A model generated the notes under the pieces. The model was not told the origin of the DNA and ran no database searches. It saw nothing but the letters and a program-made list of their open reading frames with translations. The position numbers and the translations under genes are program-made. A stretch of 64,000 nucleotides of DNA, from positions 4,256,001 to 4,320,000 of the forward strand of contig OY769902.1 in the NCBI GenBank assembly GCA_963669175.1, given 5' to 3'. Below, piece by piece: positions 1-64,000 of this stretch. The number at the start of each line of letters is the position of its first letter. Position 1 is the first letter of the stretch. This DNA comes from a bacterium (GTDB taxonomy: Bacteria > Electryoneota > Electryoneia > Electryoneales > Electryoneaceae).

Positions 1-187
1 CCATGTGTTTACGATTTGAAAGCCAGTTTTCACCTGTACCCCGTCATTACCCTTGTATTCAGATATGTCTCTTGCAGAAAAGTGTAGCAGTCCCGATTTT
101 CCTGCGGATCTAGTCGCATGCTTCGATTCTTTCGAGCTTCACCACAGGCCCATCCTGATTTCTTTATCAACACTAAGGTCAATGCTA

Positions 188-1789
188 CTACTTTTCACAC
201 GCACAAGCGAGACCGGCCGGCATCTCCTTTGCTTCTTTCGGGCGCGGACGGCCATGATAGACATCAAAGGCCAACGGCAATCGCTGCATGACATCCCCTG
301 CCATCAAACCGGTTGAGCCGATCTCTTCGACAGCCAGGTCCCCGGCCATCCCATGCAACGCCGTTCCCGCAACAGCGGCCATTACCGGGAAAACACCCTG
401 TGCCAGCAGTCCGGCAATGGTTCCGGTCAGCACATCCCCCATACCAGCCGTAGCCATACCCGGATTACCAACCATCAGCGCATATACGGGCACTCCCGGT
501 CCGGTAACCAGCGTAGGAACTCCTTTCAATAACAAGACAGCGTTCCATTCGTTGGCGTATTTCCGCAGGATTGCGACACGATCCCGGCTGATTTCTTTCA
601 CTGAAAGCCCGGTCAGGCGTGCGAATTCACCGATATGGGGAGTCAGGATGATATCCGGATTGAGTTTCTGCAACAGCTCCGGTTTTTGCGCCAGGGCGTT
701 CAGGCCATCCGCATCAATAACCATCGGCTTCTTGACTGTTTCTACCTGGTGCTGAACCCAGGCAACCGTATCAGGATGTTGCGTCAGTCCCGGCCCGAAC
801 GCCAGCACAGCCGCCCATTCCTTGGCATCTTTGAGCACTTCTTCCGATTCAGGAATCATGCTTCCTGCGTCATTTTCCGGCAACGGGATAGTCATAACCT
901 CCGGGTGATGTCCGGCCAGGGTTAATTGCACCGATTCGGGTGTGGCGGCCTTGACCATTCCCGCCCCTGCACGCAGGCACGCTCCCGCGGTCAACGCTGC
1001 CGCGCCGGACATGCCACGCGATCCCGCGACGACCAGCACATACCCGGCATCTCCCTTGTAGGCCGACCTGCGACGATGCGGCAGGATATGGTGAATGTCG
1101 ATCTCGTCCATCAGGTAAAGATCGGTATCCGAATCTTTCATGAATTCAGGCGGGATCTGAATATCGACAACTTCAACCTTCCCGGTATAGTCCAAGCCCG
1201 GCGCCAGCACCAACCCGGCCTTCAAACCGCCAAAGGTCGCGGTCACATCAGCGAAAACGACTGGCCCTTCCACTGCACCTGTGGCGCCATTAACACCGGA
1301 AGGAATATCAACCGCCAGGACAGGGGCATCATGTTCGTTGATGGCGTTGATCGCATCGGCATAAATGCCCTTTACCGCGCCATGCAGGCCGGTCCCCATG
1401 ATGGCGTCAACAATCAGATCAGCGGGTGGCAATTCGGCAAGCTGATCCGAGCTGCTTACATCAACTACACGCCCGCCCAAGCGTTCATATACCTGGAGAT
1501 TCTGCAGCGCATCCCCTTTGATCCGGTCACGATCCGCCAGCAGGTACACAACCGGGTGCGCATACAGGTTGAACAACCTGCGAGCTACGGCATACCCGTC
1601 CCCACCGTTATTCCCCGGTCCGCAAAACACAAGAACATCTGCACCCTGTACGTCATCCAACAGCTTTTCACAATGTTCCGCTGCACCACATGCGGCCAGT
1701 TCCATCAGAACCATGCCCGGCAAGCCGAGATCTTCAATCGTCCGGCGATCCAACTCCCGCATCTGTTCCGGTGTAAATACGTGTTGCAC
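188..1789 (-). CDS. nnr: Bifunctional NAD(P)H-hydrate epimerase/dehydratase (YjeF N+C)
   Basis: Motifs CGPGNNGGDG, DAIMGTG, DIPSG, DADGLN, LTPHIGEF, GNPGMATAGMGDVLTG; start moved to GTG at 1789 behind a GGAGGGG SD. Confidence 0.95.
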   Translation of the reverse strand: MQHVFTPEQMRELDRRTIEDLGLPGMVLMELAACGAAEHCEKLLDDVQGADVLVFCGPGNNGGDGYAVARRLFNLYAHPVVYLLADRDRIKGDALQNLQVYERLGGRVVDVSSSDQLAELPPADLIVDAIMGTGLHGAVKGIYADAINAINEHDAPVLAVDIPSGVNGATGAVEGPVVFADVTATFGGLKAGLVLAPGLDYTGKVEVVDIQIPPEFMKDSDTDLYLMDEIDIHHILPHRRRSAYKGDAGYVLVVAGSRGMSGAAALTAGACLRAGAGMVKAATPESVQLTLAGHHPEVMTIPLPENDAGSMIPESEEVLKDAKEWAAVLAFGPGLTQHPDTVAWVQHQVETVKKPMVIDADGLNALAQKPELLQKLNPDIILTPHIGEFARLTGLSVKEISRDRVAILRKYANEWNAVLLLKGVPTLVTGPGVPVYALMVGNPGMATAGMGDVLTGTIAGLLAQGVFPVMAAVAGTALHGMAGDLAVEEIGSTGLMAGDVMQRLPLAFDVYHGRPRPKEAKEMPAGLACACEK

Positions 1790-1921
1790 AATCCCCTCCC
1801 ACTGATGGACCGTTTCAATTGTTCTTTCCCTGAAAATAGGGGTAGCCCCAAAGCGCTGCAAGAATGAGAAAAGAGTTTCCAATATTCATGCGGGTCAAAC
1901 CGTGATAGTGTATATTCCCTC

Positions 1922-2443
1922 ATGCCAACATTAACAGAAGCATCACAACCACAGACTATCCCCACCATCCTTGGGATTGATCCCGGAACCCAGGTGACCG
2001 GTTGGGGAATCATCACCGCGACCAAACGTCCCCAGATGATAGGTTGTGGCGCAATCCGTACCAAGTCCGGCGACCCCCTGGAACTTCGGCTGCACCATAT
2101 CTTTTCGGAAATCGATGAGCTGCTGGTCCGTTTCGCGCCGATCACCCTTGCTGTAGAAGACCCGTTTGTGGGAAAAAATCCGCGAAGTGCGCTGGTTCTT
2201 GGGCAGGCACGCGGTGTTGTCCTGGTTGCCGGTGTGCGACGTGGGGTTCCAGTCGCGCATTACCCGCCACGATCTGTAAAATCCGCCATTGTCGGCAAAG
2301 GCAGCGCGTCCAAGGAGCAGGTCCAGTTCATGGTGCAGAAACTATTGGGATTAAAGGAAGCGCCCAAGCCTCTGGACGCCTCCGATGCGGTGGCGGTAGC
2401 GTTGTGTCATCTTCACCGTGGCCGAATCGCGCGACGTTTCTGA
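1922..2443 (+). CDS. ruvC: Holliday junction resolvase RuvC
   Basis: ILGIDPG..TGWG, AVEDPF, LGQARGV, GKGSASKEQV, DASDAVAVALCH. Confidence 0.95.
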   Translation: MPTLTEASQPQTIPTILGIDPGTQVTGWGIITATKRPQMIGCGAIRTKSGDPLELRLHHIFSEIDELLVRFAPITLAVEDPFVGKNPRSALVLGQARGVVLVAGVRRGVPVAHYPPRSVKSAIVGKGSASKEQVQFMVQKLLGLKEAPKPLDASDAVAVALCHLHRGRIARRF

Positions 2444-2481
2444 AGCTGTACACTACCAGGATGGGCAGAATCGAGCAAGAA

Positions 2482-2615
2482 TTCACAGGATGGACAGGAT
2501 GAAAAGGATATAACAGGATAAAAACATAAAACATTAATTATTAAAAATTTTTTCTCTATTGTTCTATTGTTGTAGTGCCGTAGTGTTGTAGTGTTGTAGT
2601 GTTCTATACTGTTTC
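2482..2615. repeat. Short tandem repeat mosaic: degenerate 9-mer CAGGATG(G/A)A and 8-mer TAGTGTTG units
   Basis: caggatgga-caggatgaa-aaggatata-acaggat, then tagtgccg-tagtgttg-tagtgttg-tagtgttc. Confidence 0.7.
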
Positions 2616-2766
2616 TTGAAAGTATTGTCTTGTGCGAGAAGCAACCACACAAAGCTGTAAATGCGAATTCAACACATCCATTTCGCAGATATGCGACATT
2701 ACTTTCAAGCATTACTATAATATGTATGTCTTTACAATACAAGTGTGATTTATTGTTATAAATTAA

Positions 2767-3098
2767 GGCTGCTCACAAGAATTTGTGCATATTATCAACG
2801 AGCACGTTTCGTCAGGTCTTGACGTGATGCCTTATTCATGTTCTTCTCCGCAATTTCAGACACAAGTCCAACTTCACAACTGCTATTTCGCATGATAGAT
2901 CGTCATCAGGCATCACGTTGTGACCTGACGACAGCGAGAATGCAAATACCAGTGGCAGGTCACAACGCGACAATAACAGGACAAGAGGTGTTTCAGCATC
3001 ATCGTGCATTCTGAAATACATAGCGAAAGCAGAAAACAGAATGTCGCGTCAAGACCTGCCACAACATTGCCCTGATGCACAAATTCTTGTGAGGAACC
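2767..3098 (+). mobile_element. MITE family 1, copy 1 (~332 bp)
   Basis: 24-bp imperfect TIR GGCTGCTCACAAGAATTTGTGCAT / ATGCACAAATTCTTGTGAGGAACC; flanked by TAA on both sides; homologous to 10326-10656 and 45291-45623. Confidence 0.85.
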
Positions 3099-3191
3099 TA
3101 AATTAATTTGCAACTAATTTCTTATGTTTTTATCCTTAATCCTTATCAGTTCATCCTTTTCATCCTGTAAATTCCTGCGAGCATGCCAGCG

Positions 3192-5456
3192 TTAACGTAA
3201 AAGCACCACTCGTGTCAGGCTTATCCATTCCGTACCGGCCTGCACCCGGATAAAGTATGTACCGGACGCGACCTTCGCATACCACTGAAACTCATGCCAA
3301 CCTGCATCCAGACGATCATCATACAGAACGCAGTGCCGTCTGCCAAGAATATCATAGATTTCAGCCCTGACATGCTCCGCACGGGGTACTGCAAGAGTAA
3401 TCCGCACCTGTTGATTGAAAGGGTTGGGGTGAGGCGGATACAACTTGAACTGCAGAGGTAGAGTTTCGGATTGCTTTCCCACAACATCCAGCATGTTGAA
3501 ATTCCACACCTGGTTTGACAGGGTACAATGTCCACGCGTATCGACTGCTTTTACGCGCCAGGAATACCTTGAACCAGAAGGCGATAATTCGTTCTCATAA
3601 ACGACGATTGCCGTATCCGAACCGGTGGGCCACACCATGGGATTATCGAAGCTGCCGTTGGGGGAAAGCTCAAGGAAATAAGTGACAGAATCATCCGTAC
3701 TGCAGTCGATCGTGGCATCCCATACGAATAGTATTGAATCCCGAATTCCAGTATCGTTGGGTGGCGAATCCAGGTTGAAAGCACAAGGCGCCAGTCCGAT
3801 ATCCGTGACGGTCAGAGTTCGAGTTTCACTGGTCCAATCCATCCACACATTGTCATAGGCAGTCACGCGCCAATAGTAGGTGCATTCCGGCTCCAGGTTT
3901 TCGACAATGTGGTTTTCTCCTGTAATGAACCAGTATTTATCTGATGAAGTAAACTGTGGCGTCAGGGAAATCTCAAGCATGTAGTCTATTTCATCATCGG
4001 GGTTAGGATCATTGGCTGCCAGCCAACTGAATCGAACCGGCAGGGTGTCGTTCATACTACCGTTTTCCGGCCAGAGAAGCTCAAACGGTTCTGGCGGCTC
4101 CATGATATTGCAGGGCTCGGTACAGAATGGAAGGATGTCCAGTTCGATAGCAACGGTATCCCCTTGTCCGTCTTCATTTTGCAGGATATGATAGGGACCG
4201 GAAGCATGCCCCCAGTAGTTATTTTCCACATTATACTGCGGCGTTGCAAGAATTGGATAGCCAACTGCATATCCAATATTTCCATGAAAATCGTTGTCAG
4301 TGGCAGATAAACAAACATCAGTACTATTGGCAATTAAAACTCCTTTCCCCGCATTTTCGCCCTCACTTTGAACCACATTGTCTCTGAATACGTTGTCTCG
4401 CAATTGAAGCACAAAATTAATACTATTGACACAGTTCAGACTGATAATGCTTTTTTCTGTTTCATTTCCTTCATAATAATTCCCTTCAATTCTCCCATAT
4501 GCTCTTAAACATGAAACAGAACCATATGTACTCGCATAATTATTATAAAAACCATTATTATATATTTTTATCGTACTATCATAATCACAAACATATATCA
4601 AGCCACCATATGGGCTCACAATGTTATCAGGAATTTCATTATTTCCAAAATAACATTCTCGTATTAAAAGATCATCATAGCCATAACATTCTATAGCGCT
4701 GGCTGATCCTCTTGAGATGTTTCCATCAAAACGGCATCGTACGATCTGATTATCAGTTTGTAAAAAATCAATAACCATGACACCCCCTTCTTCCTCTGCT
4801 TCATTGGCAAGGAAGATACTTTGGGCGCAATTAAACCTTCCTCCGTACAGGTATACTACTCCCCCATCACTTCCAGCGTAATTATCAATAAACTGGCATT
4901 GGGCGATGTCAAGAGAAGAATATGCCGCATAGAAGACAGCGCCATCGTTTTCCGTTTGATTGTTTTTAAAAATGCAATTATCGACGTTTGCAATTGCAGC
5001 ATCAGACAAGTAGACTGCACCGTAATGGGTGACCGCATGGTTTTCAACAACACAGTGGTCAAGGTTCAGAATACCAGAGTAAATGGTAATAGCGTGGCCC
5101 TGTTCATCCGGATCACGTGAAAGAGTAAATCCTGAAATGGTGACTGCATCCTGCGCCCCCAGGCTCAGGTATAATGTTGGCGAATCATCTTCCCCTTCCC
5201 ATGTTGTCCGATAAATCAATAAAGAATCTTGATGAAGAAGGTATTCACTGGTAATAAACAGATCCTGCGGTGTAATGTAGACTGACTCATGGTATGTCCC
5301 GGGCGCGACCAGTATTGTATCGTTGTCAACAGCAGTATTCACCGCAGACTGAATAGTATCGTAATGCTGCGGAACCCTGTGGATCGTTGCCCGCGATCCT
5401 TGCCAGATCCCGAAAAGTGCAAGTAATGTGAGAAGTAGTGTTTTTCTTCCCTGCAT
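3192..5456 (-). CDS. Secreted right-handed beta-helix (pectin-lyase/Pmp-like) + 2 FN3-like + T9SS/FlgD-type C-terminal domain protein, paralog 1
   Basis: Signal peptide, TIQSAV..DTILVAPGTY, FxxN/GG repeats, NYWGHASGP, YYWRVTAYD, HPNPFN tail. Confidence 0.8.
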   Translation of the reverse strand: MQGRKTLLLTLLALFGIWQGSRATIHRVPQHYDTIQSAVNTAVDNDTILVAPGTYHESVYITPQDLFITSEYLLHQDSLLIYRTTWEGEDDSPTLYLSLGAQDAVTISGFTLSRDPDEQGHAITIYSGILNLDHCVVENHAVTHYGAVYLSDAAIANVDNCIFKNNQTENDGAVFYAAYSSLDIAQCQFIDNYAGSDGGVVYLYGGRFNCAQSIFLANEAEEEGGVMVIDFLQTDNQIVRCRFDGNISRGSASAIECYGYDDLLIRECYFGNNEIPDNIVSPYGGLIYVCDYDSTIKIYNNGFYNNYASTYGSVSCLRAYGRIEGNYYEGNETEKSIISLNCVNSINFVLQLRDNVFRDNVVQSEGENAGKGVLIANSTDVCLSATDNDFHGNIGYAVGYPILATPQYNVENNYWGHASGPYHILQNEDGQGDTVAIELDILPFCTEPCNIMEPPEPFELLWPENGSMNDTLPVRFSWLAANDPNPDDEIDYMLEISLTPQFTSSDKYWFITGENHIVENLEPECTYYWRVTAYDNVWMDWTSETRTLTVTDIGLAPCAFNLDSPPNDTGIRDSILFVWDATIDCSTDDSVTYFLELSPNGSFDNPMVWPTGSDTAIVVYENELSPSGSRYSWRVKAVDTRGHCTLSNQVWNFNMLDVVGKQSETLPLQFKLYPPHPNPFNQQVRITLAVPRAEHVRAEIYDILGRRHCVLYDDRLDAGWHEFQWYAKVASGTYFIRVQAGTEWISLTRVVLLR

Positions 5457-5465
5457 AATGTTCCC

Positions 5466-7772
5466 TCAGCGGACCAGAACGATTCGTTGCTGGTGATCCC
5501 ATCCCGTACTGCTGCTGCATCGAAGGAAATAGACGCCGGATGGAGCCACAGAATGCCAATTAGTTGTCTGCCACCCGGGGGTGACCTCGTCATTCATGAT
5601 AACAGCTACCGTTTGCCCGAGCAGGTTTATTACTTCCACTTTCAAGACACCATACTCTGGTATGGCAATTACAGCTTTCAGTGAAGCATTGAAAGGATTC
5701 GGATATAGCGAAGCAAGTCCCCATTGCCTGGGAATGCCCGTTTGACTCATTTCATTGACAGCCAGAACCTGGAAACTCCAGCTTTCACTCGAGAAGATGC
5801 TGTGCTCAAACAAATCACGGGCAAGTACACGCCAGTAATATGTTTCCCCTTCCTCCCAGTTCATCCCCGAAACAGCGTAAAATGTATCGGCGCCGGCATC
5901 AAAACATTCCCTGTTTCGGTAGTAGTTGTTGTCCGCGATTTGTAATTCGTATTGGACACAATCACCCGTGGTGAAATCATAAGAAGTGTGCCATCGGAAA
6001 ACCTGCTCCTGCGGGTTTACCCAATCCCCATCCTGGGGAGATTGCAGAGAGAATTCCCGCGGTTCCAGTCCTGTATCTGTAATATGAACCAAATTATTCA
6101 TTGTTGTCCTTGCCTGCCAGGTTCTATCATAGGCGGTAACTCGCCAGTAATAGGACTGTTCCGGTTCCAGGTCCTGAACAACAAAAGAAGTATTATCGAT
6201 AAAGAAATACTCCCTGGGATTCAAAAACTGCCAATCATCGGAAATCTCCAGCTTATAGTCAACATGATCAACAGGATCCGGATCAAACGCCTCGTTCCAA
6301 CTGAACCTCACAGGCAATGTATCATTGCTTGCACCAAATGCAGGGTACACCAGTTCAAATGCTTCAGGTACAGTAAAACTAGTCATGTGTGCAGGTGAAA
6401 AGGGCAATACATTGATACCAGCATTTACTGTATCGCCTTGTCCACCGGGATTCAGCGTAGCCTGAAAAGGGCCGCTTTCATGTCCCCAGTAATTACCCAT
6501 AGCATTAATATATGCGCTGTCATTATCATCGTAGTTCACAATCCCAACAGCCATTTCACCATTGAGGATAAAATCATTATCAAGAATCAGCAAAGTATCA
6601 TTGGGATAACCGGCAACAACCGCTCCAGCGTATTCTTCATACTCGGGATTATACGGGATATTGTTCGAAAACAGGCAATTTCTGACCAGTACCTTGCTGT
6701 AGTTCATATTGGCTTGCCCCAGGTACAAAGCGGACGTGCTCAGGGCGGAATTGCTCTGGACCAGGTTCCCATGAAAATCTGCATCTGTGAACAAAGAAAT
6801 CGCCCCAACATGTCTGGTACAACTATTGGATTTGAATACGTTGCTGAAAATATCTGCCGGGGTATCACCGTTGGTAATCATCAGGGCGCCATAGCCGGTA
6901 TTGAACCCTCCTGCATAGTTTTCGGAAAAACTATTTCCGGTCATTTCAAGAGTGCTGAATCCCCGTAGATAGGCTGCTGTTGCCCTGACCATCGCGGAGT
7001 TTTCAAAAAACAGGTTTCGAGTAATAACAACCGGGTTATGATCGGATTCACAATCAATCGCTCCTGCCCAATAGTCGGCCACATTGTTACGAAACAAATT
7101 GCATTCCAAGGTCAGTATAACATCTTCAAGCTTGAGCGCGCCGCCGTAATAAGAAGAATTGCTGTCAAAAATGCAGTGGTGCAGCCAGAGTGTGCTGTTG
7201 TCTACCCCCAATGCGCCTCCTGATACAAGCGCGGTGTTGTTCATAAACCTGGAACAGGATATCTCTGACCACGCGTTCGATACAAAAACGCTTTTCCGTT
7301 GGGTACACTCAAAGTCTCTTACAATACAATGGTCCATTTTGAATGCACTGTTATTACCATTTATTGTCATGACACGATAGGAATCCTGATCATTCCCGGT
7401 GAATGACAGACCACAGATTCGCAGGCTGTCATTCTCGTCAAGATCTGCCTGCAACACCTGACTGTTTCCTTCATTTGAGATTCGGGTACCAACGATATCT
7501 GCTGTATCTGAGGTGAGTATATACATGCTGGCCAATACGATTGATGTGCAGGAAATCGTATCAGACAGAGTATAGTCTCCGGGTGAAACCAGGACAGTAT
7601 CGCTGTTGGAAACTGCATCCAGCGCTTGCGAAATTTCTTCATACTCGCACGGAACATGCAGGATTGCGGCCTGTCCGAAATTCATCCCCAGGAGAAATAG
7701 TGTTGTCAGTAAAACCAAGTTCTTCAAGCTCAGATCCTTCCGGTAATAGCCAGGCGTAGAGTAAGATTTCAT
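5466..7772 (-). CDS. Secreted beta-helix + FN3-like + T9SS-type CTD protein, paralog 2
   Basis: Same architecture (GGAL repeats, NYWGHESGP, YYWRVTAYD, YPNPFN); ATG at 7772 behind GGAG. Confidence 0.8.
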   Translation of the reverse strand: MKSYSTPGYYRKDLSLKNLVLLTTLFLLGMNFGQAAILHVPCEYEEISQALDAVSNSDTVLVSPGDYTLSDTISCTSIVLASMYILTSDTADIVGTRISNEGNSQVLQADLDENDSLRICGLSFTGNDQDSYRVMTINGNNSAFKMDHCIVRDFECTQRKSVFVSNAWSEISCSRFMNNTALVSGGALGVDNSTLWLHHCIFDSNSSYYGGALKLEDVILTLECNLFRNNVADYWAGAIDCESDHNPVVITRNLFFENSAMVRATAAYLRGFSTLEMTGNSFSENYAGGFNTGYGALMITNGDTPADIFSNVFKSNSCTRHVGAISLFTDADFHGNLVQSNSALSTSALYLGQANMNYSKVLVRNCLFSNNIPYNPEYEEYAGAVVAGYPNDTLLILDNDFILNGEMAVGIVNYDDNDSAYINAMGNYWGHESGPFQATLNPGGQGDTVNAGINVLPFSPAHMTSFTVPEAFELVYPAFGASNDTLPVRFSWNEAFDPDPVDHVDYKLEISDDWQFLNPREYFFIDNTSFVVQDLEPEQSYYWRVTAYDRTWQARTTMNNLVHITDTGLEPREFSLQSPQDGDWVNPQEQVFRWHTSYDFTTGDCVQYELQIADNNYYRNRECFDAGADTFYAVSGMNWEEGETYYWRVLARDLFEHSIFSSESWSFQVLAVNEMSQTGIPRQWGLASLYPNPFNASLKAVIAIPEYGVLKVEVINLLGQTVAVIMNDEVTPGWQTTNWHSVAPSGVYFLRCSSSTGWDHQQRIVLVR

Positions 7773-7800
7773 AAAGACTCCCAAAGAACGTCAGGGCGAT

Positions 7801-10068
7801 CTATTTCAAGAATACAATTTTCCGGTTCTCTTTCCAGCCAGCACAGTTGCTGACTTGCAGGAAGTAGCACCCCGCCGGTTTATCCGCTGCATTCCAGACA
7901 AAACGATGAAATCCGGGCGCTGTTTTTCCTGAATATATCGTATCGATATGTCTGCCGAGCACATCATAAACAATAACACTGAGCATCCCGGTTTCGGGAA
8001 CGCTTACGGTAATACCGGTTTCTGAATTGAACGGGTTGGGATAGCAGGTCAGCAGATTCCACTTCGTTGGTATTTTTTCCTTTTCTTCCTCAACCCGGGT
8101 TGCCAGGTGTACCATCCAGGTTTCCGTAGAAACGGTCTGATGTCCGGCCTGGTCAATGGCTATCACTCGCCAGTAGTACTGCGGGGAATCACGCCAGGTC
8201 TCCCAGGGGACGAGAAGTGTTGTGTCCACCCCGGCAGGCAGTCGTGTCGATGAAGTGAACTGCTGAGTCGTATCATATTCCAGGCTATATCGGACCACAT
8301 CTCTGGTAGTAAAATCATACGCTGTGCTCCATTGGAAAGTCAAATCTTCGTAGTTCACAGGGTAGTTGTCCTGGGGGAATATCAAGCTGAAAGGCCTCGG
8401 CGCCAACTCCACGTCGGTAAGATATACACTTCGTATTTCGCTTTCCTGGCTTTGCCAGACGTTATCAAATGCCGTGACACGCCAGTAATAGGACCGTCCC
8501 AGCAATATGTCACGGACAATACGTGAAGTCCCTTCGATAAAATAGTATTGCTTCGGGTTGGTGAACTGTAAGTCCTCAGAGATTTCAAGCAGGTAATCAA
8601 CCTGATCCGCCGGATCTATATCGAAAGCGGTCTCCCATGCGAAACGAACAGGAAGCGTATCATTCATACCATCATCAGGCGGATATAGTAGCGCGAATGG
8701 ATCAGGTTCGTTAAAACTGGTCAGTGGGATCTGGGAAAAAGGCAGGACATTAATAGTCGAAGCAACGCTGTCCCCCAGCCCGTTATGATTTTGCATGGGT
8801 TGGTGCGGTCCTGTCATATGTCCCCAATAATTACCAGGCGCATTGACATATGCCGTATCCAGATCATTTTCAATCTTATCTGCGACATAACCGTTGTTGT
8901 TCACAATATCATTGTTGAACAGAAGCAATGTATCAAGCTCATCACGGGCAACAATAGCTCCCGTGTAATAATCATCATCAAGATCATAGGGGCCATTTCC
9001 GATGAACCTGTTGTTCCAGGCCTCTACTTTTGTACTGTAGTCGTTGACATGATATACCAACATGGCGGGAAAATTCTTCGCCCTGTTACCTGCAACCAGG
9101 TTATCATGAAAATCAGTATCCGCCTGCAAACAAACGGCTGCACCTGAATTCTCGTTATGATTATCTAGAAATCCATTTCGGGCGACTTCGAACTGGTCAC
9201 TTTCAGAGCTTAACGCTAAGGCTCCTCCATATGCGGAACCACCTACACCTTCATTTTGAGCAAAAAGACAATCATCTATGACAAGTGTATCAAGACTTGA
9301 GATAAAAACAGCAAATCCCTTTACTTCACTTCTGTTTGAAATGAACCGGTTTCGATGCAGGTAGGCCTCTCCCTCAGCACACTGTAGCCAGAGTGCCCCA
9401 CCGTACCAACTGGCGTAGTTGTTTTCGAATATGGAGCTTTCAAGAGAAAGATACAGACAGTGACATCTTAATGCTCCCCCGGATTCTGATGCATTTGCGC
9501 CGAAATAGCAATGGTCAATCCATGTAAAACCTTGTGAGATTGCCACTGTACTGATTCCAGTGGAATCACCATTAGCCACAAATGCGCAACAGGTCAAATG
9601 CACATCAGGACCATACAAGCTGACCTTAGAGTGACTCCCGCTGGTAAAATTGCAGACATAACAATGATCCATATATACAAATCCACCGGCTGATTCAACT
9701 TCAATGGCACGGTAATTCTGGAATTCACTGCTTTCGAATAAAAGACCGATAAGCGATAACGTATCCTCATTGGTCAATTCAGCACGTAATACACGCATAC
9801 CCGAAATGCTGGACAGGCGGGTCGCATGGATCGTTGCGGAATCCAGTGATGTGATGTACTGACTGGCAAGAGTTATGGACATATTCGAAACAGATATGTT
9901 TTCTTCGTAATTGCCAGGTGCAATTAAAACTGTATCTCCAGACGCACAGGCATCAATAGCCATCTGAATGGTAGGCAGGTAGGCAGGCACATTCAGGATT
10001 GCGGCCTGAATCACCACAGGGAATATCGTGGCCCAGAGAATAATGAGCAGAACGGTTTTTTTTGACAT
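7801..10068 (-). CDS. Secreted beta-helix + FN3-like + T9SS-type CTD protein, paralog 3
   Basis: Same architecture (GGAL repeats, NYWGHMTGP, YYWRVTAFD, YPNPFN). Confidence 0.8.
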   Translation of the reverse strand: MSKKTVLLIILWATIFPVVIQAAILNVPAYLPTIQMAIDACASGDTVLIAPGNYEENISVSNMSITLASQYITSLDSATIHATRLSSISGMRVLRAELTNEDTLSLIGLLFESSEFQNYRAIEVESAGGFVYMDHCYVCNFTSGSHSKVSLYGPDVHLTCCAFVANGDSTGISTVAISQGFTWIDHCYFGANASESGGALRCHCLYLSLESSIFENNYASWYGGALWLQCAEGEAYLHRNRFISNRSEVKGFAVFISSLDTLVIDDCLFAQNEGVGGSAYGGALALSSESDQFEVARNGFLDNHNENSGAAVCLQADTDFHDNLVAGNRAKNFPAMLVYHVNDYSTKVEAWNNRFIGNGPYDLDDDYYTGAIVARDELDTLLLFNNDIVNNNGYVADKIENDLDTAYVNAPGNYWGHMTGPHQPMQNHNGLGDSVASTINVLPFSQIPLTSFNEPDPFALLYPPDDGMNDTLPVRFAWETAFDIDPADQVDYLLEISEDLQFTNPKQYYFIEGTSRIVRDILLGRSYYWRVTAFDNVWQSQESEIRSVYLTDVELAPRPFSLIFPQDNYPVNYEDLTFQWSTAYDFTTRDVVRYSLEYDTTQQFTSSTRLPAGVDTTLLVPWETWRDSPQYYWRVIAIDQAGHQTVSTETWMVHLATRVEEEKEKIPTKWNLLTCYPNPFNSETGITVSVPETGMLSVIVYDVLGRHIDTIYSGKTAPGFHRFVWNAADKPAGCYFLQVSNCAGWKENRKIVFLK

Positions 10069-10325
10069 GGCGCCCTCTATAGCAGCACATCATTATATAC
10101 TGATCTGTTGTAAACTAGACATCGTTGGATAAGGAAACAAGCTGCGATGAGAACTGGGATGAAAAACATTAGTGGACCGATTTACTGGAGCAGCATCGAC
10201 TATTTGACCTGTAAAGTGGGAAAGCAGTCGAGAAATGAAACCATGGTGCCTTTTCATGTTTACTAATAATCGAGAATAACCAACTGTTTGCCAAGCGAAT
10301 AATGGGACTGCTACTTTTTCATTTT

Positions 10326-10656
10326 GGCTGCTCACAAGTATTTGTGCATATTATTGACGAGCACGTTTCGTCAGGTCTTGACGTGATGCCTTTTCTTGTT
10401 CTTCTCCGCAATTTCAGACACTTATACGTCTGACACCTGCTATTCCGCACGATTTGTCGTCATCTGTCATCACGTTGTGACCTGACGACAGCGAGAATGC
10501 TGATACCGGTGGCAGGTCACAACGCGACAATAACAGGACGAGAGGTGGTTTCAGTATCATCGTGTATTCAGGAAAACATAGTGAAAGCCGAAAACAGAAA
10601 GTCGCGTCAAGACCTGCCACAACATTGCCCGGATGCACAAATTCTTGCGAGGAACC
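10326..10656 (+). mobile_element. MITE family 1, copy 2
   Basis: Full-length homology and the same TIRs as 2767-3098. Confidence 0.85.
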
Positions 10657-10666
10657 TTCATTTTTA

Positions 10667-10714
10667 CTGAGCCTCCCCCGTTTTCGTGGACACCACGAAA
10701 ACGGGGAGGCTCAG
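10667..10714. repeat. 22-bp-arm GC-rich inverted repeat (REP-like hairpin or bidirectional terminator)
   Basis: CTGAGCCTCCCC(C)GTTTTCGTGG-aca-CCACGAAAACGGGGAGGCTCAG. Confidence 0.75.
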
Positions 10715-10921
10715 CCAGCTAACACAAGCAAATAAAGTGTTGCTCAAATAAATGTCCCATCTTGTCATCCCCGGCTTGAACCGTAGCGAAGCGAAGCTTG
10801 CGGTGTGCGAAGCCCAGCCGTGAAACAGGGGCAAAACATATTGATGCGTCACTTCTTCAAGAAGCATATAAAAAAAGGGACACGATTTCTCGCATCCCCA
10901 TGAAAGAACTTCAGTTTGGAT

Positions 10922-11857
10922 CTAGAGGAACTTCTTCACGTCTTCAATCAATCCCTTGACTGCATTTACGGAATTGTCAAACAAGCCCTGTTCTTCATCA
11001 TTGAACGGGTATTCGACAATCTTTTCCACACCGTTGGTGCCGATAATAATCGGGACGCCCATGTAAATGCCTTCGTGTCCGTATTCGCCTTGCAGCCAGC
11101 AGCAGCACGGCAGTACACGGTGGCTGTTCTTGACAATGGCTTCCACCATTTCAACAGCGCCGATTGCCGGAGCCATGTAAGCGGAACCGAATTTCAGCAG
11201 CTTGACGATTTCACCGCCGCCACCGGCAGCACGCTTCACCATGGCGTCGATCTTGTCCTTTGCCACCCAGTGTTCCAGGGGCAAACCGGCGATGGTGGTA
11301 AAACGCGGCAGTGGAACCATGGTGTCCCCATGACCGCCGAGTACCATTGCCTGGATGTCACGCACGCTGACGCCGGTTTCCATGGCGATAAAGGCACGGA
11401 AGCGGGCGGTGTCGAGGATGCCGGCCATACCGAAAACACGTTCCGGCGGAAATCCGGTAACCTTGAGCGCCACATACGCCATGGCGTCGAGGGGATTGGC
11501 CACCATGATCACGATGGCATTCGGGCTCAGCTCTTTCACCTTTTCCATGCAGGGGCGAACAATTGCAACATTCGCTTCCAGCAAGTCATCACGGCTCATG
11601 CCGGGCTTACGTGGACGGCCCGCAGTATGGATCACGATGTCGCTGTCGGCAGTGTCTGCCCAGTCATTGGTACCGGTGACCTTGGTGTCCTTCCCCCAGA
11701 CAGGAGCCGCTTGCCGCTGGTCGAGGCCTTTGCCTGCCGGCATATCCTCCACCACATCGATCAGTACCACTTCCTGCGCCAGTTCTTCGAGCATCAGGGC
11801 CTGTGAAACATGCTCCCCAACATACCCTGCGCCGACTACGGTGATCTTTTTGACCAT
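10922..11857 (-). CDS. mdh: Malate dehydrogenase (LDH-like)
   Basis: KITVVGAGYVG, TAGRPRKPGMSRDDLL, ANPLDAM, GMAGILDTARF, LGGHGDTMVP; start ATG at 11857 behind AGGAG. Confidence 0.95.
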   Translation of the reverse strand: MVKKITVVGAGYVGEHVSQALMLEELAQEVVLIDVVEDMPAGKGLDQRQAAPVWGKDTKVTGTNDWADTADSDIVIHTAGRPRKPGMSRDDLLEANVAIVRPCMEKVKELSPNAIVIMVANPLDAMAYVALKVTGFPPERVFGMAGILDTARFRAFIAMETGVSVRDIQAMVLGGHGDTMVPLPRFTTIAGLPLEHWVAKDKIDAMVKRAAGGGGEIVKLLKFGSAYMAPAIGAVEMVEAIVKNSHRVLPCCCWLQGEYGHEGIYMGVPIIIGTNGVEKIVEYPFNDEEQGLFDNSVNAVKGLIEDVKKFL

Positions 11858-12198
11858 AGTGTCTCTCCTCAACGTTTTGGCGTCTATTGCCCACCAGCGG
11901 CCACCCTCCTCCACCGGTAAGGCATGTCAATGAACCATCGAAAGGGTCAAGTAAAGCGTTTAACCAGTGTTGATGGTAACACACGCGCATGTGTATCTGC
12001 CGCATGAAAAGAGCCCGGTCAACCTCACCAGGCTTGCTCCTCCCTTTGCGGCACTTTTACAGTAGGCTTGCCATAGAACAATCGAATTGAAAAAAAAAAA
12101 TAGATGTTGCGTTGAAAACCGTGAGACAATCAAATCAAAGTTGAGCTGCACTTTTGCGATTGCCGCCGACACGGCAAAGCAAAAAAAACCGCCAAGCT

Positions 12199-12456
12199 TT
12201 ACTCGGCGGGATTTACATGGATCGTACGGTCACGCTTGCCGGCAGTAGAAAACTCTACGATACCGTCTATTTTCGCAAACAGGGTATCGTCGCTTCCCTT
12301 TCCGACATTTCGTCCGGGGTGAAACTTGGTTCCATGCTGCCGAACGATAATGCTGCCCGCGCTGACCATCTCACCGCCATACCGTTTGACTCCAAGAAAC
12401 TGCGGATTGGAATCGCGGCCGTTACGGGAGCTGCCCATTCCCTTCTTGTGTGACAT
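12199..12456 (-). CDS. rpmA: 50S ribosomal protein L27
   Basis: [39 protein letters not shown]. Confidence 0.97.
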
Positions 12457-12534
12457 GATGAACTCCTTCAGAAAGAAAACCCGGACATTACGCCGTATCA
12501 CACTCGACGCTCAGGTCCGAGATCGTGCACTTCG

Positions 12535-12852
12535 CTACACGTTCAAGCTGGAGACTTCCAACCGTGTCAGGTACTGACGTGCGCTGCCGCGCTTCCGGAA
12601 GCCCTTGCGGCGCTTCTTCTTGAGTACCATGACCTTACGGGTTCTGCGGTGCTCCAGCACCTTTGCCTCAGCCTTTGCGCCTTCCACGTAAGGTGCGCCG
12701 ACCTTTACTGCATCACCGTTGCTAACCAGCAGCAATTTTTCAAGCGTGACGGTTGCACCTTCCTCGTCTTCGAGCCGCGGTACGTCAACAAACTTACCTT
12801 CTTCCAGCTTGAACTGCCGTCCGGCGATTTCTGCTATCGCGTATTTGGACAT
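12535..12852 (-). CDS. rplU: 50S ribosomal protein L21
   Basis: [36 protein letters not shown]; adjacent to rpmA. Confidence 0.95.
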
Positions 12853-13316
12853 CCTACACTCCGTTTTTTTAAGCAAATTTAAATATACCGCAGATATCCG
12901 TCCCGGTCAACAACCAAAGACGCATACTCCACGAGATGGGGACTGCCCTTCAGGCGGGTTCCCGGCCTATGCCGTTTCACCACTATAACAAATAATATCA
13001 GCCTGTTATCAACAAATCTTCCGCAATTCAAAGCGAAAAACAGATTATACCCTCTGGGGCCTGTAAATATGCAGCTATTTTCACCCTGCGTCAAGCCTTC
13101 CCTGTCTCGTTATCTCTTTCAATTTTTGCAATTTATTTTGAACCTGACAAGGTGTACATTGATATACCATTCTAAATGGATATCTACAGAAATTCAGCGG
13201 AGCTGCTTGTGGGTGGGAAAACCTCAAAAAGTGACCAACTTCGAGCACAGCCTACCAAACTTGAGCAGGGAAATCTGCAATACAGGGACACTATTCAATC
13301 ATCAGGGAAAAAAAGA

Positions 13317-16300
13317 ATGGACAATTTAATCCTGAAAGAAACTATTCATAATGAACTGCTGAAGAAAGCTGTTGATGGCATATCAGTTTCTGATCCGGAT
13401 GGTAAAATCATCATCTGGAATGCAGCCATGGAGGAAATCTCCGGAATACCTGCAATGGATGCCCTGGGACAGAATATCTGGGATATCCAGGTCAGATTCG
13501 CTCCTCCCGGCTCAGATACCACCCAATTGAAAAAGTATATTGAAGCGTTATTTGTCGAAGACCGATTGTCCAACTCCCCCCCAATATTTGATAAACCTCG
13601 TGCAGTACTCATTTACATGCCGGATGGTTCTACGAGAAAAGTGGAACAACAACCCTTTGTAATCCAACTTGAGAATGGTGCAGGGCTGGCGAGTATTCTT
13701 CGAGATGTTACCGACAGGCAAGAAGCACAAGACTCCTTGCGTGCTTTTGAGACGGAATATCAGGACCTCTTTAATCTTGCCCCGGATGCCGTGTTCGTAA
13801 TAAGAAATTCCGATGGCAGAATTCTGGAAGCCAATTTTGCTGCCGAAGCTCAATACGGCTATTCACGCGAAGAATTGCTGAAGTTAAAGAATACCGATCT
13901 ATCAGCAGAGCCCAAACAAACCCGCCAGGCTACAGAAGACAGAAAGACCGAGAAAGTTACTATTCCCATTCGCTGGCACAAGAAGAAGGATGGAACGATC
14001 TATCCTGTAGAAATCACCGCAAGTTTCAGTATATGGCGCGGAGAAGATGTACACCTCGCGATATGCCGCGATGTAACAGAAAGGATAAAATCAGAGAAAG
14101 AATTTGAAAAAAACCGCGCTCAACTGGAGATGACCATAGAAGCAGTGGATCTCGGAACCTGGTCTTTAAATATTACTAATTCTAAACTTGAGTTAGATGA
14201 AAGAACATGTCGTATTTTTGGGATTGATACGAAGCCAGGTTCAGTCAAAGAGGCCATCAACGCTGGAATGATAACACCTGAAGATATGAATCGCGCGCTA
14301 TCAACCTGGGATCATTACTTGCAAGGCCTTAATGCCTTTTTCGAACTTGAGACCAGTACACTTGATCAGTTTGGAAACGAAAGGTGGATGCTTGCCAGGG
14401 GGCGTGTTACTGAGTGGGACAATAATGGCGTTCCATTGTATGCTTCTGGTACAGTAATGAACATAACGCAGCTTAGACGTGCTGAGTCTGATGCCGCTGA
14501 CTATTCCAGGATTCTTGAATCAATTCTGGAGAATCTTCCGATAATCATTGTAAAAATTGGATTTGATCAGACAATACAGACAGTGCTTGGCAAAGGACTG
14601 GAGCTTTCTTCTTATCCGAATAGCGAACTTGTTGGCAGAAGTATCACAAAATTGCTTCCTGATATTACTCCACATTTGGAGAAAGCCTTTTCCGGTCAAC
14701 CAGATCAATTCGAAAGCTCGGGTTCACACAAAGGAAAAAAGTGGTATTTCCAGAATTATATCATGCCCGATAACAATGGCGCGATCTGTGTGCTAATTGA
14801 TATAACTCAACAAAAGCTCTATGAAGAAAAACTGCATAACAGCCGTTCACAATTGCTGCTTGCACAGAAAATCGGGAAAGCCGGAAGCTGGGTCTTTGAC
14901 CTGTCCGAGAAACAGTTTGAAGGTAGCGAAGAAGCCAAGCGAATTTATGGATTGAATCCAGAAATCCCAAGTTACTCAATGAAGACAATCATCAGTCAGA
15001 CCCATCCTGAAGATCGCAAGCTTGTGATGACTGCAATCCGAGGCCTTTTGAAGAACTCGGATGAATACAACATCTCCTATAGAATTCATCAACCCACAAC
15101 GGATAAATGGATTCATGTTCAATCAATTGGTATTTTCGATGCAGCAAGACATCGTGTAATCGGGACAATCAGGGACATTACGGAAGAGACTCGTACTCTG
15201 GAAGCGCTTCGTGAAAGTGAAGCCAAGTACAGGACAATTATCAATACTGCACCCGATGGCGTACAGCTCACCGATAAAAATCTGAACATTCTTGCTGTTT
15301 CTCCTCGATTCCTGACGCTGCTGGGGTATAAAAGCGAAGAGGAATTACTGGGAAAATCTGTAATGGACATGATCAGCAAAGAAGAGGCTGACGCAATTAA
15401 GAATGGAATTGACAGTCTTATGTCCGGTAGTACTCGAAGACATATTCCCCATAAGCTTTTACGTAAAGATGGAAGCTCATTCTATTGTGAAATAAGCAGC
15501 GCCCCAATCTTTGATGATGTTGGTGAAATTATTGGCTTTGTCTCAACATTCAGAGATGTCACTGAACGGTTGAAGGTGGAAGAAGAACAACGAAAATTCC
15601 AGGAACAACTACAACAAACGCAAAAGCTGGAGAGTCTTGGTGTCCTGGCTGGTGGAATTGCGCATGATTTCAACAACCTTCTGGTTGGTATTCTCGGAAA
15701 CGCAGAATTGGCCCAAATGGAGCTTTCTCCGGAATCATCAGTACTCGAGTTTCTTCACGCTATCACTACTGCCGCCACTCGCGCTGCTGATCTGAGCAAA
15801 CAGATGCTGGCCTATTCAGGAAAGGGAAAATTTGTAATTGATACGGTCAACCTGAATGCTATTGTTGATGAAATGACCCATATGCTCGAGATTTCGATCT
15901 CAAAAAGTGTCGTACTCAACTACACTCCATTTCAGGCATTACCAAGTATTGAGGCCGATGCGACTCAGCTTCGACAGGTTATCATGAACCTGGTGATTAA
16001 CGCGTCCGAGGCAATGGAAAACAACAGTGGTGTTATCAGTATCAGAACCGGCGTCATGCGTTGTGACAGAGAGTATCTCAAAGACACGTTGATGAAAGAT
16101 CCCGATCCTGAGAAGGATTATATCTTCCTGGAGGTTTCAGATACCGGGAAGGGAATGTCACGGGGCATTCGTGACAAACTCTTCGACCCTTTCTTCACCA
16201 CCAAGTTCACCGGTCGCGGCCTGGGTCTGGCAGCCGTATTGGGAATTATTCGCAGCCACGATGGCGGGATCAAAGTGACCAGCAAACCGGGAAAAGGCAC

Positions 16301-16754
16301 CACGTTCAGAATTCTGCTTCCGGTCAATACCAACAATACGGATCAACCCGGTGATTCGCGAGAAGTTATTCTACGCAAGAGGCTTTCAGGTACGGTGCTA
16401 CTGGCCGATGATGAACAATATGTTCTCGCCGTTGGTCGTAAAATGCTGGAAAAACTAGGTTTTGTCGTCATCACAGCAAAGGATGGACAAGAAGCTGTTG
16501 ATATTTACAAAGAGGATCCGAACAAATTCGCCCTGGTCATTCTCGATCTGACCATGCCGCATATGGACGGCGAAATGGCTTATGCTGAGATGCAGAAAAC
16601 TGATCCCGATGTATGCGTCCTGTTATCCAGTGGCTACAGTGGACAGGAGATTGAGACCAGGTTTGCGGATACAGGGATCAAGGGATTTGTTCAGAAGCCA
16701 TATAAAATCAATGCGTTGTACCAGGAGGTTATCAAAGCACTAGGGGATGAATAG
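13317..16754 (+). CDS. Multi-PAS hybrid sensor histidine kinase / response regulator
   Basis: Several PAS/PAC repeats, H-box LAGGIAHDFNN, G-boxes DTGKGM/FTTKFTGRGLGL, C-terminal receiver (LADDE, LDLTMP, QKP). Confidence 0.92.
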   Translation: MDNLILKETIHNELLKKAVDGISVSDPDGKIIIWNAAMEEISGIPAMDALGQNIWDIQVRFAPPGSDTTQLKKYIEALFVEDRLSNSPPIFDKPRAVLIYMPDGSTRKVEQQPFVIQLENGAGLASILRDVTDRQEAQDSLRAFETEYQDLFNLAPDAVFVIRNSDGRILEANFAAEAQYGYSREELLKLKNTDLSAEPKQTRQATEDRKTEKVTIPIRWHKKKDGTIYPVEITASFSIWRGEDVHLAICRDVTERIKSEKEFEKNRAQLEMTIEAVDLGTWSLNITNSKLELDERTCRIFGIDTKPGSVKEAINAGMITPEDMNRALSTWDHYLQGLNAFFELETSTLDQFGNERWMLARGRVTEWDNNGVPLYASGTVMNITQLRRAESDAADYSRILESILENLPIIIVKIGFDQTIQTVLGKGLELSSYPNSELVGRSITKLLPDITPHLEKAFSGQPDQFESSGSHKGKKWYFQNYIMPDNNGAICVLIDITQQKLYEEKLHNSRSQLLLAQKIGKAGSWVFDLSEKQFEGSEEAKRIYGLNPEIPSYSMKTIISQTHPEDRKLVMTAIRGLLKNSDEYNISYRIHQPTTDKWIHVQSIGIFDAARHRVIGTIRDITEETRTLEALRESEAKYRTIINTAPDGVQLTDKNLNILAVSPRFLTLLGYKSEEELLGKSVMDMISKEEADAIKNGIDSLMSGSTRRHIPHKLLRKDGSSFYCEISSAPIFDDVGEIIGFVSTFRDVTERLKVEEEQRKFQEQLQQTQKLESLGVLAGGIAHDFNNLLVGILGNAELAQMELSPESSVLEFLHAITTAATRAADLSKQMLAYSGKGKFVIDTVNLNAIVDEMTHMLEISISKSVVLNYTPFQALPSIEADATQLRQVIMNLVINASEAMENNSGVISIRTGVMRCDREYLKDTLMKDPDPEKDYIFLEVSDTGKGMSRGIRDKLFDPFFTTKFTGRGLGLAAVLGIIRSHDGGIKVTSKPGKGTTFRILLPVNTNNTDQPGDSREVILRKRLSGTVLLADDEQYVLAVGRKMLEKLGFVVITAKDGQEAVDIYKEDPNKFALVILDLTMPHMDGEMAYAEMQKTDPDVCVLLSSGYSGQEIETRFADTGIKGFVQKPYKINALYQEVIKALGDE

Positions 16755-16851
16755 CACACACTTGCTCTTCAAGGAAATAAGCATCGTCCCGATGCGATGT
16801 TTATTCCCGTCTGAATCTTACCTACCTTTAGCGGGTTAAATACAGGTCATC

Positions 16852-18036
16852 ATGCAACGCTCACCCCTCATCATAATATTGGCAACCGTGTTTATCGGGC
16901 TGGTGGGATTCGGTATTGTTATCCCACTGCTTCCGGTTTATGCCGAGCAGTATGGCGCCTCCGGTGTCACTGTCGGCCTGTTGATGATGAGCTATTCCCT
17001 CATGCAGTTCCTGTTTGCCCCAGTGGCCGGAAAGCTGTCCGACCGGTTCGGCAGACGCCCGGTTCTCCTACTGGCGCTGACCATTACGACCCTATCCTAC
17101 ATCTTATTCGGATTTGCCGATAATCTTTTTCTGCTTTTCGTAAGCCGTGTCCTCGCTGGACTGGGTGGCGCGGATATTACCGTTGCACAAGCCTATGTAG
17201 CAGATGTTACTCCACCTGAGAAACGCTCCAAAGGGATGGGCATGTTCGGAGCGGCATTTGGAGTTGGCTTTACCCTTGGACCGGCAATCGCGGGCATCCT
17301 TGCGCCAATCGATCAGCGTCTACCGGCGTTTGCTGCGGCGGGGTTTACAGGTCTGACCACGATTTTCGCGCTGTTCATGCTGAAGGAACCTAGAAGTCAT
17401 GCGGACAGACTGGCTTCACGCAAGAACGGTAAAATCAAGCTGCCACGGCCTGTTCTGATAACGACAATCATCAATTTTTTTCATACAGTGGCTCAATCCC
17501 TTCTGCATGGGATGTTTGTTTTATTCACTGTTCATACCCGGGGATGGGATGTTCATGAGAACGGGCTATTTCTTGGTTTGACTGGCATCATTTCCGCTCT
17601 ATTCCAGGGTTTATTGATTGGCCCTCTTACCAAACGATTTGGTCAGACACTGGTTGTAAAAACAGGATTAGTATTCCTGGGATCCGGCTTGTTTATCATT
17701 GGCTTGCAGGATAGTCTTTTCCTCCTGGTTATTGGCGGTATGATCAACGCGATGGGCTTTGCGCTTGCCACTCCTACCCTCGCCAGCCTGGCATCGCTGG
17801 GTTCGCCGAGTCAGCACCAGGGACGTATGCTTGGTATTTATCAGTCGGTGGCCAGCTTGGCTCGCATCACCGGTCCACTTTTGGGCGGCATATTGTTCGA
17901 CCTCCTTGGTCCTACTTCGCCCTTTATTTCAGGCGGCCTGATCGCAGCCCTTGCCCTGCTTGGCTCAATGGCGGCTCTCAGACAAATAGATTTCACCGGC
18001 AATCCCAATCCTCCGGCGCCGGAATCATGTGATTAA
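16852..18036 (+). CDS. MFS transporter (TetA/DHA1-like)
   Basis: Motif A GKLSDRFGRRPVL, antiporter motif GVGFTLGPAIAG, ~12 TM segments. Confidence 0.9.
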   Translation: MQRSPLIIILATVFIGLVGFGIVIPLLPVYAEQYGASGVTVGLLMMSYSLMQFLFAPVAGKLSDRFGRRPVLLLALTITTLSYILFGFADNLFLLFVSRVLAGLGGADITVAQAYVADVTPPEKRSKGMGMFGAAFGVGFTLGPAIAGILAPIDQRLPAFAAAGFTGLTTIFALFMLKEPRSHADRLASRKNGKIKLPRPVLITTIINFFHTVAQSLLHGMFVLFTVHTRGWDVHENGLFLGLTGIISALFQGLLIGPLTKRFGQTLVVKTGLVFLGSGLFIIGLQDSLFLLVIGGMINAMGFALATPTLASLASLGSPSQHQGRMLGIYQSVASLARITGPLLGGILFDLLGPTSPFISGGLIAALALLGSMAALRQIDFTGNPNPPAPESCD

Positions 18037-18113
18037 GCATTGCGCTTAACATTGACCTCCACCAGCGTGAACCGTACCTTTAAAGCTGTGATTTCGTTAC
18101 ATGGGAGCAGCTC

Positions 18114-18674
18114 ATGGATTTGGAAAAAATCAAGAGTGGTGTCAGCCTGATTCTGGAAGGCATCGGAGAAGATGTGAACCGTCCCGGGATCCAGAAAACA
18201 CCAGAACGTGTCGCAACCATGTACGCTGATCTGTTCAGCGGCCTGCATGAGGATCTGGATGCGTCATTTATCACCGAACCCGTTGATAATGAAGATGAAA
18301 TGATCCTGATGCGTGACATTCCTTTCTATTCCTTCTGCGAACATCATATGCTTCCCTTCTGGGGATTTGTGTCCCTGGCTTATATCCCCAAAGACAACCG
18401 AATTGCCGGTTTTTCCACGTTGATTCGTGTGGTCGAGCATTTTGCCAAACGTCCGCAAATCCAGGAACGTATGACCACCCAGATTTGCGAATACCTGGAC
18501 CGTTCCCTCAAACCAAATGGAATCCTGGTCACCATCCGTGCGCATCATCTTTGCATTTCCATGCGAGGCGTGAAGAAGGAACAATCGGAAGCTGTCACCA
18601 GCGCCATGCGTGGTTACCTGCGTAAGCAGGCAACACGTCTTGAAGCTCTAAACCTTCTTAGCAGACGGGATTGA
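18114..18674 (+). CDS. folE: GTP cyclohydrolase I
   Basis: TPERVA, SFCEHHMLPF, RPQIQERMT, HLCISMRGV. Confidence 0.95.
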   Translation: MDLEKIKSGVSLILEGIGEDVNRPGIQKTPERVATMYADLFSGLHEDLDASFITEPVDNEDEMILMRDIPFYSFCEHHMLPFWGFVSLAYIPKDNRIAGFSTLIRVVEHFAKRPQIQERMTTQICEYLDRSLKPNGILVTIRAHHLCISMRGVKKEQSEAVTSAMRGYLRKQATRLEALNLLSRRD

Positions 18675-18675
18675 T

Positions 18676-20346
18676 ATGAGTCCATTGGAACAACTGGACC
18701 ATTACCTGTCCGGGTCAATGGCCTTTGGCATCTTGTTCTACATCAGCGCCACGATACTGGCCTGGGGCGCCTGGACCTTTATCTACTTTGTCTCAAAAGA
18801 CCTTTCACGTAAGGGTTTTATACGCTGGGGAATTCTGTTCACCATGTCCATATGGATGATGTACGGCGTTCAACGCTATCATCATCCGCCCCTGTTTCAA
18901 CCTCAACGCCTCTGGGTGCAACCGTTCACAGTTCCTGACAGTCAGGAACGTGAAGCGGACCTTGCCCGTTTCGCATTTGAAAAAGCCATGATGCGTTTGA
19001 ATGATAAGGTGGTCGGTTTCCAGACAAAACAGTGCGGCGAAGACCTGCTTCTCCGTTTGCCGCCGGATGCGAAAGCGCCACTTCCCAAGGGCGCAAAACT
19101 GATTGGCGCGGCCTGGTCGGTAACCGGTCATTACGAACGTGAAAACGATGAAGTCGCAACGCTCCAGGTCCACGTCAACAAGGTGAACTGGACCGGCGAG
19201 ATTACAACCGGTTTTGATTTCAAGCTGCGCAATTCTGATCCGGCATTCCTGGGCATCCTTGCCGCTCAGACCATGGTTGAGCGTTCCGGTTTGCAGACCT
19301 GGGAAGAGGGTGATTTTGAGCTATTCACGCCCGATGTGATGCAAGCGCTGTGCGTCAATGATACAGCGTCAGAACACACTATCCGTGAAGCGGCTCTGCT
19401 TCGCGCCATCAAAGAAGATTCTACACGTTGGATGGTCTGGGAAGCGTTGGCGGATATGTATTTCTTCTGGCAATGGCCGAACCACAACGGTGAGGCACGT
19501 TCTGCGCTGCAACAGACATTCAGGCTGAATGAAAAGGCCCCACGCGCTAATTATATCAGCGGTCTTTTGCTGTGGCGGGAAGGTGGCCATCGGGAAGAAG
19601 CGATCAGTGGTTTCCGGCGTGCCATGAAATTCGGTCCGCGAGATTCAGATCCCTATCTTGCACTCTCGCGCCTTTCTGACACCGAGCTGAAACAATTGAA
19701 GCTTGGACCCCGCCGAGATGTGCTCGAATTTGCGCTAAGCCTGCGCCCTTCCAATCCCCAGGCGCGTAATGTCCTCTATCATTATTACCGTGATCGCCGT
19801 CTGGAGAAACAGATTGCCCTGGAAGTGGTCAATCGTGGTCTGGAAATCAATCCCAATCAGCCGCGCCTGTTGATGATGCAGGCTGTCGCAGCTATCAAAC
19901 TTCAGCAGAATGACCTTGCCGAAGAAGCCTTGAATACGGTTCTGGCGCAAGACTCAACCAACACAACTGCTTTGTATAACCTGGGTATCGTTTACCGTGC
20001 CAAGGGTGAAGAAGAGAAATCGATTGAGACGTTCAAGAAAGTGGTTGAGCTGAACGGGCCGCCGGATGCGCATTATTACCTTGGCTTGTATTACATGGAC
20101 CACGGTGATAATGAAGAAGCATTCCGCCAGTTCCAGTGGCGCTGGGTAAAACGAACCGGGGAAGATGACGACTGGTTCGCTGTGGCCTCACGTGAACGTA
20201 TGCGCTTGATCAGAACAGGAAAATCGTTGACAGGAATTACCTTGGAAGACTGGGAAGCGCCAGATGCCGATTCTGCCGATGTCGCTCCGGACGTTTTTGA
20301 ATCCTCAGGTGAATTTCAAGATGAGGCGACCTTCATCAAGGGGTGA
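18676..20346 (+). CDS. Membrane-anchored TPR-repeat protein
   Basis: Two N-terminal TM segments, multiple TPR-like helices (ALYNLGIVY, AHYYLGLYY). Confidence 0.7.
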   Translation: MSPLEQLDHYLSGSMAFGILFYISATILAWGAWTFIYFVSKDLSRKGFIRWGILFTMSIWMMYGVQRYHHPPLFQPQRLWVQPFTVPDSQEREADLARFAFEKAMMRLNDKVVGFQTKQCGEDLLLRLPPDAKAPLPKGAKLIGAAWSVTGHYERENDEVATLQVHVNKVNWTGEITTGFDFKLRNSDPAFLGILAAQTMVERSGLQTWEEGDFELFTPDVMQALCVNDTASEHTIREAALLRAIKEDSTRWMVWEALADMYFFWQWPNHNGEARSALQQTFRLNEKAPRANYISGLLLWREGGHREEAISGFRRAMKFGPRDSDPYLALSRLSDTELKQLKLGPRRDVLEFALSLRPSNPQARNVLYHYYRDRRLEKQIALEVVNRGLEINPNQPRLLMMQAVAAIKLQQNDLAEEALNTVLAQDSTNTTALYNLGIVYRAKGEEEKSIETFKKVVELNGPPDAHYYLGLYYMDHGDNEEAFRQFQWRWVKRTGEDDDWFAVASRERMRLIRTGKSLTGITLEDWEAPDADSADVAPDVFESSGEFQDEATFIKG

Positions 20347-20533
20347 AACAACCGCTGTCACATGAATCGTTCCACTAATTCGCTCTCCAAGTGCTTGTAC
20401 TCAAAGAGTCGTCGGGAACTTTCCACTATCCCTTCGGATATAAAAGGCGAAGTTTCAAACGTCAACCGGGTATCCTGGTTGCCACTGATCTGACACCGGG
20501 CCGGGAGAAACAAACGAACCTTGCTAGAAGATT

Positions 20534-22294
20534 ATGATTCGTTGGGGTGAACCACTTTGGCTGCTTGCGCTGGCACTTCCTGCCGCGCTTCTCGTTCTTG
20601 ACCTGATCGTGAATCGTTTCGCGACACGCGCCAGGGAGCGTTTCGCCTCCCTTCCCCTCTGGACAAGGCTCGCCCCTACTCGCAGCCCGAAACTGCGTCG
20701 GGCCAAGAGTATCCTTTTTATCCTCGCATTGGTTTTTCTGGTAATCGGTTTGGCTAATCCCCGTGTCGGCACTCGCTACGAAGATGTGACCCGTGAGGGC
20801 ATCGACATCTTCCTGCTGGTCGATGTCAGTAAATCGATGGACACCCAGGACATCCGTCCAAGCCGGATCGACAAGACACGCTATGAACTGCTGCAATTCC
20901 TGAAAGACCTGAAAGGGGATCGTGTAGGGCTGATTCCGTTTTCCGGCACGGCGTACACCGTCTGCCCCCTGACCCTGGATTATGCAGCAGTATCCATGTT
21001 CATCGACCTGCTTTCGACTGAGTTAATCCCGAATCCCGGCACCAACCTGGCCTCAGCGATCCACACGGCCATGAAATCGTTTACCTCTTCCGAGGAAGAA
21101 AGCGAACGCAGCAAGGCGATCCTGATCATATCGGATGGCGAGGATCATGAGGGCGGGGCTGTGGATGCGGCCAAAGAAGCGTATAAAAGCGGCATCCGGG
21201 TCTTCACCATCGGAATGGCGCTGGGAAAAGGTGATCCGATTCCGCTATTTGATGCGAGCGGCAATCCTTCCGGGTGGAAGACGGACGAAGAGGGCCATGT
21301 CGTAACCAGTCGCTTAAATGAAGATATATTGCGTGATGTTGTCAGCGCCGGTGGAGGCGATTACCGTCGTGCCGGTCAGGGTGGCGAAGCCTTCAAAGCG
21401 ATCTACAGGAAAATCTTCAACCTGGAACGCAGTGAATTGAGCCAGAAACGGATTTCCGGGTATGAAGACCGTTTCCAATGGTTCCTGATGGCCGCCTTGC
21501 TTTTATTCCTGGCAGAGTTTATCCTGCCGCTTGGCGCAATCAAGATGAAAGGACTTCCCATGCTTAAAGTTCTTTTGCCTGCATTGCTGCTGATTGGGCT
21601 CAGTTCGACCAATGTGTACGCCCAGAAAGCCCATAAACTGGTAAAAGAAGGCAATAATAATGTGGTCGATGGCGAAGTAGAAGAAGCTTTGACCAATTAC
21701 CTTGAGGCACGCACCACACGAGACAGCCTGCGTCCTGAACTGCTGTACGACCTGGGCGGCGCTTACGCTCGTATGGGTGATATCCAGCGTGCGGATTCGG
21801 TTCTGGCCAATCTGCCACCGGACACTGATCCCGGCATATTGTCACGCGCTCATTATAACCGTGGCACTGCATTCGCCGGCGCCCAGCAATACGATAAGGC
21901 GGTTGACGCGTTTATCAATGCCCTGCAATATGACCCGCAGGATATGGACAGCAAGGTCAACCTGGAAATGGCGTTGCGTATGATGCAGCAACAACAGCAG
22001 CAACAGGACCAGCAACAGCAGAACGACCAGAACCAAGATGAGCAGGACCAGCAGGATCAGCAGAACCAGGATCAGCAGGATCAACAACAGCAAGACCAAC
22101 AGCAGCAACAACAGGATCAACAGAATCAGGATCAGGAGCAACAGCAGCAACAACAACAGAACCCGGAAGAAATGCCTCCGGAAATGGCTCAACGATTCCT
22201 GGATAAATTACAACAAGACGAAAAAGAGCTATTGCAGGAACTGGTTCGTCAACAAGTACCGGTTGAAAAACAGAAAACCAAGAAAGACTGGTGA
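20534..22294 (+). CDS. batB: BatB-BatC fusion (VWA domain + TPR + Q-rich tail)
   Basis: MIDAS DVSKSM, ISDGEDHE, ALANPR-type N-terminus; BatC-like YNRG TPR, Q/D/N tract and terminal KKDW. Confidence 0.85.
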   Translation: MIRWGEPLWLLALALPAALLVLDLIVNRFATRARERFASLPLWTRLAPTRSPKLRRAKSILFILALVFLVIGLANPRVGTRYEDVTREGIDIFLLVDVSKSMDTQDIRPSRIDKTRYELLQFLKDLKGDRVGLIPFSGTAYTVCPLTLDYAAVSMFIDLLSTELIPNPGTNLASAIHTAMKSFTSSEEESERSKAILIISDGEDHEGGAVDAAKEAYKSGIRVFTIGMALGKGDPIPLFDASGNPSGWKTDEEGHVVTSRLNEDILRDVVSAGGGDYRRAGQGGEAFKAIYRKIFNLERSELSQKRISGYEDRFQWFLMAALLLFLAEFILPLGAIKMKGLPMLKVLLPALLLIGLSSTNVYAQKAHKLVKEGNNNVVDGEVEEALTNYLEARTTRDSLRPELLYDLGGAYARMGDIQRADSVLANLPPDTDPGILSRAHYNRGTAFAGAQQYDKAVDAFINALQYDPQDMDSKVNLEMALRMMQQQQQQQDQQQQNDQNQDEQDQQDQQNQDQQDQQQQDQQQQQQDQQNQDQEQQQQQQQNPEEMPPEMAQRFLDKLQQDEKELLQELVRQQVPVEKQKTKKDW

Positions 22295-22360
22295 TACATT
22301 AATTAAAAATTAAGAATTAAGAATTAAAAATGAAGGGGAGTGAATTGGGAGCCAAAATAT

Positions 22361-22444
22361 AATTAGGAATTAGGAATTAGGAATTAGGAATTAGGAATTA
22401 GGAATTAGGAATTAGGAATTAGGAATTAGGAATTAGGAATTAGG
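22361..22444 (+). repeat. Perfect heptamer array (AATTAGG)x12
   Basis: Counted directly; preceded by (AATTAAG) units. Confidence 0.95.
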
Positions 22445-22503
22445 ACAAAATATTTACCTATATTTAACATGTCAAGTTGTATATTATTAGTTTTAAATTT
22501 TGA

Positions 22504-22575
22504 ACAACTTTACAACTTTACAACTTTACAACTTTACAACTTTACAACTTTACAACTTTGGAACTTTGGAACTTT
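22504..22575 (+). repeat. Octamer array (ACAACTTT)x7 + (GGAACTTT)x2
   Basis: Counted directly; ends 14 bp before the batD ATG. Confidence 0.95.
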
Positions 22576-22589
22576 CAAACTAAAAGAAA

Positions 22590-24455
22590 ATGCCTGTAAG
22601 AAAAACGACATACACCATCATCATCCTGATGATACTGGCAACTGTAGCCATGGCGGACGACAGTTTTGTAGTCACAGCCAATGTGTCTTCTTCAGTTGTT
22701 CAGGCGGGTGCGCCCTTTACTTACCAGGTGACCGTATCTGGTGATGGCAGTGTGCCTAATCCAACCGTAGATATTCCCAATGAACTCCGTATTCTCTCAG
22801 GCCCCAGTTCATCACGGTCCATCTCTATTGTCAACTTCAAGCGTACCACAACATTGACACTGAGCTGGCAACTTGTAGGAACCAGGGCGGGCACGGTGAC
22901 CTTCCCGCGTCCCAAGGTGGAATCAGGCGGAAAATCCGTAACCGGCCCGAAAGTGTCCGTGAAGATTACATCCGGGGGGAATGCCCCAGCGCCAAGTCAG
23001 CAACCGTCCGGCTCACGATCCAGCAGCAATCCGACACCAGCCACGTCCGGAAATTCGACGCCATCCATCTTCATCGATGTCGATGTCTCCAATAAAAATC
23101 CCTATGTACAGGAACCGGTTACCGTGACCTACACCCTGTACTTCAAGGAAGATGTCCGTCGTTTCGAAATGAATTCATACCCGACGACAGATGGTTTCTG
23201 GACCGAACGTCTTGAAACACCCGGCAAACCGGAGACATTCCGAAAAAACATAAACGGTGAATTATATACAGGCGCTGTCATCTACCAGTTTCTTGCTTTC
23301 CCAACCCGTGCGGGCGAGCTGAAAATCGGTCCTATGGAAGTCAGCCTGGATGTGATGGAGCAGCGACGGCGACGTTCGCGGAGCATGTTCGAAGGTTTCT
23401 TCGATTTTGGAGATCCTTTTGGCGACCTGGTAAAAAAACCGGTTTCCGCGCCGACACAGACGCTGAAGGTCGAGGATCTTCCGAGTGCAAACAAACCTGT
23501 CGATTTTAACGGTGTGGTTGGCGATTTCGACATCGCCGCAAAGTTGGATCGTGATACGGTTATGACCAACGAGTCAGTGACCCTGAAAGTAACTGTTCGC
23601 GGGAAAGGCAATGTCGGATTTGTCCCCGAACCGACGCTGGTTATCCCACCTGATATTGAAGCCTATGAGCCGAAAGTAACCGAGCAGTCTCAACCATCCG
23701 CCGGCACCATGTCCGGTACCAAAACCTTTACCTACCTGCTTATTCCACGACGCGCGGGGGAGCAGAAAATCGATCCGGTCCGGCTCAGCTATTTTGATCC
23801 GAACCGTAAGATGTATGTATCCAAGAAGACGAGTACGCTGAATTTGTACGTTGAACCGGCCAGCGGCTGGGCGGCGCAGGATGTGGATTTACCCCACGGC
23901 GCCCCCGAAGAAGTCCGTAGCCTGGGTACGGATATTCGTTGGATTCTGGATGCAAGCCGTGGACTGCGACGAACGGGTACGCCATTATATCAGCAGGCCG
24001 TTTACCCGCTGTCTTATATCGCGCCCTTGGGACTGGTTCTGCTGTCGCTCTGGTTTCGTAAACACCAGGTGAAACTCGCTGGGGATGTTGCCGGACGACG
24101 CGCCCGTAAAGCGGCCAAACGTGCCATGCTGGCGTTGAAAGAAGCCCGAGATCTACACAGTAGCGGTAACACCTCTGAAGGTTACGACGCGCTGGCAAGA
24201 GGCATCGTCCATTACCTGGCCGATCGTGTTCACGCAAACGTGGGCGAACTTGACCGGGCAAAAGTCGAATCCATCCTGATCGAGCGTGATGTCACTGAAG
24301 GAAATCGACTCGAGATGTTGCAACTTCTGGATCGTTGCAACCAGGCCCGTTTCACTCCTGACGGTCTGGACAGTGCCGTCCTGGGTGAGTTGATTGACCA
24401 GGCGAAATCGTGGATCATGAAAGTTGACCGTCGCTTTGATATGCGGAAAAAATGA
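22590..24455 (+). CDS. batD: BatD family protein
   Basis: Signal peptide, SGPSSSRSISIVN, F.G.VGDF, G.GN, YFDP motifs, C-terminal TM; bat context. Confidence 0.88.
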   Translation: MPVRKTTYTIIILMILATVAMADDSFVVTANVSSSVVQAGAPFTYQVTVSGDGSVPNPTVDIPNELRILSGPSSSRSISIVNFKRTTTLTLSWQLVGTRAGTVTFPRPKVESGGKSVTGPKVSVKITSGGNAPAPSQQPSGSRSSSNPTPATSGNSTPSIFIDVDVSNKNPYVQEPVTVTYTLYFKEDVRRFEMNSYPTTDGFWTERLETPGKPETFRKNINGELYTGAVIYQFLAFPTRAGELKIGPMEVSLDVMEQRRRRSRSMFEGFFDFGDPFGDLVKKPVSAPTQTLKVEDLPSANKPVDFNGVVGDFDIAAKLDRDTVMTNESVTLKVTVRGKGNVGFVPEPTLVIPPDIEAYEPKVTEQSQPSAGTMSGTKTFTYLLIPRRAGEQKIDPVRLSYFDPNRKMYVSKKTSTLNLYVEPASGWAAQDVDLPHGAPEEVRSLGTDIRWILDASRGLRRTGTPLYQQAVYPLSYIAPLGLVLLSLWFRKHQVKLAGDVAGRRARKAAKRAMLALKEARDLHSSGNTSEGYDALARGIVHYLADRVHANVGELDRAKVESILIERDVTEGNRLEMLQLLDRCNQARFTPDGLDSAVLGELIDQAKSWIMKVDRRFDMRKK

Positions 24456-24579
24456 TCAGTAGCAAGAGACAATCGAATTACTGTACATATGACAAGAGTT
24501 TTCGCAAATATTGCGTTGACGGCTTTGATCACTATCTTGAGGTGCGAAAAATCATATAGTTCGTAAGATGAAGACTTGA

Positions 24580-24720
24580 AGAGAGGGTGTGAATAAGCTG
24601 TGGATAACTTTTCCAGCATATGAAAAGATGTTCATTATTAGCATCTTAGATCATTTTTTTCAACAAGATAGATTTTAGCAATTTCTTAACATATTGATTC
24701 TTCGATGTGAATAACTTCAA
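24580..24720. promoter_or_regulatory. DnaA-box cluster with AT-rich segment (candidate oriC)
   Basis: TGTGAATAA 24588-24596, TGTGGATAA 24599-24607 (perfect box), TGTGAATAA 24706-24714, TTTTCAACA 24657-24665 followed by AGATAGAT. Confidence 0.6.
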
Positions 24721-24763
24721 TGCCGTTCGTGACACAATTTTTGTAAACTACGGAGAACCAAGC

Positions 24764-25534
24764 GTGTCGAGCAGGATGCATTTCACAGTAGTGCTTGTCC
24801 TTCTTCTCCTGGCGGCAGTTGCCCTGGGAGCCGGGTCCGGTGTGTCTGACCTGGCGGCCGAAGGCGACCGTTTGTACAAAGACGGTGAGTATGCAGGCGC
24901 TGTGGATGCCTATAAACGTGTACTGGAAAGTGGTTGGGTAAGCGGACAAGTGCTTTTCAACATGGGCAACGCGTATTACAAACTGGGGCAGATCGGTCCG
25001 GCTATCCTCAACTATGAACGTGCTCAGAAACTGATGCCGCAGAATTCCGATATCCGGTACAATCTTAAAATGGCGCAGGCGCGGACAGTAGACCGGATTG
25101 AAGCGCCGCCCCGTCTCCCGATATGGAACCTCCTTGATTCTCTGCGCGACCTCTTCAGTCCCGCCCTGGTTGCCTGGACAACGTGGATTCTTGCAGTTAT
25201 AACGGCGCTGCTGTTTGGCCTGTCATTAATCGTGAAACACCTGCTGGCTCGTTCGGCGTTACGGATTATCATGTGGGTATTCCTGGGCGTCTTTATAATC
25301 TCCGGAAGTCTTCTGGGATTGCGAATCGCTGAGGCGAACGGTCCGGCCAAAGCCGTGATCATGACAGAAAAGGTGATTGTTCGTAGCGCCCCCGATCCTG
25401 CAGCCAAGGAAGTTTTTCATCTTCATGAGGGCACCACGGTCACCATCGTGAAAGTCCTTGACACCTACCGTGAAGTACGTTTGATCGATGGTCGGCAGGG
25501 CTGGTTACCGGTTAACGTACTTGAAAAGGTTTAA
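24764..25534 (+). CDS. batE: BatE family TPR/SH3b protein
   Basis: FNMGNAYYKLGQIGPAILNYERA, two TMs, SH3b-like LHEGT..GWL; GTG start behind GGAG. Confidence 0.88.
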   Translation: MSSRMHFTVVLVLLLLAAVALGAGSGVSDLAAEGDRLYKDGEYAGAVDAYKRVLESGWVSGQVLFNMGNAYYKLGQIGPAILNYERAQKLMPQNSDIRYNLKMAQARTVDRIEAPPRLPIWNLLDSLRDLFSPALVAWTTWILAVITALLFGLSLIVKHLLARSALRIIMWVFLGVFIISGSLLGLRIAEANGPAKAVIMTEKVIVRSAPDPAAKEVFHLHEGTTVTIVKVLDTYREVRLIDGRQGWLPVNVLEKV

Positions 25535-25561
25535 TCCTCTACTGATTCAAAATCCTTTCAT

Positions 25562-25589
25562 TAATGCTTTACCTTCAAACTGCCGATAA
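25562..25589 (+). promoter_or_regulatory. Putative sigma28 (FliA) promoter
   Basis: TAAT-N16-GCCGATAA (perfect -10). Confidence 0.6.
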
Positions 25590-25688
25590 GAGTAGTACAG
25601 GGTAATCAACAGGTTGACTGTTTCAATTTTTGAAATTTGATCACCAGGTGTTGCAAACTTAAAGCATACTGTTTACTTTGAAATAGAG

Positions 25689-25910
25689 ATGTCAACTGAA
25701 GAGGGAGCTATGGAAGAGTACGGCTCCAGCAAAGCGATCCAACCCGTGGTAAGGCGTGACGAGAGTTTTAAAGACACGCCCAAGCATGAATACTCCCCAA
25801 AAAAGAAACACGACGAAGAGGAAGAAAAAGAGGAAAAGCGTGATGAGGAAGAACCGCGCAAAGGCCCACCACCTCTTGATCGTGAAATAAAACTGGACAT
25901 CTTCGTGTAA
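25689..25910 (+). CDS. Small charged hypothetical protein ending in KLDIFV
   Basis: ORF with SD (GGGAG before the second ATG at 25710), downstream of a sigma28-like promoter. Confidence 0.55.
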   Translation: MSTEEGAMEEYGSSKAIQPVVRRDESFKDTPKHEYSPKKKHDEEEEKEEKRDEEEPRKGPPPLDREIKLDIFV

Positions 25911-25930
25911 GGTATCTCAGAATCACCGAT

Positions 25931-26086
25931 ACTCTCATCCCAGCGAAGGCTGGGATCCAGGCAAGTATCAACAAAATAAAAAGTTGGATACTTGAACGGT
26001 TCTCAATTTGCCGCATTTTAAGAGAATACTTAACCTCTTGTAATATCGCAATATGACTGGATCCCAGCCTTCGCTGGGATGAGAGT
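25931..26086. repeat. REP-like inverted pair (30-bp arms, each a GAA-loop hairpin)
   Basis: ACTCTCATCCCAGCGAAGGCTGGGATCCAG ... CTGGATCCCAGCCTTCGCTGGGATGAGAGT; degenerate copy at ~26142-26199. Confidence 0.85.
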
Positions 26087-26272
26087 GTCTTTTTATCTGA
26101 TACACCCTGGAAGGCTGCGATAAGAGTGGTTTCTATTCTGATACTGTCTCGAAGGCAGTGATGAGACTGAATAAACCCGCCTTCGCTGGCGATGACAGTA
26201 TGCAACATCTCTTTCGACGCTCAGTATATGCATCACTCTTGCAGGATTTCCTTCTCCTCCCGATATTCAGGC

Positions 26273-27865
26273 ATGACCGCAACCTCATCGAACGAACCTG
26301 CCGGTTTACCCGAAAAGGTTCTGGGACTCTTTCGGCGGCTTCGTGCAGGCGCCCCGGAACCCCAGGAACAGGAACTCCCTTCTGTATCATGGGTTCGCTG
26401 GTTTGATACGCCTCAAACGAAACGTGGCCGATTACACCTTTCCCGTTCCGGACTCGAGACCTTCATTTCCATGGTCGTCGGCGCTCATGACGATGACGAG
26501 GGCGACTTGGTCCTGGTGGTTGATCCGCTTCTCCCAGCCCCGGAGCGCAGTATGCCCGATGAAGTGGTATCCCTGGACGCCAAACTGTTGCACATGGATG
26601 AAGGCATTGAGATCAGTACGACGTTTCGTGCGCTTCTGGGTAAGGAGACCGAACAGGACGGGTACGAGGCGGTTGAGCTGGTTGAAATCAGCGATCTGGA
26701 TGTCGATTACCGTGAATACATGGCGCGAGTTACCGAAGCGCATGGTGTCGAGCTGAACCTGATGTGGCAGGGCGGCATGGTCACCGTCTACCCTTCCCAG
26801 CTTTCGGCGGGACGATTCCTGTTTGATGCTGAGTTGGATGGCGATATCGGCCCGGATGGGATTGAAATCCCCAAGGCTTCTGTCTGTTTGGAGTCCGGTG
26901 GCGATGATTACGCGCTTTCACTTCGGTTATACCGTCGTCCCTCCCCAGAATACGAAGCGGAAATTACCCGTATTGACGCCCCTATCAAGGAGAAACTGGT
27001 ACGCTTGGTCGAGGAGGTCTGGCGCGCAGAATCCGGTCTGGGACGTCTGGCATCATCACCGCGTAAACAGGTTGGTTATCGTACCAAACAGCATGATGCC
27101 CTGGCAGATGCGTTCAAGCATCATATAGTCTACCTCGGTGAAGATCCGGGCTGGGGAGACTTCCTGAAGAACTATGGCATCGTGCGTGAAATAGCGACAC
27201 TCTCGCCAAGTGACCTGGTGGACATCGTGCTTGGGGGAAGATGCGATCTGTTTGTCGGTGATCTTGCTTTTTGTGGAGATGAATCCATCCCGATAGAACA
27301 CACCTTGCAGGCGTATGCTCGAACCAGGCGCATTCCCCGGTTCTGGATTCAACCAGCTGACAACGATACCGAGTACCCGGACATGCGTCTGGAAGGCGCT
27401 TTCGACCAGTTTGATTCCGAGCAATTGAAGCAGGCTGGATTAACAACCCTGTTCAAGTGGGCGCTGGGAGGAGACAGTATTGGTTCCGGGAATAAAGTCC
27501 TGTTGGTCAGCGGAGATGATCGTATCCGGTATCGTTTGGGATTGGCTATCAGCGAAGCCGGCGGTAGAATCGTCTGGCGTGATGGGTGGCGAGGTCTGCT
27601 CCCCCAGTTGAAACACCTTGCGCCCAGGGTCATTCTTCTCGACGAACGTACAGTAAAATATGATCTTGACTCCATTCTGGAGCCCATTCTGGAAGTAGCG
27701 CCTTTGTTGAACTATAAAATTGTGTTACTGATTGAGAAGGCTTCTGGCGCATCTATCTTGCGATGGAAGAAGATGGGAGTCTATGATATTGTATTGCTGG
27801 ACCCATCCCTGCGCGATACGGAAAAACGCGTAACTCTATGGCTGGACTTGGAGGAAAAACCATGA
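26273..27865 (+). CDS. Hypothetical protein with degenerate receiver-like C-terminal domains
   Basis: Long ORF with genome-like codon usage overlapping thyX start (ATGA); C-terminal beta/alpha pattern (VLLVSGDD, PRVILLD). Confidence 0.6.
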   Translation: MTATSSNEPAGLPEKVLGLFRRLRAGAPEPQEQELPSVSWVRWFDTPQTKRGRLHLSRSGLETFISMVVGAHDDDEGDLVLVVDPLLPAPERSMPDEVVSLDAKLLHMDEGIEISTTFRALLGKETEQDGYEAVELVEISDLDVDYREYMARVTEAHGVELNLMWQGGMVTVYPSQLSAGRFLFDAELDGDIGPDGIEIPKASVCLESGGDDYALSLRLYRRPSPEYEAEITRIDAPIKEKLVRLVEEVWRAESGLGRLASSPRKQVGYRTKQHDALADAFKHHIVYLGEDPGWGDFLKNYGIVREIATLSPSDLVDIVLGGRCDLFVGDLAFCGDESIPIEHTLQAYARTRRIPRFWIQPADNDTEYPDMRLEGAFDQFDSEQLKQAGLTTLFKWALGGDSIGSGNKVLLVSGDDRIRYRLGLAISEAGGRIVWRDGWRGLLPQLKHLAPRVILLDERTVKYDLDSILEPILEVAPLLNYKIVLLIEKASGASILRWKKMGVYDIVLLDPSLRDTEKRVTLWLDLEEKP

Positions 27866-29409
27866 GCGACCTGCCTCTGCGCATCCACCTGGCAGGATTC
27901 AATATCGATACAGATACCATTCGTGAGTTGGAAGATGCAGCGTTTGGCGAGGCTACCCCTCCCCCACGCGAAGCCATTACTCCCGAAACAATCTCGGCCG
28001 CCTACGCACGCATCAGTCGCAATCCCGCGCCTGTAGATGAATTGCGCGCTATTTCGCGCAAAGAGGTTGCGAAGGCACGAAAATCAAACGAGAGTATCAT
28101 CTTCGGCCTGGGACATGCCAGTGTCGCGGAACATGCCTGTTTCAACTTCGATGTGATCGGGCTGTCACGTTTGGCCGTGGAAGCCATTCAACATCACAGG
28201 CTGGCGTCGTTTACGGAAAAATCACAGCGCTATATCAAACTCAAGAAAGATTACGTCGTTCCCCCGGAAATTGCTGAAATCGGAATGCAGCATGAGTTTG
28301 AAGAACTGATCGTTGAGCAGAATGCCATGTACCATCGCTTGTATCCGTTGTTGCTTGATTATTTCCTGCAACAGGAATCTGCCAGCGGCGGAAAACTGGA
28401 AGCCGGACCGGCGAAGAGCCTCGCGGCGGAAGATGCCCGCTATGTGGTATCACTTGCCACTCAATCCCAGTTCGGTATGACTGTAAATGCACGAACGCTC
28501 GAGATCATGGTACGCGCCTGCCTGGCTCATCCCCTGGTGGAAGTACGTGAAATCGGGGAACGATTACGGATTTCTGTGGCGGAGTTGGCGCCTTCGCTGG
28601 TGAAATACACCGATGCGACCAGCCATGAGAAGACCGTACACAAGGATAAGGCGTGGTGGTGTGAATTAGATCCCGGTCATGGTGAAGCCGTACAACTCGT
28701 GGACTGGGATCAGAACGGTGAGGTGAAAGTCCTGGCTGCGTTGCTGGTTCGTTCACAGGGCGTCGGTTTTGATGATGCTGTCCGTCAGGTCAAAGAAAGC
28801 ATGGAAAACGAGCAGCGCCTGGAACTGGTGACTCGTGCCCTTCGTGGCGAACAGGCATGGGACCCGCTTCCCCGCGAGTTCGAACTGGCCTCGTTTACCT
28901 TTGAAGTGACGCTTTCTTCCACCGCTTTTGCCCAGTTTAAACGTCACCGTATGGCCACAATTCTGGCTGGTCCATACAACCCCACTCTTGGCTGGACCAT
29001 CCCTCATTCTATCAAGGCTATCGGGATGGAAGATGAGTTTCATGATATCATGGCACGTTCGTCTGCCCTGGCCTGTCGTGTGTCGGAACAGCAACCTGCG
29101 GCGGCGGCATCGTATGCTTTAACCAATGCCCATCGTCGTCGTGTGCTTTTCCAGGCCAACGCTCGTGAACTGGTCCATGTCTCACGCCTGCGTGAAGATG
29201 TTCATGCCCAGTGGGATATCCGTCAGATCGCGGCTGCCATCATCAGGCAGGCCCGGCAGGTCGCGCCTACCCTGATGCTGCTGGCTGCGGGCAAACATGA
29301 GTTTGATACGGTCAGAAGCCGAGTCTTTCCGTTTAATCCTGATCCTCTGTTCAATTTACAGGATGCAAAGGATAAAAAGGATATTAAGGATGAAGTGAAA
29401 AAAGTTTGA
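27862..29409 (+). CDS. thyX: FAD-dependent thymidylate synthase with two tandem Thy1 domains
   Basis: GHASVAEH, HHRLASFTEKSQRY, EDARY..NAR; second domain QFKRHR..NARE..RLREDVHAQWDIR. Confidence 0.9.
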   Translation: MSDLPLRIHLAGFNIDTDTIRELEDAAFGEATPPPREAITPETISAAYARISRNPAPVDELRAISRKEVAKARKSNESIIFGLGHASVAEHACFNFDVIGLSRLAVEAIQHHRLASFTEKSQRYIKLKKDYVVPPEIAEIGMQHEFEELIVEQNAMYHRLYPLLLDYFLQQESASGGKLEAGPAKSLAAEDARYVVSLATQSQFGMTVNARTLEIMVRACLAHPLVEVREIGERLRISVAELAPSLVKYTDATSHEKTVHKDKAWWCELDPGHGEAVQLVDWDQNGEVKVLAALLVRSQGVGFDDAVRQVKESMENEQRLELVTRALRGEQAWDPLPREFELASFTFEVTLSSTAFAQFKRHRMATILAGPYNPTLGWTIPHSIKAIGMEDEFHDIMARSSALACRVSEQQPAAAASYALTNAHRRRVLFQANARELVHVSRLREDVHAQWDIRQIAAAIIRQARQVAPTLMLLAAGKHEFDTVRSRVFPFNPDPLFNLQDAKDKKDIKDEVKKV

Positions 29410-29489
29410 AAGTTGTAAAGTTGTAAAGTTATTTCGATTCCTAATCTCAATTCCTAATTCTTATAGCTGTTCTGCTATGTAAACAGTCA

Positions 29490-29694
29490 AGGGTGTAAAG
29501 AGCCTTTGTATCGTCCCATGTGCCGTTCTGCTATTCGTGCTCGTGGCACAAGTTTTTTGTTCGCACGGAACAGCGGCGCCCTAAACTCGAATCGTTGTCA
29601 AGCAACAGAATAACTACCAGGGTCGCGTGTTCCCAATGGCATCGGACGATTCAATCACAATCTATGCTTTACCTACCTGCCAGCAGTGCTGGGG
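29490..29694 (-). ncRNA. Putative bridge/seek RNA region of the IS1111 element
   Basis: ~220-nt non-coding end downstream of the transposase carrying short segments matching target (TCGAG, GCTGTTC) and donor (ATAGCAG). Confidence 0.65.
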
Positions 29695-30756
29695 TTATAC
29701 GCAGGCAGGATTGTAGTCTTGTTCTTTGACCAGCATGGCCCACAGTATCACGGCTAGTTTTCGTGCCATGGCGACGATCGCCACTTTCCGTGTTTTCCCG
29801 GCATGGATCGCATCGTATTTCTTCTTTGCATACGGATCTTTTTGCACCCAACGCCACGCAGCTTCGACCAATAGTTTTCGTAGATGGGACGGTCCCCAGT
29901 GGGTAATGTGTCCCATATGGCGTGTGTTGGCGCTTGACCATTCACACGGCGTCAAGCCAAGATGTGCGCCGACTTGCTTACCGGATGCGAAGCGTTCGGG
30001 ACGATACATCTCGGTCACGAAGGCGTTCACGGTCAGCTCGCCCACGCCTTTCACCTGGCACAGGCGCTGGGTACGGTCCCGATACGTTGCGGACGCATTC
30101 ATCGCCTTGATCGCTTTGGTGATCACCTTGAGTTGCTGTTCAATGGCCTCCAGCTCATCGAGAGCAACATCAATGGCTATCCGTGTCGCAGCCAGACAAT
30201 CACACGTTCCCAACCAGCGCCGGTATTCCTTTGTCCAATAGCGTTGCGGCGGAAACGGTGACTGTAAACCGTGAAACAATAGCAGACTCTTGATTCGGTT
30301 TTTGACCCGAACGCGATCATTCATCACCTGGTCACGGGTGCGAGACAACTGACGATCCGCCTCTTCCTGTTCTGTGGGGACATGTACCCAGGTACGAGGT
30401 GGTGTCCAGAACATGTGGGCCAAGGTAAGGGCATCCAGATGATCGGTCTTCTGCTGCTTCGCTTGCGCCCCTTTGGGAACTTGGCTGGGCGGCGCGATCT
30501 GGCAGTCAACACCTTGGCCGATCAGGTAACGACAGAGGCCAAAGCCGGTGAGGCCCGCTTCATAACACGCCCACATGCGGCAGTTGGGAAAACGGGCAAA
30601 GAAGCGTTCCCAGGCGGCTGAGTCATGCTTGATCCGATTCTCAAAGAGCACTTCACCAGTCTGGGTGTCGAGCACAACGGCGAAAGAAGTCTGCGAATCA
30701 ACATCCAGACCTATAGACAATGAACGGTCCGCTGCAATAACTTGGTTCTTCGACAT
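29695..30756 (-). CDS. IS110-family DEDD transposase/recombinase
   Basis: GLDVD, CYEAG, KTDHLDA RuvC-like DEDD; GVGEL, F.S.KQVGAHLGLTP.EWSS, G.ITHWG..HLRKLLVEAAW, AMARKL. Confidence 0.95.
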   Translation of the reverse strand: MSKNQVIAADRSLSIGLDVDSQTSFAVVLDTQTGEVLFENRIKHDSAAWERFFARFPNCRMWACYEAGLTGFGLCRYLIGQGVDCQIAPPSQVPKGAQAKQQKTDHLDALTLAHMFWTPPRTWVHVPTEQEEADRQLSRTRDQVMNDRVRVKNRIKSLLLFHGLQSPFPPQRYWTKEYRRWLGTCDCLAATRIAIDVALDELEAIEQQLKVITKAIKAMNASATYRDRTQRLCQVKGVGELTVNAFVTEMYRPERFASGKQVGAHLGLTPCEWSSANTRHMGHITHWGPSHLRKLLVEAAWRWVQKDPYAKKKYDAIHAGKTRKVAIVAMARKLAVILWAMLVKEQDYNPACV

Positions 30757-31146
30757 GGCGCTTCTCCTTGTGTTGGAAAAATGGAATACTGCTAAGATAG
30801 CAGTTCCAACACGACTTGATGCGCCTGTCGTTTAACATAGGAACTCGATTTCATTCCGTCATAATAGAGATTGCCGGGAAAAGGGGACGGGATCCTTTTC
30901 CTCGCGCTTATACAGAATATTTCTGAAGTATTTCTGGAAAAGGAAACTGTCCCCTTTTCCGTGTAATTCCTGCCTGCTCTCAAGAAAAAGGGTACAGCCA
31001 CCTTTCCCGGTCCATGCTCACAGCGGGAAGGCTTTACTTCAGGGAAAGGAAACTGTCCCCTTTTTCCATAGGCTTTTTCCTAGTCACCTATGAATCGTTC
31101 GTCGGATACTATCATGACGGTTTATTTTCAAGAGTAGCTATAATTC

Positions 31147-32607
31147 CTCGGTTTTGTTGAATTACTCAGGTCTTGCAAAAAGTAAAAGGCATGGTTCATT
31201 TTACAACCAAGAAGACGCCAAATCTCTTCAGTTGTAAAGGAGATAACCATGCCTGTCATAACATCGTCATTTTTTGAGTTACTTGCAAGTTTTCGTCCGG
31301 TGTTTCGGAAGCCTGTTTATGAGAATTTTGTACTGTTGGCTATCGGCGCTGTATTGAATTTCGGTCGTCAGACAGTCTGTCAGTTATTACGTGTATTTCC
31401 CGGACCGGTAGCGAAGAGTTGGTCTTGTTATCACCATTTTCTTTCGTCTGCCAACTGGTCCGCCCTGAAACTGGCAAAGATTCTCTGCTCTTTGATACTT
31501 GATCAGATTGCCGAACGTGATCCGATCCTTCTGATCGTGGATGATACCCTGATCCGTCGTTGGGGAAAGCATGTTTACCAGATATCCGTTCACCGCGATC
31601 CCGTCCGTTCGGGCAAAGCAGGGACAAAAGTCGTTTATGCTCGCGGTCTTCAATGGATGGTGATTTCGATTGGTTTGCGCACCCGTTATCGTTCGCAGAT
31701 CTGGGCGCTTCCTGTATTCGTGTTTCCGGAGATCGCCAAAAAGCGTGTTCCGGAATCGAAGTACCGCAGTCCTGTACACCTGATCATTCTCGGGGCGCGT
31801 CTGCTGCTTCGATGGTTCCCGGACCGCCGTTTCCTTATCCTTGCCGACGGTACGTTGAACTCCCACGAACTTCACCGTTTCGTGGCGAAAGAGAACCGTC
31901 TTGCTATCATCGGGCATTCGCGTATGGATACGGTGCTGCATGATCCGCCGCCTCCACCGAACGGGAAACGTGGACGTCCGCGCAAAGTCGGTGACCGTTT
32001 GCCCGCACCGGGACAAGAGGCGAAAAAGCCGGATGCTGCCTGGGAAAAAGCGTCTTGCCTCTGGTATGGGAACAAGACAAAAGACCTGTTGCTGCTTTCC
32101 GGTGTTGGCTGCTGGTACCGTTCCGGGGAAGATGTTGTCCTGATACGCTGGGTGGTGGCGCGTGATCCCGACGGCAAAAACAAGGACATTGTCTTATCTA
32201 CATCCAAAACAGACTTAACCCCGGCCCAGGTTGTCAGCTCATATGTACGACGATGGGCGTTGGAAACCACGTTTGAAGAGTCACGGAAACATCTGCGTAT
32301 CGAAACGACAGAAAACTGGTCAAAAAAATCGATTCAAAGAACAGTGCCCCTGCTGTTTGGCTTGTTCAGTCTGATGGTTGTTTGGTATAGTCAGCAGCCA
32401 GAGCAGAAAGCTGTTGCGCAAACAGAGTGGTACACAAAACTGGAACCCAGTTTCTCAGACGTGCATCAGGCATTGCGTGCTGAATTGTGGATGCAGGCGA
32501 TTTTTCCCGAATGCAAGCAGCCACGCGGATTCTTAAAAAAGAAAAGCAATATCCTTAAATTCCTTATTCACAAAGCCGCTTGATCCGCTAAAATGAGCAA
32601 AACCGAG
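31147..32607 (+). mobile_element. IS701-like insertion sequence with 8-bp TSD
   Basis: TIRs CTCGGTTTTGTTGA / TGAGCAAAACCGAG; direct repeat TATAATTC at 31139-31146 and 32608-32615. Confidence 0.88.
31249..32583 (+). CDS. DDE transposase (IS701/IS4 superfamily)
   Basis: LIVDDT, ILADG, Y..RW.LE..FEE.RKHL (YREK motif). Confidence 0.9.
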   Translation: MPVITSSFFELLASFRPVFRKPVYENFVLLAIGAVLNFGRQTVCQLLRVFPGPVAKSWSCYHHFLSSANWSALKLAKILCSLILDQIAERDPILLIVDDTLIRRWGKHVYQISVHRDPVRSGKAGTKVVYARGLQWMVISIGLRTRYRSQIWALPVFVFPEIAKKRVPESKYRSPVHLIILGARLLLRWFPDRRFLILADGTLNSHELHRFVAKENRLAIIGHSRMDTVLHDPPPPPNGKRGRPRKVGDRLPAPGQEAKKPDAAWEKASCLWYGNKTKDLLLLSGVGCWYRSGEDVVLIRWVVARDPDGKNKDIVLSTSKTDLTPAQVVSSYVRRWALETTFEESRKHLRIETTENWSKKSIQRTVPLLFGLFSLMVVWYSQQPEQKAVAQTEWYTKLEPSFSDVHQALRAELWMQAIFPECKQPRGFLKKKSNILKFLIHKAA

Positions 32608-32730
32608 TATAATTCCTAATTCAATCATATTAATTCTTAATTCTTAATTTATAATTAGACAAAGTCTTTCATCCTGTTCATCCTGTTCATCCTGTGAATT
32701 CTTGTAGTGTTACCTTGTGCGTAGAGAGAG

Positions 32731-32763
32731 AAAAACGCCTGAAGCCGAGCGGCATCAGGCGTT
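32731..32763 (-). terminator. Rho-independent terminator after flagellin
   Basis: AACGCCTGA..TCAGGCGTT hairpin followed by a T-run on the minus strand. Confidence 0.7.
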
Positions 32764-32787
32764 CCGTCTCATGGGGCGCTTCTGCGG

Positions 32788-33627
32788 CTACCCGATGAGC
32801 CCCGCTACCATTTGCGGAATCATGTTGGCCTGGGCCAGCATGCTAATACCGGACTGGAACAGAATCTGTGACCGGACGAAGTTGCTCATTTCGGAAGCAA
32901 TATCCGCATCACGAATCGTGGATTCTGAAGCAGTCAGGTTTTCCGAACTGATCTTCAGGTTTAACAGGGTATTCTGCAACCTTTCGACGTACGATCCCAC
33001 ACGGGTCCGTTCAGTGTCCTTGGTGTCGATTGCGCTATCAATCGAGCCAATGGTCTGCTGTGCGGACAGGGTGTTCAGCAGGTTGGTGCCATTCAAGCCC
33101 AACGCGCTGGAACGCATGTCACCCAGGTTGACATAGTAGTAGTCGTTGTTGCGTACGTTGTAGGTACCGATATGGAACTTGATACCTGTCGTACCGGAAC
33201 TGTAGTCCCCGTTGATGAGGTACAGACCGTTGTAGTTGGTTGTGTTGGCAATACGATCGATCTCTGACTTGAGCTGCTGGAATTCAACATTCAGGTAAGT
33301 CCGATCGAGGCTGGTCAGAGCGCCGTTTGACGCTTCGATAGCCAATGCACGCATGCGGATCAACTTCTCGTCGATTACCGACATGGCGCCTTCAGCCGTC
33401 GCCAACAGGTTGATGTTGTAGTTTGTGTTGCGCTCGGCCTCTTCCGTAGACGCCAATTGCGCTCGCATCCTCTCACTAACGGCCAGCCCTGCGGGATCAT
33501 CCCACGCGTAGTTCACACGGAGCCCGCTGGACAGTCGGTTTACCGCTGTGTCCAGATCGTTCTGGGTAGTCCAGATATTTCTCTGGGCGGTGAGGGAGAG
33601 GATGTTGTGGTTAATGCGGGTACTCAT
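32788..33627 (-). CDS. fliC: Flagellin (short, D0/D1 only)
   Basis: RINHN, RLSSGLRVN..DDPAGLAVSE, ES.IRDADIASEM, MLAQAN. Confidence 0.95.
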   Translation of the reverse strand: MSTRINHNILSLTAQRNIWTTQNDLDTAVNRLSSGLRVNYAWDDPAGLAVSERMRAQLASTEEAERNTNYNINLLATAEGAMSVIDEKLIRMRALAIEASNGALTSLDRTYLNVEFQQLKSEIDRIANTTNYNGLYLINGDYSSGTTGIKFHIGTYNVRNNDYYYVNLGDMRSSALGLNGTNLLNTLSAQQTIGSIDSAIDTKDTERTRVGSYVERLQNTLLNLKISSENLTASESTIRDADIASEMSNFVRSQILFQSGISMLAQANMIPQMVAGLIG

Positions 33628-33931
33628 GGGTATCCTCCTTGTTCCTCGGACCGCGCGGTCACCTGCCGCGACGTGTCCAACCCTGCGATTGTCCTGCTTT
33701 TACGTTTTTTTCCGGCAACGATAGACTTAGCCTGTGTTGCCTTCACAAGGGCAGAGAACTGGGGATATGTATGTAAACAAGGGGGGATGTACCCGTGGGG
33801 TGTAACTCACCTCCGCTGCTCGATCCGGATAACGCGTTTGAGCGACGCTACGGAATTGGCCGGGTTTCCCTGCAAGGGGAATGAACTGGCGATGTGTTGT
33901 CTAAAGAGCCACGCACTCGATTCACTTTTCT

Positions 33932-33960
33932 TTATCGGGATCATACATCAACAACTTTAG
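33932..33960 (-). promoter_or_regulatory. Putative sigma28 promoter of flagellin
   Basis: Minus strand CTAAA-N16-CCCGATAA. Confidence 0.7.
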
Positions 33961-34211
33961 CTTTTCCACGCCTCCTCAAGAGACAAACAAGAAGATACTT
34001 AAAGTTACTTCACAGAAATCTTTGCCCATCACAAACCCAACTAGCTGTTTTCACAGCATATTACAAACTTAAAGTAAAGAGGTAAAGATTCTGGTAAAAC
34101 TTCTTGCTAGACATACCCACTTACTTCAGAATATTCTCCTCGATGAGATGAATTCTCAAGGGTTCTACCTGAAAATGGGAATACACTGCGCTGGATTGCA
34201 TCTTTATTCGT

Positions 34212-35441
34212 ATGTTATCCTCCATGTCGAAATCGCCCGGAAAAATCTTTCAGACACGTAGCCTGACCGCGTTGTGGCTGGGACAGGTTATCTCCATGAG
34301 TGGCGATTCGATTTACCAGATCGGCCTTCTGTGGCTGGCGCTGGAATTATCCGCATCCAAAACAGTTACCGGGCTGGTCGCGATGGCGGCTTATTTACCG
34401 GCGATGTTACTGGCCCTCCCCGCCGGGGCGATCGCAGATCGTGCCAATCGTCGGACGGTCATGCTCAGCGCCGATCTTTTTCGGATGCTTGTTGTCCTGG
34501 TAATCCCGGTTGCAGCATCGCTGAATATCTTGAGCCCGGCCCTGCTTGCGGCTGATGCTTTCCTGGTTGCGATTGCCGCCGCGTTCTTCAACCCGGCACG
34601 AGATGCTGTTATCCCGCAAATCGTTCCGCCCTCGGGATTATTACGCGCCAACTCCCTGATTCAAACTTCCTGGCAGTTTGCCCTCTTGATCGGCCCTGCC
34701 TTTGCCGGACTTTTTCTGCAACTTTTTGGGCTGGTGCATCTTTTCACTGTAGACAGCGCCGCCTACCTGTTCTCCTTCGCCTGTATCCTGCTGATCCGTC
34801 CACGCCCTCTCGCAACCGAGCCGCGAAAAAAGGGGCTCAGCGTTCACGAGTTGCTGGAAGGATTTGTCTACGTGAGGAAGAGCCGGATACTGTTCCCGCT
34901 GTTGCTCATCACCATCGCGGACAACCTGTTCATCATGGGCCCGGCCATGGTTGGCACTCCGGTATTCGTGAAGGAGGTTATCCATGGGCAGGCAGACGAT
35001 TACGCGCTGATCATGGGTTGCTACGCGGTAGGCATGTTGATCGGGACGGCATGGCTGGTCACCCAGGGCGCTCGTTTCGGCAAAGGAAAAATCCTGCTCT
35101 GGGGAATGGTCGCCGATGGTTTTACCTTTGTTCCCTATTTCTTCGCACGCAGCCTTGAATCAATGGCAATCGTAACCATCATTCACTCCCTTGCCATTCC
35201 ACTTCTGACCGTGAGCCGCGCCTCCCTGATCCAGGAGATCACCCCGGAACGCCTGACCGGGCGAGTTTTCGCGCTGATCAGCCTGGCTGTTACGGGGATG
35301 ACAGCCATTTCCGCCGGAATCACCGGACTGGTCCTGGAATGGATTTCACCACCCGCCCTCTTCCTGATCATCGGAACCGTCGCCGGACTTTGTGGAGTCG
35401 CCGGGTTTGTTTTCGCGAAAGAAATTAATCGTTTTCATTAA
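34212..35441 (+). CDS. MFS transporter (MFS_3/MefA-like)
   Basis: LWLGQVISMSGD, GAIADRANRR, FFNPA..P, ANS, GRVF. Confidence 0.88.
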   Translation: MLSSMSKSPGKIFQTRSLTALWLGQVISMSGDSIYQIGLLWLALELSASKTVTGLVAMAAYLPAMLLALPAGAIADRANRRTVMLSADLFRMLVVLVIPVAASLNILSPALLAADAFLVAIAAAFFNPARDAVIPQIVPPSGLLRANSLIQTSWQFALLIGPAFAGLFLQLFGLVHLFTVDSAAYLFSFACILLIRPRPLATEPRKKGLSVHELLEGFVYVRKSRILFPLLLITIADNLFIMGPAMVGTPVFVKEVIHGQADDYALIMGCYAVGMLIGTAWLVTQGARFGKGKILLWGMVADGFTFVPYFFARSLESMAIVTIIHSLAIPLLTVSRASLIQEITPERLTGRVFALISLAVTGMTAISAGITGLVLEWISPPALFLIIGTVAGLCGVAGFVFAKEINRFH

Positions 35442-35476
35442 TTTACTGTCTTTTTTACTTTGTTACACACCATAAC

Positions 35477-37585
35477 CTACTTTATAAGAACTATCTTCTG
35501 TATTTTTAACATTTTTCCAGATTCTTTCAGCACTAGGTAATATATTCCTGTATTTAACTTATCTAATGATAAAGATATTATACTATTATAACGAGTTATA
35601 CACATTCCTTTTTTCTCTCTTACCATTCTTCCTTCTATATTATATATTTTCATATCTATTATCATTTCTTTATTAGTATACATTTCTATATTTACATTTG
35701 AATTAGATGGTATTGGATATATATTTATTTCTATATTTTCTGGTATTGTATTCGTATTTTTACTTCTTCCTTCCCCCACTGGCAATGAATATCCTATTTC
35801 TATAATATTATTATTTTCATTATTTTCTTCTATTTCATTATAACAATCTAATTCCCAATACATACTATGTTCTTCGTTATAATTTATTTCTCCTTCTTCA
35901 AATGGTCCCCAAAAGAATTGTCCATTTGTAAGCGCGTTTCTTACCCAATTATTATCTGTTTCATATAATTCACCATCTATTCCATATTTTACTTCCCATC
36001 CTATTGCATCTTCTCCTCCTATATTACTGTAATCTAATAACATGTATAGACTATCGTGATTGTTATTATCATCATATTCTATATTATCGTAATTTTCTAC
36101 TTCTGTAAATACTCCATTATGTCTCCATCCTATCCAGGCGTATTCTGCATATAGATCTGCTAATTCGTTATTCCCTGTTGCATATATTGAATTTGACTCC
36201 ACGAAACCAGAGACACCAAAACTATTTTCTGCTCGTATTCGATATTGGTAATAATTACCCTCTGCCACATTATAATCTGGATATGGCCCTTCTTGGTCAA
36301 CAGCGAAATTTGTTCTAAAGCTCCAATTAGTCCATGTTCCTCCTTCTTCTCGCTGACGGCGTTCTAACCTGAATCCGTCTTCATTATCTGAACAATCATC
36401 CCAACTCAATAATATATAGTCATCAGCATTATTATAATAATATTCGCCTAACAGATTATTAGGTTCATCTGGTGGCTCTCCCTGCTCATTTCCTGTTGCA
36501 TATATTGAGTTTGACACCACGAAATCAGAGACACCAAAATCATTTTCTGCTCGTATTCTATATTGGTAATAATTACCTTCTGCCACACTATAATCTGGAT
36601 ATGGCCCTTCCTGGTTAGCAGCGAAATTTGTTCTGAAGCTCCAATTTGTCCATGTTCCTCCTTCCTCTCGCTGACGGCGTTCTAACCTAAATCCTTCTTC
36701 ATTATTCGAACAATCATCCCATGCCAATAAGATATAATCATCACCATTATTATAGTAATATTCTCCAGTAATATCATCTGGCTCATCAGGTGGTTCACCT
36801 TGATTTATATATTTATTTAGTTCTATATCATCTAGATATACTCCATTATAGTCATTTACTGTAGCATCGCTTTGGAAAATAAATGTTATCCATACTTGAT
36901 CTTCGCCGCATACATTTCCAAAATGTGGTGCGTCTGTAAAATCAATAGATAATTGCACCCATCCATTAGAATTTCCACTGACTTGATAATAATAGTAATT
37001 TATACCATTCAAGGCGATTCCATACTTAAAATAATCATAATTAGATTCTGTTTCATAATTTACATAAAAAGTTAATTCCGCATCTGTTGCATCCGACAAA
37101 TCAAAAGGACCATAAGTCATCCAAGCATTCATATCATTTAGATAATGTCCACTGTTTGGGCTTATGCCATCCTCACCACCATCAGCACACCAGCCTCCCC
37201 AATCTCCCCAATGACTATAATGCGATTCATCATCCCAGTATGCATCTACATCTCCAAGGCTAAATATTTCCCAATCGTTCGGAAAGGCACCTTCAAAATC
37301 CTCTTCATGTATATTACACCATTCATCTAGCTCGTCAGATTGTATAATTGTATATGTATATATATTATTACATTTATTATCATTATTGTAATTGTTATTA
37401 AATATTATATTATTAACATCTAAAATAACACTTGCAATTTCTAAATCTTTACTGTAATTTTCTAATTCATTATGGTACAGTTTTTGAATTGCATACACGA
37501 AATGAAATTGAAACAATAGTGAAAAAATGGCGAGCAGTCTCAGGACTGCTTTTTGCAATTTCCCTAACTTCATGGCAACCTCCAA
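35477..37585 (-). CDS. Low-GC secreted protein: jelly-roll/MAM-like domain, two duplicated FN3 modules, CARDB-like segment, divergent T9SS-type tail
   Basis: Signal peptide, GPFDLS..LTF..ETESNYD..SNGW, YYQYRIRAEN x2, IEENNENNN, IYPIPSN..TGIYY; start may be 37573. Confidence 0.75.
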   Translation of the reverse strand: MEVAMKLGKLQKAVLRLLAIFSLLFQFHFVYAIQKLYHNELENYSKDLEIASVILDVNNIIFNNNYNNDNKCNNIYTYTIIQSDELDEWCNIHEEDFEGAFPNDWEIFSLGDVDAYWDDESHYSHWGDWGGWCADGGEDGISPNSGHYLNDMNAWMTYGPFDLSDATDAELTFYVNYETESNYDYFKYGIALNGINYYYYQVSGNSNGWVQLSIDFTDAPHFGNVCGEDQVWITFIFQSDATVNDYNGVYLDDIELNKYINQGEPPDEPDDITGEYYYNNGDDYILLAWDDCSNNEEGFRLERRQREEGGTWTNWSFRTNFAANQEGPYPDYSVAEGNYYQYRIRAENDFGVSDFVVSNSIYATGNEQGEPPDEPNNLLGEYYYNNADDYILLSWDDCSDNEDGFRLERRQREEGGTWTNWSFRTNFAVDQEGPYPDYNVAEGNYYQYRIRAENSFGVSGFVESNSIYATGNNELADLYAEYAWIGWRHNGVFTEVENYDNIEYDDNNNHDSLYMLLDYSNIGGEDAIGWEVKYGIDGELYETDNNWVRNALTNGQFFWGPFEEGEINYNEEHSMYWELDCYNEIEENNENNNIIEIGYSLPVGEGRSKNTNTIPENIEINIYPIPSNSNVNIEMYTNKEMIIDMKIYNIEGRMVREKKGMCITRYNSIISLSLDKLNTGIYYLVLKESGKMLKIQKIVLIK
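36172..36803 (-). repeat. Intragenic 318-bp (106-aa) tandem duplication
   Basis: QGEPPDEP...SNSIYATGN occurs twice with high nucleotide identity. Confidence 0.9.
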
Positions 37586-37711
37586 ATACTAATTTACAAC
37601 CCAAAAATCCTATGATGTGCTAAATCAAATAAAGGCTTGATAATCTTAATAGTACAAGCGTAACTTCTGGAAAGTTTGCGCAAATGCTGGAAAATTAAGG
37701 AGAGAGACCGG

Positions 37712-38575
37712 ATGGGTGTTTCAATTGAACCTGAGATTTCTCGAAAGCTGACCAAGCAGAGAAAAAAACTATTACTATCGCAATTTGAGCTCAGTCAAAA
37801 AGCGAAAGTATCCTTGAGGACAATTCAGGACATTGAGGGCGGGAGACGAAAGGCATTCAGTGAAGCTACATTACTTGCAGTATGCAGAGCGCTTGAGATT
37901 CCCTACGATTACCTTTGGGTCTCTGATGATGAAAATGGAAGCGACAATCATATAAGTAGCACAGAATCTGTTCACAGTACAACAAGAGGAAGAAATCTCA
38001 TCGATATTCTTAGAAAAAAATTTACGTTTGTAATTGTTGCAATAATATTATTAACAACAATAACTATTACAACACTATTAGTCATAAATAGTAATATATT
38101 ATCAAATAAAACTAAAAGATTTGATTGGGTAACTCTGAGTAGTAAGATGGTCATTGATCCAATAACTCCAGAATGGACAGAATGGCCGAATAAAATATAC
38201 AATAAAGAATGTTTTGCCTGCATTAATCATATTGAGTATTCTCGTACTACAAGCGCTAAAGACACAATACCAATGAGTATTCAATGGTCATGGTTTTATC
38301 CCCCACCTGCTAATACTGAGGTTTTCATAAGTGCCTATTCCTGCTGGGAACCTGACAGCGAGATCAGAATATGGCATGGCGACCTTACCAAAGAAGGAAC
38401 AAAGACAATTCCATTCATGCTCTTTGCCCCGGAGGTTCCAGGGATATATACGATTCGCATTTTTTACACAGAAGCTTTCGCACCTGTTTCAAACTACTAT
38501 GGCTCTCCACCCCCTAACCAGGTAACAGCTCCTTCCTATAGCCGCTATTGCGAGTTGGTGCTGGAAGTGTTGTAA
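37712..38575 (+). CDS. Membrane-anchored XRE/HTH_3 regulator with extracytoplasmic domain
   Basis: LSQFELSQKAKVSLRTIQDIEGG HTH, single TM (FVIVAIILLTTITITTLLVI), C-terminal APEVPGIY Ig-like region; ATG behind AAGGAG. Confidence 0.8.
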   Translation: MGVSIEPEISRKLTKQRKKLLLSQFELSQKAKVSLRTIQDIEGGRRKAFSEATLLAVCRALEIPYDYLWVSDDENGSDNHISSTESVHSTTRGRNLIDILRKKFTFVIVAIILLTTITITTLLVINSNILSNKTKRFDWVTLSSKMVIDPITPEWTEWPNKIYNKECFACINHIEYSRTTSAKDTIPMSIQWSWFYPPPANTEVFISAYSCWEPDSEIRIWHGDLTKEGTKTIPFMLFAPEVPGIYTIRIFYTEAFAPVSNYYGSPPPNQVTAPSYSRYCELVLEVL

Positions 38576-38806
38576 TAGCTTTCGTAGATATTGCTCATAT
38601 CAAAATGATACGGTAATCTCGTTTAACGACAGCGAATTATTTAACATACTTTGATACATAATCTTACAACGACAGCATCATACTACCGAGCCCCTTGAGT
38701 TAGAACTTCCATACTCGCCATTTTCCATCCTTATATTGTGCCTGGTTCGGGCAGAATTTTGCATAATTCAGACTGCCTGTGTAAGTGATAAACGTGACGT
38801 TGAGAC

Positions 38807-39157
38807 ATGCACGAATTCGGTTTGATTGCGGACATGGTTGCTCTGGCAGAACGTGAGATGGCTGCTGCCGGAGTAGCGGAACCGGCCTCGAAGATCACGA
38901 TTGTGGTGGGCAAGTTTTCCAGCGCCAGTCCGGAGGCGATGCGGACGGCGTTTGAGTTGATATCGCCGGAAACCACATGGCTGCAACAGGCGGAGCTGGT
39001 GATCGAGGAACCGTGGCCGATATGCCGTTGTTTGAGCTGCCATGCGGAAACACCTGTCGATCGTTATGTACCGGCTTGTCCGGTGTGTGGCAGCAACGAA
39101 TTTGAGCTTGAGGGCGGCGATGACCTTCGACTCGATTCGATTGACATAGATGATTAG
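38807..39157 (+). CDS. hypA: Hydrogenase nickel chaperone HypA
   Basis: MHE N-terminus, CLSC and CPVC zinc motifs. Confidence 0.95.
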   Translation: MHEFGLIADMVALAEREMAAAGVAEPASKITIVVGKFSSASPEAMRTAFELISPETTWLQQAELVIEEPWPICRCLSCHAETPVDRYVPACPVCGSNEFELEGGDDLRLDSIDIDD

Positions 39158-39205
39158 GGGATGGATTCACCTGGATCGATCCACCCGAAAACCGGGAGTA
39201 GCGCC

Positions 39206-39871
39206 ATGAAGAAAGTAGTTGTGGCAAAAGAGATTTTGAAGGCTAACGACGCCATAGCACGTGAGAACCTGAGCAAGCTGGATGCAGCCAATATCTTCTG
39301 TGTGAACCTGCTGGGTTCTCCGGGATCGGGAAAAACCACACTGTTGGAAAAGATGACCCCCTTCCTGAAGGGGCAAGTCCGGGCCGGGGTTATTGAAGGT
39401 GACCTGGCCACCTCCGAAGATGCCGACCGTATTGAGAAAGTCGGCCTGCCTTCGATTCAGATCAATACCGGCGGCGGCTGTCACCTGGAAGCGAACATGG
39501 TCGCTAACGCCCTCGACGCACTGGACCTTTCGCAATTTGACCTGCTGTTCATTGAAAATGTGGGCAACCTGGTCTGCACCGCGGGGCATCAGTTGGGTGA
39601 ACGCTTGCGTATGGTCGTTCTCTCCTCCGCCGAAGGTGATGATAAGGTTGTCAAGTATCCGCCCATGTTCCAGAAAACGAATTCTGTCCTGATCAACAAG
39701 GCGGACCTGCTGCCCTATACCGAGTTTTCCATCGAACGTGTGCATGAAGAAGCACGACGTCTGAACCCGGATGTGGAAATTCTCCAGGCCTCGGCACGCA
39801 CGGGCGAAGGTATTGAAGAGGTCGCTGAGTTTATCCTCGCCAAACGGCAGGAATGGCTTGAAGCACGCTGA
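39206..39871 (+). CDS. hypB: Hydrogenase nickel GTPase HypB
   Basis: GSPGSGKTTLLE, IEGD, TGGGCHLEA, ENVGNLVC, EGDDK..KYP. Confidence 0.95.
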   Translation: MKKVVVAKEILKANDAIARENLSKLDAANIFCVNLLGSPGSGKTTLLEKMTPFLKGQVRAGVIEGDLATSEDADRIEKVGLPSIQINTGGGCHLEANMVANALDALDLSQFDLLFIENVGNLVCTAGHQLGERLRMVVLSSAEGDDKVVKYPPMFQKTNSVLINKADLLPYTEFSIERVHEEARRLNPDVEILQASARTGEGIEEVAEFILAKRQEWLEAR

Positions 39872-40093
39872 AGCGAAGCGGAAGCTTGTTGGCCCCGCCG
39901 GCTTGAAGCACGCTGAAGCGAAGCGGAAGCGGCTGTCCGGCGGTGGTCTATTCTTAATAAAACAAAGGATTACACCTTTTGTAGTAAAAATGCTTCGCAA
40001 CCGGAAAGCACGCTGAAGCGCGCTCGTAATCGGGGGTACAACCTTCCCACCCGGCTAAAGCCGGGTGCTAAGAGGAGCCTGCTGAAGCAGGCT
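39855..40093. repeat. 31-bp direct repeats and GCTGAAGC/GGCTAAAGCC REP-like hairpins
   Basis: GGCTTGAAGCACGCTGAAGCGAAGCGGAAGC at 39855-39885 and 39900-39930; CACCCGGCTAAAGCCGGGTG and AGCCTGCTGAAGCAGGCT. Confidence 0.8.
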
Positions 40094-40180
40094 AAATATT
40101 GCTACAGATCAAGAGCATACAGAAGAATGGTATACATACATAATGTAAAAAAACCTTACATTATAAGTTTTTCTTAAATT

Positions 40181-40353
40181 ACAACTTTACAACTTTACAA
40201 CTTTACAACTTTACAACTTTACAACTTTACAACTTTACAACTTTACAACTTTACAACTTTACAACTTTACAACTTTACAACTTTACAACTTTACAACTTT
40301 ACAACTTTACAACTTTACAACTTTACAACTTTACAACTTTACAACTTTACAAC
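40181..40353 (+). repeat. Perfect octamer array (ACAACTTT)x21
   Basis: Counted directly; ends 3 bp before the hypF ATG. Confidence 0.95.
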
Positions 40354-40356
40354 AGC

Positions 40357-42654
40357 ATGAGTAAGCGAGAAGCACGAAAAATCCATATATCCGGCGCTGT
40401 GCAAGGTGTCGGATTTCGTCCTTTTGTCTGGCGCATCGCCCATGAGGAAGGTGTCACGGGCGAAGTCGCCAATACGGCGGAGGGTGTGATTATCTCTGTC
40501 GAGGGAGATTCTGCTCAGGTCGATCGTTTCCTTCAACGTCTGCAACAGGAACCGCCCGCCCTTGCACGGATTGACAGCATCCGTGTAGAACCGGCTTCTC
40601 TGTCCAATGTCACGTCCTTTACCATTGTGGAGTCTTCCGGCGGCGTAGCGAACACAGTAATCCTGCCTGACATCGGGTTATGCGATGACTGCTTGATGGA
40701 ACTTTTCGATCCCTCGGAACGGCGTTTTCGTTACCCGTTTATCACCTGCACCAACTGCGGTCCACGCTACAGTATCATCGAAAAACTGCCGTATGATCGT
40801 CCCAATACAACCATGAAGGATTTTCCGCTTTGTCCCGATTGCGCACGTGAATATGCTGATCCATCGGACCGTCGTTTTCACGCTCAGCCACTGGCCTGCC
40901 CGGTCTGCGGCCCTCAACTGGCATTGTTGGATGGCGATGGAAATGTTCTGGCCGAGAAAGATGACGCCCTGATTCAAACCATCCTTGCCATTCAGGACGG
41001 GAAGATCGTTGCGGTTAAAGGCATTGGCGGTTTTCAACTGATGGTCAACGCGCTGAATGAAGACGCGGTTAAACGGTTGCGTTTACGGAAACAGCGTGAA
41101 GAAAAACCCTTCGCGGTGATGATGAGTAATGGCGGGCAGGTGTGCGACTATGTTGAAGCCGATGCGTCCGCTTTCGCGGTCATGTCCGGTCCGGAAGCGC
41201 CGATCCTGCTGTGTCGTAAACGTACTGATCCGTTAGCCAGGCAACTTCCGGATGCGATTGCGCCGGGCAATCCGAACCTGGGCGTCATGTTGCCCTATTC
41301 CCCACTTCACTATTTGCTGATGGGCAGCCTGGGGATTCCGGTTGTCGCCACCAGTGGCAACCTGTCTGACGAACCGATTTGTATCGATGAACAGGAAGCG
41401 CTGGAACGATTGCACGGGATCGCAGACCTGTTCCTGGTACATAATCGCCCGATTGCTCGTCATGTGGATGATTCGGTTGTACGGTTGGTGAATGATGAGG
41501 TGCAGGTGCTACGGCGTGCGCGAGGTTATGCGCCAATGCCGGTACGTTTTGAACAACCTCTCCCGCACATCCTTGCAGTCGGCGCACACTTCAAGAATAC
41601 AGTCGCCCTCTCCGTTGGTCAGAATGTGTTTCTGAGTCAGCATATCGGCGACCTGGAAACAGTGGAAGCTCACCGGGCGTTTCGTGAAAGCGTGGAATCG
41701 CTGCGTGGGCTGTATGACCATCCTCTCGATGCGGTAGCCTGCGACCTGCACCCGGATTACCTGTCCACCCAATACGCGAAATCGTTGGATGTGCCGGTAA
41801 TACCGGTGCAACACCATGAAGCTCATGTGGTCAGTTGCCTGGCTGAGAACCACCTGACCGGCCCGGCGGTCGGGATCGCCTGGGATGGATTGGGCCTGGG
41901 GCATGACCGGACTATCTGGGGCGGTGAGTTTTTCCGGGTTGATGAAGATTATAGCTGCGAACGAGTCGCCAGCCTCATCCCCTTCCCGCTCCCCGGCGGC
42001 GATAAAGCCAATCGTGAACCACGACGGGCTGCGTTGGGTGTGCTGTATACCTTGCTAGGTGAGGACATTTTCCAGCGAAATGACCTGGCTTCCGTGACTG
42101 CTTTTGCTGAGCATGAGTTGACGATGCTGAAAGAGATGTTGTCGCGAGGAACCAATTGCCCTGTGACCAGCAGCATGGGGCGTTTGTTTGACGTAGTAGC
42201 TTCACTGCTGGATCTGCGACAAATCCTGACATTCGAAGGGCAGGCCGCCATGCAGTTGGAATACCTCCTTCATGGAGACATACCTGACAGCAAACCCTAT
42301 TCTTTCCAATGGGTAGAATCCGATCAGGATGTGACCAGGTTGGATTGGCGGCCAATGGTGCGGCAGATTCTGGATAACATTGGAAACGGTATTGCGTGCG
42401 AAATTATCAGCAGGCGTTTTCATGATACGCTGGTTGATATCATCCTTGATGCCACGATACGGTTCGGAGAAAAAAGGGTAGCCATGTCCGGCGGCTGTTT
42501 CCAGAATCGTTATCTTCTGGAACAGGCAATCAAACGGATGACAGAAAACGGATTCGAGCCTGTCTGGCACCGTGAGTTACCGCCCAATGATGGGGGTATC
42601 GCCCTGGGGCAGGTGATGATTGCGGGTAGGATTTTGAAGCAAAGAGAAGAATGA
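40357..42654 (+). CDS. hypF: Carbamoyltransferase HypF
   Basis: VQGVGFRP acylphosphatase, CxxC zinc fingers, KGIGG, RRARGYAP, DLHPDY, QHHEAH, PPNDGG. Confidence 0.97.
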   Translation: MSKREARKIHISGAVQGVGFRPFVWRIAHEEGVTGEVANTAEGVIISVEGDSAQVDRFLQRLQQEPPALARIDSIRVEPASLSNVTSFTIVESSGGVANTVILPDIGLCDDCLMELFDPSERRFRYPFITCTNCGPRYSIIEKLPYDRPNTTMKDFPLCPDCAREYADPSDRRFHAQPLACPVCGPQLALLDGDGNVLAEKDDALIQTILAIQDGKIVAVKGIGGFQLMVNALNEDAVKRLRLRKQREEKPFAVMMSNGGQVCDYVEADASAFAVMSGPEAPILLCRKRTDPLARQLPDAIAPGNPNLGVMLPYSPLHYLLMGSLGIPVVATSGNLSDEPICIDEQEALERLHGIADLFLVHNRPIARHVDDSVVRLVNDEVQVLRRARGYAPMPVRFEQPLPHILAVGAHFKNTVALSVGQNVFLSQHIGDLETVEAHRAFRESVESLRGLYDHPLDAVACDLHPDYLSTQYAKSLDVPVIPVQHHEAHVVSCLAENHLTGPAVGIAWDGLGLGHDRTIWGGEFFRVDEDYSCERVASLIPFPLPGGDKANREPRRAALGVLYTLLGEDIFQRNDLASVTAFAEHELTMLKEMLSRGTNCPVTSSMGRLFDVVASLLDLRQILTFEGQAAMQLEYLLHGDIPDSKPYSFQWVESDQDVTRLDWRPMVRQILDNIGNGIACEIISRRFHDTLVDIILDATIRFGEKRVAMSGGCFQNRYLLEQAIKRMTENGFEPVWHRELPPNDGGIALGQVMIAGRILKQREE

Positions 42655-42664
42655 GGAGACACGT

Positions 42665-42919
42665 ATGTGTCTGGCGATACCGGGACGTATTGAATCCATC
42701 ACGGGCGACGACCTGATGCGTACAGCGCAGGTGGATTTTGGTGGCGTCTCACGTAGTGTAAATCTCGCTGTCACCCCGGAAGCCAAAGTCGGTGACTGGG
42801 TGCTGGTGCATGTCGGGATGGCGATTAACGTCATTGATGAAGAGGCTGCCAAGGAGGTGATTGCCGATCTCGAGCAATTACGTGCGTTGGACGATCATGA
42901 CGGGGAGCCGTCCACGTGA
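42665..42919 (+). CDS. hypC: HypC
   Basis: [16 protein letters not shown]. Confidence 0.97.
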
Positions 42920-44001
42920 AATACCTCGATGAGTTCCGTGACCCCCAGGCTGCGAAAGCTTTACTGCATGAAATAGCGCAGACCGTCACCCGTCCCTGGA
43001 CACTGATGGAGGTATGTGGCGGACAGACTCACAGCATTGTGCGCTTTGGTCTGGACCAATTGTTGCCGGAAAAAATCCGGCTGGTGCATGGTCCGGGCTG
43101 TCCGGTATGTGTAACTGCTGCGGCGACAATCGACAAAGCGGTGGCAATTGCCGGAATGCCGGATGTGATTTTCACCTCGTTCGGGGATATGCTTCGTGTG
43201 CCGGGTGGACGTTATGACCTGTTCAGCGCACGTAGCGAAGGCGCAGATGTTCGTACAGTCTATTCCCCACTCGATGCCGTAACACTGGCCCAACAGAATC
43301 CTGATAAAAAAGTAGTGTTCTTTGCGGTTGGTTTTGAAACCACAGCCCCGGCAACAGCCGCAGCCGTTTTGACTGCAGAACAGCTTGGTCTGGAGAATTT
43401 TTACCTTCTGACCGCTCATGTGCTGGTTCCACCTGCGATTACCACAATCATGGATTTGCCCGGAACACAGGTACAGGGATTCCTGGCTGCTGGACATGTT
43501 AATGCAGTGACCGGGTTTGAAGAATATGAACCCATCGTGCAAAAATATGGTGTCCCGATTGTGGTAACCGGTTTTGAGCCGTTTGACCTGTTGAAGGGGA
43601 TTCTGGAAACGGTCACACGATTGGAGCGTGGCGAACCGGCTGTAGTCAATGCCTATTCACGTGCTGTCCAGCGTGAAGGCAACACACATGCGCTGGCCTT
43701 GATTCGCAAGGTATTCAGCGTATGCGACCGTGAATGGCGGGGTATCGGTGTTATCCCGCATAGCGGCTGGACATTAAATGAAACCTATGCCGCATTTGAT
43801 GCAGAAAAGCACTTTGATACAGGTGCGCCGGTGATTCGAGAAGAAGTCGTTTGCATTAGTGGCCAGATTTTGCAGGGAATCAAGAAACCGTCCGACTGCC
43901 CGGCCTTCGGTACAACCTGCACCCCGCATCATCCCCTTGGAGCGACTATGGTTTCAAATGAAGGGGCCTGTGCGGCATACTTCAAGTACAGGGGAAAGTG
44001 A
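42916..44001 (+). CDS. hypD: HypD
   Basis: [31 protein letters not shown]. Confidence 0.97.
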
Positions 44002-44089
44002 AAAAGTAGGCAGTGAAAAAGGTAAAAAAGGTAAAGAAGGATACAACAAATCGGATATCAGCTACTATTATTTATTTTCAACACAACAA

Positions 44090-44192
44090 CAATTCCTAAT
44101 TCCTAATTTCTAATCATATTGTGGTTCCTGATCACTAATTGTTCGCTAGTTTTAATTTTTGATTCTTAATTCTTAATTCTTAATTCTTAATT
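44090..44192. repeat. Heptamer mosaic (TTCCTAA)n and (TTCTTAA)x4
   Basis: Reverse complements of the 22309-22444 units, between hypD and hypE. Confidence 0.8.
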
Positions 44193-44213
44193 GATTTAAG
44201 TTGTGGGGTTTCC

Positions 44214-45269
44214 ATGAAGAAAGAAGCTGAGTTTACCTTGTCTTGTCCGTTACCGATAGCGGAGTATCCCACCATACAGCAGGCGCATGGTGGCGGGGGT
44301 ACTCTGATGCATCAATTGATTGAGAAGGTGTTTGTCGCTGCTTTCGGAGATGATTCTGTCGAAAGCAGGCACGATGCTGCACGTTTTGATCTTCCTGAAG
44401 GATCATTGGCCTTCACCACAGATTCTTTTGTGGTGAAACCGCTCTTCTTTCCCGGTGGCAATATCGGGTCGCTGGCGATTCACGGAACCGTGAACGATTT
44501 ATCCGCAGCCGGCGCCCAACCACTCTATCTCAGCGCGGGATTTATCCTGGAAGAAGGGCTGCCGATGGAATCGTTGTGGGCCATCGTAACCTCCATGCGG
44601 CATGCCGCGGATGAAGCGGGAGTAAAAATCGTTACCGGCGACACCAAGGTTGTTGAACGTGGTAAGGGTGATGGTGTTTATATCAACACATCCGGCGTAG
44701 GCGTTATTCCTCCGGGCATTCGCATTCACCCGGACCGGATCAGGCCCGGCGATGTGCTATTGGTTAATGGCGATTTGGGACGGCATGGCTCGGCGATCAT
44801 GGCAGCGCGTGAAGATCTGGGCTTCGCCTCCACCATCGAAACCGATTCCGCAGCGTTGAATGGGCTGGTCACAGCGTTGCTTGAAGCTGGAATCGATGTG
44901 CATTGTATTCGTGACCTGACCCGTGGCGGGTTGGGCAGTGCCTTGAATGAGCTGGCCGAAACGGCTGATGTAGGCGTTGAGGTTGACGAAAACACGATCC
45001 GTGTGCGGGATGATGTACAAGCGTTATGTGAAGTCCTGGGGCTTGATCCGTTGTATGTGGCTAATGAGGGACGGATGGTGATCATTGTCCCGGAAGCGGA
45101 AGCCCAGCGTGCGTTGGAAATCATGCGGACAGTTGTAACAGGAGAAGACAGTTTCGTTTGCGGAAAGGTTACCGATTCCGACCGTGGCATAGTGTTGCTG
45201 AAAACCGGGCTTGGTTCTAAACGGGTGCTGTCCATGCTGAGTGGCGAGCAGTTGCCACGTATTTGTTGA
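44214..45269 (+). CDS. hypE: HypE
   Basis: HGGGG, TTDSFVV.P, GTVND, GDTKVV, RDLTRGG, C-terminal PRIC. Confidence 0.97.
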   Translation: MKKEAEFTLSCPLPIAEYPTIQQAHGGGGTLMHQLIEKVFVAAFGDDSVESRHDAARFDLPEGSLAFTTDSFVVKPLFFPGGNIGSLAIHGTVNDLSAAGAQPLYLSAGFILEEGLPMESLWAIVTSMRHAADEAGVKIVTGDTKVVERGKGDGVYINTSGVGVIPPGIRIHPDRIRPGDVLLVNGDLGRHGSAIMAAREDLGFASTIETDSAALNGLVTALLEAGIDVHCIRDLTRGGLGSALNELAETADVGVEVDENTIRVRDDVQALCEVLGLDPLYVANEGRMVIIVPEAEAQRALEIMRTVVTGEDSFVCGKVTDSDRGIVLLKTGLGSKRVLSMLSGEQLPRIC

Positions 45270-45290
45270 CAACGTGAGGCTTTTATATTT

Positions 45291-45623
45291 GGCTGCTCAC
45301 AGGAATTTGTGTGAATTATCTACGAGTACGTTTCGTCAGGTCTTGACGTGATGCCGTTTTCGCGTTCTTCTCCGCAATTTCAGACACCTGTCCGACTTCA
45401 CACATGCTATTTCGCTTGATGGATCGTCATCAGGCATCACGTTGTGACCTGACGACAGCGAGAATGTTGAATCAGGTGGCAGGTCACAACGCGACAATAA
45501 CAGGGCGCGAGGTGGTTTCAGTATCATTGTGCATTCTGGAAAACACAGCAAAAGTCGAAGACGAAATGTCGCGTCAAGACCTGCCACAACATCGCCCGGA
45601 TGCACAAATTCTTGTGAGGAACC
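45291..45623 (+). mobile_element. MITE family 1, copy 3
   Basis: Full-length homology and TIRs as at 2767-3098. Confidence 0.85.
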
Positions 45624-45694
45624 TCATATATGAATCCTTTGATTGCAATGAAAAACGCTTACACACTCCCCATGTTCTGCTTATATTCCTGCTG

Positions 45695-46318
45695 ATGAGC
45701 GAACTTGTCGACACATACCTCACACTGGCCGGCGAAGGTCAGGCGCGCACCAAGGTCAAGGGAAGCGTGTTCATCGCTTATGCTGTCCCGGTCGCAGACG
45801 CTGAAGACGCGGACCGTATCCTGCAAGGCTGGTGGAAGCAGCATTATGACGCGACCCATATCGGTTGGGGACGTCGGCTGGGTGTGCCCCCGGATGGCGA
45901 AGAACGCTGGGATGACAACGGCGAACCGCACGGCACCACCGGCCCGCCTATCCTCCAGGCAATCACCGGACAGGATTTGTGGGGAGTACTGGTCGGTGTT
46001 GTCCGTTATTACGGCGGCACCAAACTGGGCACAGGCGGCTTGGTACGGGCGTATGGTGAGGCGGCAGTTAAAGCGGTCGCGGCAGCTCCACGAAAAACCA
46101 TTCATATCACCGATACGCTACATGTAACCGTGCCTCTCCCCCTTATCGGGCAAGTGTATTCGGAAGCGGACAAGGCAGGCGCTGTTCCGTCCGAGCCGAT
46201 TTATGCGCCCAATGAAGTCACCATCCCGCTGACCATTTCCATCCTTCGTACTGAAGCTCTGAAAATTTCCCTGCGTGATGCCACAGCCGGGAAAGCGTTG
46301 ATGAGGATCGACTCATGA
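45695..46318 (+). CDS. yigZ: IMPACT/YigZ family protein
   Basis: KGSVFIA, ATH, DDNGEP.GT.G.PIL, RYYGGTKLGTGGLVRAY. Confidence 0.92.
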   Translation: MSELVDTYLTLAGEGQARTKVKGSVFIAYAVPVADAEDADRILQGWWKQHYDATHIGWGRRLGVPPDGEERWDDNGEPHGTTGPPILQAITGQDLWGVLVGVVRYYGGTKLGTGGLVRAYGEAAVKAVAAAPRKTIHITDTLHVTVPLPLIGQVYSEADKAGAVPSEPIYAPNEVTIPLTISILRTEALKISLRDATAGKALMRIDS

Positions 46319-47547
46319 GTCTCGATTTGATTCTTCTGATCCTCTGCCTGTTACTGAGCGGCTTTTTCTCCGGAACGGAAACAGCGTATACCGTTGTACG
46401 GCGAATTGCGGTAGAAGTGTACGTCCGTCATAATCGTGTCGGTTCGAAAGTCGCACAAAAGTTCGCGTCCAATACCAACCTGCTGTTTACCATTGTCCTG
46501 GTCGCCAACAACCTGGTCGCAGTGGTGTACTCTTCAGTGGCAGCGCTTTTTCTTCGGGCCATTGGCGTTCCGATGGAGATCGTTTTTATTGTGAGCCCTT
46601 TGCTACTGCTGGTATTCGGCGAGATCCTGCCGAAAACCCTGGCGCGTGATGTGGCGGAAAAATGGGTTCTCCTGTCCGCTTGGCCGTTGCGCTTATTTTA
46701 CTGGTTACTCTGGCCGTTGGTAATTATCAGTAGTGCGGCCAGCAAGGTTGTCCTGTTCCTCTTTGGCGAGAAAAGTACTGATCGTGATGCACATTCGCTT
46801 ACCTTGACCGACCTTCGTGTGACTTGGCATGAACTCAGGCGTAGCGGACAAGTGGACTGGGATGAAGCGGAGATGCTGGATCGTGTGGTAACGCTTCGCC
46901 ATATGAAGCTCCGTTCAGCCATGACTCCACGTCCCCAGATTGTCGGTATCCCCGAAAATGCGTCGCGCGAAGAAGTTGTCGATGCGATTCACAGTTCCGG
47001 CTATTCACGCTTCCCGGTATACCGTGAGAATATTGATCATATTGTAGGCATCCTGCTGGCTTGGGATCTGTTGCGAAATGACAGCGACACCTCGGTTTTA
47101 ATCCGTCCGGCATTGTTCGTGCCCTTGCAGTCCCCTGTCGCCAAGGTCATCTCCAAGCTGAAAGAGCAGAAAACAGGAATGGCCATCGTGGTTGATGAGC
47201 ATGGCGGTACGGCCGGATTGATTACGATTGAGGATCTGGTTGAAGAAATAGTCGGTGAGATTGATGATGAGTTTGACCGACATTCGTTCAAACCACGCGA
47301 AGTCGCACACGGCGCTTTCCTGCTGCCCGGGGTTGCTGATCTGGACATGATCCGTCGCCAATGCAACATCACCTTACCTGAAGGTGATTATGAGACTGTT
47401 GCCGGCTTGGTGATTGACCGGTTAAAAGGTATCCCGGAGCCGGGCGCAACGATTCAGGTGGGATCAGCGATTATTCGTGTTGCCGACGCGGATGACCGTC
47501 GCATTAAACGAGTGCTGGTTCGCGCGCGTCAACCAAAAAGTAACTGA
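46315..47547 (+). CDS. HlyC/CorC (CNNM-CBS-CorC) transporter
   Basis: [50 protein letters not shown]. Confidence 0.92.
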
Positions 47548-47553
47548 GAAGCA

Positions 47554-47705
47554 TATGGCAATTCCAATTATTAATCCGTCATAGGGTCATGTGCTATATC
47601 AGTGAAATATCCTCTAAATGGTTGGAAGAAAGGATCATGGGAAAAGGGGACTGCCCTTTTACCGGCAATCTCCATGGTGACGGAATAAAATCGAGAACAG
47701 ATATT
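47554..47705 (-). mobile_element. MITE family 2, short degenerate copy C
   Basis: Reverse complement reads TATCTGTTCTCGATTTTATTCCGTCACCATGGAGATTGCCGG; other end TATGGCAATTCCAATTATTAATCCGTCAT. Confidence 0.65.
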
Positions 47706-47823
47706 CAATACAGAACAATATTCAGAAACTCCAGGCAGGTAGATCGAGTGCAATAGATTGGTATATTGTTCTGCAAGGCTGGAAAATCCGGCTTACGGAC
47801 CCCAACAAAAAAAGGGACCAGGC

Positions 47824-49131
47824 ATGAGAACCAGATCTTTGTTCAAAGGTTGGACGATTAATCGAACCAGGGCTTTGCTGTTATCCGGCCTGTTATTGTT
47901 CAGTATGGCACTGTTGCTGGGCTGTCCGGATGATTCAGATGTTATTCCTCCTGCGCCACCGGAATCCATCCGCCTGGGCGCCGTCCTCGACCGGACAGGT
48001 GCATCTGCCTCTTTTGGTAATCCCTGCGCCATTGCTTGCAGCCTTGCGGCCCTCGATGTCAACGAGTACCTGGTAGAAAATGATATCGACCTTGAGCTTG
48101 ACCTGGTAATTCTGGATGACCAGGGTGATGACGAAGCTGCCGAGGTTCGTCTTTCCAACCTGACCACGGATAATATTCAGTATATCATCGGCCCCTCAAC
48201 CAGCGCCATCGCAGAAGCGGTTCGCAGCCAGGCGCAGCAGCATAACGCCATGATGGTCAGCCCTTCCAGTGTGGCGACTTCGCTCGCGGACTCCACCGAC
48301 ACCATTTACCGTCTGGCGCCGGATGACAGTCATCAGTCTGCGGCGATTACAGCATACATGACACAGGTGGATGATATTGAGGCCGTCATTACCTTGTATC
48401 GTGATGATGTCTGGGGACAGGATCTGTACGAAACGACATCCGCGGACTTCGAAGCGGCCGGCATTGATGTCCTGCAGGGTATTGCCTATCCCACATCCAC
48501 GACAGATTTCACCGCCTATCTTGATGATATTGAAGATATTGTGATGGATGCGATTGATGTATATTCGGACACAACCATCGCAGTGTACATGCTGACTTTC
48601 AACGAAGCGTATTATGTTTTTAATTCACTGCAAGACCATACCCTGAACGCCCAGGAGATGATTCGTTTTTACGGTGCATCCGCCATAGCCAAGAGTCCGG
48701 CAATCTTTGCGAGTTCAAGTGTCGCCAACCTTGCAGCGGTAAAGGGATTCACCTGCCCGGTGTTTGCAGAACAGGATAACCAGGTAGTGGATCAGCTCAG
48801 ATACCGGATCAAACTGATCACGGACGAAGATCCCGGTTCCTACGCATTTGCGGCCTATGACGCCCTTTGGCTTGGCGCACTGGCCTATATCGAAATTGGC
48901 GAAGTAAACCCGGATTTCGACACCTTGCTTAGCGCTTTCCTGCAGGTGAGTTCCGGCTATGAAGGCAAGACAGGCGTCATAGAACTGAATGCCTGTGGTG
49001 ACAGGGCTTTCGGTGACTATGACTTCTGGCAGATCAAGTACGACACAGAGCTGGAAGAGTTTGTCTGGGATAAGGTCGCCATCTGGGATGTCAGCGATGA
49101 TGGCTCAACCGGTTCAATTGTGATTCCATAG
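47824..49131 (+). CDS. Lipoprotein, LivJ/LivK-type substrate-binding protein
   Basis: Lipobox LLGC, IIGP.TS, YRLAPDD, YDA, G.TG.I.LN..GDR. Confidence 0.85.
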   Translation: MRTRSLFKGWTINRTRALLLSGLLLFSMALLLGCPDDSDVIPPAPPESIRLGAVLDRTGASASFGNPCAIACSLAALDVNEYLVENDIDLELDLVILDDQGDDEAAEVRLSNLTTDNIQYIIGPSTSAIAEAVRSQAQQHNAMMVSPSSVATSLADSTDTIYRLAPDDSHQSAAITAYMTQVDDIEAVITLYRDDVWGQDLYETTSADFEAAGIDVLQGIAYPTSTTDFTAYLDDIEDIVMDAIDVYSDTTIAVYMLTFNEAYYVFNSLQDHTLNAQEMIRFYGASAIAKSPAIFASSSVANLAAVKGFTCPVFAEQDNQVVDQLRYRIKLITDEDPGSYAFAAYDALWLGALAYIEIGEVNPDFDTLLSAFLQVSSGYEGKTGVIELNACGDRAFGDYDFWQIKYDTELEEFVWDKVAIWDVSDDGSTGSIVIP

Positions 49132-49179
49132 GATTCATTTTCATTTTGCAGGCAATAGCGCCTCAACAGGGAGAAAGAT

Positions 49180-49779
49180 TTGAACGCCGAAGAAATACTC
49201 GACCACCTCAGTGATGGCAACGAGCGTTTTTGTGACGGGAAGTCTACTCTAACTGCCAAACTTGCTGAACAACGTCTGGATACTGCACAAAACGGGCAGC
49301 ATCCTCATACGGTTGTGTTGACCTGTTCCGACTCACGTGTTGTCCCGGAACTGATTTTTGACCAGGGAATCGGCGAGCTGTTTGTCGTCCGGGTCGCTGG
49401 TAATGTTGCCGGTGAAAGCGAAGTCGGCTCAGTTGAATTCGCTGTAAAGAAGTTGGAAACGCCGCTTCTGATCGTGCTCGGTCACGATGACTGCGGAGCA
49501 GTGACAGCAGCTTGCATGTCCGCCGATGTACCTGAGAACGTGCAGAAAATCCTTGACCGGATTCACCATCCGATCAGGAAAGTGCGTGCTGCTTATCATG
49601 ACATCGATGACCTGACCGAGATTGAACGCGCGATCGAAGCCAATGTCGATCACGTCATCGAAGGTTTGCTGGAAAAGAGCGCGGTGATCTCCGATGCGGT
49701 TGACCAGGGAAAATTGCTGATCGTCCCGGCGATCTATCGTATTGACAGCGGTAAAGTCGTCTACCTCGCTGACCAGTAA
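49180..49779 (+). CDS. Beta-class carbonic anhydrase
   Basis: CSDSRV.PE.IFD, VRVAGN, GHDDCGAV; TTG start behind GGAG. Confidence 0.93.
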   Translation: MNAEEILDHLSDGNERFCDGKSTLTAKLAEQRLDTAQNGQHPHTVVLTCSDSRVVPELIFDQGIGELFVVRVAGNVAGESEVGSVEFAVKKLETPLLIVLGHDDCGAVTAACMSADVPENVQKILDRIHHPIRKVRAAYHDIDDLTEIERAIEANVDHVIEGLLEKSAVISDAVDQGKLLIVPAIYRIDSGKVVYLADQ

Positions 49780-49985
49780 ACACAGGGCTAATTTTGCCTG
49801 TTGATTGAAGTATTCGAGTAATCATAAAGGTTACACTTGATGCTTATTCTCAATTGCGTTTTTACATAAGTCAATAATTAACAATAGCATAAATCGCATC
49901 ATGAATTGTTCTTACTATTTTGAGCGATGCATGTTTATTTTTAGTACGGTATTTGCTACAAGGTTTATGTCGACATTGACCAGCA

Positions 49986-52472
49986 ATGGATAACTGTATG
50001 CGTGTTGCGCTAGCCATTTTGTGCGGACTGATCTGTTTTACTGGCTCAGTTTTCGCGCTTCCTCCTCACCCGGATCTGCTTGAGCAGGTGCGTATGGGTG
50101 AAATAGCTCGTCCCGTTGCGTTTGATGCCACCGACCTTCTGGCGCAAAGCATCCCCCATGTTTCCTATGAACTGGATGAAGAAGTCAATACGATTGTGTT
50201 GCTGGTTTGCTTCAGCGACAGTGTTTGCTCGTTTAATGCACAGGAATTTGATACCCTTTTCTTCAGCAACGATTCCGGCAGCGTCAACCATTATTTCAAC
50301 GATTTGACCGGTGGAGGATTGACCTTTGCCACATCCAGTCTCCCCTCTTTCCTGGGCTGGCGTGGTCTACCGGAATCCAAAGCATGGTACATGAATGACC
50401 AGCAGGGATTGGGCGAATATCCACAGAATTCACAACGTCTGGTAATGGATGCGATTACGCAGGCCGACCCTTTTGTCGATTTCTCTGTGTATGATAATGA
50501 TGGTGATGGCGAAGTTGAGCAGGTGATTATCGTACATGCCGGACCATCCGCACAGCAGACCGGGCAGGCAAACGATCCCTGGAGTTTTACCGGAACAACA
50601 CAATTGCCTGTCGAGGTGGATGATATTGTAATCAACAACTTCATCCTGTTGCCGGAATATGTTTTGACCCATTCTGGCGCGCTTCCCCTGACGGTCGGCC
50701 CACCTGCGATGGAACTGGCCAAATCCTGGTTGGGTATGGTTGACCTCACCGATCCGCTTAATGAGCAGGCCAGTATCGGACAGTGGAGTTTGATGGCGTA
50801 CGGCTGCTGGAACGGTCCTCAGGAAGCAGGAGAATGCCCGGCATGGCCGGACCCATACAACCGTATGCTGGCAGGGCTGACTACGCCCTTCGCTCTCCAG
50901 CGTGACAGCATCAACGCCCTGATTCCCGCTGCATCTTTGAATGATATGGTGTTTCAGTTGTGGCGCGAGGGTGAAGTCGGAACCGAGTATTTCCTTCTGG
51001 AGAACCGCAGGCAAAGCGGGTATAATACGTATCTCCCGGGAGCAGGCCTGTTGTTGTACCATATAGACGAGACGGTTACCACGGGGAATCAATATCCCTG
51101 GTATCCCGGCGGCCCGGACAACGGGCATTTCCTGGTCGCTCTTGAACAGGCGGACAGCCACTGGGATCTGGAAACAGGGACGAATTTCGGCGATGCAGGC
51201 GACCCCTGGCCCGGCTCCACAAACGCACAGGTTTTCGACCAGGGCTCGGTCCCGAACAGCAGATCATACAGCGATGCGTATTCCCGGGTTGAGATACGGA
51301 ATATCTCGACCGCTGATTCGCTCATGCAGGCGATTTTGCGTGTCGGTATCGCCCCGGCGGTCGAAGCCCCGGATAACCTTGCAGCAGCGATCGACCAGAC
51401 GACGGGCGTTGTGACCCTGAACTGGGAATTCGACATCGTTGCCCAGACCGATGAACTTGCCTATGACAACAGCCAGTACACCGGGTTTTATTATTGGAAC
51501 GATGGCACGATGGCGGTTCGTTTTACCCCGCAGTCCATCTGCCAGGTTCTCGCGCTGAAATTCTTCACACGAAATGTTTCCACCTTCGAAGCCCAGGTTT
51601 TCTCTTTCCACGGCAACCAGCCCGACACAACCGCGCAGCATGCAACCCAGGCGACTTCAGAGCATTACAACTGGGTTACGGTTGATGTGGAGAACGGTGG
51701 TCTCTATTACAACACCAGTTTTGTTGCCGGTTTTCATGGCATGGATGAAATCGCCAGCCTTGGCGCGGATGCTTCCATTGAAACGGGAAGAAGCTGGGAT
51801 TATAACGGCGAGGAATGGAGCCAGTGGCCGGAAGCTTACCTGGTCCGTGCCGTGGTGCGCTATCTTGCAACAGGTGAAACAGTTATATTAACTCCTGATG
51901 GTACGTTGCCTGCTGTACAGGCCGCCGACGTAAAATCACCTAGCCTGGCTGACTTTGGCGCCATTCAGAACACAGACGAGCTTGATGAGTTCCTTGAGTT
52001 CAATGTCTACCGAAACTTTGAACTGATCGGGACAACAACAAATATTCTCTACTCGGATACACTGGACGAATTCGGGATGTACCGTTACTACGTAACTGCG
52101 CAACATGACATCGGAGAATCTTCTGCGTCCAACCAGCAATGGGTGCGTTATGAGGACCAGTCACTAGAACAGTGCGACAAAGACCTGCTTCCCGAAAAGT
52201 TCTCCATCGCTTCCGTGTATCCAAATCCATTTAATAACGAGGCTACGGTTACCATCCACCTTCCGGAGTCCGGTTATATGAAACTTGAGGTCTTTAACAT
52301 CCTGGGGGAAACTGCGGGTATCCTGGTCAGTTCTCCTTTTGCCGCAGGCGCCTGGGATTTTGAGATCAATGGCGCGTCTTTGTCATCCGGTATATACCTC
52401 CTTCGCGCAACATTAACCCCCCCCGGATCAAACACGAGAACAGCGTTTCATAAGATGGTCCTGTTGAAATAA
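49986..52472 (+). CDS. M6 (immune inhibitor A)-like protein with T9SS-type tail; zinc motif degenerate
   Basis: DFSVYDNDGDG, IVHAG, WSLMAYG.W, EYFLLENR, GLLLYHIDE, LEQAD, YPNPFN; HExxH position reads MELAK. Confidence 0.85.
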   Translation: MDNCMRVALAILCGLICFTGSVFALPPHPDLLEQVRMGEIARPVAFDATDLLAQSIPHVSYELDEEVNTIVLLVCFSDSVCSFNAQEFDTLFFSNDSGSVNHYFNDLTGGGLTFATSSLPSFLGWRGLPESKAWYMNDQQGLGEYPQNSQRLVMDAITQADPFVDFSVYDNDGDGEVEQVIIVHAGPSAQQTGQANDPWSFTGTTQLPVEVDDIVINNFILLPEYVLTHSGALPLTVGPPAMELAKSWLGMVDLTDPLNEQASIGQWSLMAYGCWNGPQEAGECPAWPDPYNRMLAGLTTPFALQRDSINALIPAASLNDMVFQLWREGEVGTEYFLLENRRQSGYNTYLPGAGLLLYHIDETVTTGNQYPWYPGGPDNGHFLVALEQADSHWDLETGTNFGDAGDPWPGSTNAQVFDQGSVPNSRSYSDAYSRVEIRNISTADSLMQAILRVGIAPAVEAPDNLAAAIDQTTGVVTLNWEFDIVAQTDELAYDNSQYTGFYYWNDGTMAVRFTPQSICQVLALKFFTRNVSTFEAQVFSFHGNQPDTTAQHATQATSEHYNWVTVDVENGGLYYNTSFVAGFHGMDEIASLGADASIETGRSWDYNGEEWSQWPEAYLVRAVVRYLATGETVILTPDGTLPAVQAADVKSPSLADFGAIQNTDELDEFLEFNVYRNFELIGTTTNILYSDTLDEFGMYRYYVTAQHDIGESSASNQQWVRYEDQSLEQCDKDLLPEKFSIASVYPNPFNNEATVTIHLPESGYMKLEVFNILGETAGILVSSPFAAGAWDFEINGASLSSGIYLLRATLTPPGSNTRTAFHKMVLLK

Positions 52473-52510
52473 CCCAGGTGCTGAGTGTTACTTAAAAAGT
52501 GTCCCATTAT

Positions 52511-52583
52511 GTCATCCCCGGCTCATTCCCATGTCATCCCCGTCCCCATTCAATGTCATCCCCGGCTTGAACGGGGATCTCGA
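52511..52583 (+). repeat. GTCATCCCCG REP-like units (x3, 22-bp period); inverted partner at 53056-53104
   Basis: GTCATCCCCGGCTTGAACGGGGATCTCGA vs TCGAGATCCCCGG...GGGGATGAC; related unit at ~10764. Confidence 0.75.
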
Positions 52584-52761
52584 GGATACTGTAAAGAATG
52601 CTGAATTCGAACTGCGTTGTTTCACGCAAAGGAAGAAAACAAGAAAAGCATGGAAGAATGCCCTTGAGTACTGTTTGCCACTTCATGCTCTATCCCGATG
52701 CCTCAGGGGACTGGACGAGATAAAGGACACAGTGAGAGTTTTTCTGCTGAAATGCGAGATG

Positions 52762-53136
52762 TATAGCAGTTCTCGATTTTATTCCGTTATAATGGAGATT
52801 GCCGGGAAAAGGGGACGGGATCCTTTTCCTCCCGCTTATACAGACTATTCCTGAAGTATTCCTGGAATAGGAAACTGTCCCCTTTTCCGTGTAATTCCTG
52901 CCTGCTCTCAAGAAAAAGGGTACAGCCACCTTTCCCGGTCCATGCTCACACAGGGAAGGCTTTGCCACAGGAAAAAGAAACTGTCCCCTTCTTCTATGTC
53001 CTTTATTCCAACTATAGTGGGTTGCACAAATAACATTGCATAGGACAGCAATATTTCGAGATCCCCGGTTGATCCCCGACTACAACATTCGGGGAGGGGA
53101 TGACATGATGCGTCATTTTTCTCGAGTACTGCTATA
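52762..53136 (+). mobile_element. MITE family 2 copy B (uninterrupted; empty IS1111 target)
   Basis: TIRs TATAGCAGTTCTCGA / TCGAGTACTGCTATA (14/15). Confidence 0.8.
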
Positions 53137-53402
53137 GTTTTGCTTTACAGCAACCGAAAAAAAGAAACAATCGTCAAATCTGTCCCTCTTTACGCTCCTT
53201 TGTTGAATCGTCAACGCTATATTATCTGATTACCTTTGCCTCAGTGAGAGTTCCATGTTTACTTTCAGCCCGTCTCCTGTGACGGAAGTCCTTTGGGAGC
53301 GGCCGGAAACCATTGTATCATGGTAGAGTACAACGGGAAAAACAGGGACAATTCCCTTGTGGATCGGTTCACCAGTGCAACCTATAGAATAGAAGAGAAC
53401 CC

Positions 53403-54257
53403 ATGCACCCCATTTTGATAGATTTGGGCCGTTTCAAACTCCACAGCTATGGTTTGATGATGTTCATCGCTTTTGTTGTGGGGATTTACATTGCACACAG
53501 GCGTGGCAAAAAGTGGGGATTCCCCGAGGGGGCCGTCCTCGATATTTGTACGGCTATTATCATCTCCGGGCTGGTGGGATCGCGGCTACTGTACATTTTC
53601 ACACACCTCAGCGAGTTCAAAGGCAGGTGGTTGGACACATTCAATCCGTTCCAATCCGATGGCCAGATCGGTATCGCCGGACTGGTATTCCTGGGTGGTG
53701 TAATTTTATCGCTGGCAACGATGTATGTCATGGCGCGAATCCGTAAGATTCCAATGATGCAGGTCTATGATGTTTTCGCGCCAACCCTTCCTTTAGGTGT
53801 CGGTTTCGGCAGAATCGGCTGTTTTCTGAACGGCTGTTGTTTCGGTCAACCGACGGACGCCTGGTGGGGCATCATATTCCCGGCGGGTGAATGTCCTGCA
53901 GGGAGTGTGTTTCCTCATACGGCTATTCATCCGACGCAACTGATTGCTTCTGCTTCGGGGTTTATCATTTTCGCTATTGTCCTGCTCGCTGAAAAGAAGT
54001 TCCGCACCCATAACGGTTTTTCCACCGGGCTGGTGCTGTTCCTGCTCGGGTTTTACAGGTTTTTTAACGAGATGATCCGTTACCATGATGAATCTCTATA
54101 TATTCATCATTACCACGATGGCTTTTTCACAATCAGCCAGGGCATTTCTTTAGGACTGATGATTATCGGCGCCGGTGTATTTTTCATAACAAGGAAACTT
54201 CAGGATAGCAACGGAGCCGTTATCCGGAACCAACGGAGTACGCATGACGAGAGTTAA
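53403..54257 (+). CDS. lgt: Prolipoprotein diacylglyceryl transferase
   Basis: MHP.L, SYGLM, G.RL.Y, GLVFLGG, GRIGCFLNGCCFG, HPTQL, R...E..R. Confidence 0.95.
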   Translation: MHPILIDLGRFKLHSYGLMMFIAFVVGIYIAHRRGKKWGFPEGAVLDICTAIIISGLVGSRLLYIFTHLSEFKGRWLDTFNPFQSDGQIGIAGLVFLGGVILSLATMYVMARIRKIPMMQVYDVFAPTLPLGVGFGRIGCFLNGCCFGQPTDAWWGIIFPAGECPAGSVFPHTAIHPTQLIASASGFIIFAIVLLAEKKFRTHNGFSTGLVLFLLGFYRFFNEMIRYHDESLYIHHYHDGFFTISQGISLGLMIIGAGVFFITRKLQDSNGAVIRNQRSTHDES

Positions 54258-56034
54258 CCTGACAAAGAGCGGTCTTATTGCATTCCTGATTCTGCTGCTG
54301 GCATTGCCGGTTGTGTACGCAGAAGAAGAAGCGACGGGCACGGAGACCGAGGCCGAATTACAGGCACAAAGCGAACGTGACCTTCTTCAGGATATCCGTG
54401 AATACATCTTCCTGTATGGTACGATTTATCGTGAACTGAACGAGAATTACGTAGACCAGATTGACCCCAAGGAGTTCATGCAGGCCGGGATTGATGGCAT
54501 GCTGGAAACGCTCGATCCCTACACCGAATACTTCGAACCGGAAGAAACGGACGATATCGACCTGATTACCCAGGGGAAGTACGGCGGTATTGGTATTCAG
54601 ATCGGACTGCGTGGCCCGGACCGTGAACTTACGATTATTGCTCCCATAGAAGGCACCCCCGGTTGGCGTCTGGGGCTTCGTCCCGGCGACAGGATCATTA
54701 AAATCGAAGATGAATCGACCGCCGGTTTTAACACCAAGGACGCGGCTGACCGTATGCGCGGTACTCCCGGCGACACTGTCAGCATCACCATCAAACGCCC
54801 GGGCATCGACGAGCCCATCGAGTACAACATCAAGCGTGAGATTATCCCGGTCATTGACATCAGCTATTCCGGGTTCATTGAACCGGGTGTCGGCTATATC
54901 CGGTTTACACGCTTCAGCCGTAACGGTGGCAACCAGCTCCGTGCGGCCATCGATTCCCTGATGAACCTGGACATGGAAGCATTGATTTTTGACTTGCGTG
55001 GCAATCCGGGCGGCCTGCTGCATGAAGCAGTGGATGTTTCCGAGAACTTCCTGCCCAAGGGTTCGCTGGTAGTGTCCACGAAGGGACGTTTCCCGCAGTC
55101 CAACCGTGAGTTCTATACACGCACAAAGCCTTCGCTTCCGGAAGGCATTCCCTTGGTGGTGCTGGTGAATGAGGGTTCCGCCTCGGCCAGTGAAATCGTT
55201 TCCGGCGCGGTTCAGGACCATGACCGTGGAGTTATCGTAGGACGCACCAGTTTCGGCAAGGGACTTGTTCAGTCCATTCTTGATTTTGACCGTTACGGCA
55301 CCAAGCTGAAACTGACAACCGCCAAATACTATACACCTTCCGGCCGCCTGATTCAGAAGATTGACTATTTCTCCGACAACAAGGCATTGATCCAGACCGG
55401 CGATACGGATGAACTGGAATCCAGCAAGTTCTTTACCGGGAATGGCCGTCCGGTAAATGCACATGGCGGTATCCAGCCGGACTTTGATGTTGAAATGCCG
55501 GAAGTCGGGTACGCTGTGATCGAGTTATGGCGTCAGGGGAAATTCTTCGAATTCGTTGATAAGTATGTCAGCGAACACCCCGAACAGCAATCCTTTGAAA
55601 TTACGGATGACATGTGGGTTTCCTTCAAGGACTTCCTGCAGGAAACCGAGTTTACTTTCAAGACCGAAACGGAACGTCAGCTTGAACGTATCCGAGAAGA
55701 TGCGGAAGTGTTCCACTACGGCGACGCCTTCCTGAAAGAGCTGGAAGATCTGGAAGAGATGAGCCAGCAGACTCGCGCGAGCATGCTGGATGCCGACGAA
55801 AGGGAAATCCGTATCCGATTGGAATCGGAATTGGCCTCACGAATTTTTGGCTCAAAAGAACGTGTTGAAGCCGCTCTGCAATATGATCCCCAGATACAGA
55901 AAGCGCTGGAGATCATTCATAACCAACAGTTGTACGGCGATGTCCTGAGTGGCAAGTTTGTCCCTGAGAAACCTGCCAAGGAAGAAGATGAACACGCCGA
56001 TGCACAGGTTGAGATGGACGAAGAAGAGTATTAA
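54244..56034 (+). CDS. ctpA: S41 C-terminal processing peptidase with PDZ
   Basis: LDPYT, GGIGI PDZ, DLRGNPGGLL, SASASEI, FGKGLVQ, YYTPSGR. Confidence 0.93.
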   Translation: MTRVNLTKSGLIAFLILLLALPVVYAEEEATGTETEAELQAQSERDLLQDIREYIFLYGTIYRELNENYVDQIDPKEFMQAGIDGMLETLDPYTEYFEPEETDDIDLITQGKYGGIGIQIGLRGPDRELTIIAPIEGTPGWRLGLRPGDRIIKIEDESTAGFNTKDAADRMRGTPGDTVSITIKRPGIDEPIEYNIKREIIPVIDISYSGFIEPGVGYIRFTRFSRNGGNQLRAAIDSLMNLDMEALIFDLRGNPGGLLHEAVDVSENFLPKGSLVVSTKGRFPQSNREFYTRTKPSLPEGIPLVVLVNEGSASASEIVSGAVQDHDRGVIVGRTSFGKGLVQSILDFDRYGTKLKLTTAKYYTPSGRLIQKIDYFSDNKALIQTGDTDELESSKFFTGNGRPVNAHGGIQPDFDVEMPEVGYAVIELWRQGKFFEFVDKYVSEHPEQQSFEITDDMWVSFKDFLQETEFTFKTETERQLERIREDAEVFHYGDAFLKELEDLEEMSQQTRASMLDADEREIRIRLESELASRIFGSKERVEAALQYDPQIQKALEIIHNQQLYGDVLSGKFVPEKPAKEEDEHADAQVEMDEEEY

Positions 56035-56057
56035 TATCCTCGAGATAGCCACTCCCA

Positions 56058-56088
56058 ACGCCTTCCAGATGCGGAAGGCGTTTTTTTG
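56058..56088 (+). terminator. Rho-independent terminator
   Basis: AACGCCTTCC-agatgc-GGAAGGCGTT followed by a T-run. Confidence 0.85.
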
Positions 56089-56219
56089 TATCGTGCATCA
56101 ATGGACGGGTACTTTCCATTGCGTGATTTCCTTACCTTTGTTGCTGATAGCGACAAGCATTTCTCGACCAGGCACAACAGATACCGATACTGATCAAACC
56201 TTGCAAAAGGCAGGCTTTC

Positions 56220-56987
56220 ATGAGCGACGAACCTGTTTCTGTCCAATTGCCATCGGATGAGGAAATCATCCCGGGTGCGCTATACGTGGTCGCCACGCCT
56301 ATCGGTCACCTTGGAGATATCACATTGCGCGCCCTGCACATCCTCGACTCTGTCGACCTGATCGCTTCTGAGGACACCCGCAGAACCAGGATTTTGCTGG
56401 ACCGCTATGGCATTTCAACACCAACCGTTGCCTACCATGAGCATAATGCGCGCAAGGTTCTGCCTGATCTTCTGAACAAATTGAAGGCTGGACAGGCGCT
56501 GGCGCAGGTGAGTGATGCCGGGACACCCGGCGTTTCCGATCCGGGGTATCGTCTGATTCATGAGGCGGTTGAAGCAGGTATAACAGTCGTTCCCATCGCC
56601 GGTGTAAGCGCTTTGCTGGCGGCGCTGATTCCTTCCGGTCTGCCGTTGGACAAGTTTGTTTTTGAGGGTTTTCTTCCCCGAAAGAAAGGGCGTCACACAC
56701 GCCTTGTGGAATTGTCGGAAGAGACAAGGACATTCGTCATTTTCGAATCACCACTGAGAACTGCACGAACGCTCCGGGATCTTGCTGACAGGTTGGGCAC
56801 GGAGAGGAAAGCTGTGCTCTGCCGGGAACTGACCAAGCGGTTTGAGGAGTTTGTATACGGAACCCTGGGCGAACTTTCGCAGAAATACGAGGAACACCCG
56901 CCCAAAGGTGAGGTAACCCTGGTTATTGAGGGATTGGGTAAAAAGGCCAGAGGTAAAAGTAAAAACGAAACCAGAAAAGATGACTGA
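56220..56987 (+). CDS. rsmI: 16S rRNA C1402 2'-O-methyltransferase
   Basis: LYVVATPIG.L.DIT.RA, EDTR, SDAGTP.VSDPG, FESP.R, RELTK.FEE. Confidence 0.96.
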   Translation: MSDEPVSVQLPSDEEIIPGALYVVATPIGHLGDITLRALHILDSVDLIASEDTRRTRILLDRYGISTPTVAYHEHNARKVLPDLLNKLKAGQALAQVSDAGTPGVSDPGYRLIHEAVEAGITVVPIAGVSALLAALIPSGLPLDKFVFEGFLPRKKGRHTRLVELSEETRTFVIFESPLRTARTLRDLADRLGTERKAVLCRELTKRFEEFVYGTLGELSQKYEEHPPKGEVTLVIEGLGKKARGKSKNETRKDD

Positions 56988-57879
56988 TAAAAAGCAGAAA
57001 GTTCGGGTTCTATTTAATCCAAAATCCGGGTTTCACTGGACCCTGGATGACATGATTCACTCTGTCGAAAAGTACTGGAATGTGGATGATACAGACCTGA
57101 CTTACCAGGTATCCAAATCGAAAGAGGATGGTGAAGCGAAAGTTAAACGCGCTATTGAACAAGGTGTTGATGTTATCATGGTGGTTGGTGGCGACGGCAT
57201 GGTCAACAGTATTGGCGGGGCATTGATTGGTAGCCAGACTGCGCTCGGCGTGATCCCGGCCGGTAGTGGAAATGGTTTTGCGCGGCATTTTAACATTCCC
57301 GGAGATCCTGACAAGGCCGCTGCCAGTCTGCGCAAAGCAGAACGGAAAACAATTGATGTCGGCTATGCCAATGGTCACCCGTTCTTCGTAACCTGCGGAT
57401 TTGCCTGGGACGCAGATGTTGCAAGACAATTCTCGAAAACACCAATGCGTGGTGTGTTTCCCTATGTGCTGGCCGGAATTTACGGCTACTTCACCTATGA
57501 GCCACAGAAATTTGAGCTGGAATTGGACGGCAAACCTTTGACGGTTGATAAGCCGATGATTCTAACCATCGCCAACTTGACACAATTCGGTGCAGGCGCT
57601 CAAATCGCGCCCGACGCTCGACCTGATGATGACCTTTTGGAGCTGGTGATAGTCGAATCAACCGATCCTGTACAACTGCTGGCTAATATCTCGCGCTTGT
57701 TTGACGGTACGTTAAACCGTGTGAAAGCCATCGAATACAAACGATTCAAACGAATGACCGTGCGCCGGGAGCGACCAGATCCAATTCAGGTCGATGGGGA
57801 GTTGCTTGAAGCCCCGAAAGAGTTTATCGTAGAGGTGCGGCCTGCTGCATTGCAGGTTTTGGTTCCCACGGCTTCATGA
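56980..57879 (+). CDS. Diacylglycerol/lipid kinase (YegS/DAGK family)
   Basis: NPKSG, GGDGMV, P.GSGN.FAR, Q.DGE. Confidence 0.92.
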   Translation: MTDKKQKVRVLFNPKSGFHWTLDDMIHSVEKYWNVDDTDLTYQVSKSKEDGEAKVKRAIEQGVDVIMVVGGDGMVNSIGGALIGSQTALGVIPAGSGNGFARHFNIPGDPDKAAASLRKAERKTIDVGYANGHPFFVTCGFAWDADVARQFSKTPMRGVFPYVLAGIYGYFTYEPQKFELELDGKPLTVDKPMILTIANLTQFGAGAQIAPDARPDDDLLELVIVESTDPVQLLANISRLFDGTLNRVKAIEYKRFKRMTVRRERPDPIQVDGELLEAPKEFIVEVRPAALQVLVPTAS

Positions 57880-57904
57880 TACTGGATCAGAAGGAGACCC
57901 GGGC

Positions 57905-58663
57905 ATGATCGTTCCAACCCTGAAATCTTCATTTTTACCGTTGAGTATACTCTTTATTGCTGCGCTGTTCCTGTCCTTCTCCGCGTTCGCATCCCCCCCC
58001 TTATCCGATGACAAAATCGAGAGTATTTACAACTATACGGTGAAGATACAGGATGCCATGTCGGTGATGCAGTACAATGTGCTCAGCACGTTCAACCGTA
58101 TGGGCGATGGCGACGAGATCAAGGACAGTCAGGTCAACACCATGCTTGCTGTTCCGCGTGATGGCGAAGAACACCTGCTGATTCTTCTGGATGAGGATGG
58201 CCAGGCAACAGATACACTGAATAACAAAGAAGACCAGGAATCTGTGAAAGCAGGTCCGTTGGAAGCATTTGAACCAGAAAACCGGAACAAGTATTCCTTT
58301 ACCAATGAAGGATTCACAGAGGATGGTTTCCTTATTGTTGGCTTGGCGCCCAATGATGAGGTGGTTGACGGTTTCCTCGGCAAGGTATTCGTTGATACTG
58401 TCGAATGGGCTCCTCACCGTGTTTCCGGCGCACCTTACCCTCTTCCGGACAAGGTGCAGGAAATGGATATGTCGATCATATTTGCTCCTGTTCCAGCAGC
58501 GAATGGCATTTACCTGCCTGAATCTACGCTGACTACAGGCATGGCCAAAGCCATGATCTTTTTCAAGATTAATTTTAAGGTGATACAGGAATTCTCGAAC
58601 TACTCTGCTATATCGGATTTGCCTTCTTCAATAGCGCCAGAATCATCAAATACAGAGGAGTAA
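57905..58663 (+). CDS. Secreted hypothetical protein (LolA/MucB-like beta pattern)
   Basis: Signal peptide; Y.F..G, G.V.VD, .LP motifs; SD AAGGAG. Confidence 0.55.
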   Translation: MIVPTLKSSFLPLSILFIAALFLSFSAFASPPLSDDKIESIYNYTVKIQDAMSVMQYNVLSTFNRMGDGDEIKDSQVNTMLAVPRDGEEHLLILLDEDGQATDTLNNKEDQESVKAGPLEAFEPENRNKYSFTNEGFTEDGFLIVGLAPNDEVVDGFLGKVFVDTVEWAPHRVSGAPYPLPDKVQEMDMSIIFAPVPAANGIYLPESTLTTGMAKAMIFFKINFKVIQEFSNYSAISDLPSSIAPESSNTEE

Positions 58664-58670
58664 TAGACAG

Positions 58671-60272
58671 ATGAAATGGAAAAACCTGATATTTCTGTTG
58701 GTTCTGGCCTTACCTGTCCTTTCAAGTGTGGGGTGTGAAAAGAAAACCATAACAGAAGAGGGCCTCTCACCCCAGGTTCACCATTTGTGGCTTGAACATC
58801 CAACTCCCTGGACAAAGGAAGCGGCACAGAAGGCAGCGGATGCTGCGTTTGGATTGCTTACTGAGTACAGCGAGGATATTCAGCTTCGCTATTATTGGGA
58901 AGACCGTCTGCTGACTGCCAATCCAGCACATTTGCGTCGTATTTTAAAACAAAACGCTCTAACTTACCCGGACAATCTTATATCACAATTGCTGTACGCC
59001 CGAATCAATCCAAATACAGATGAAGCCATAAAAACAGTCAGCAGGCTTGCGAAGAAACATTCAAAAGAACCATTTACAATATCGACACTTGCGCTGTTTT
59101 ACCTGATATCGGCCCCCCCAGAGTATGATCAGGCTGAGATACTGGCGAAACGTGCCCTGATACTTGCGCCCAATCTACCTCAGAGTAATCATGTCATGGC
59201 CAAGGTACTGCTGGCCCGGCAAAAAGCCGCGGAAGCTGAAGAATATGCCCGGAAGGCCTATGAGACCTACCCTGCCTCCTTCGAGATTGTTGCGACTCTT
59301 GCAGCCTGTTATGAAGCTCAATCCAAATTGAAAGAATCCATCACATTACTTCAGCATTATAATGCAGGTCATCCCAATAACCCGGCTTTGGTCAATGCAC
59401 TCGCTGCACGGTATGAAGCCATGAAGCAATATGACAGAATGTTCGAATTATTGCGCAGCAGGGCTGAAAGTGTGCCTGAAGATGGATGGGCCTGGTATGA
59501 TCTTGCTCGAACCTACGCACACTTCCAAAATCCGGATAGTTCGATTGCAGCCCTTAACCATGCTGTTGATAACGGGTTTTATGACTATCACCTGCTCAGT
59601 ATCGAACTGAAGGATGAGCAGAATCCGTTCTTCCTGTTCTGGCGTTATTTGAAAACGGCTCAGAACCTGCAAAAAGGATTGCCATTACGGGAAGCCCTGG
59701 ACAATCTTGAACCACCGGTTGATCATACAATCGCCTCACGTATTTCCGCTGATTTTTCCAAGGCACAAAAAAGGATGCTGGATGCTCAACGCAGCAGCAA
59801 AGAAGAGCGTATGACTGCTGCCCTGGTGGACACACTTGCGACTCCGGCGCCAGACTTCAGCCTGGTCAATCTTGAAGGGGATACGGTTTCCCTGGCTGAC
59901 TATAAGGGCGAAGCGGTTGTGCTTCATTTTCACTCGTTAAACTCGCAACAGACGCCATACATACTCCCGCGCCTTCGTGGTTTTTACATTACACAGGCGA
60001 CTCCGGGACGTGACAGCCAACTCCTGACCATCAATATTGATGGCGGTGATGTAGCCAGTGATCTGCGATCAAGCTTTGACGGGAAAGGCGTACTGTGGCC
60101 GGTATTGCTTGCTGATCAATCAATCCTGGAAGAGTTTGATGTGATAGAAACTCCGAGCTTTATTATCATTGATCCAGACGGTCAGATTCGTTATCAGATC
60201 GAAGGCTATATCCCATTCCTGGATGAGACTCTGGGCTGGATGAGTAAATCTCTGCTTCCTGAAAACAAGTAG
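58671..60272 (+). CDS. TPR lipoprotein with C-terminal TlpA/AhpC-like thioredoxin fold lacking CxxC
   Basis: Lipobox VGC, TPRs, APDFSL.NLEG..VSL.DYKG..VVL.F, P...IID.DG. Confidence 0.75.
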   Translation: MKWKNLIFLLVLALPVLSSVGCEKKTITEEGLSPQVHHLWLEHPTPWTKEAAQKAADAAFGLLTEYSEDIQLRYYWEDRLLTANPAHLRRILKQNALTYPDNLISQLLYARINPNTDEAIKTVSRLAKKHSKEPFTISTLALFYLISAPPEYDQAEILAKRALILAPNLPQSNHVMAKVLLARQKAAEAEEYARKAYETYPASFEIVATLAACYEAQSKLKESITLLQHYNAGHPNNPALVNALAARYEAMKQYDRMFELLRSRAESVPEDGWAWYDLARTYAHFQNPDSSIAALNHAVDNGFYDYHLLSIELKDEQNPFFLFWRYLKTAQNLQKGLPLREALDNLEPPVDHTIASRISADFSKAQKRMLDAQRSSKEERMTAALVDTLATPAPDFSLVNLEGDTVSLADYKGEAVVLHFHSLNSQQTPYILPRLRGFYITQATPGRDSQLLTINIDGGDVASDLRSSFDGKGVLWPVLLADQSILEEFDVIETPSFIIIDPDGQIRYQIEGYIPFLDETLGWMSKSLLPENK

Positions 60273-60408
60273 AGCAGGGAACGCAGGCAGACTATCTCCA
60301 TATTTCCCTTCCAATTTTTGTATATTGGCGCATGAGATTTATTCAGCTTAGTTTCGGATAGCGATATTGTATCGTGATAGCGGCAAAGGTTTTAAAAGGA
60401 GTAGCAGG

Positions 60409-60810
60409 ATGAAGATCGCAGTCCCAACCATGAATGGGGAAGTTTTTCAGCATTTTGGTCAGACGAAAGAGTTTACCGTTTTCACAGTCAACGATGACAC
60501 TCATGAAATAGTCGATGAAGTCAGTATCTCATCAACGCCGCATGCAGGTCATGGCAATGGTCAGCATGGGGAGGGACACGGTCCTGGCGGTTGCGCTTCG
60601 CAGGCTTTCGGAACTTTGATGTCGATGGGTGTAAACGTCCTCATAGCCGGCGGCATGGGCGCTGGCGCAGTCAACGGTTTGATGCGTTGTGGCATTCAGG
60701 CATGCCGTGGCGCATCAGGCGATGCAAAGCAGGCTGTTCTTGAGTTTGTCAAAGGCAACCTTTCCGACAGCGGCGAAGTATGCCGTGATCACGGGAAGCA
60801 CCATAACTAA
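60409..60810 (+). CDS. NifB/NifX (FeMo-co binding, MTH1175-like) protein
   Basis: MKIAVP..G.VFQHFG, LIAGGMG.GA, His-rich loop and tail. Confidence 0.85.
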   Translation: MKIAVPTMNGEVFQHFGQTKEFTVFTVNDDTHEIVDEVSISSTPHAGHGNGQHGEGHGPGGCASQAFGTLMSMGVNVLIAGGMGAGAVNGLMRCGIQACRGASGDAKQAVLEFVKGNLSDSGEVCRDHGKHHN

Positions 60811-60857
60811 TGGACCATTGCTGATTTTCGCTACCTGTCAAGGTATTCAGGTTTGAG

Positions 60858-61370
60858 GTGACATACTTGTTTAGCACTGGATCAAGAATTCTAATTCTTT
60901 TACTCCTGTCAGTTTTCGTCATTTCAGGATGCGTTGCTATTCCACAAGCCACCTCAAACCTGGACACTGGCACAGCTCCTCCTGGCCACGCAATCCTCTT
61001 CATCCTGGTTACGGAAAAGCCGAAATTACCAGGTCGCAATCTGCTGACCTTGGAAATTAAAAATCTGAAAACGGTGGAATTGTATTCGGAAGCTGTGAAC
61101 AGGATATATATCCCTGCCGGTGACTATTCTTTTGTTCTCCCCAACCTGCCTCAGGAGACCAATAACGCCAATACCTGGTACTCCTTCCAGGCTGGTGAAG
61201 TCGTCCGAATGACAATACAGAGTAAGAAACCACCGATTCCGGGGATCAATGACCTTGAACCAGGCATACCGGATGATTTCGAGCCTGAGTTCAAAATACT
61301 GCCTATTTCTGCGGATGGCATGGAAAAAGCTTCTGCTACTCTCCAGTTGCCTTTAATCCCTGTACGCTAG
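60858..61370 (+). CDS. Hypothetical lipoprotein
   Basis: Hydrophobic stretch + ISGC lipobox. Confidence 0.55.
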   Translation: MTYLFSTGSRILILLLLSVFVISGCVAIPQATSNLDTGTAPPGHAILFILVTEKPKLPGRNLLTLEIKNLKTVELYSEAVNRIYIPAGDYSFVLPNLPQETNNANTWYSFQAGEVVRMTIQSKKPPIPGINDLEPGIPDDFEPEFKILPISADGMEKASATLQLPLIPVR

Positions 61371-61614
61371 CCGATTCTCCTCCTTGTTGGAAGATTTTAT
61401 CCATCTTTTCATTGTGCGAGAGTTTGAAAACGATTAGGTTTTGTGTATTCCATACTCTTGGTTTTTTTCTTGTTCAGTTGACTTAGGTCACGTAAAATCC
61501 GAAATTCGACGATTAGGTTTTTTTTATTGAAGGATGGGGGTAGTACAGTTTTTGGTGGGAGAAACCAGAGGAAAACCTTTGGTGGGTTTTGTTCTTTTCC
61601 AAACAGGAGGTTAC

Positions 61615-62418
61615 ATGAAGCGAAAGGTAGCAGTGTATGTTTTGCCTCTGCTGCTGGTGTGGGTGGTCACCGGATGTAACATCTTCTCGTTTACCAATCC
61701 GGTAGATTCTGCGGCAGATTACGTTTCGGAAGGACGAGAGTATCTTCGTGATGGCAAATACGCGGATGCTATCGAGTCATTTACCAAAGCTTTGGATGAA
61801 AATCCAAACGATGCTTATGCTCGCTGGGGACGCGCAAAAGCATACCTTCGCAGTACAATCGAGACAGCGGATGTGACGTCGATTGGCCTGATTGCACAGA
61901 TGTCGCAGTTCCAGTCAGGCACCCTCCCCTTCCAGGGAAGTGCATGGCCCGCCGAACGCGCTGATGCAGTGTACCAGGCCATGTTCATGGTGATCGATGA
62001 CCTGGGCATGATTGCCAGTGGCGAAGCGACCAATGATGAACTTGGTCCGGCAGATGTGCGCATCGATTACCTGAGTGCGTTTGCCGTCCAAGCAGTCCTT
62101 ACTCTTCGTGACACCAATGTTGATAGCGTGATTGACGCGAACGACTTTGATCTCTCGTTCCTCATGGATGTGGCAGGCGGTGTGGCTGTTGATGTAGCTA
62201 CCTGGAATAGCCTGAGTGCTCAACAACAGCAAGACCTGATTAACGCAGCCTCTAACCTGCTGACCAACAGTTCTGAGCAGATTGTGAATCTCCTCGGCGA
62301 CATGGGGATTGATGTCACCAACATGGATGACAACGAAGATCTTCAGAATATTGGTCTGGACGTAACCAGCCTTGATAGCTTCAACGAGAACCTGATCAAC
62401 GGGCTGCATACCCTGTAA
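61615..62418 (+). CDS. TPR lipoprotein
   Basis: SD AGGAGG, lipobox VTGC, TPR (GKYADAIESFTKAL..NP..AYA), DTN.D..ID.ND Ca-type motif. Confidence 0.75.
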   Translation: MKRKVAVYVLPLLLVWVVTGCNIFSFTNPVDSAADYVSEGREYLRDGKYADAIESFTKALDENPNDAYARWGRAKAYLRSTIETADVTSIGLIAQMSQFQSGTLPFQGSAWPAERADAVYQAMFMVIDDLGMIASGEATNDELGPADVRIDYLSAFAVQAVLTLRDTNVDSVIDANDFDLSFLMDVAGGVAVDVATWNSLSAQQQQDLINAASNLLTNSSEQIVNLLGDMGIDVTNMDDNEDLQNIGLDVTSLDSFNENLINGLHTL

Positions 62419-62435
62419 AAGAAGGAGGAAGAGCG

Positions 62436-63593
62436 ATGAAGACAAGATTGATGCTTGTTGCTGCTCTTGTTCTGCTTCTAATTGCAGGACAGAGCCTGGC
62501 GCAGGAACAGTACATACCAACCGGTGTGTCCCCCAGCATTAACGTAGCCCAGATGGGGATGGGTGGACTGACCACCATGATTTCTACCAATGCCCGGACC
62601 GTGTTTAACAACCCCGGGTTGTTGAACAGGCAGAAGTTCGCCTTGGAATTCACTCCTGTGGCGATTGGTATCGGTTCAGATGCGACCAATATTCTGAAAT
62701 TCGTAAACGACAACGTTGACACGTTTGCTGGCATGGACTCCATTGCAGCACTAGCTGCCGGCGGTGATGCTGCTGCCACAGAGACCATGAACAAGTTCTA
62801 CGAAGATTCACAGGAATTTGACAACAAGTGGATCGGCTTGAACGTTGCACCATACCTGGGTTTGGCGGTAAAGGGCTTTGGTTTTGGCGTATACGGCAAT
62901 ATTGTAACTGACATCAAGCTTGATAACGGCGTTTTCGTACCCGCAATTGGCGCACGTGGGTATATGGATGTCGTTTTCGGTATAGGTCATGGCCGTGTAA
63001 TTGAAATCGGTGGACGTGACTGGGAACTTGGTGCGGCAGTAAGGATCGTCAACCGTCGTTATGTAAGCCCGATTCGGGTTAACGCATCTGACGTTGCCAA
63101 TACGGGTGACCTGGCATCTACGGTTATGGATGAGCTGAACGAAGACATAACCGGTTTCGGTATCGACGTAGGTATGATTCGTACGGTTCAGTGGAAAGAC
63201 AACGACATCGATGTCGGCGTCTCCATTCAGGACCTGGTTGGTGTCATGGATGGTTGGATCAAGCCAAACCTGAAATTCGGCGCCATGTACCACATGCCGT
63301 TCGCGAATAATGCACTGTTGAAGCGTTGGGATCTGGGCATCGAGTATGTCGATTTCTTCAACCGTGCCGGCAAGAGCTATTTTACCCATATCAACATGGG
63401 TACAGAACTGAGTGTTCTGGCCGGTTTCCTGAAGCTGCGTGGCGGTTTCCACCAGGGATACCCGACCTATGGTATGGGGCTTTCCCTCGGTTTTGCCAAG
63501 CTTGACTTCGCCTACTTCACCAAGGAACAGGGTACCGCTCCGGGTATGACCCCGTACGGGCTGTACATGGCACAGTTCTCCCTTGGCTGGTAA
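62436..63593 (+). CDS. Outer-membrane beta-barrel (TraF_2/FadL/PorV-like)
   Basis: Signal peptide, MGMGG..A...NP.LL, GFGIDVG, LRGG..QGY.T.G, terminal aromatic W. Confidence 0.75.
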   Translation: MKTRLMLVAALVLLLIAGQSLAQEQYIPTGVSPSINVAQMGMGGLTTMISTNARTVFNNPGLLNRQKFALEFTPVAIGIGSDATNILKFVNDNVDTFAGMDSIAALAAGGDAAATETMNKFYEDSQEFDNKWIGLNVAPYLGLAVKGFGFGVYGNIVTDIKLDNGVFVPAIGARGYMDVVFGIGHGRVIEIGGRDWELGAAVRIVNRRYVSPIRVNASDVANTGDLASTVMDELNEDITGFGIDVGMIRTVQWKDNDIDVGVSIQDLVGVMDGWIKPNLKFGAMYHMPFANNALLKRWDLGIEYVDFFNRAGKSYFTHINMGTELSVLAGFLKLRGGFHQGYPTYGMGLSLGFAKLDFAYFTKEQGTAPGMTPYGLYMAQFSLGW

Positions 63594-63617
63594 GCGTTCG
63601 TTACATATCGAAGTTTC

Positions 63618-63643
63618 AAACGCCCGGTTTAACCGGGCGTTTT
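63618..63643 (+). terminator. Rho-independent terminator
   Basis: AAACGCCCGGTT-t-AACCGGGCGTTTT. Confidence 0.8.
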
Positions 63644-63662
63644 CATGTATATCCGGACACAC

Positions 63663-63696
63663 TGCAATTAAGATCAAGACCTTGATCTTAATTGCA
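63663..63696. repeat. Perfect 16-bp inverted repeat with 2-nt spacer
   Basis: TGCAATTAAGATCAAG-ac-CTTGATCTTAATTGCA. Confidence 0.85.
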
Positions 63697-63901
63697 ACTC
63701 CTCATTTCCATTTCTATCTTCCCACTCAATCGCCCCATCGCTGCTCTGAATCACACTACAGGCATATGCGAATCCAATATTTTAATGGTATTATTGCTTG
63801 TGAAAAAAGGAGCCAGTTGCGGAACGAAAGCACCGGCAAGGAGTGCAACTGGAAAGCCGTTTTTTCTTACAGGGTGGGCTCTAGACAAGCAAGAGAGAAC
63901 C

Positions 63902-64000
63902 ATGAGAACTCCGTATTGGCTGCGTGCGATTACAGCCTTCCTGGTGGTATGCGGGTTATACCTTCCTTTTACCAGTTCAGCAGGTCCGAAGTACGAAATC
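63902..64000 (+). CDS. 5' fragment of a probable secreted protein (truncated by window)
   Basis: MRTPYWLRAITAFLVVCGLYLPFTSSAG signal-peptide-like start. Confidence 0.45.
   Translation, partial: MRTPYWLRAITAFLVVCGLYLPFTSSAGPKYEI

Follow-up and report, generated by a model that had tools for sequence, protein, structure and literature searches.

How an insertion sequence comes to sit in the end of another mobile element, and what in its own sequence could specify that site, is the question raised by this locus. The window (the whole 64,000-nucleotide stretch of an Electryoneaceae genome that was analysed) contains a 1370-bp insertion sequence (IS) with IS1111-type architecture, encoded on the minus strand at 29474 to 30843. 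A sequence-only reading had described it as an RNA-targeted IS1111 recombinase programmed against the terminal inverted repeat (TIR) of a multicopy MITE. Our analysis points to an active IS of the IS110/IS1111 superfamily, of IS1111 type, with a guide RNA in its 3' end that reads both target and donor. We give this reading a probability of about 88%, judged from sequence comparison.

The boundaries of the IS were set from empty sites and from a unitig of a public run spanning 29474 to 30846. In the window, TATAGCTGTT-CT (29462 to 29473) is followed by the IS (29474 to 30843) and then by CT-CGATTT (30844 to 30851). Thus, the IS does split its site with CT at both junctions (29472 to 29473 and 30844 to 30845), as had been proposed, and the same type of flank was found in 12/12 copies. 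The unitig had its exact ends at 29474 and 30846, with a depth of 287 versus ~26 in unique flank; an end falling exactly at the IS edges places the boundaries beyond chance. The 12 genome-wide copies are 99.27 to 100% identical. All have a single orientation relative to the site, with no duplication except the shared core, and share the pattern ATAG-NNN-TTC[T/C] / IS / CTC(G/T)(A/G). The core on the LE side was CT in 12/12 copies, and the target-derived core on the RE side was CC in 4/12. Seven strict genome matches to ATAG[CT][TA][GA]TTC[TC]CG[AG], each with one CT, represent empty sites. Copies 1687173 and 3525644 were considered as a composite duplication, and this was rejected because their flanks are only 89.6% identical, indicating separate insertions. 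The four public runs were all contigs, among which a joined RE-LE form was looked for and not found; the RNA run comprised two pieces of 151 nt (depth 2) that derive from a relative. These runs were uninformative on expression and circles.

The gene at 29695 to 30756 (minus strand) encodes a DEDD transposase/recombinase of 353 amino acids (Pfam PF01548, E = 5e-18; PF02371, E = 1.9e-19), and its frame is open in 12/12 copies. As in the IS110/IS1111 superfamily, the N-terminal domain is of the DEDD (RuvC-like) type and the C-terminal PF02371 domain contains a conserved serine; residues D18, D20, E66, D105, D108, S274, and S275 were invariant in 37 homologs. The serine motif reads GLTPCEWSSA, versus the published GL-P----S(t)G. 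The non-coding ends measure 221 nt at RE (29474 to 29694) and 87 nt at LE (30757 to 30843), and the longer lies 3' of the transposase gene, as it does in the IS1111 family. The DEDD transposase, the subterminal inverted repeats, and the long 3' non-coding end together define the architecture as IS1111 type. Membership in the IS110/IS1111 superfamily is clear from the protein, and the IS1111-type assignment is by architecture. Transposase identity to named IS1111-family members was low, at 26% for an IS4321-type, 25.1% for an IS5075-type, and 23.7% for an ISKpn4-type protein, compared with 30.8% for an ISEc45-type and 28.6% for an IS5708-type protein. The nearest relatives found were Calditrichaeota MAG contigs. 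A scan of the genome contigs with a single protein query gave only three loci, and a scan of 40 relatives' genomes gave a match in two, at 48% identity.

The two ends carry subterminal inverted repeats: CTATGTTAAAC at LE (30830 to 30840, minus strand), computed from the ends and lying after the 3-nt extension TTC, and CTATGTAAAC at RE (29475 to 29484, plus strand), after a 1-nt extension. The repeats share 10 identical positions with one 1-nt indel, within the 7 to 17 bp (usually 11 to 13) used to define such repeats in the IS1111 family. They were found in 17/17 loci, and both ends change jointly in homologs. The lengths of the extensions, 3 nt at LE and 1 nt at RE, depend on the convention for the core: assigning it to RE brings the right side to 3, the value given for the family, and assigning it to LE brings the left side to 5, short of the family's 6 or 7. 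The sequence-only reading had also proposed that joining the ends on the minus strand would yield TTGACT-N17-TATGTT, and computing the junction (...CATAGC-AG-TTCCTATG..., predicted) reproduced this. In a junction that retains a single core copy, the -35 box TTGACT (29485 to 29490, minus strand) and the -10 box TATGTT (30834 to 30839, minus strand) are separated by 17 nt. This junction promoter is conserved in 17/17 computed junctions, with a -35 box of TTGAC(T/A), and a sigma-70-like site was sought in the linear element and not found. Downstream, a predicted 5' UTR hairpin (30757 to 30825, minus strand) covers the ribosome-binding site and bears at its top GGAACUGCUAU (30809 to 30799), which equals the reverse complement of the circle junction over 11 nt without a mismatch.

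The element struck in the window is a real MITE. The IS cuts off the outer 12 bp of its left inverted repeat (29462 to 29473, plus strand), and the remainder (30846 to 31142, plus strand; 309 bp in total without the IS) ends in the right inverted repeat, ...AGTAGCTATA. This MITE is a small, multicopy, non-coding element with imperfect inverted repeats of ~30 bp and, read by eye, no duplication beyond a possible TA within TATAG...CTATA. The genome holds 88 MITE left ends, and local alignment located a right repeat for 45 of them, giving sizes of 152 (1 copy), 203 to 222 (9 copies), 308 to 324 (34 copies), and 340 bp (1 copy). An earlier candidate for the right end, GGACAGCAATA at 53041 to 53051, was present in 4/88 copies and was rejected in favor of the repeat found by local alignment. 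A resemblance between the end of a neighbouring DDE_5 IS and the MITE end was dropped after the right repeat had been placed at 31142. Two empty sites had been reported in the window. The one at 52762 to 52779 (plus strand; strict match at 52763), the left end of another MITE copy, reads TATAGCAGTT-CT-CGATTT as claimed. The inverted one, given as ~47688 to 47705, does exist where a short MITE copy ends (minus strand, 47704 to 47687) but is diverged rather than identical, reading ATATCTGTT-CT-CGATTT.

Targeting of MITE TIRs holds for a majority of the copies and not for all. In seven of the 12, the insertion point is 10 nt into the left inverted repeat of the ~310-bp MITE. Of the five copies outside this family, three are in a second repeat family and two interrupt unique sequence. 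Just 7 of the 88 MITE left ends are thereby occupied, and each of these is a TAG variant. The IS is not tuned to the MITE consensus: the two commonest ends, TTGCTGTTCTCGAT (16 copies) and TAACTGTTCTCGAT (9 copies), are never occupied. An immobilising effect on the MITE, as put forward in the sequence-only reading, is conjectural.

The predicted seekRNA/bridge RNA occupies 29506 to 29654 on the minus strand, where folds place a target loop 5' of a donor loop within an outer stem (29654 to 29640 with 29520 to 29506). From its 5' side, the target loop region comprises the 5' strand of a basal stem (GGAACACGCG-A-CCCUGG, 29617 to 29633); a putative top-strand target guide, UAGUUAUUCU (29607 to 29616), complementary to AG-AATAACTA (in window orientation, TAGTTATT-CT); a capping hairpin (GUUG-CUUGA-CAAC, 29594 to 29606); a putative bottom-strand target guide, UUCGAG (29586 to 29591), identical to target left plus core; and the 3' strand of the basal stem (29567 to 29584), which includes GCUGUUC. 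The stem and hairpin come from the minimum free energy fold and the basal stem also from a self-versus-cross test; the top-strand guide was assigned from flank complementarity, occupancy, and homolog permutation, and the bottom-strand guide from flanks and the homolog test. By the IS621 rule, the UU after UUCGAG (29585 to 29584) fits a handshake with the donor. The order of the guides, with the top-strand complement (29616 to 29607) preceding UUCGAG (29591 to 29586), is of the IS1111 type.

In the donor loop, a hairpin (29536 to 29550) has four consensus pairs, two with compensatory changes, and is followed by the donor guide AUAGCAG (RE end plus core) and by AA, two bases compatible with a target handshake (together 29526 to 29534). 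Within this region CGAAUAGCAG is conserved among homologs, and the guide co-varies with the RE end: AUAGUAG goes with ATAGT-AG in L039, and AUAGCUG with ATAGC-TG in L037 and L041. On the other side of the hairpin, AACU (29551 to 29554), complementary to AG-TT of the junction, is a tentative candidate for a short second donor guide; it is 4 nt long and co-varies in part, with homologs matching 3 to 6 of 6 positions in this region by eye, and the copies carry either T or C at position 29551. An Rfam scan of 29000 to 31300 found no bridge-RNA family, only chance microRNA-like matches below the gathering score, and the 221-nt end, folded whole, was no more stable than shuffled sequences (z = -0.36). 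From the raw MAFFT alignment, RNAalifold recovered the donor hairpin only, because the target loop was out of register in that alignment. When the window structure was projected onto it, just 9 to 18 of 30 pairs were kept in other rows, and self-versus-cross tests were therefore used instead of a covariance model.

To relate these loops to the sites, flanks were compared with the guides within the genome and across homologs. The ideal site predicted from the guides is TAGTTATT-CT-CGAA. In three copies, all 10 nt of UAGUUAUUCU are complementary to the flank; in the window copy, AGAACAGCTA gives one C-A mismatch and one G-U pair. Imperfect fits also include copy 886653, with four mismatches to the ideal site, and copy 4336278, with a poor match to the bottom-strand guide. 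Across the genome, occupancy fell with the number of mismatches to TAGTTATTCTCGAA, from 2/3 sites (one mismatch) to 5/35 (two) and 4/451 (three), with one copy beyond three. The series for GCTGTTCTCGAAT, the target of the sequence-only reading, was 3/41, 3/202, and 3/1667, with three copies beyond three. Among the 88 MITE left ends, occupancy was 1/1, 2/4, 3/13, and 1/43 at one, two, three, and four mismatches, respectively, and 0/27 at five or more; TAG ends were occupied in 7/26 cases and other ends in 0/62 (Fisher P = 1e-4). These own-genome tests followed prior sight of the match between loop and flank, and the tests independent of that choice are those on homologs (16 related loci in 12 target groups). 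There, the mean Watson-Crick run in the loop window was 6.33 for a locus's own flank versus 3.80 for the flanks of other loci, and the anchored bottom-strand guide matched 3.5/5 positions versus 1.27/5; neither value was reached in any of 5000 permutations. The arms of the basal stem paired with a mean of -20.4 kcal/mol within a locus versus -13.4 kcal/mol between loci (0/2000 permutations). An unanchored longest-run score that allowed wobble pairs was too noisy to tell own flanks from those of other loci. These results argue for targeting of the IS by a seekRNA/bridge RNA that its 3' non-coding end encodes, as the sequence-only reading had inferred.

That reading placed the guides in part elsewhere. 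All four of its RNA words are present where it had put them, and two stand: AUUCGAG (29592 to 29586), as (A)UUCGAG on the 3' strand of the internal loop, co-varies with flanks, and AUAGCAG (29534 to 29528) is the donor guide described above. Its layout further had GCUGUUC read the target together with AUUCGAG, and CAUGGGA (~29520 to 29514) read the donor together with AUAGCAG. GCUGUUC is indeed a perfect complement to GAACAGC in 4/12 flanks, including that of the window copy, where it forms the longest unanchored run (7 nt). However, GCUGUUC (29574 to 29568) pairs with GGGAACA (29633 to 29627) in the co-varying basal stem, which varies on both strands in homologs without relation to their targets, and CAUGGGA (~29519 to 29513), whose position is not conserved in homologs, lies within the outer stem, paired with 29654 to 29640. 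Of 29 MITE ends within one mismatch of GCTGTTCTCGAAT, just three are occupied, and TTGCTGTTCTCGAT ends are occupied in 0/16 cases. The layout also leaves the TAG that is invariant in 12/12 sites unexplained, and its order, with the bottom-strand match first, is that of IS110 and not IS1111. We consider it very improbable.

Equally improbable in our view is that the protein, or some feature of the MITE end, chooses the target and that the RNA-DNA matches are coincidental. That 10/12 copies sit in two repeat families whose ends are alike (TATAG...TTC) would suit such a choice, since the shared flanks could then come from common target ancestry. Yet the two copies in unique, non-repeat DNA still match the guides, occupancy tracks mismatch count inside one MITE family, and in other genomes the loop strands follow their own flanks in 12 unrelated target groups (0/5000 permutations); RNA guidance in the family has moreover been demonstrated experimentally (PMC11187229). 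The occurrence of ATAG...TTC and CTCGA at all 12 copies could also mean that these conserved flanks are part of the IS, with mis-set ends and no separate target element. This explanation has a negligible probability: five flank positions vary among copies whose IS sequences are at least 99.3% identical, joined flanks occur free of the IS at 81 further MITE ends, the MITE has a right inverted repeat of its own, and the repeat unitig stops at 29474 and 30846. The empty sites already refute it.

For an RNA-guided IS, the following cycle can be proposed. The IS would excise as a circle that joins RE to LE via one core dinucleotide (AG in transposase orientation), by analogy with characterized relatives, and the promoter created by this joining would drive the transposase gene together with the 3' non-coding end. 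The 3' end would fold into the seekRNA/bridge RNA, its long basal stem enclosing the internal loop. Within this loop, UAGUUAUUCU on the 5' strand would pair with the target top strand (core plus right side) and UUCGAG on the 3' strand with the bottom strand (left side plus core), while AUAGCAG of the second loop would pair with the donor RE end plus core. UU after UUCGAG and AA after AUAGCAG would match the other DNA partner, like the handshake guides of IS621. As the preferred sites fall mostly 10 nt inside the left TIR of the ~310-bp MITE or at the end of the second repeat family, the IS would accumulate there in one orientation.

In copies with mismatched cores, the target core lay on the RE side and the donor core on the LE side in 4/4 cases in this genome and in 4/5 homolog cases. 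This polarity would imply either an exchange of both strands on the same side of the core or a strong bias in repair. It is conceivable, though we think it unlikely, that the natural copies record rules of IS1111-type elements in which a mismatched core is tolerated and the junction complement in the 5' UTR serves as a pseudo-donor site or as a pairing partner of the donor guide, coupling transposase translation to the seekRNA level.

Insertion into the ends of mobile elements is already known, from IS1111 in QMITE2 and from IS4321/IS5075 in Tn21 repeats. The target of IS4321/IS5075 is the 38-bp repeat of large Tn3-family transposons. Like the present IS, these IS1111-family elements insert one way into the terminal inverted repeat of another mobile element; here the target is a MITE and not a Tn3-family repeat, and the proteins are 25 to 26% identical over 71% of the query. 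According to Wachter et al. (2018, PMC5896051), 20/21 copies of Coxiella burnetii IS1111 lie in QMITE2 near one end, compared with 10/12 in two repeat families here. Both elements hit a multicopy MITE near its end, leaving 10 to 20 bp there and 12 bp here. In QMITE2 the target is a GTAG REP palindrome inside the MITE, whereas here it is the outermost 10 to 16 bp of the TIR. The two transposases are without close homology, and the phylum differs.

The RNA resembles the seekRNAs of ISEc11, ISPa11, ISKpn4, and ISPst6, as described by Siddiquee et al. (2024, PMC11187229). These are encoded in the 3' non-coding region and have two overlapping target matches that share the core; the top-strand complement comes first and the bottom-strand match follows (the reverse of the IS110 order). 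Their elements share the subterminal inverted repeats and circle-junction promoter. The same text gives the family terminal extensions of 7 (or 6) and 3 bp and a transposase of 330 to 350 amino acids. The present IS departs from this norm with a transposase of 353 amino acids and a serine motif with SA rather than SG/TG, and may differ in its extensions of 3 and 1 nt (5 or 3 with the core). With IS621, as described by Durrant et al. (2024, PMC11208160) and Hiraizumi et al. (2024, PMC11208158), it shares two internal loops that read both strands around a 2-nt core and the two handshake bases after a guide, which in IS621 pair with non-cognate and not cognate DNA. The core, CT on the strand opposite the transposase, can be likened to that of IS621; it keeps its left-hand neighbour (in CT orientation), fitting cleavage downstream of the core. 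Unlike in IS621, the RNA lies downstream of the recombinase gene and not upstream, the orientation of the gene with respect to the core is reversed, and the element has long subterminal repeats and a very short second donor guide.

The IS is thus an ordinary, cleanly readable RNA-guided member of IS110/IS1111 and opens no new kind of system. Structures and tables of IS1111-type RNAs are given in the supplements to PMC11187229 and PMC11208160, and close relatives of this RNA may be among them. RNA-guided IS110/IS1111 recombinases are under development as programmable genome-insertion tools, and the locus amounts to a natural data set, with 12 near-identical copies in one genome, ~90 mismatch-graded candidate sites, and 16 relatives with readable ends. 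From these, sequence alone reveals the position of the guides in an IS1111-type RNA, the mismatches tolerated in vivo, and the importance of the outer TAG. For genome biology, it is a further example of an IS living in the ends of other mobile elements.

The insertion sequence (IS) is an element of 1370 bp (29474 to 30843) with IS1111-type architecture, flanked on the left by TATAGCTGTT-CT (29462 to 29473) and on the right by CT-CGATTT (30844 to 30851); the sequence-only reading had described both CT junctions and the element correctly. Its 353-residue transposase is encoded on the minus strand (30756 to 29695) and contains the Pfam domains DEDD_Tnp_IS110 and Transposase_20. The genome, a single 5.45-Mb contig, carries 12 copies of the IS with 99.27 to 100% identity across the full 1370 bp, and the transposase frame is open in each. 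Among contigs of public runs, a repeat unitig spanned exactly 29474 to 30846 at a depth of 287, versus ∼26 in the unique flank; these limits confirm the IS boundaries, and the depth ratio fits roughly eleven-fold repetition. When the copies were oriented alike, ATAG-N3-TTC[T/C] was present on one flank in 12 of 12 copies and CTCG[A/G] on the opposite flank in 11, the remaining copy reading CTCTGA. IS-free sites, of which the genome holds seven strict matches, have a single CT. One of the seven is the empty site reported at 52762 in the sequence-only reading (52762 to 52779). An inverted empty site proposed near 47700 also exists, but it is diverged and reads ATATCTGTT-CT-CGATTT.

A multicopy element adjoins the IS on the right, and 88 of its left ends were found genome-wide with a 22-nt internal anchor. 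A right end, which repeats the left end in imperfect inverted form over about 30 bp, was located for 45 of these; the resulting elements measure 152 bp (1 copy), 203 to 222 bp (9 copies), 308 to 324 bp (34 copies), and 340 bp (1 copy). Multiple copies, inverted right ends, and short lengths together indicate a MITE. With the IS discounted, the window copy spans 309 bp (29462 to 29473 plus 30846 to 31142), and the insertion point lies in its left inverted repeat, after base 10 of TAGCTGTTCT (MITE end counted from TAG; 12 bases from TATAG). Seven of the 12 IS copies sit in this MITE family, three sit at the end of a second repeat family (TATAG-NNNN-TTCC-CGAAAG..., >90 BLAST hits), and the insertion points of the other two are in single-copy DNA. 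Only 7 of the 88 MITE left ends hold an IS, and no IS copy was found in the MITE right repeat, where the same-sense sequence is TAGCGATTCC-CATT. The immobilization of the MITE suggested in the sequence-only reading would be a possible effect of such insertions.

The MITE interior (e.g., 30868 to 30970) contains paired GGGAAAAGGGGAC and GTCCCCTTTTCC arms and gave weak, below-threshold microRNA-like Rfam matches, which probably reflect a strong internal hairpin. The second repeat family (e.g., genome C1:4232931-4233330, with about 90 to 140 other places) carries internal tandem repeats of an 18-bp unit (GATAGCTATTGCTGATTC-like), together with a AGCCTGCTTCAGCAGGCT hairpin that is conserved. Adjoining the MITE right end is another IS, which starts near 31143, encodes a DDE_5-domain transposase (31249 to 32583, plus strand; Pfam E value, 4e-24), and has about six genomic copies of its left end. 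From their positions, the IS, the MITE, and the DDE_5 IS are three nested or adjacent mobile elements. A 523-residue ORF (27838 to 29409, plus strand) with matches to the Thy1 (ThyX) domain in two stretches (Pfam E value, 2e-57) stops some 50 bp short of the MITE end.

The guide RNA (seekRNA or bridge RNA) of IS1111-type elements is described as 70 to 100 nt long and encoded in the 3' noncoding region, with the complement of the target top strand located 5' of the bottom-strand match and both overlapping in the target (PMC11187229); a bridge RNA was predicted at the right end (RE) in 93% of IS1111 elements (PMC11208160). In the minimum-energy structure of the minus-strand RNA from 29634 to 29511, a long basal stem with one bulged A (29633 to 29617 with 29584 to 29567) encloses an internal loop that is capped by the hairpin GUUG-CUUGA-CAAC. 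The 5' strand of this loop, UAGUUAUUCU (29616 to 29607), complements without mismatch AG-AATAACTA, the flank in three IS copies (AG being the CT core in transposase orientation). The 3' strand, GA-UUCGAG-U (29593 to 29585), contains UUCGAG, which is the left flank plus core at second-family sites and has one mismatch to MITE sites. Two of the guide words chosen previously fall instead in predicted stems: GCUGUUC (29574 to 29568) belongs to the 3' arm of the basal stem, where it pairs with GGGAACA, and CAUGGGA lies within a further, outer stem (29520 to 29506 with 29654 to 29640). The guide order proposed with them, bottom-strand match first, is that of IS110 elements, the reverse of the IS1111 order. 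The guides do not differ among the 12 IS copies, the sole variable base in the 3' noncoding end being 29551.

To compare the two proposed target sites, the 12 IS copies were removed by script and every genomic site was scored for mismatches, although neither these counts nor those for the MITE left ends were blind, because the loop-flank match had been noticed before counting. At one, two, and three mismatches, the site proposed here, TAGTTATTCTCGAA, was occupied at 2 of 3, 5 of 35, and 4 of 451 sites, with one copy at more than three mismatches; the corresponding values for the site of the sequence-only reading, GCTGTTCTCGAAT, were 3 of 41, 3 of 202, and 3 of 1667, with three copies at more than three. 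Among the 88 MITE left ends, occupancy dropped with distance from TAGTTATTCTCGAA, from 1 of 1 at one mismatch to 2 of 4 at two, 3 of 13 at three, 1 of 43 at four, and 0 of 27 at five or more. MITE ends starting with TAG were occupied in 7 of 26 cases and all others in 0 of 62 (Fisher P = 1e-4). The end sequences that occur most often are TTGCTGTTCTCGAT, with 16 copies, and TAACTGTTCTCGAT, with 9. GCTGTTC, previously taken as a targeting word, is whole in TTG ends, and its last six bases are in TAA ends; neither kind of end is occupied.

For an independent check in related elements, a protein search (770 homologs at E ≤ 1e-30) and an alignment of 37 yielding 80 metagenome loci were used. Seventeen homolog loci with readable ends and transposases 44 to 56% identical were retained; the metagenome scan supplied 15 of them, and genome searches supplied the other two (L013 and L017). 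Contigs that ended too early excluded L042 and L045. L043, a duplicate of L044, was scored no further, and L013 is a near-duplicate of L030. The left end (LE) starts with [T/A]T[C/T]CTAT and the RE ends with TTGAC-N-ATAG[C/T] in all 17 homolog loci. In the window element and 16 homologs (17 of 17 loci), subterminal inverted repeats with 6 to 24 identical positions were present, both ends changing together, and the computed junctions contain a promoter in which TTGAC[T/A] is followed, after 17 nt in 14 loci and 18 nt in three, by TATGTT, TATATT, or TATGAT.

The top-strand guide was tested in a 26-nt segment placed by reference to nothing but the stem's conserved GA[CT]C motif, and one locus stood for each of 12 target groups. 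The mean length of the longest Watson-Crick run was 6.33 against the locus's own RE flank versus 3.80 over all between-group locus pairs. The bottom-strand guide (anchored on the conserved pattern CG-N5-6-core-U) scored 3.5/5 against its own LE flank and 1.27/5 against other loci; 0 of 5000 derangements reached the top-strand or bottom-strand value. Examples are L032 (UGAAGCAAUCU versus AG-ATTGCTTCA) and L044 and L017 (GUGGCCCUG and GUGGCCCGG versus CAGGGCCAC and TCGGGCCAC, respectively). The mean pairing energy of the stem arms was −20.4 kcal/mol when both arms came from one locus and −13.4 kcal/mol when they came from different loci (0 of 2000 permutations), and by our reading 11 of 16 single-sequence folds have the same topology.

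On the donor side, CGAAUAGCAG corresponds to the RE end plus core and is kept in homologs. Donor guide and RE end change together, as AUAGUAG with ATAGT-AG in L039 and AUAGCUG with ATAGC-TG in L037 and L041. Given this conservation and joint change, ATAGCAG had been identified correctly as the donor guide. The hairpin capping the donor loop shows compensatory changes in two of four consensus pairs. Against AG-TT of the junction, the other loop strand has no more than AACU (29554 to 29551); homologs have GAAACU or GAACU at this position, which by our reading follows the difference between TTTC and TTCC ends in part. AACU is a candidate second donor guide. Its final base, 29551, is T in nine copies and C in three.

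For IS621, the dinucleotide that follows each right-side guide is reported to pair with the noncognate DNA once strands have been exchanged, and pairing with the cognate DNA must be avoided (PMC11208158). Written in CT orientation, the DNAs here are TAGTTATT-CT-CGAA (target) and CATAGGAA-CT-GCTATG (donor). The UU after UUCGAG pairs with donor AA and not with target TT, and the AA after AUAGCAG pairs with target TT and not with donor AA, a pattern that, on this reading of the sequence, fits the IS621 handshake rule. For the sites of four IS copies (4231561, 1687173, 3525644, and 5242043), the core reads CC in related empty sites; in all four copies, the RE-side (window-left) junction keeps the CC of the target and the LE-side (window-right) junction has the CT of the IS. 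Four of five homologs with unequal cores (L033, L034, L038, and L044) have the mismatch to the guide's core on the RE side only, L040 being the exception. The polarity in these few cases matches the prediction from cleavage on the downstream side of the core, as reported for IS621 (PMC11208158), provided that no heteroduplex survives.

A search of both strands of the linear IS returned no sigma-70-like promoter, versus a mean of 1.0 in shuffles, which would fit reliance on the junction promoter or read-through. In the 5' untranslated region, GGAACTGCTAT (30799 to 30809, minus strand) matches the reverse complement of the computed circle junction, ATAGC-AG-TTCC, at every base and tops a long predicted hairpin (30757 to 30825) whose arms cover the ribosome-binding site. 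A reverse-complement junction of 6 to 9 nt occurs at the equivalent place in L030, L031, L032, L033, L034, and L038 and is absent from other clades.

RNA-guided IS1111/IS110 elements were reported in 2024 (PMC11187229, PMC11208160). IS1111 of Coxiella burnetii is described in the MITE QMITE2 in 20 of 21 copies, with 10 to 20 bp of the MITE left on the far side (PMC5896051), and IS4321 and IS5075 are reported to target the terminal repeats of Tn21-family transposons. Identity of the transposase to named elements is low (23.7 to 30.8%), so that membership of the IS1111 clade by protein is putative, whereas the architecture is IS1111-type; the terminal extensions, counted without the core, are shorter than the 7 and 3 stated for the IS1111 family, and counting the core with RE brings the right one to 3. 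The IS very probably belongs to an already known kind, RNA-guided elements inserting in the ends of other mobile elements, and the locus, though unsurprising, provides a useful, clean natural data set.
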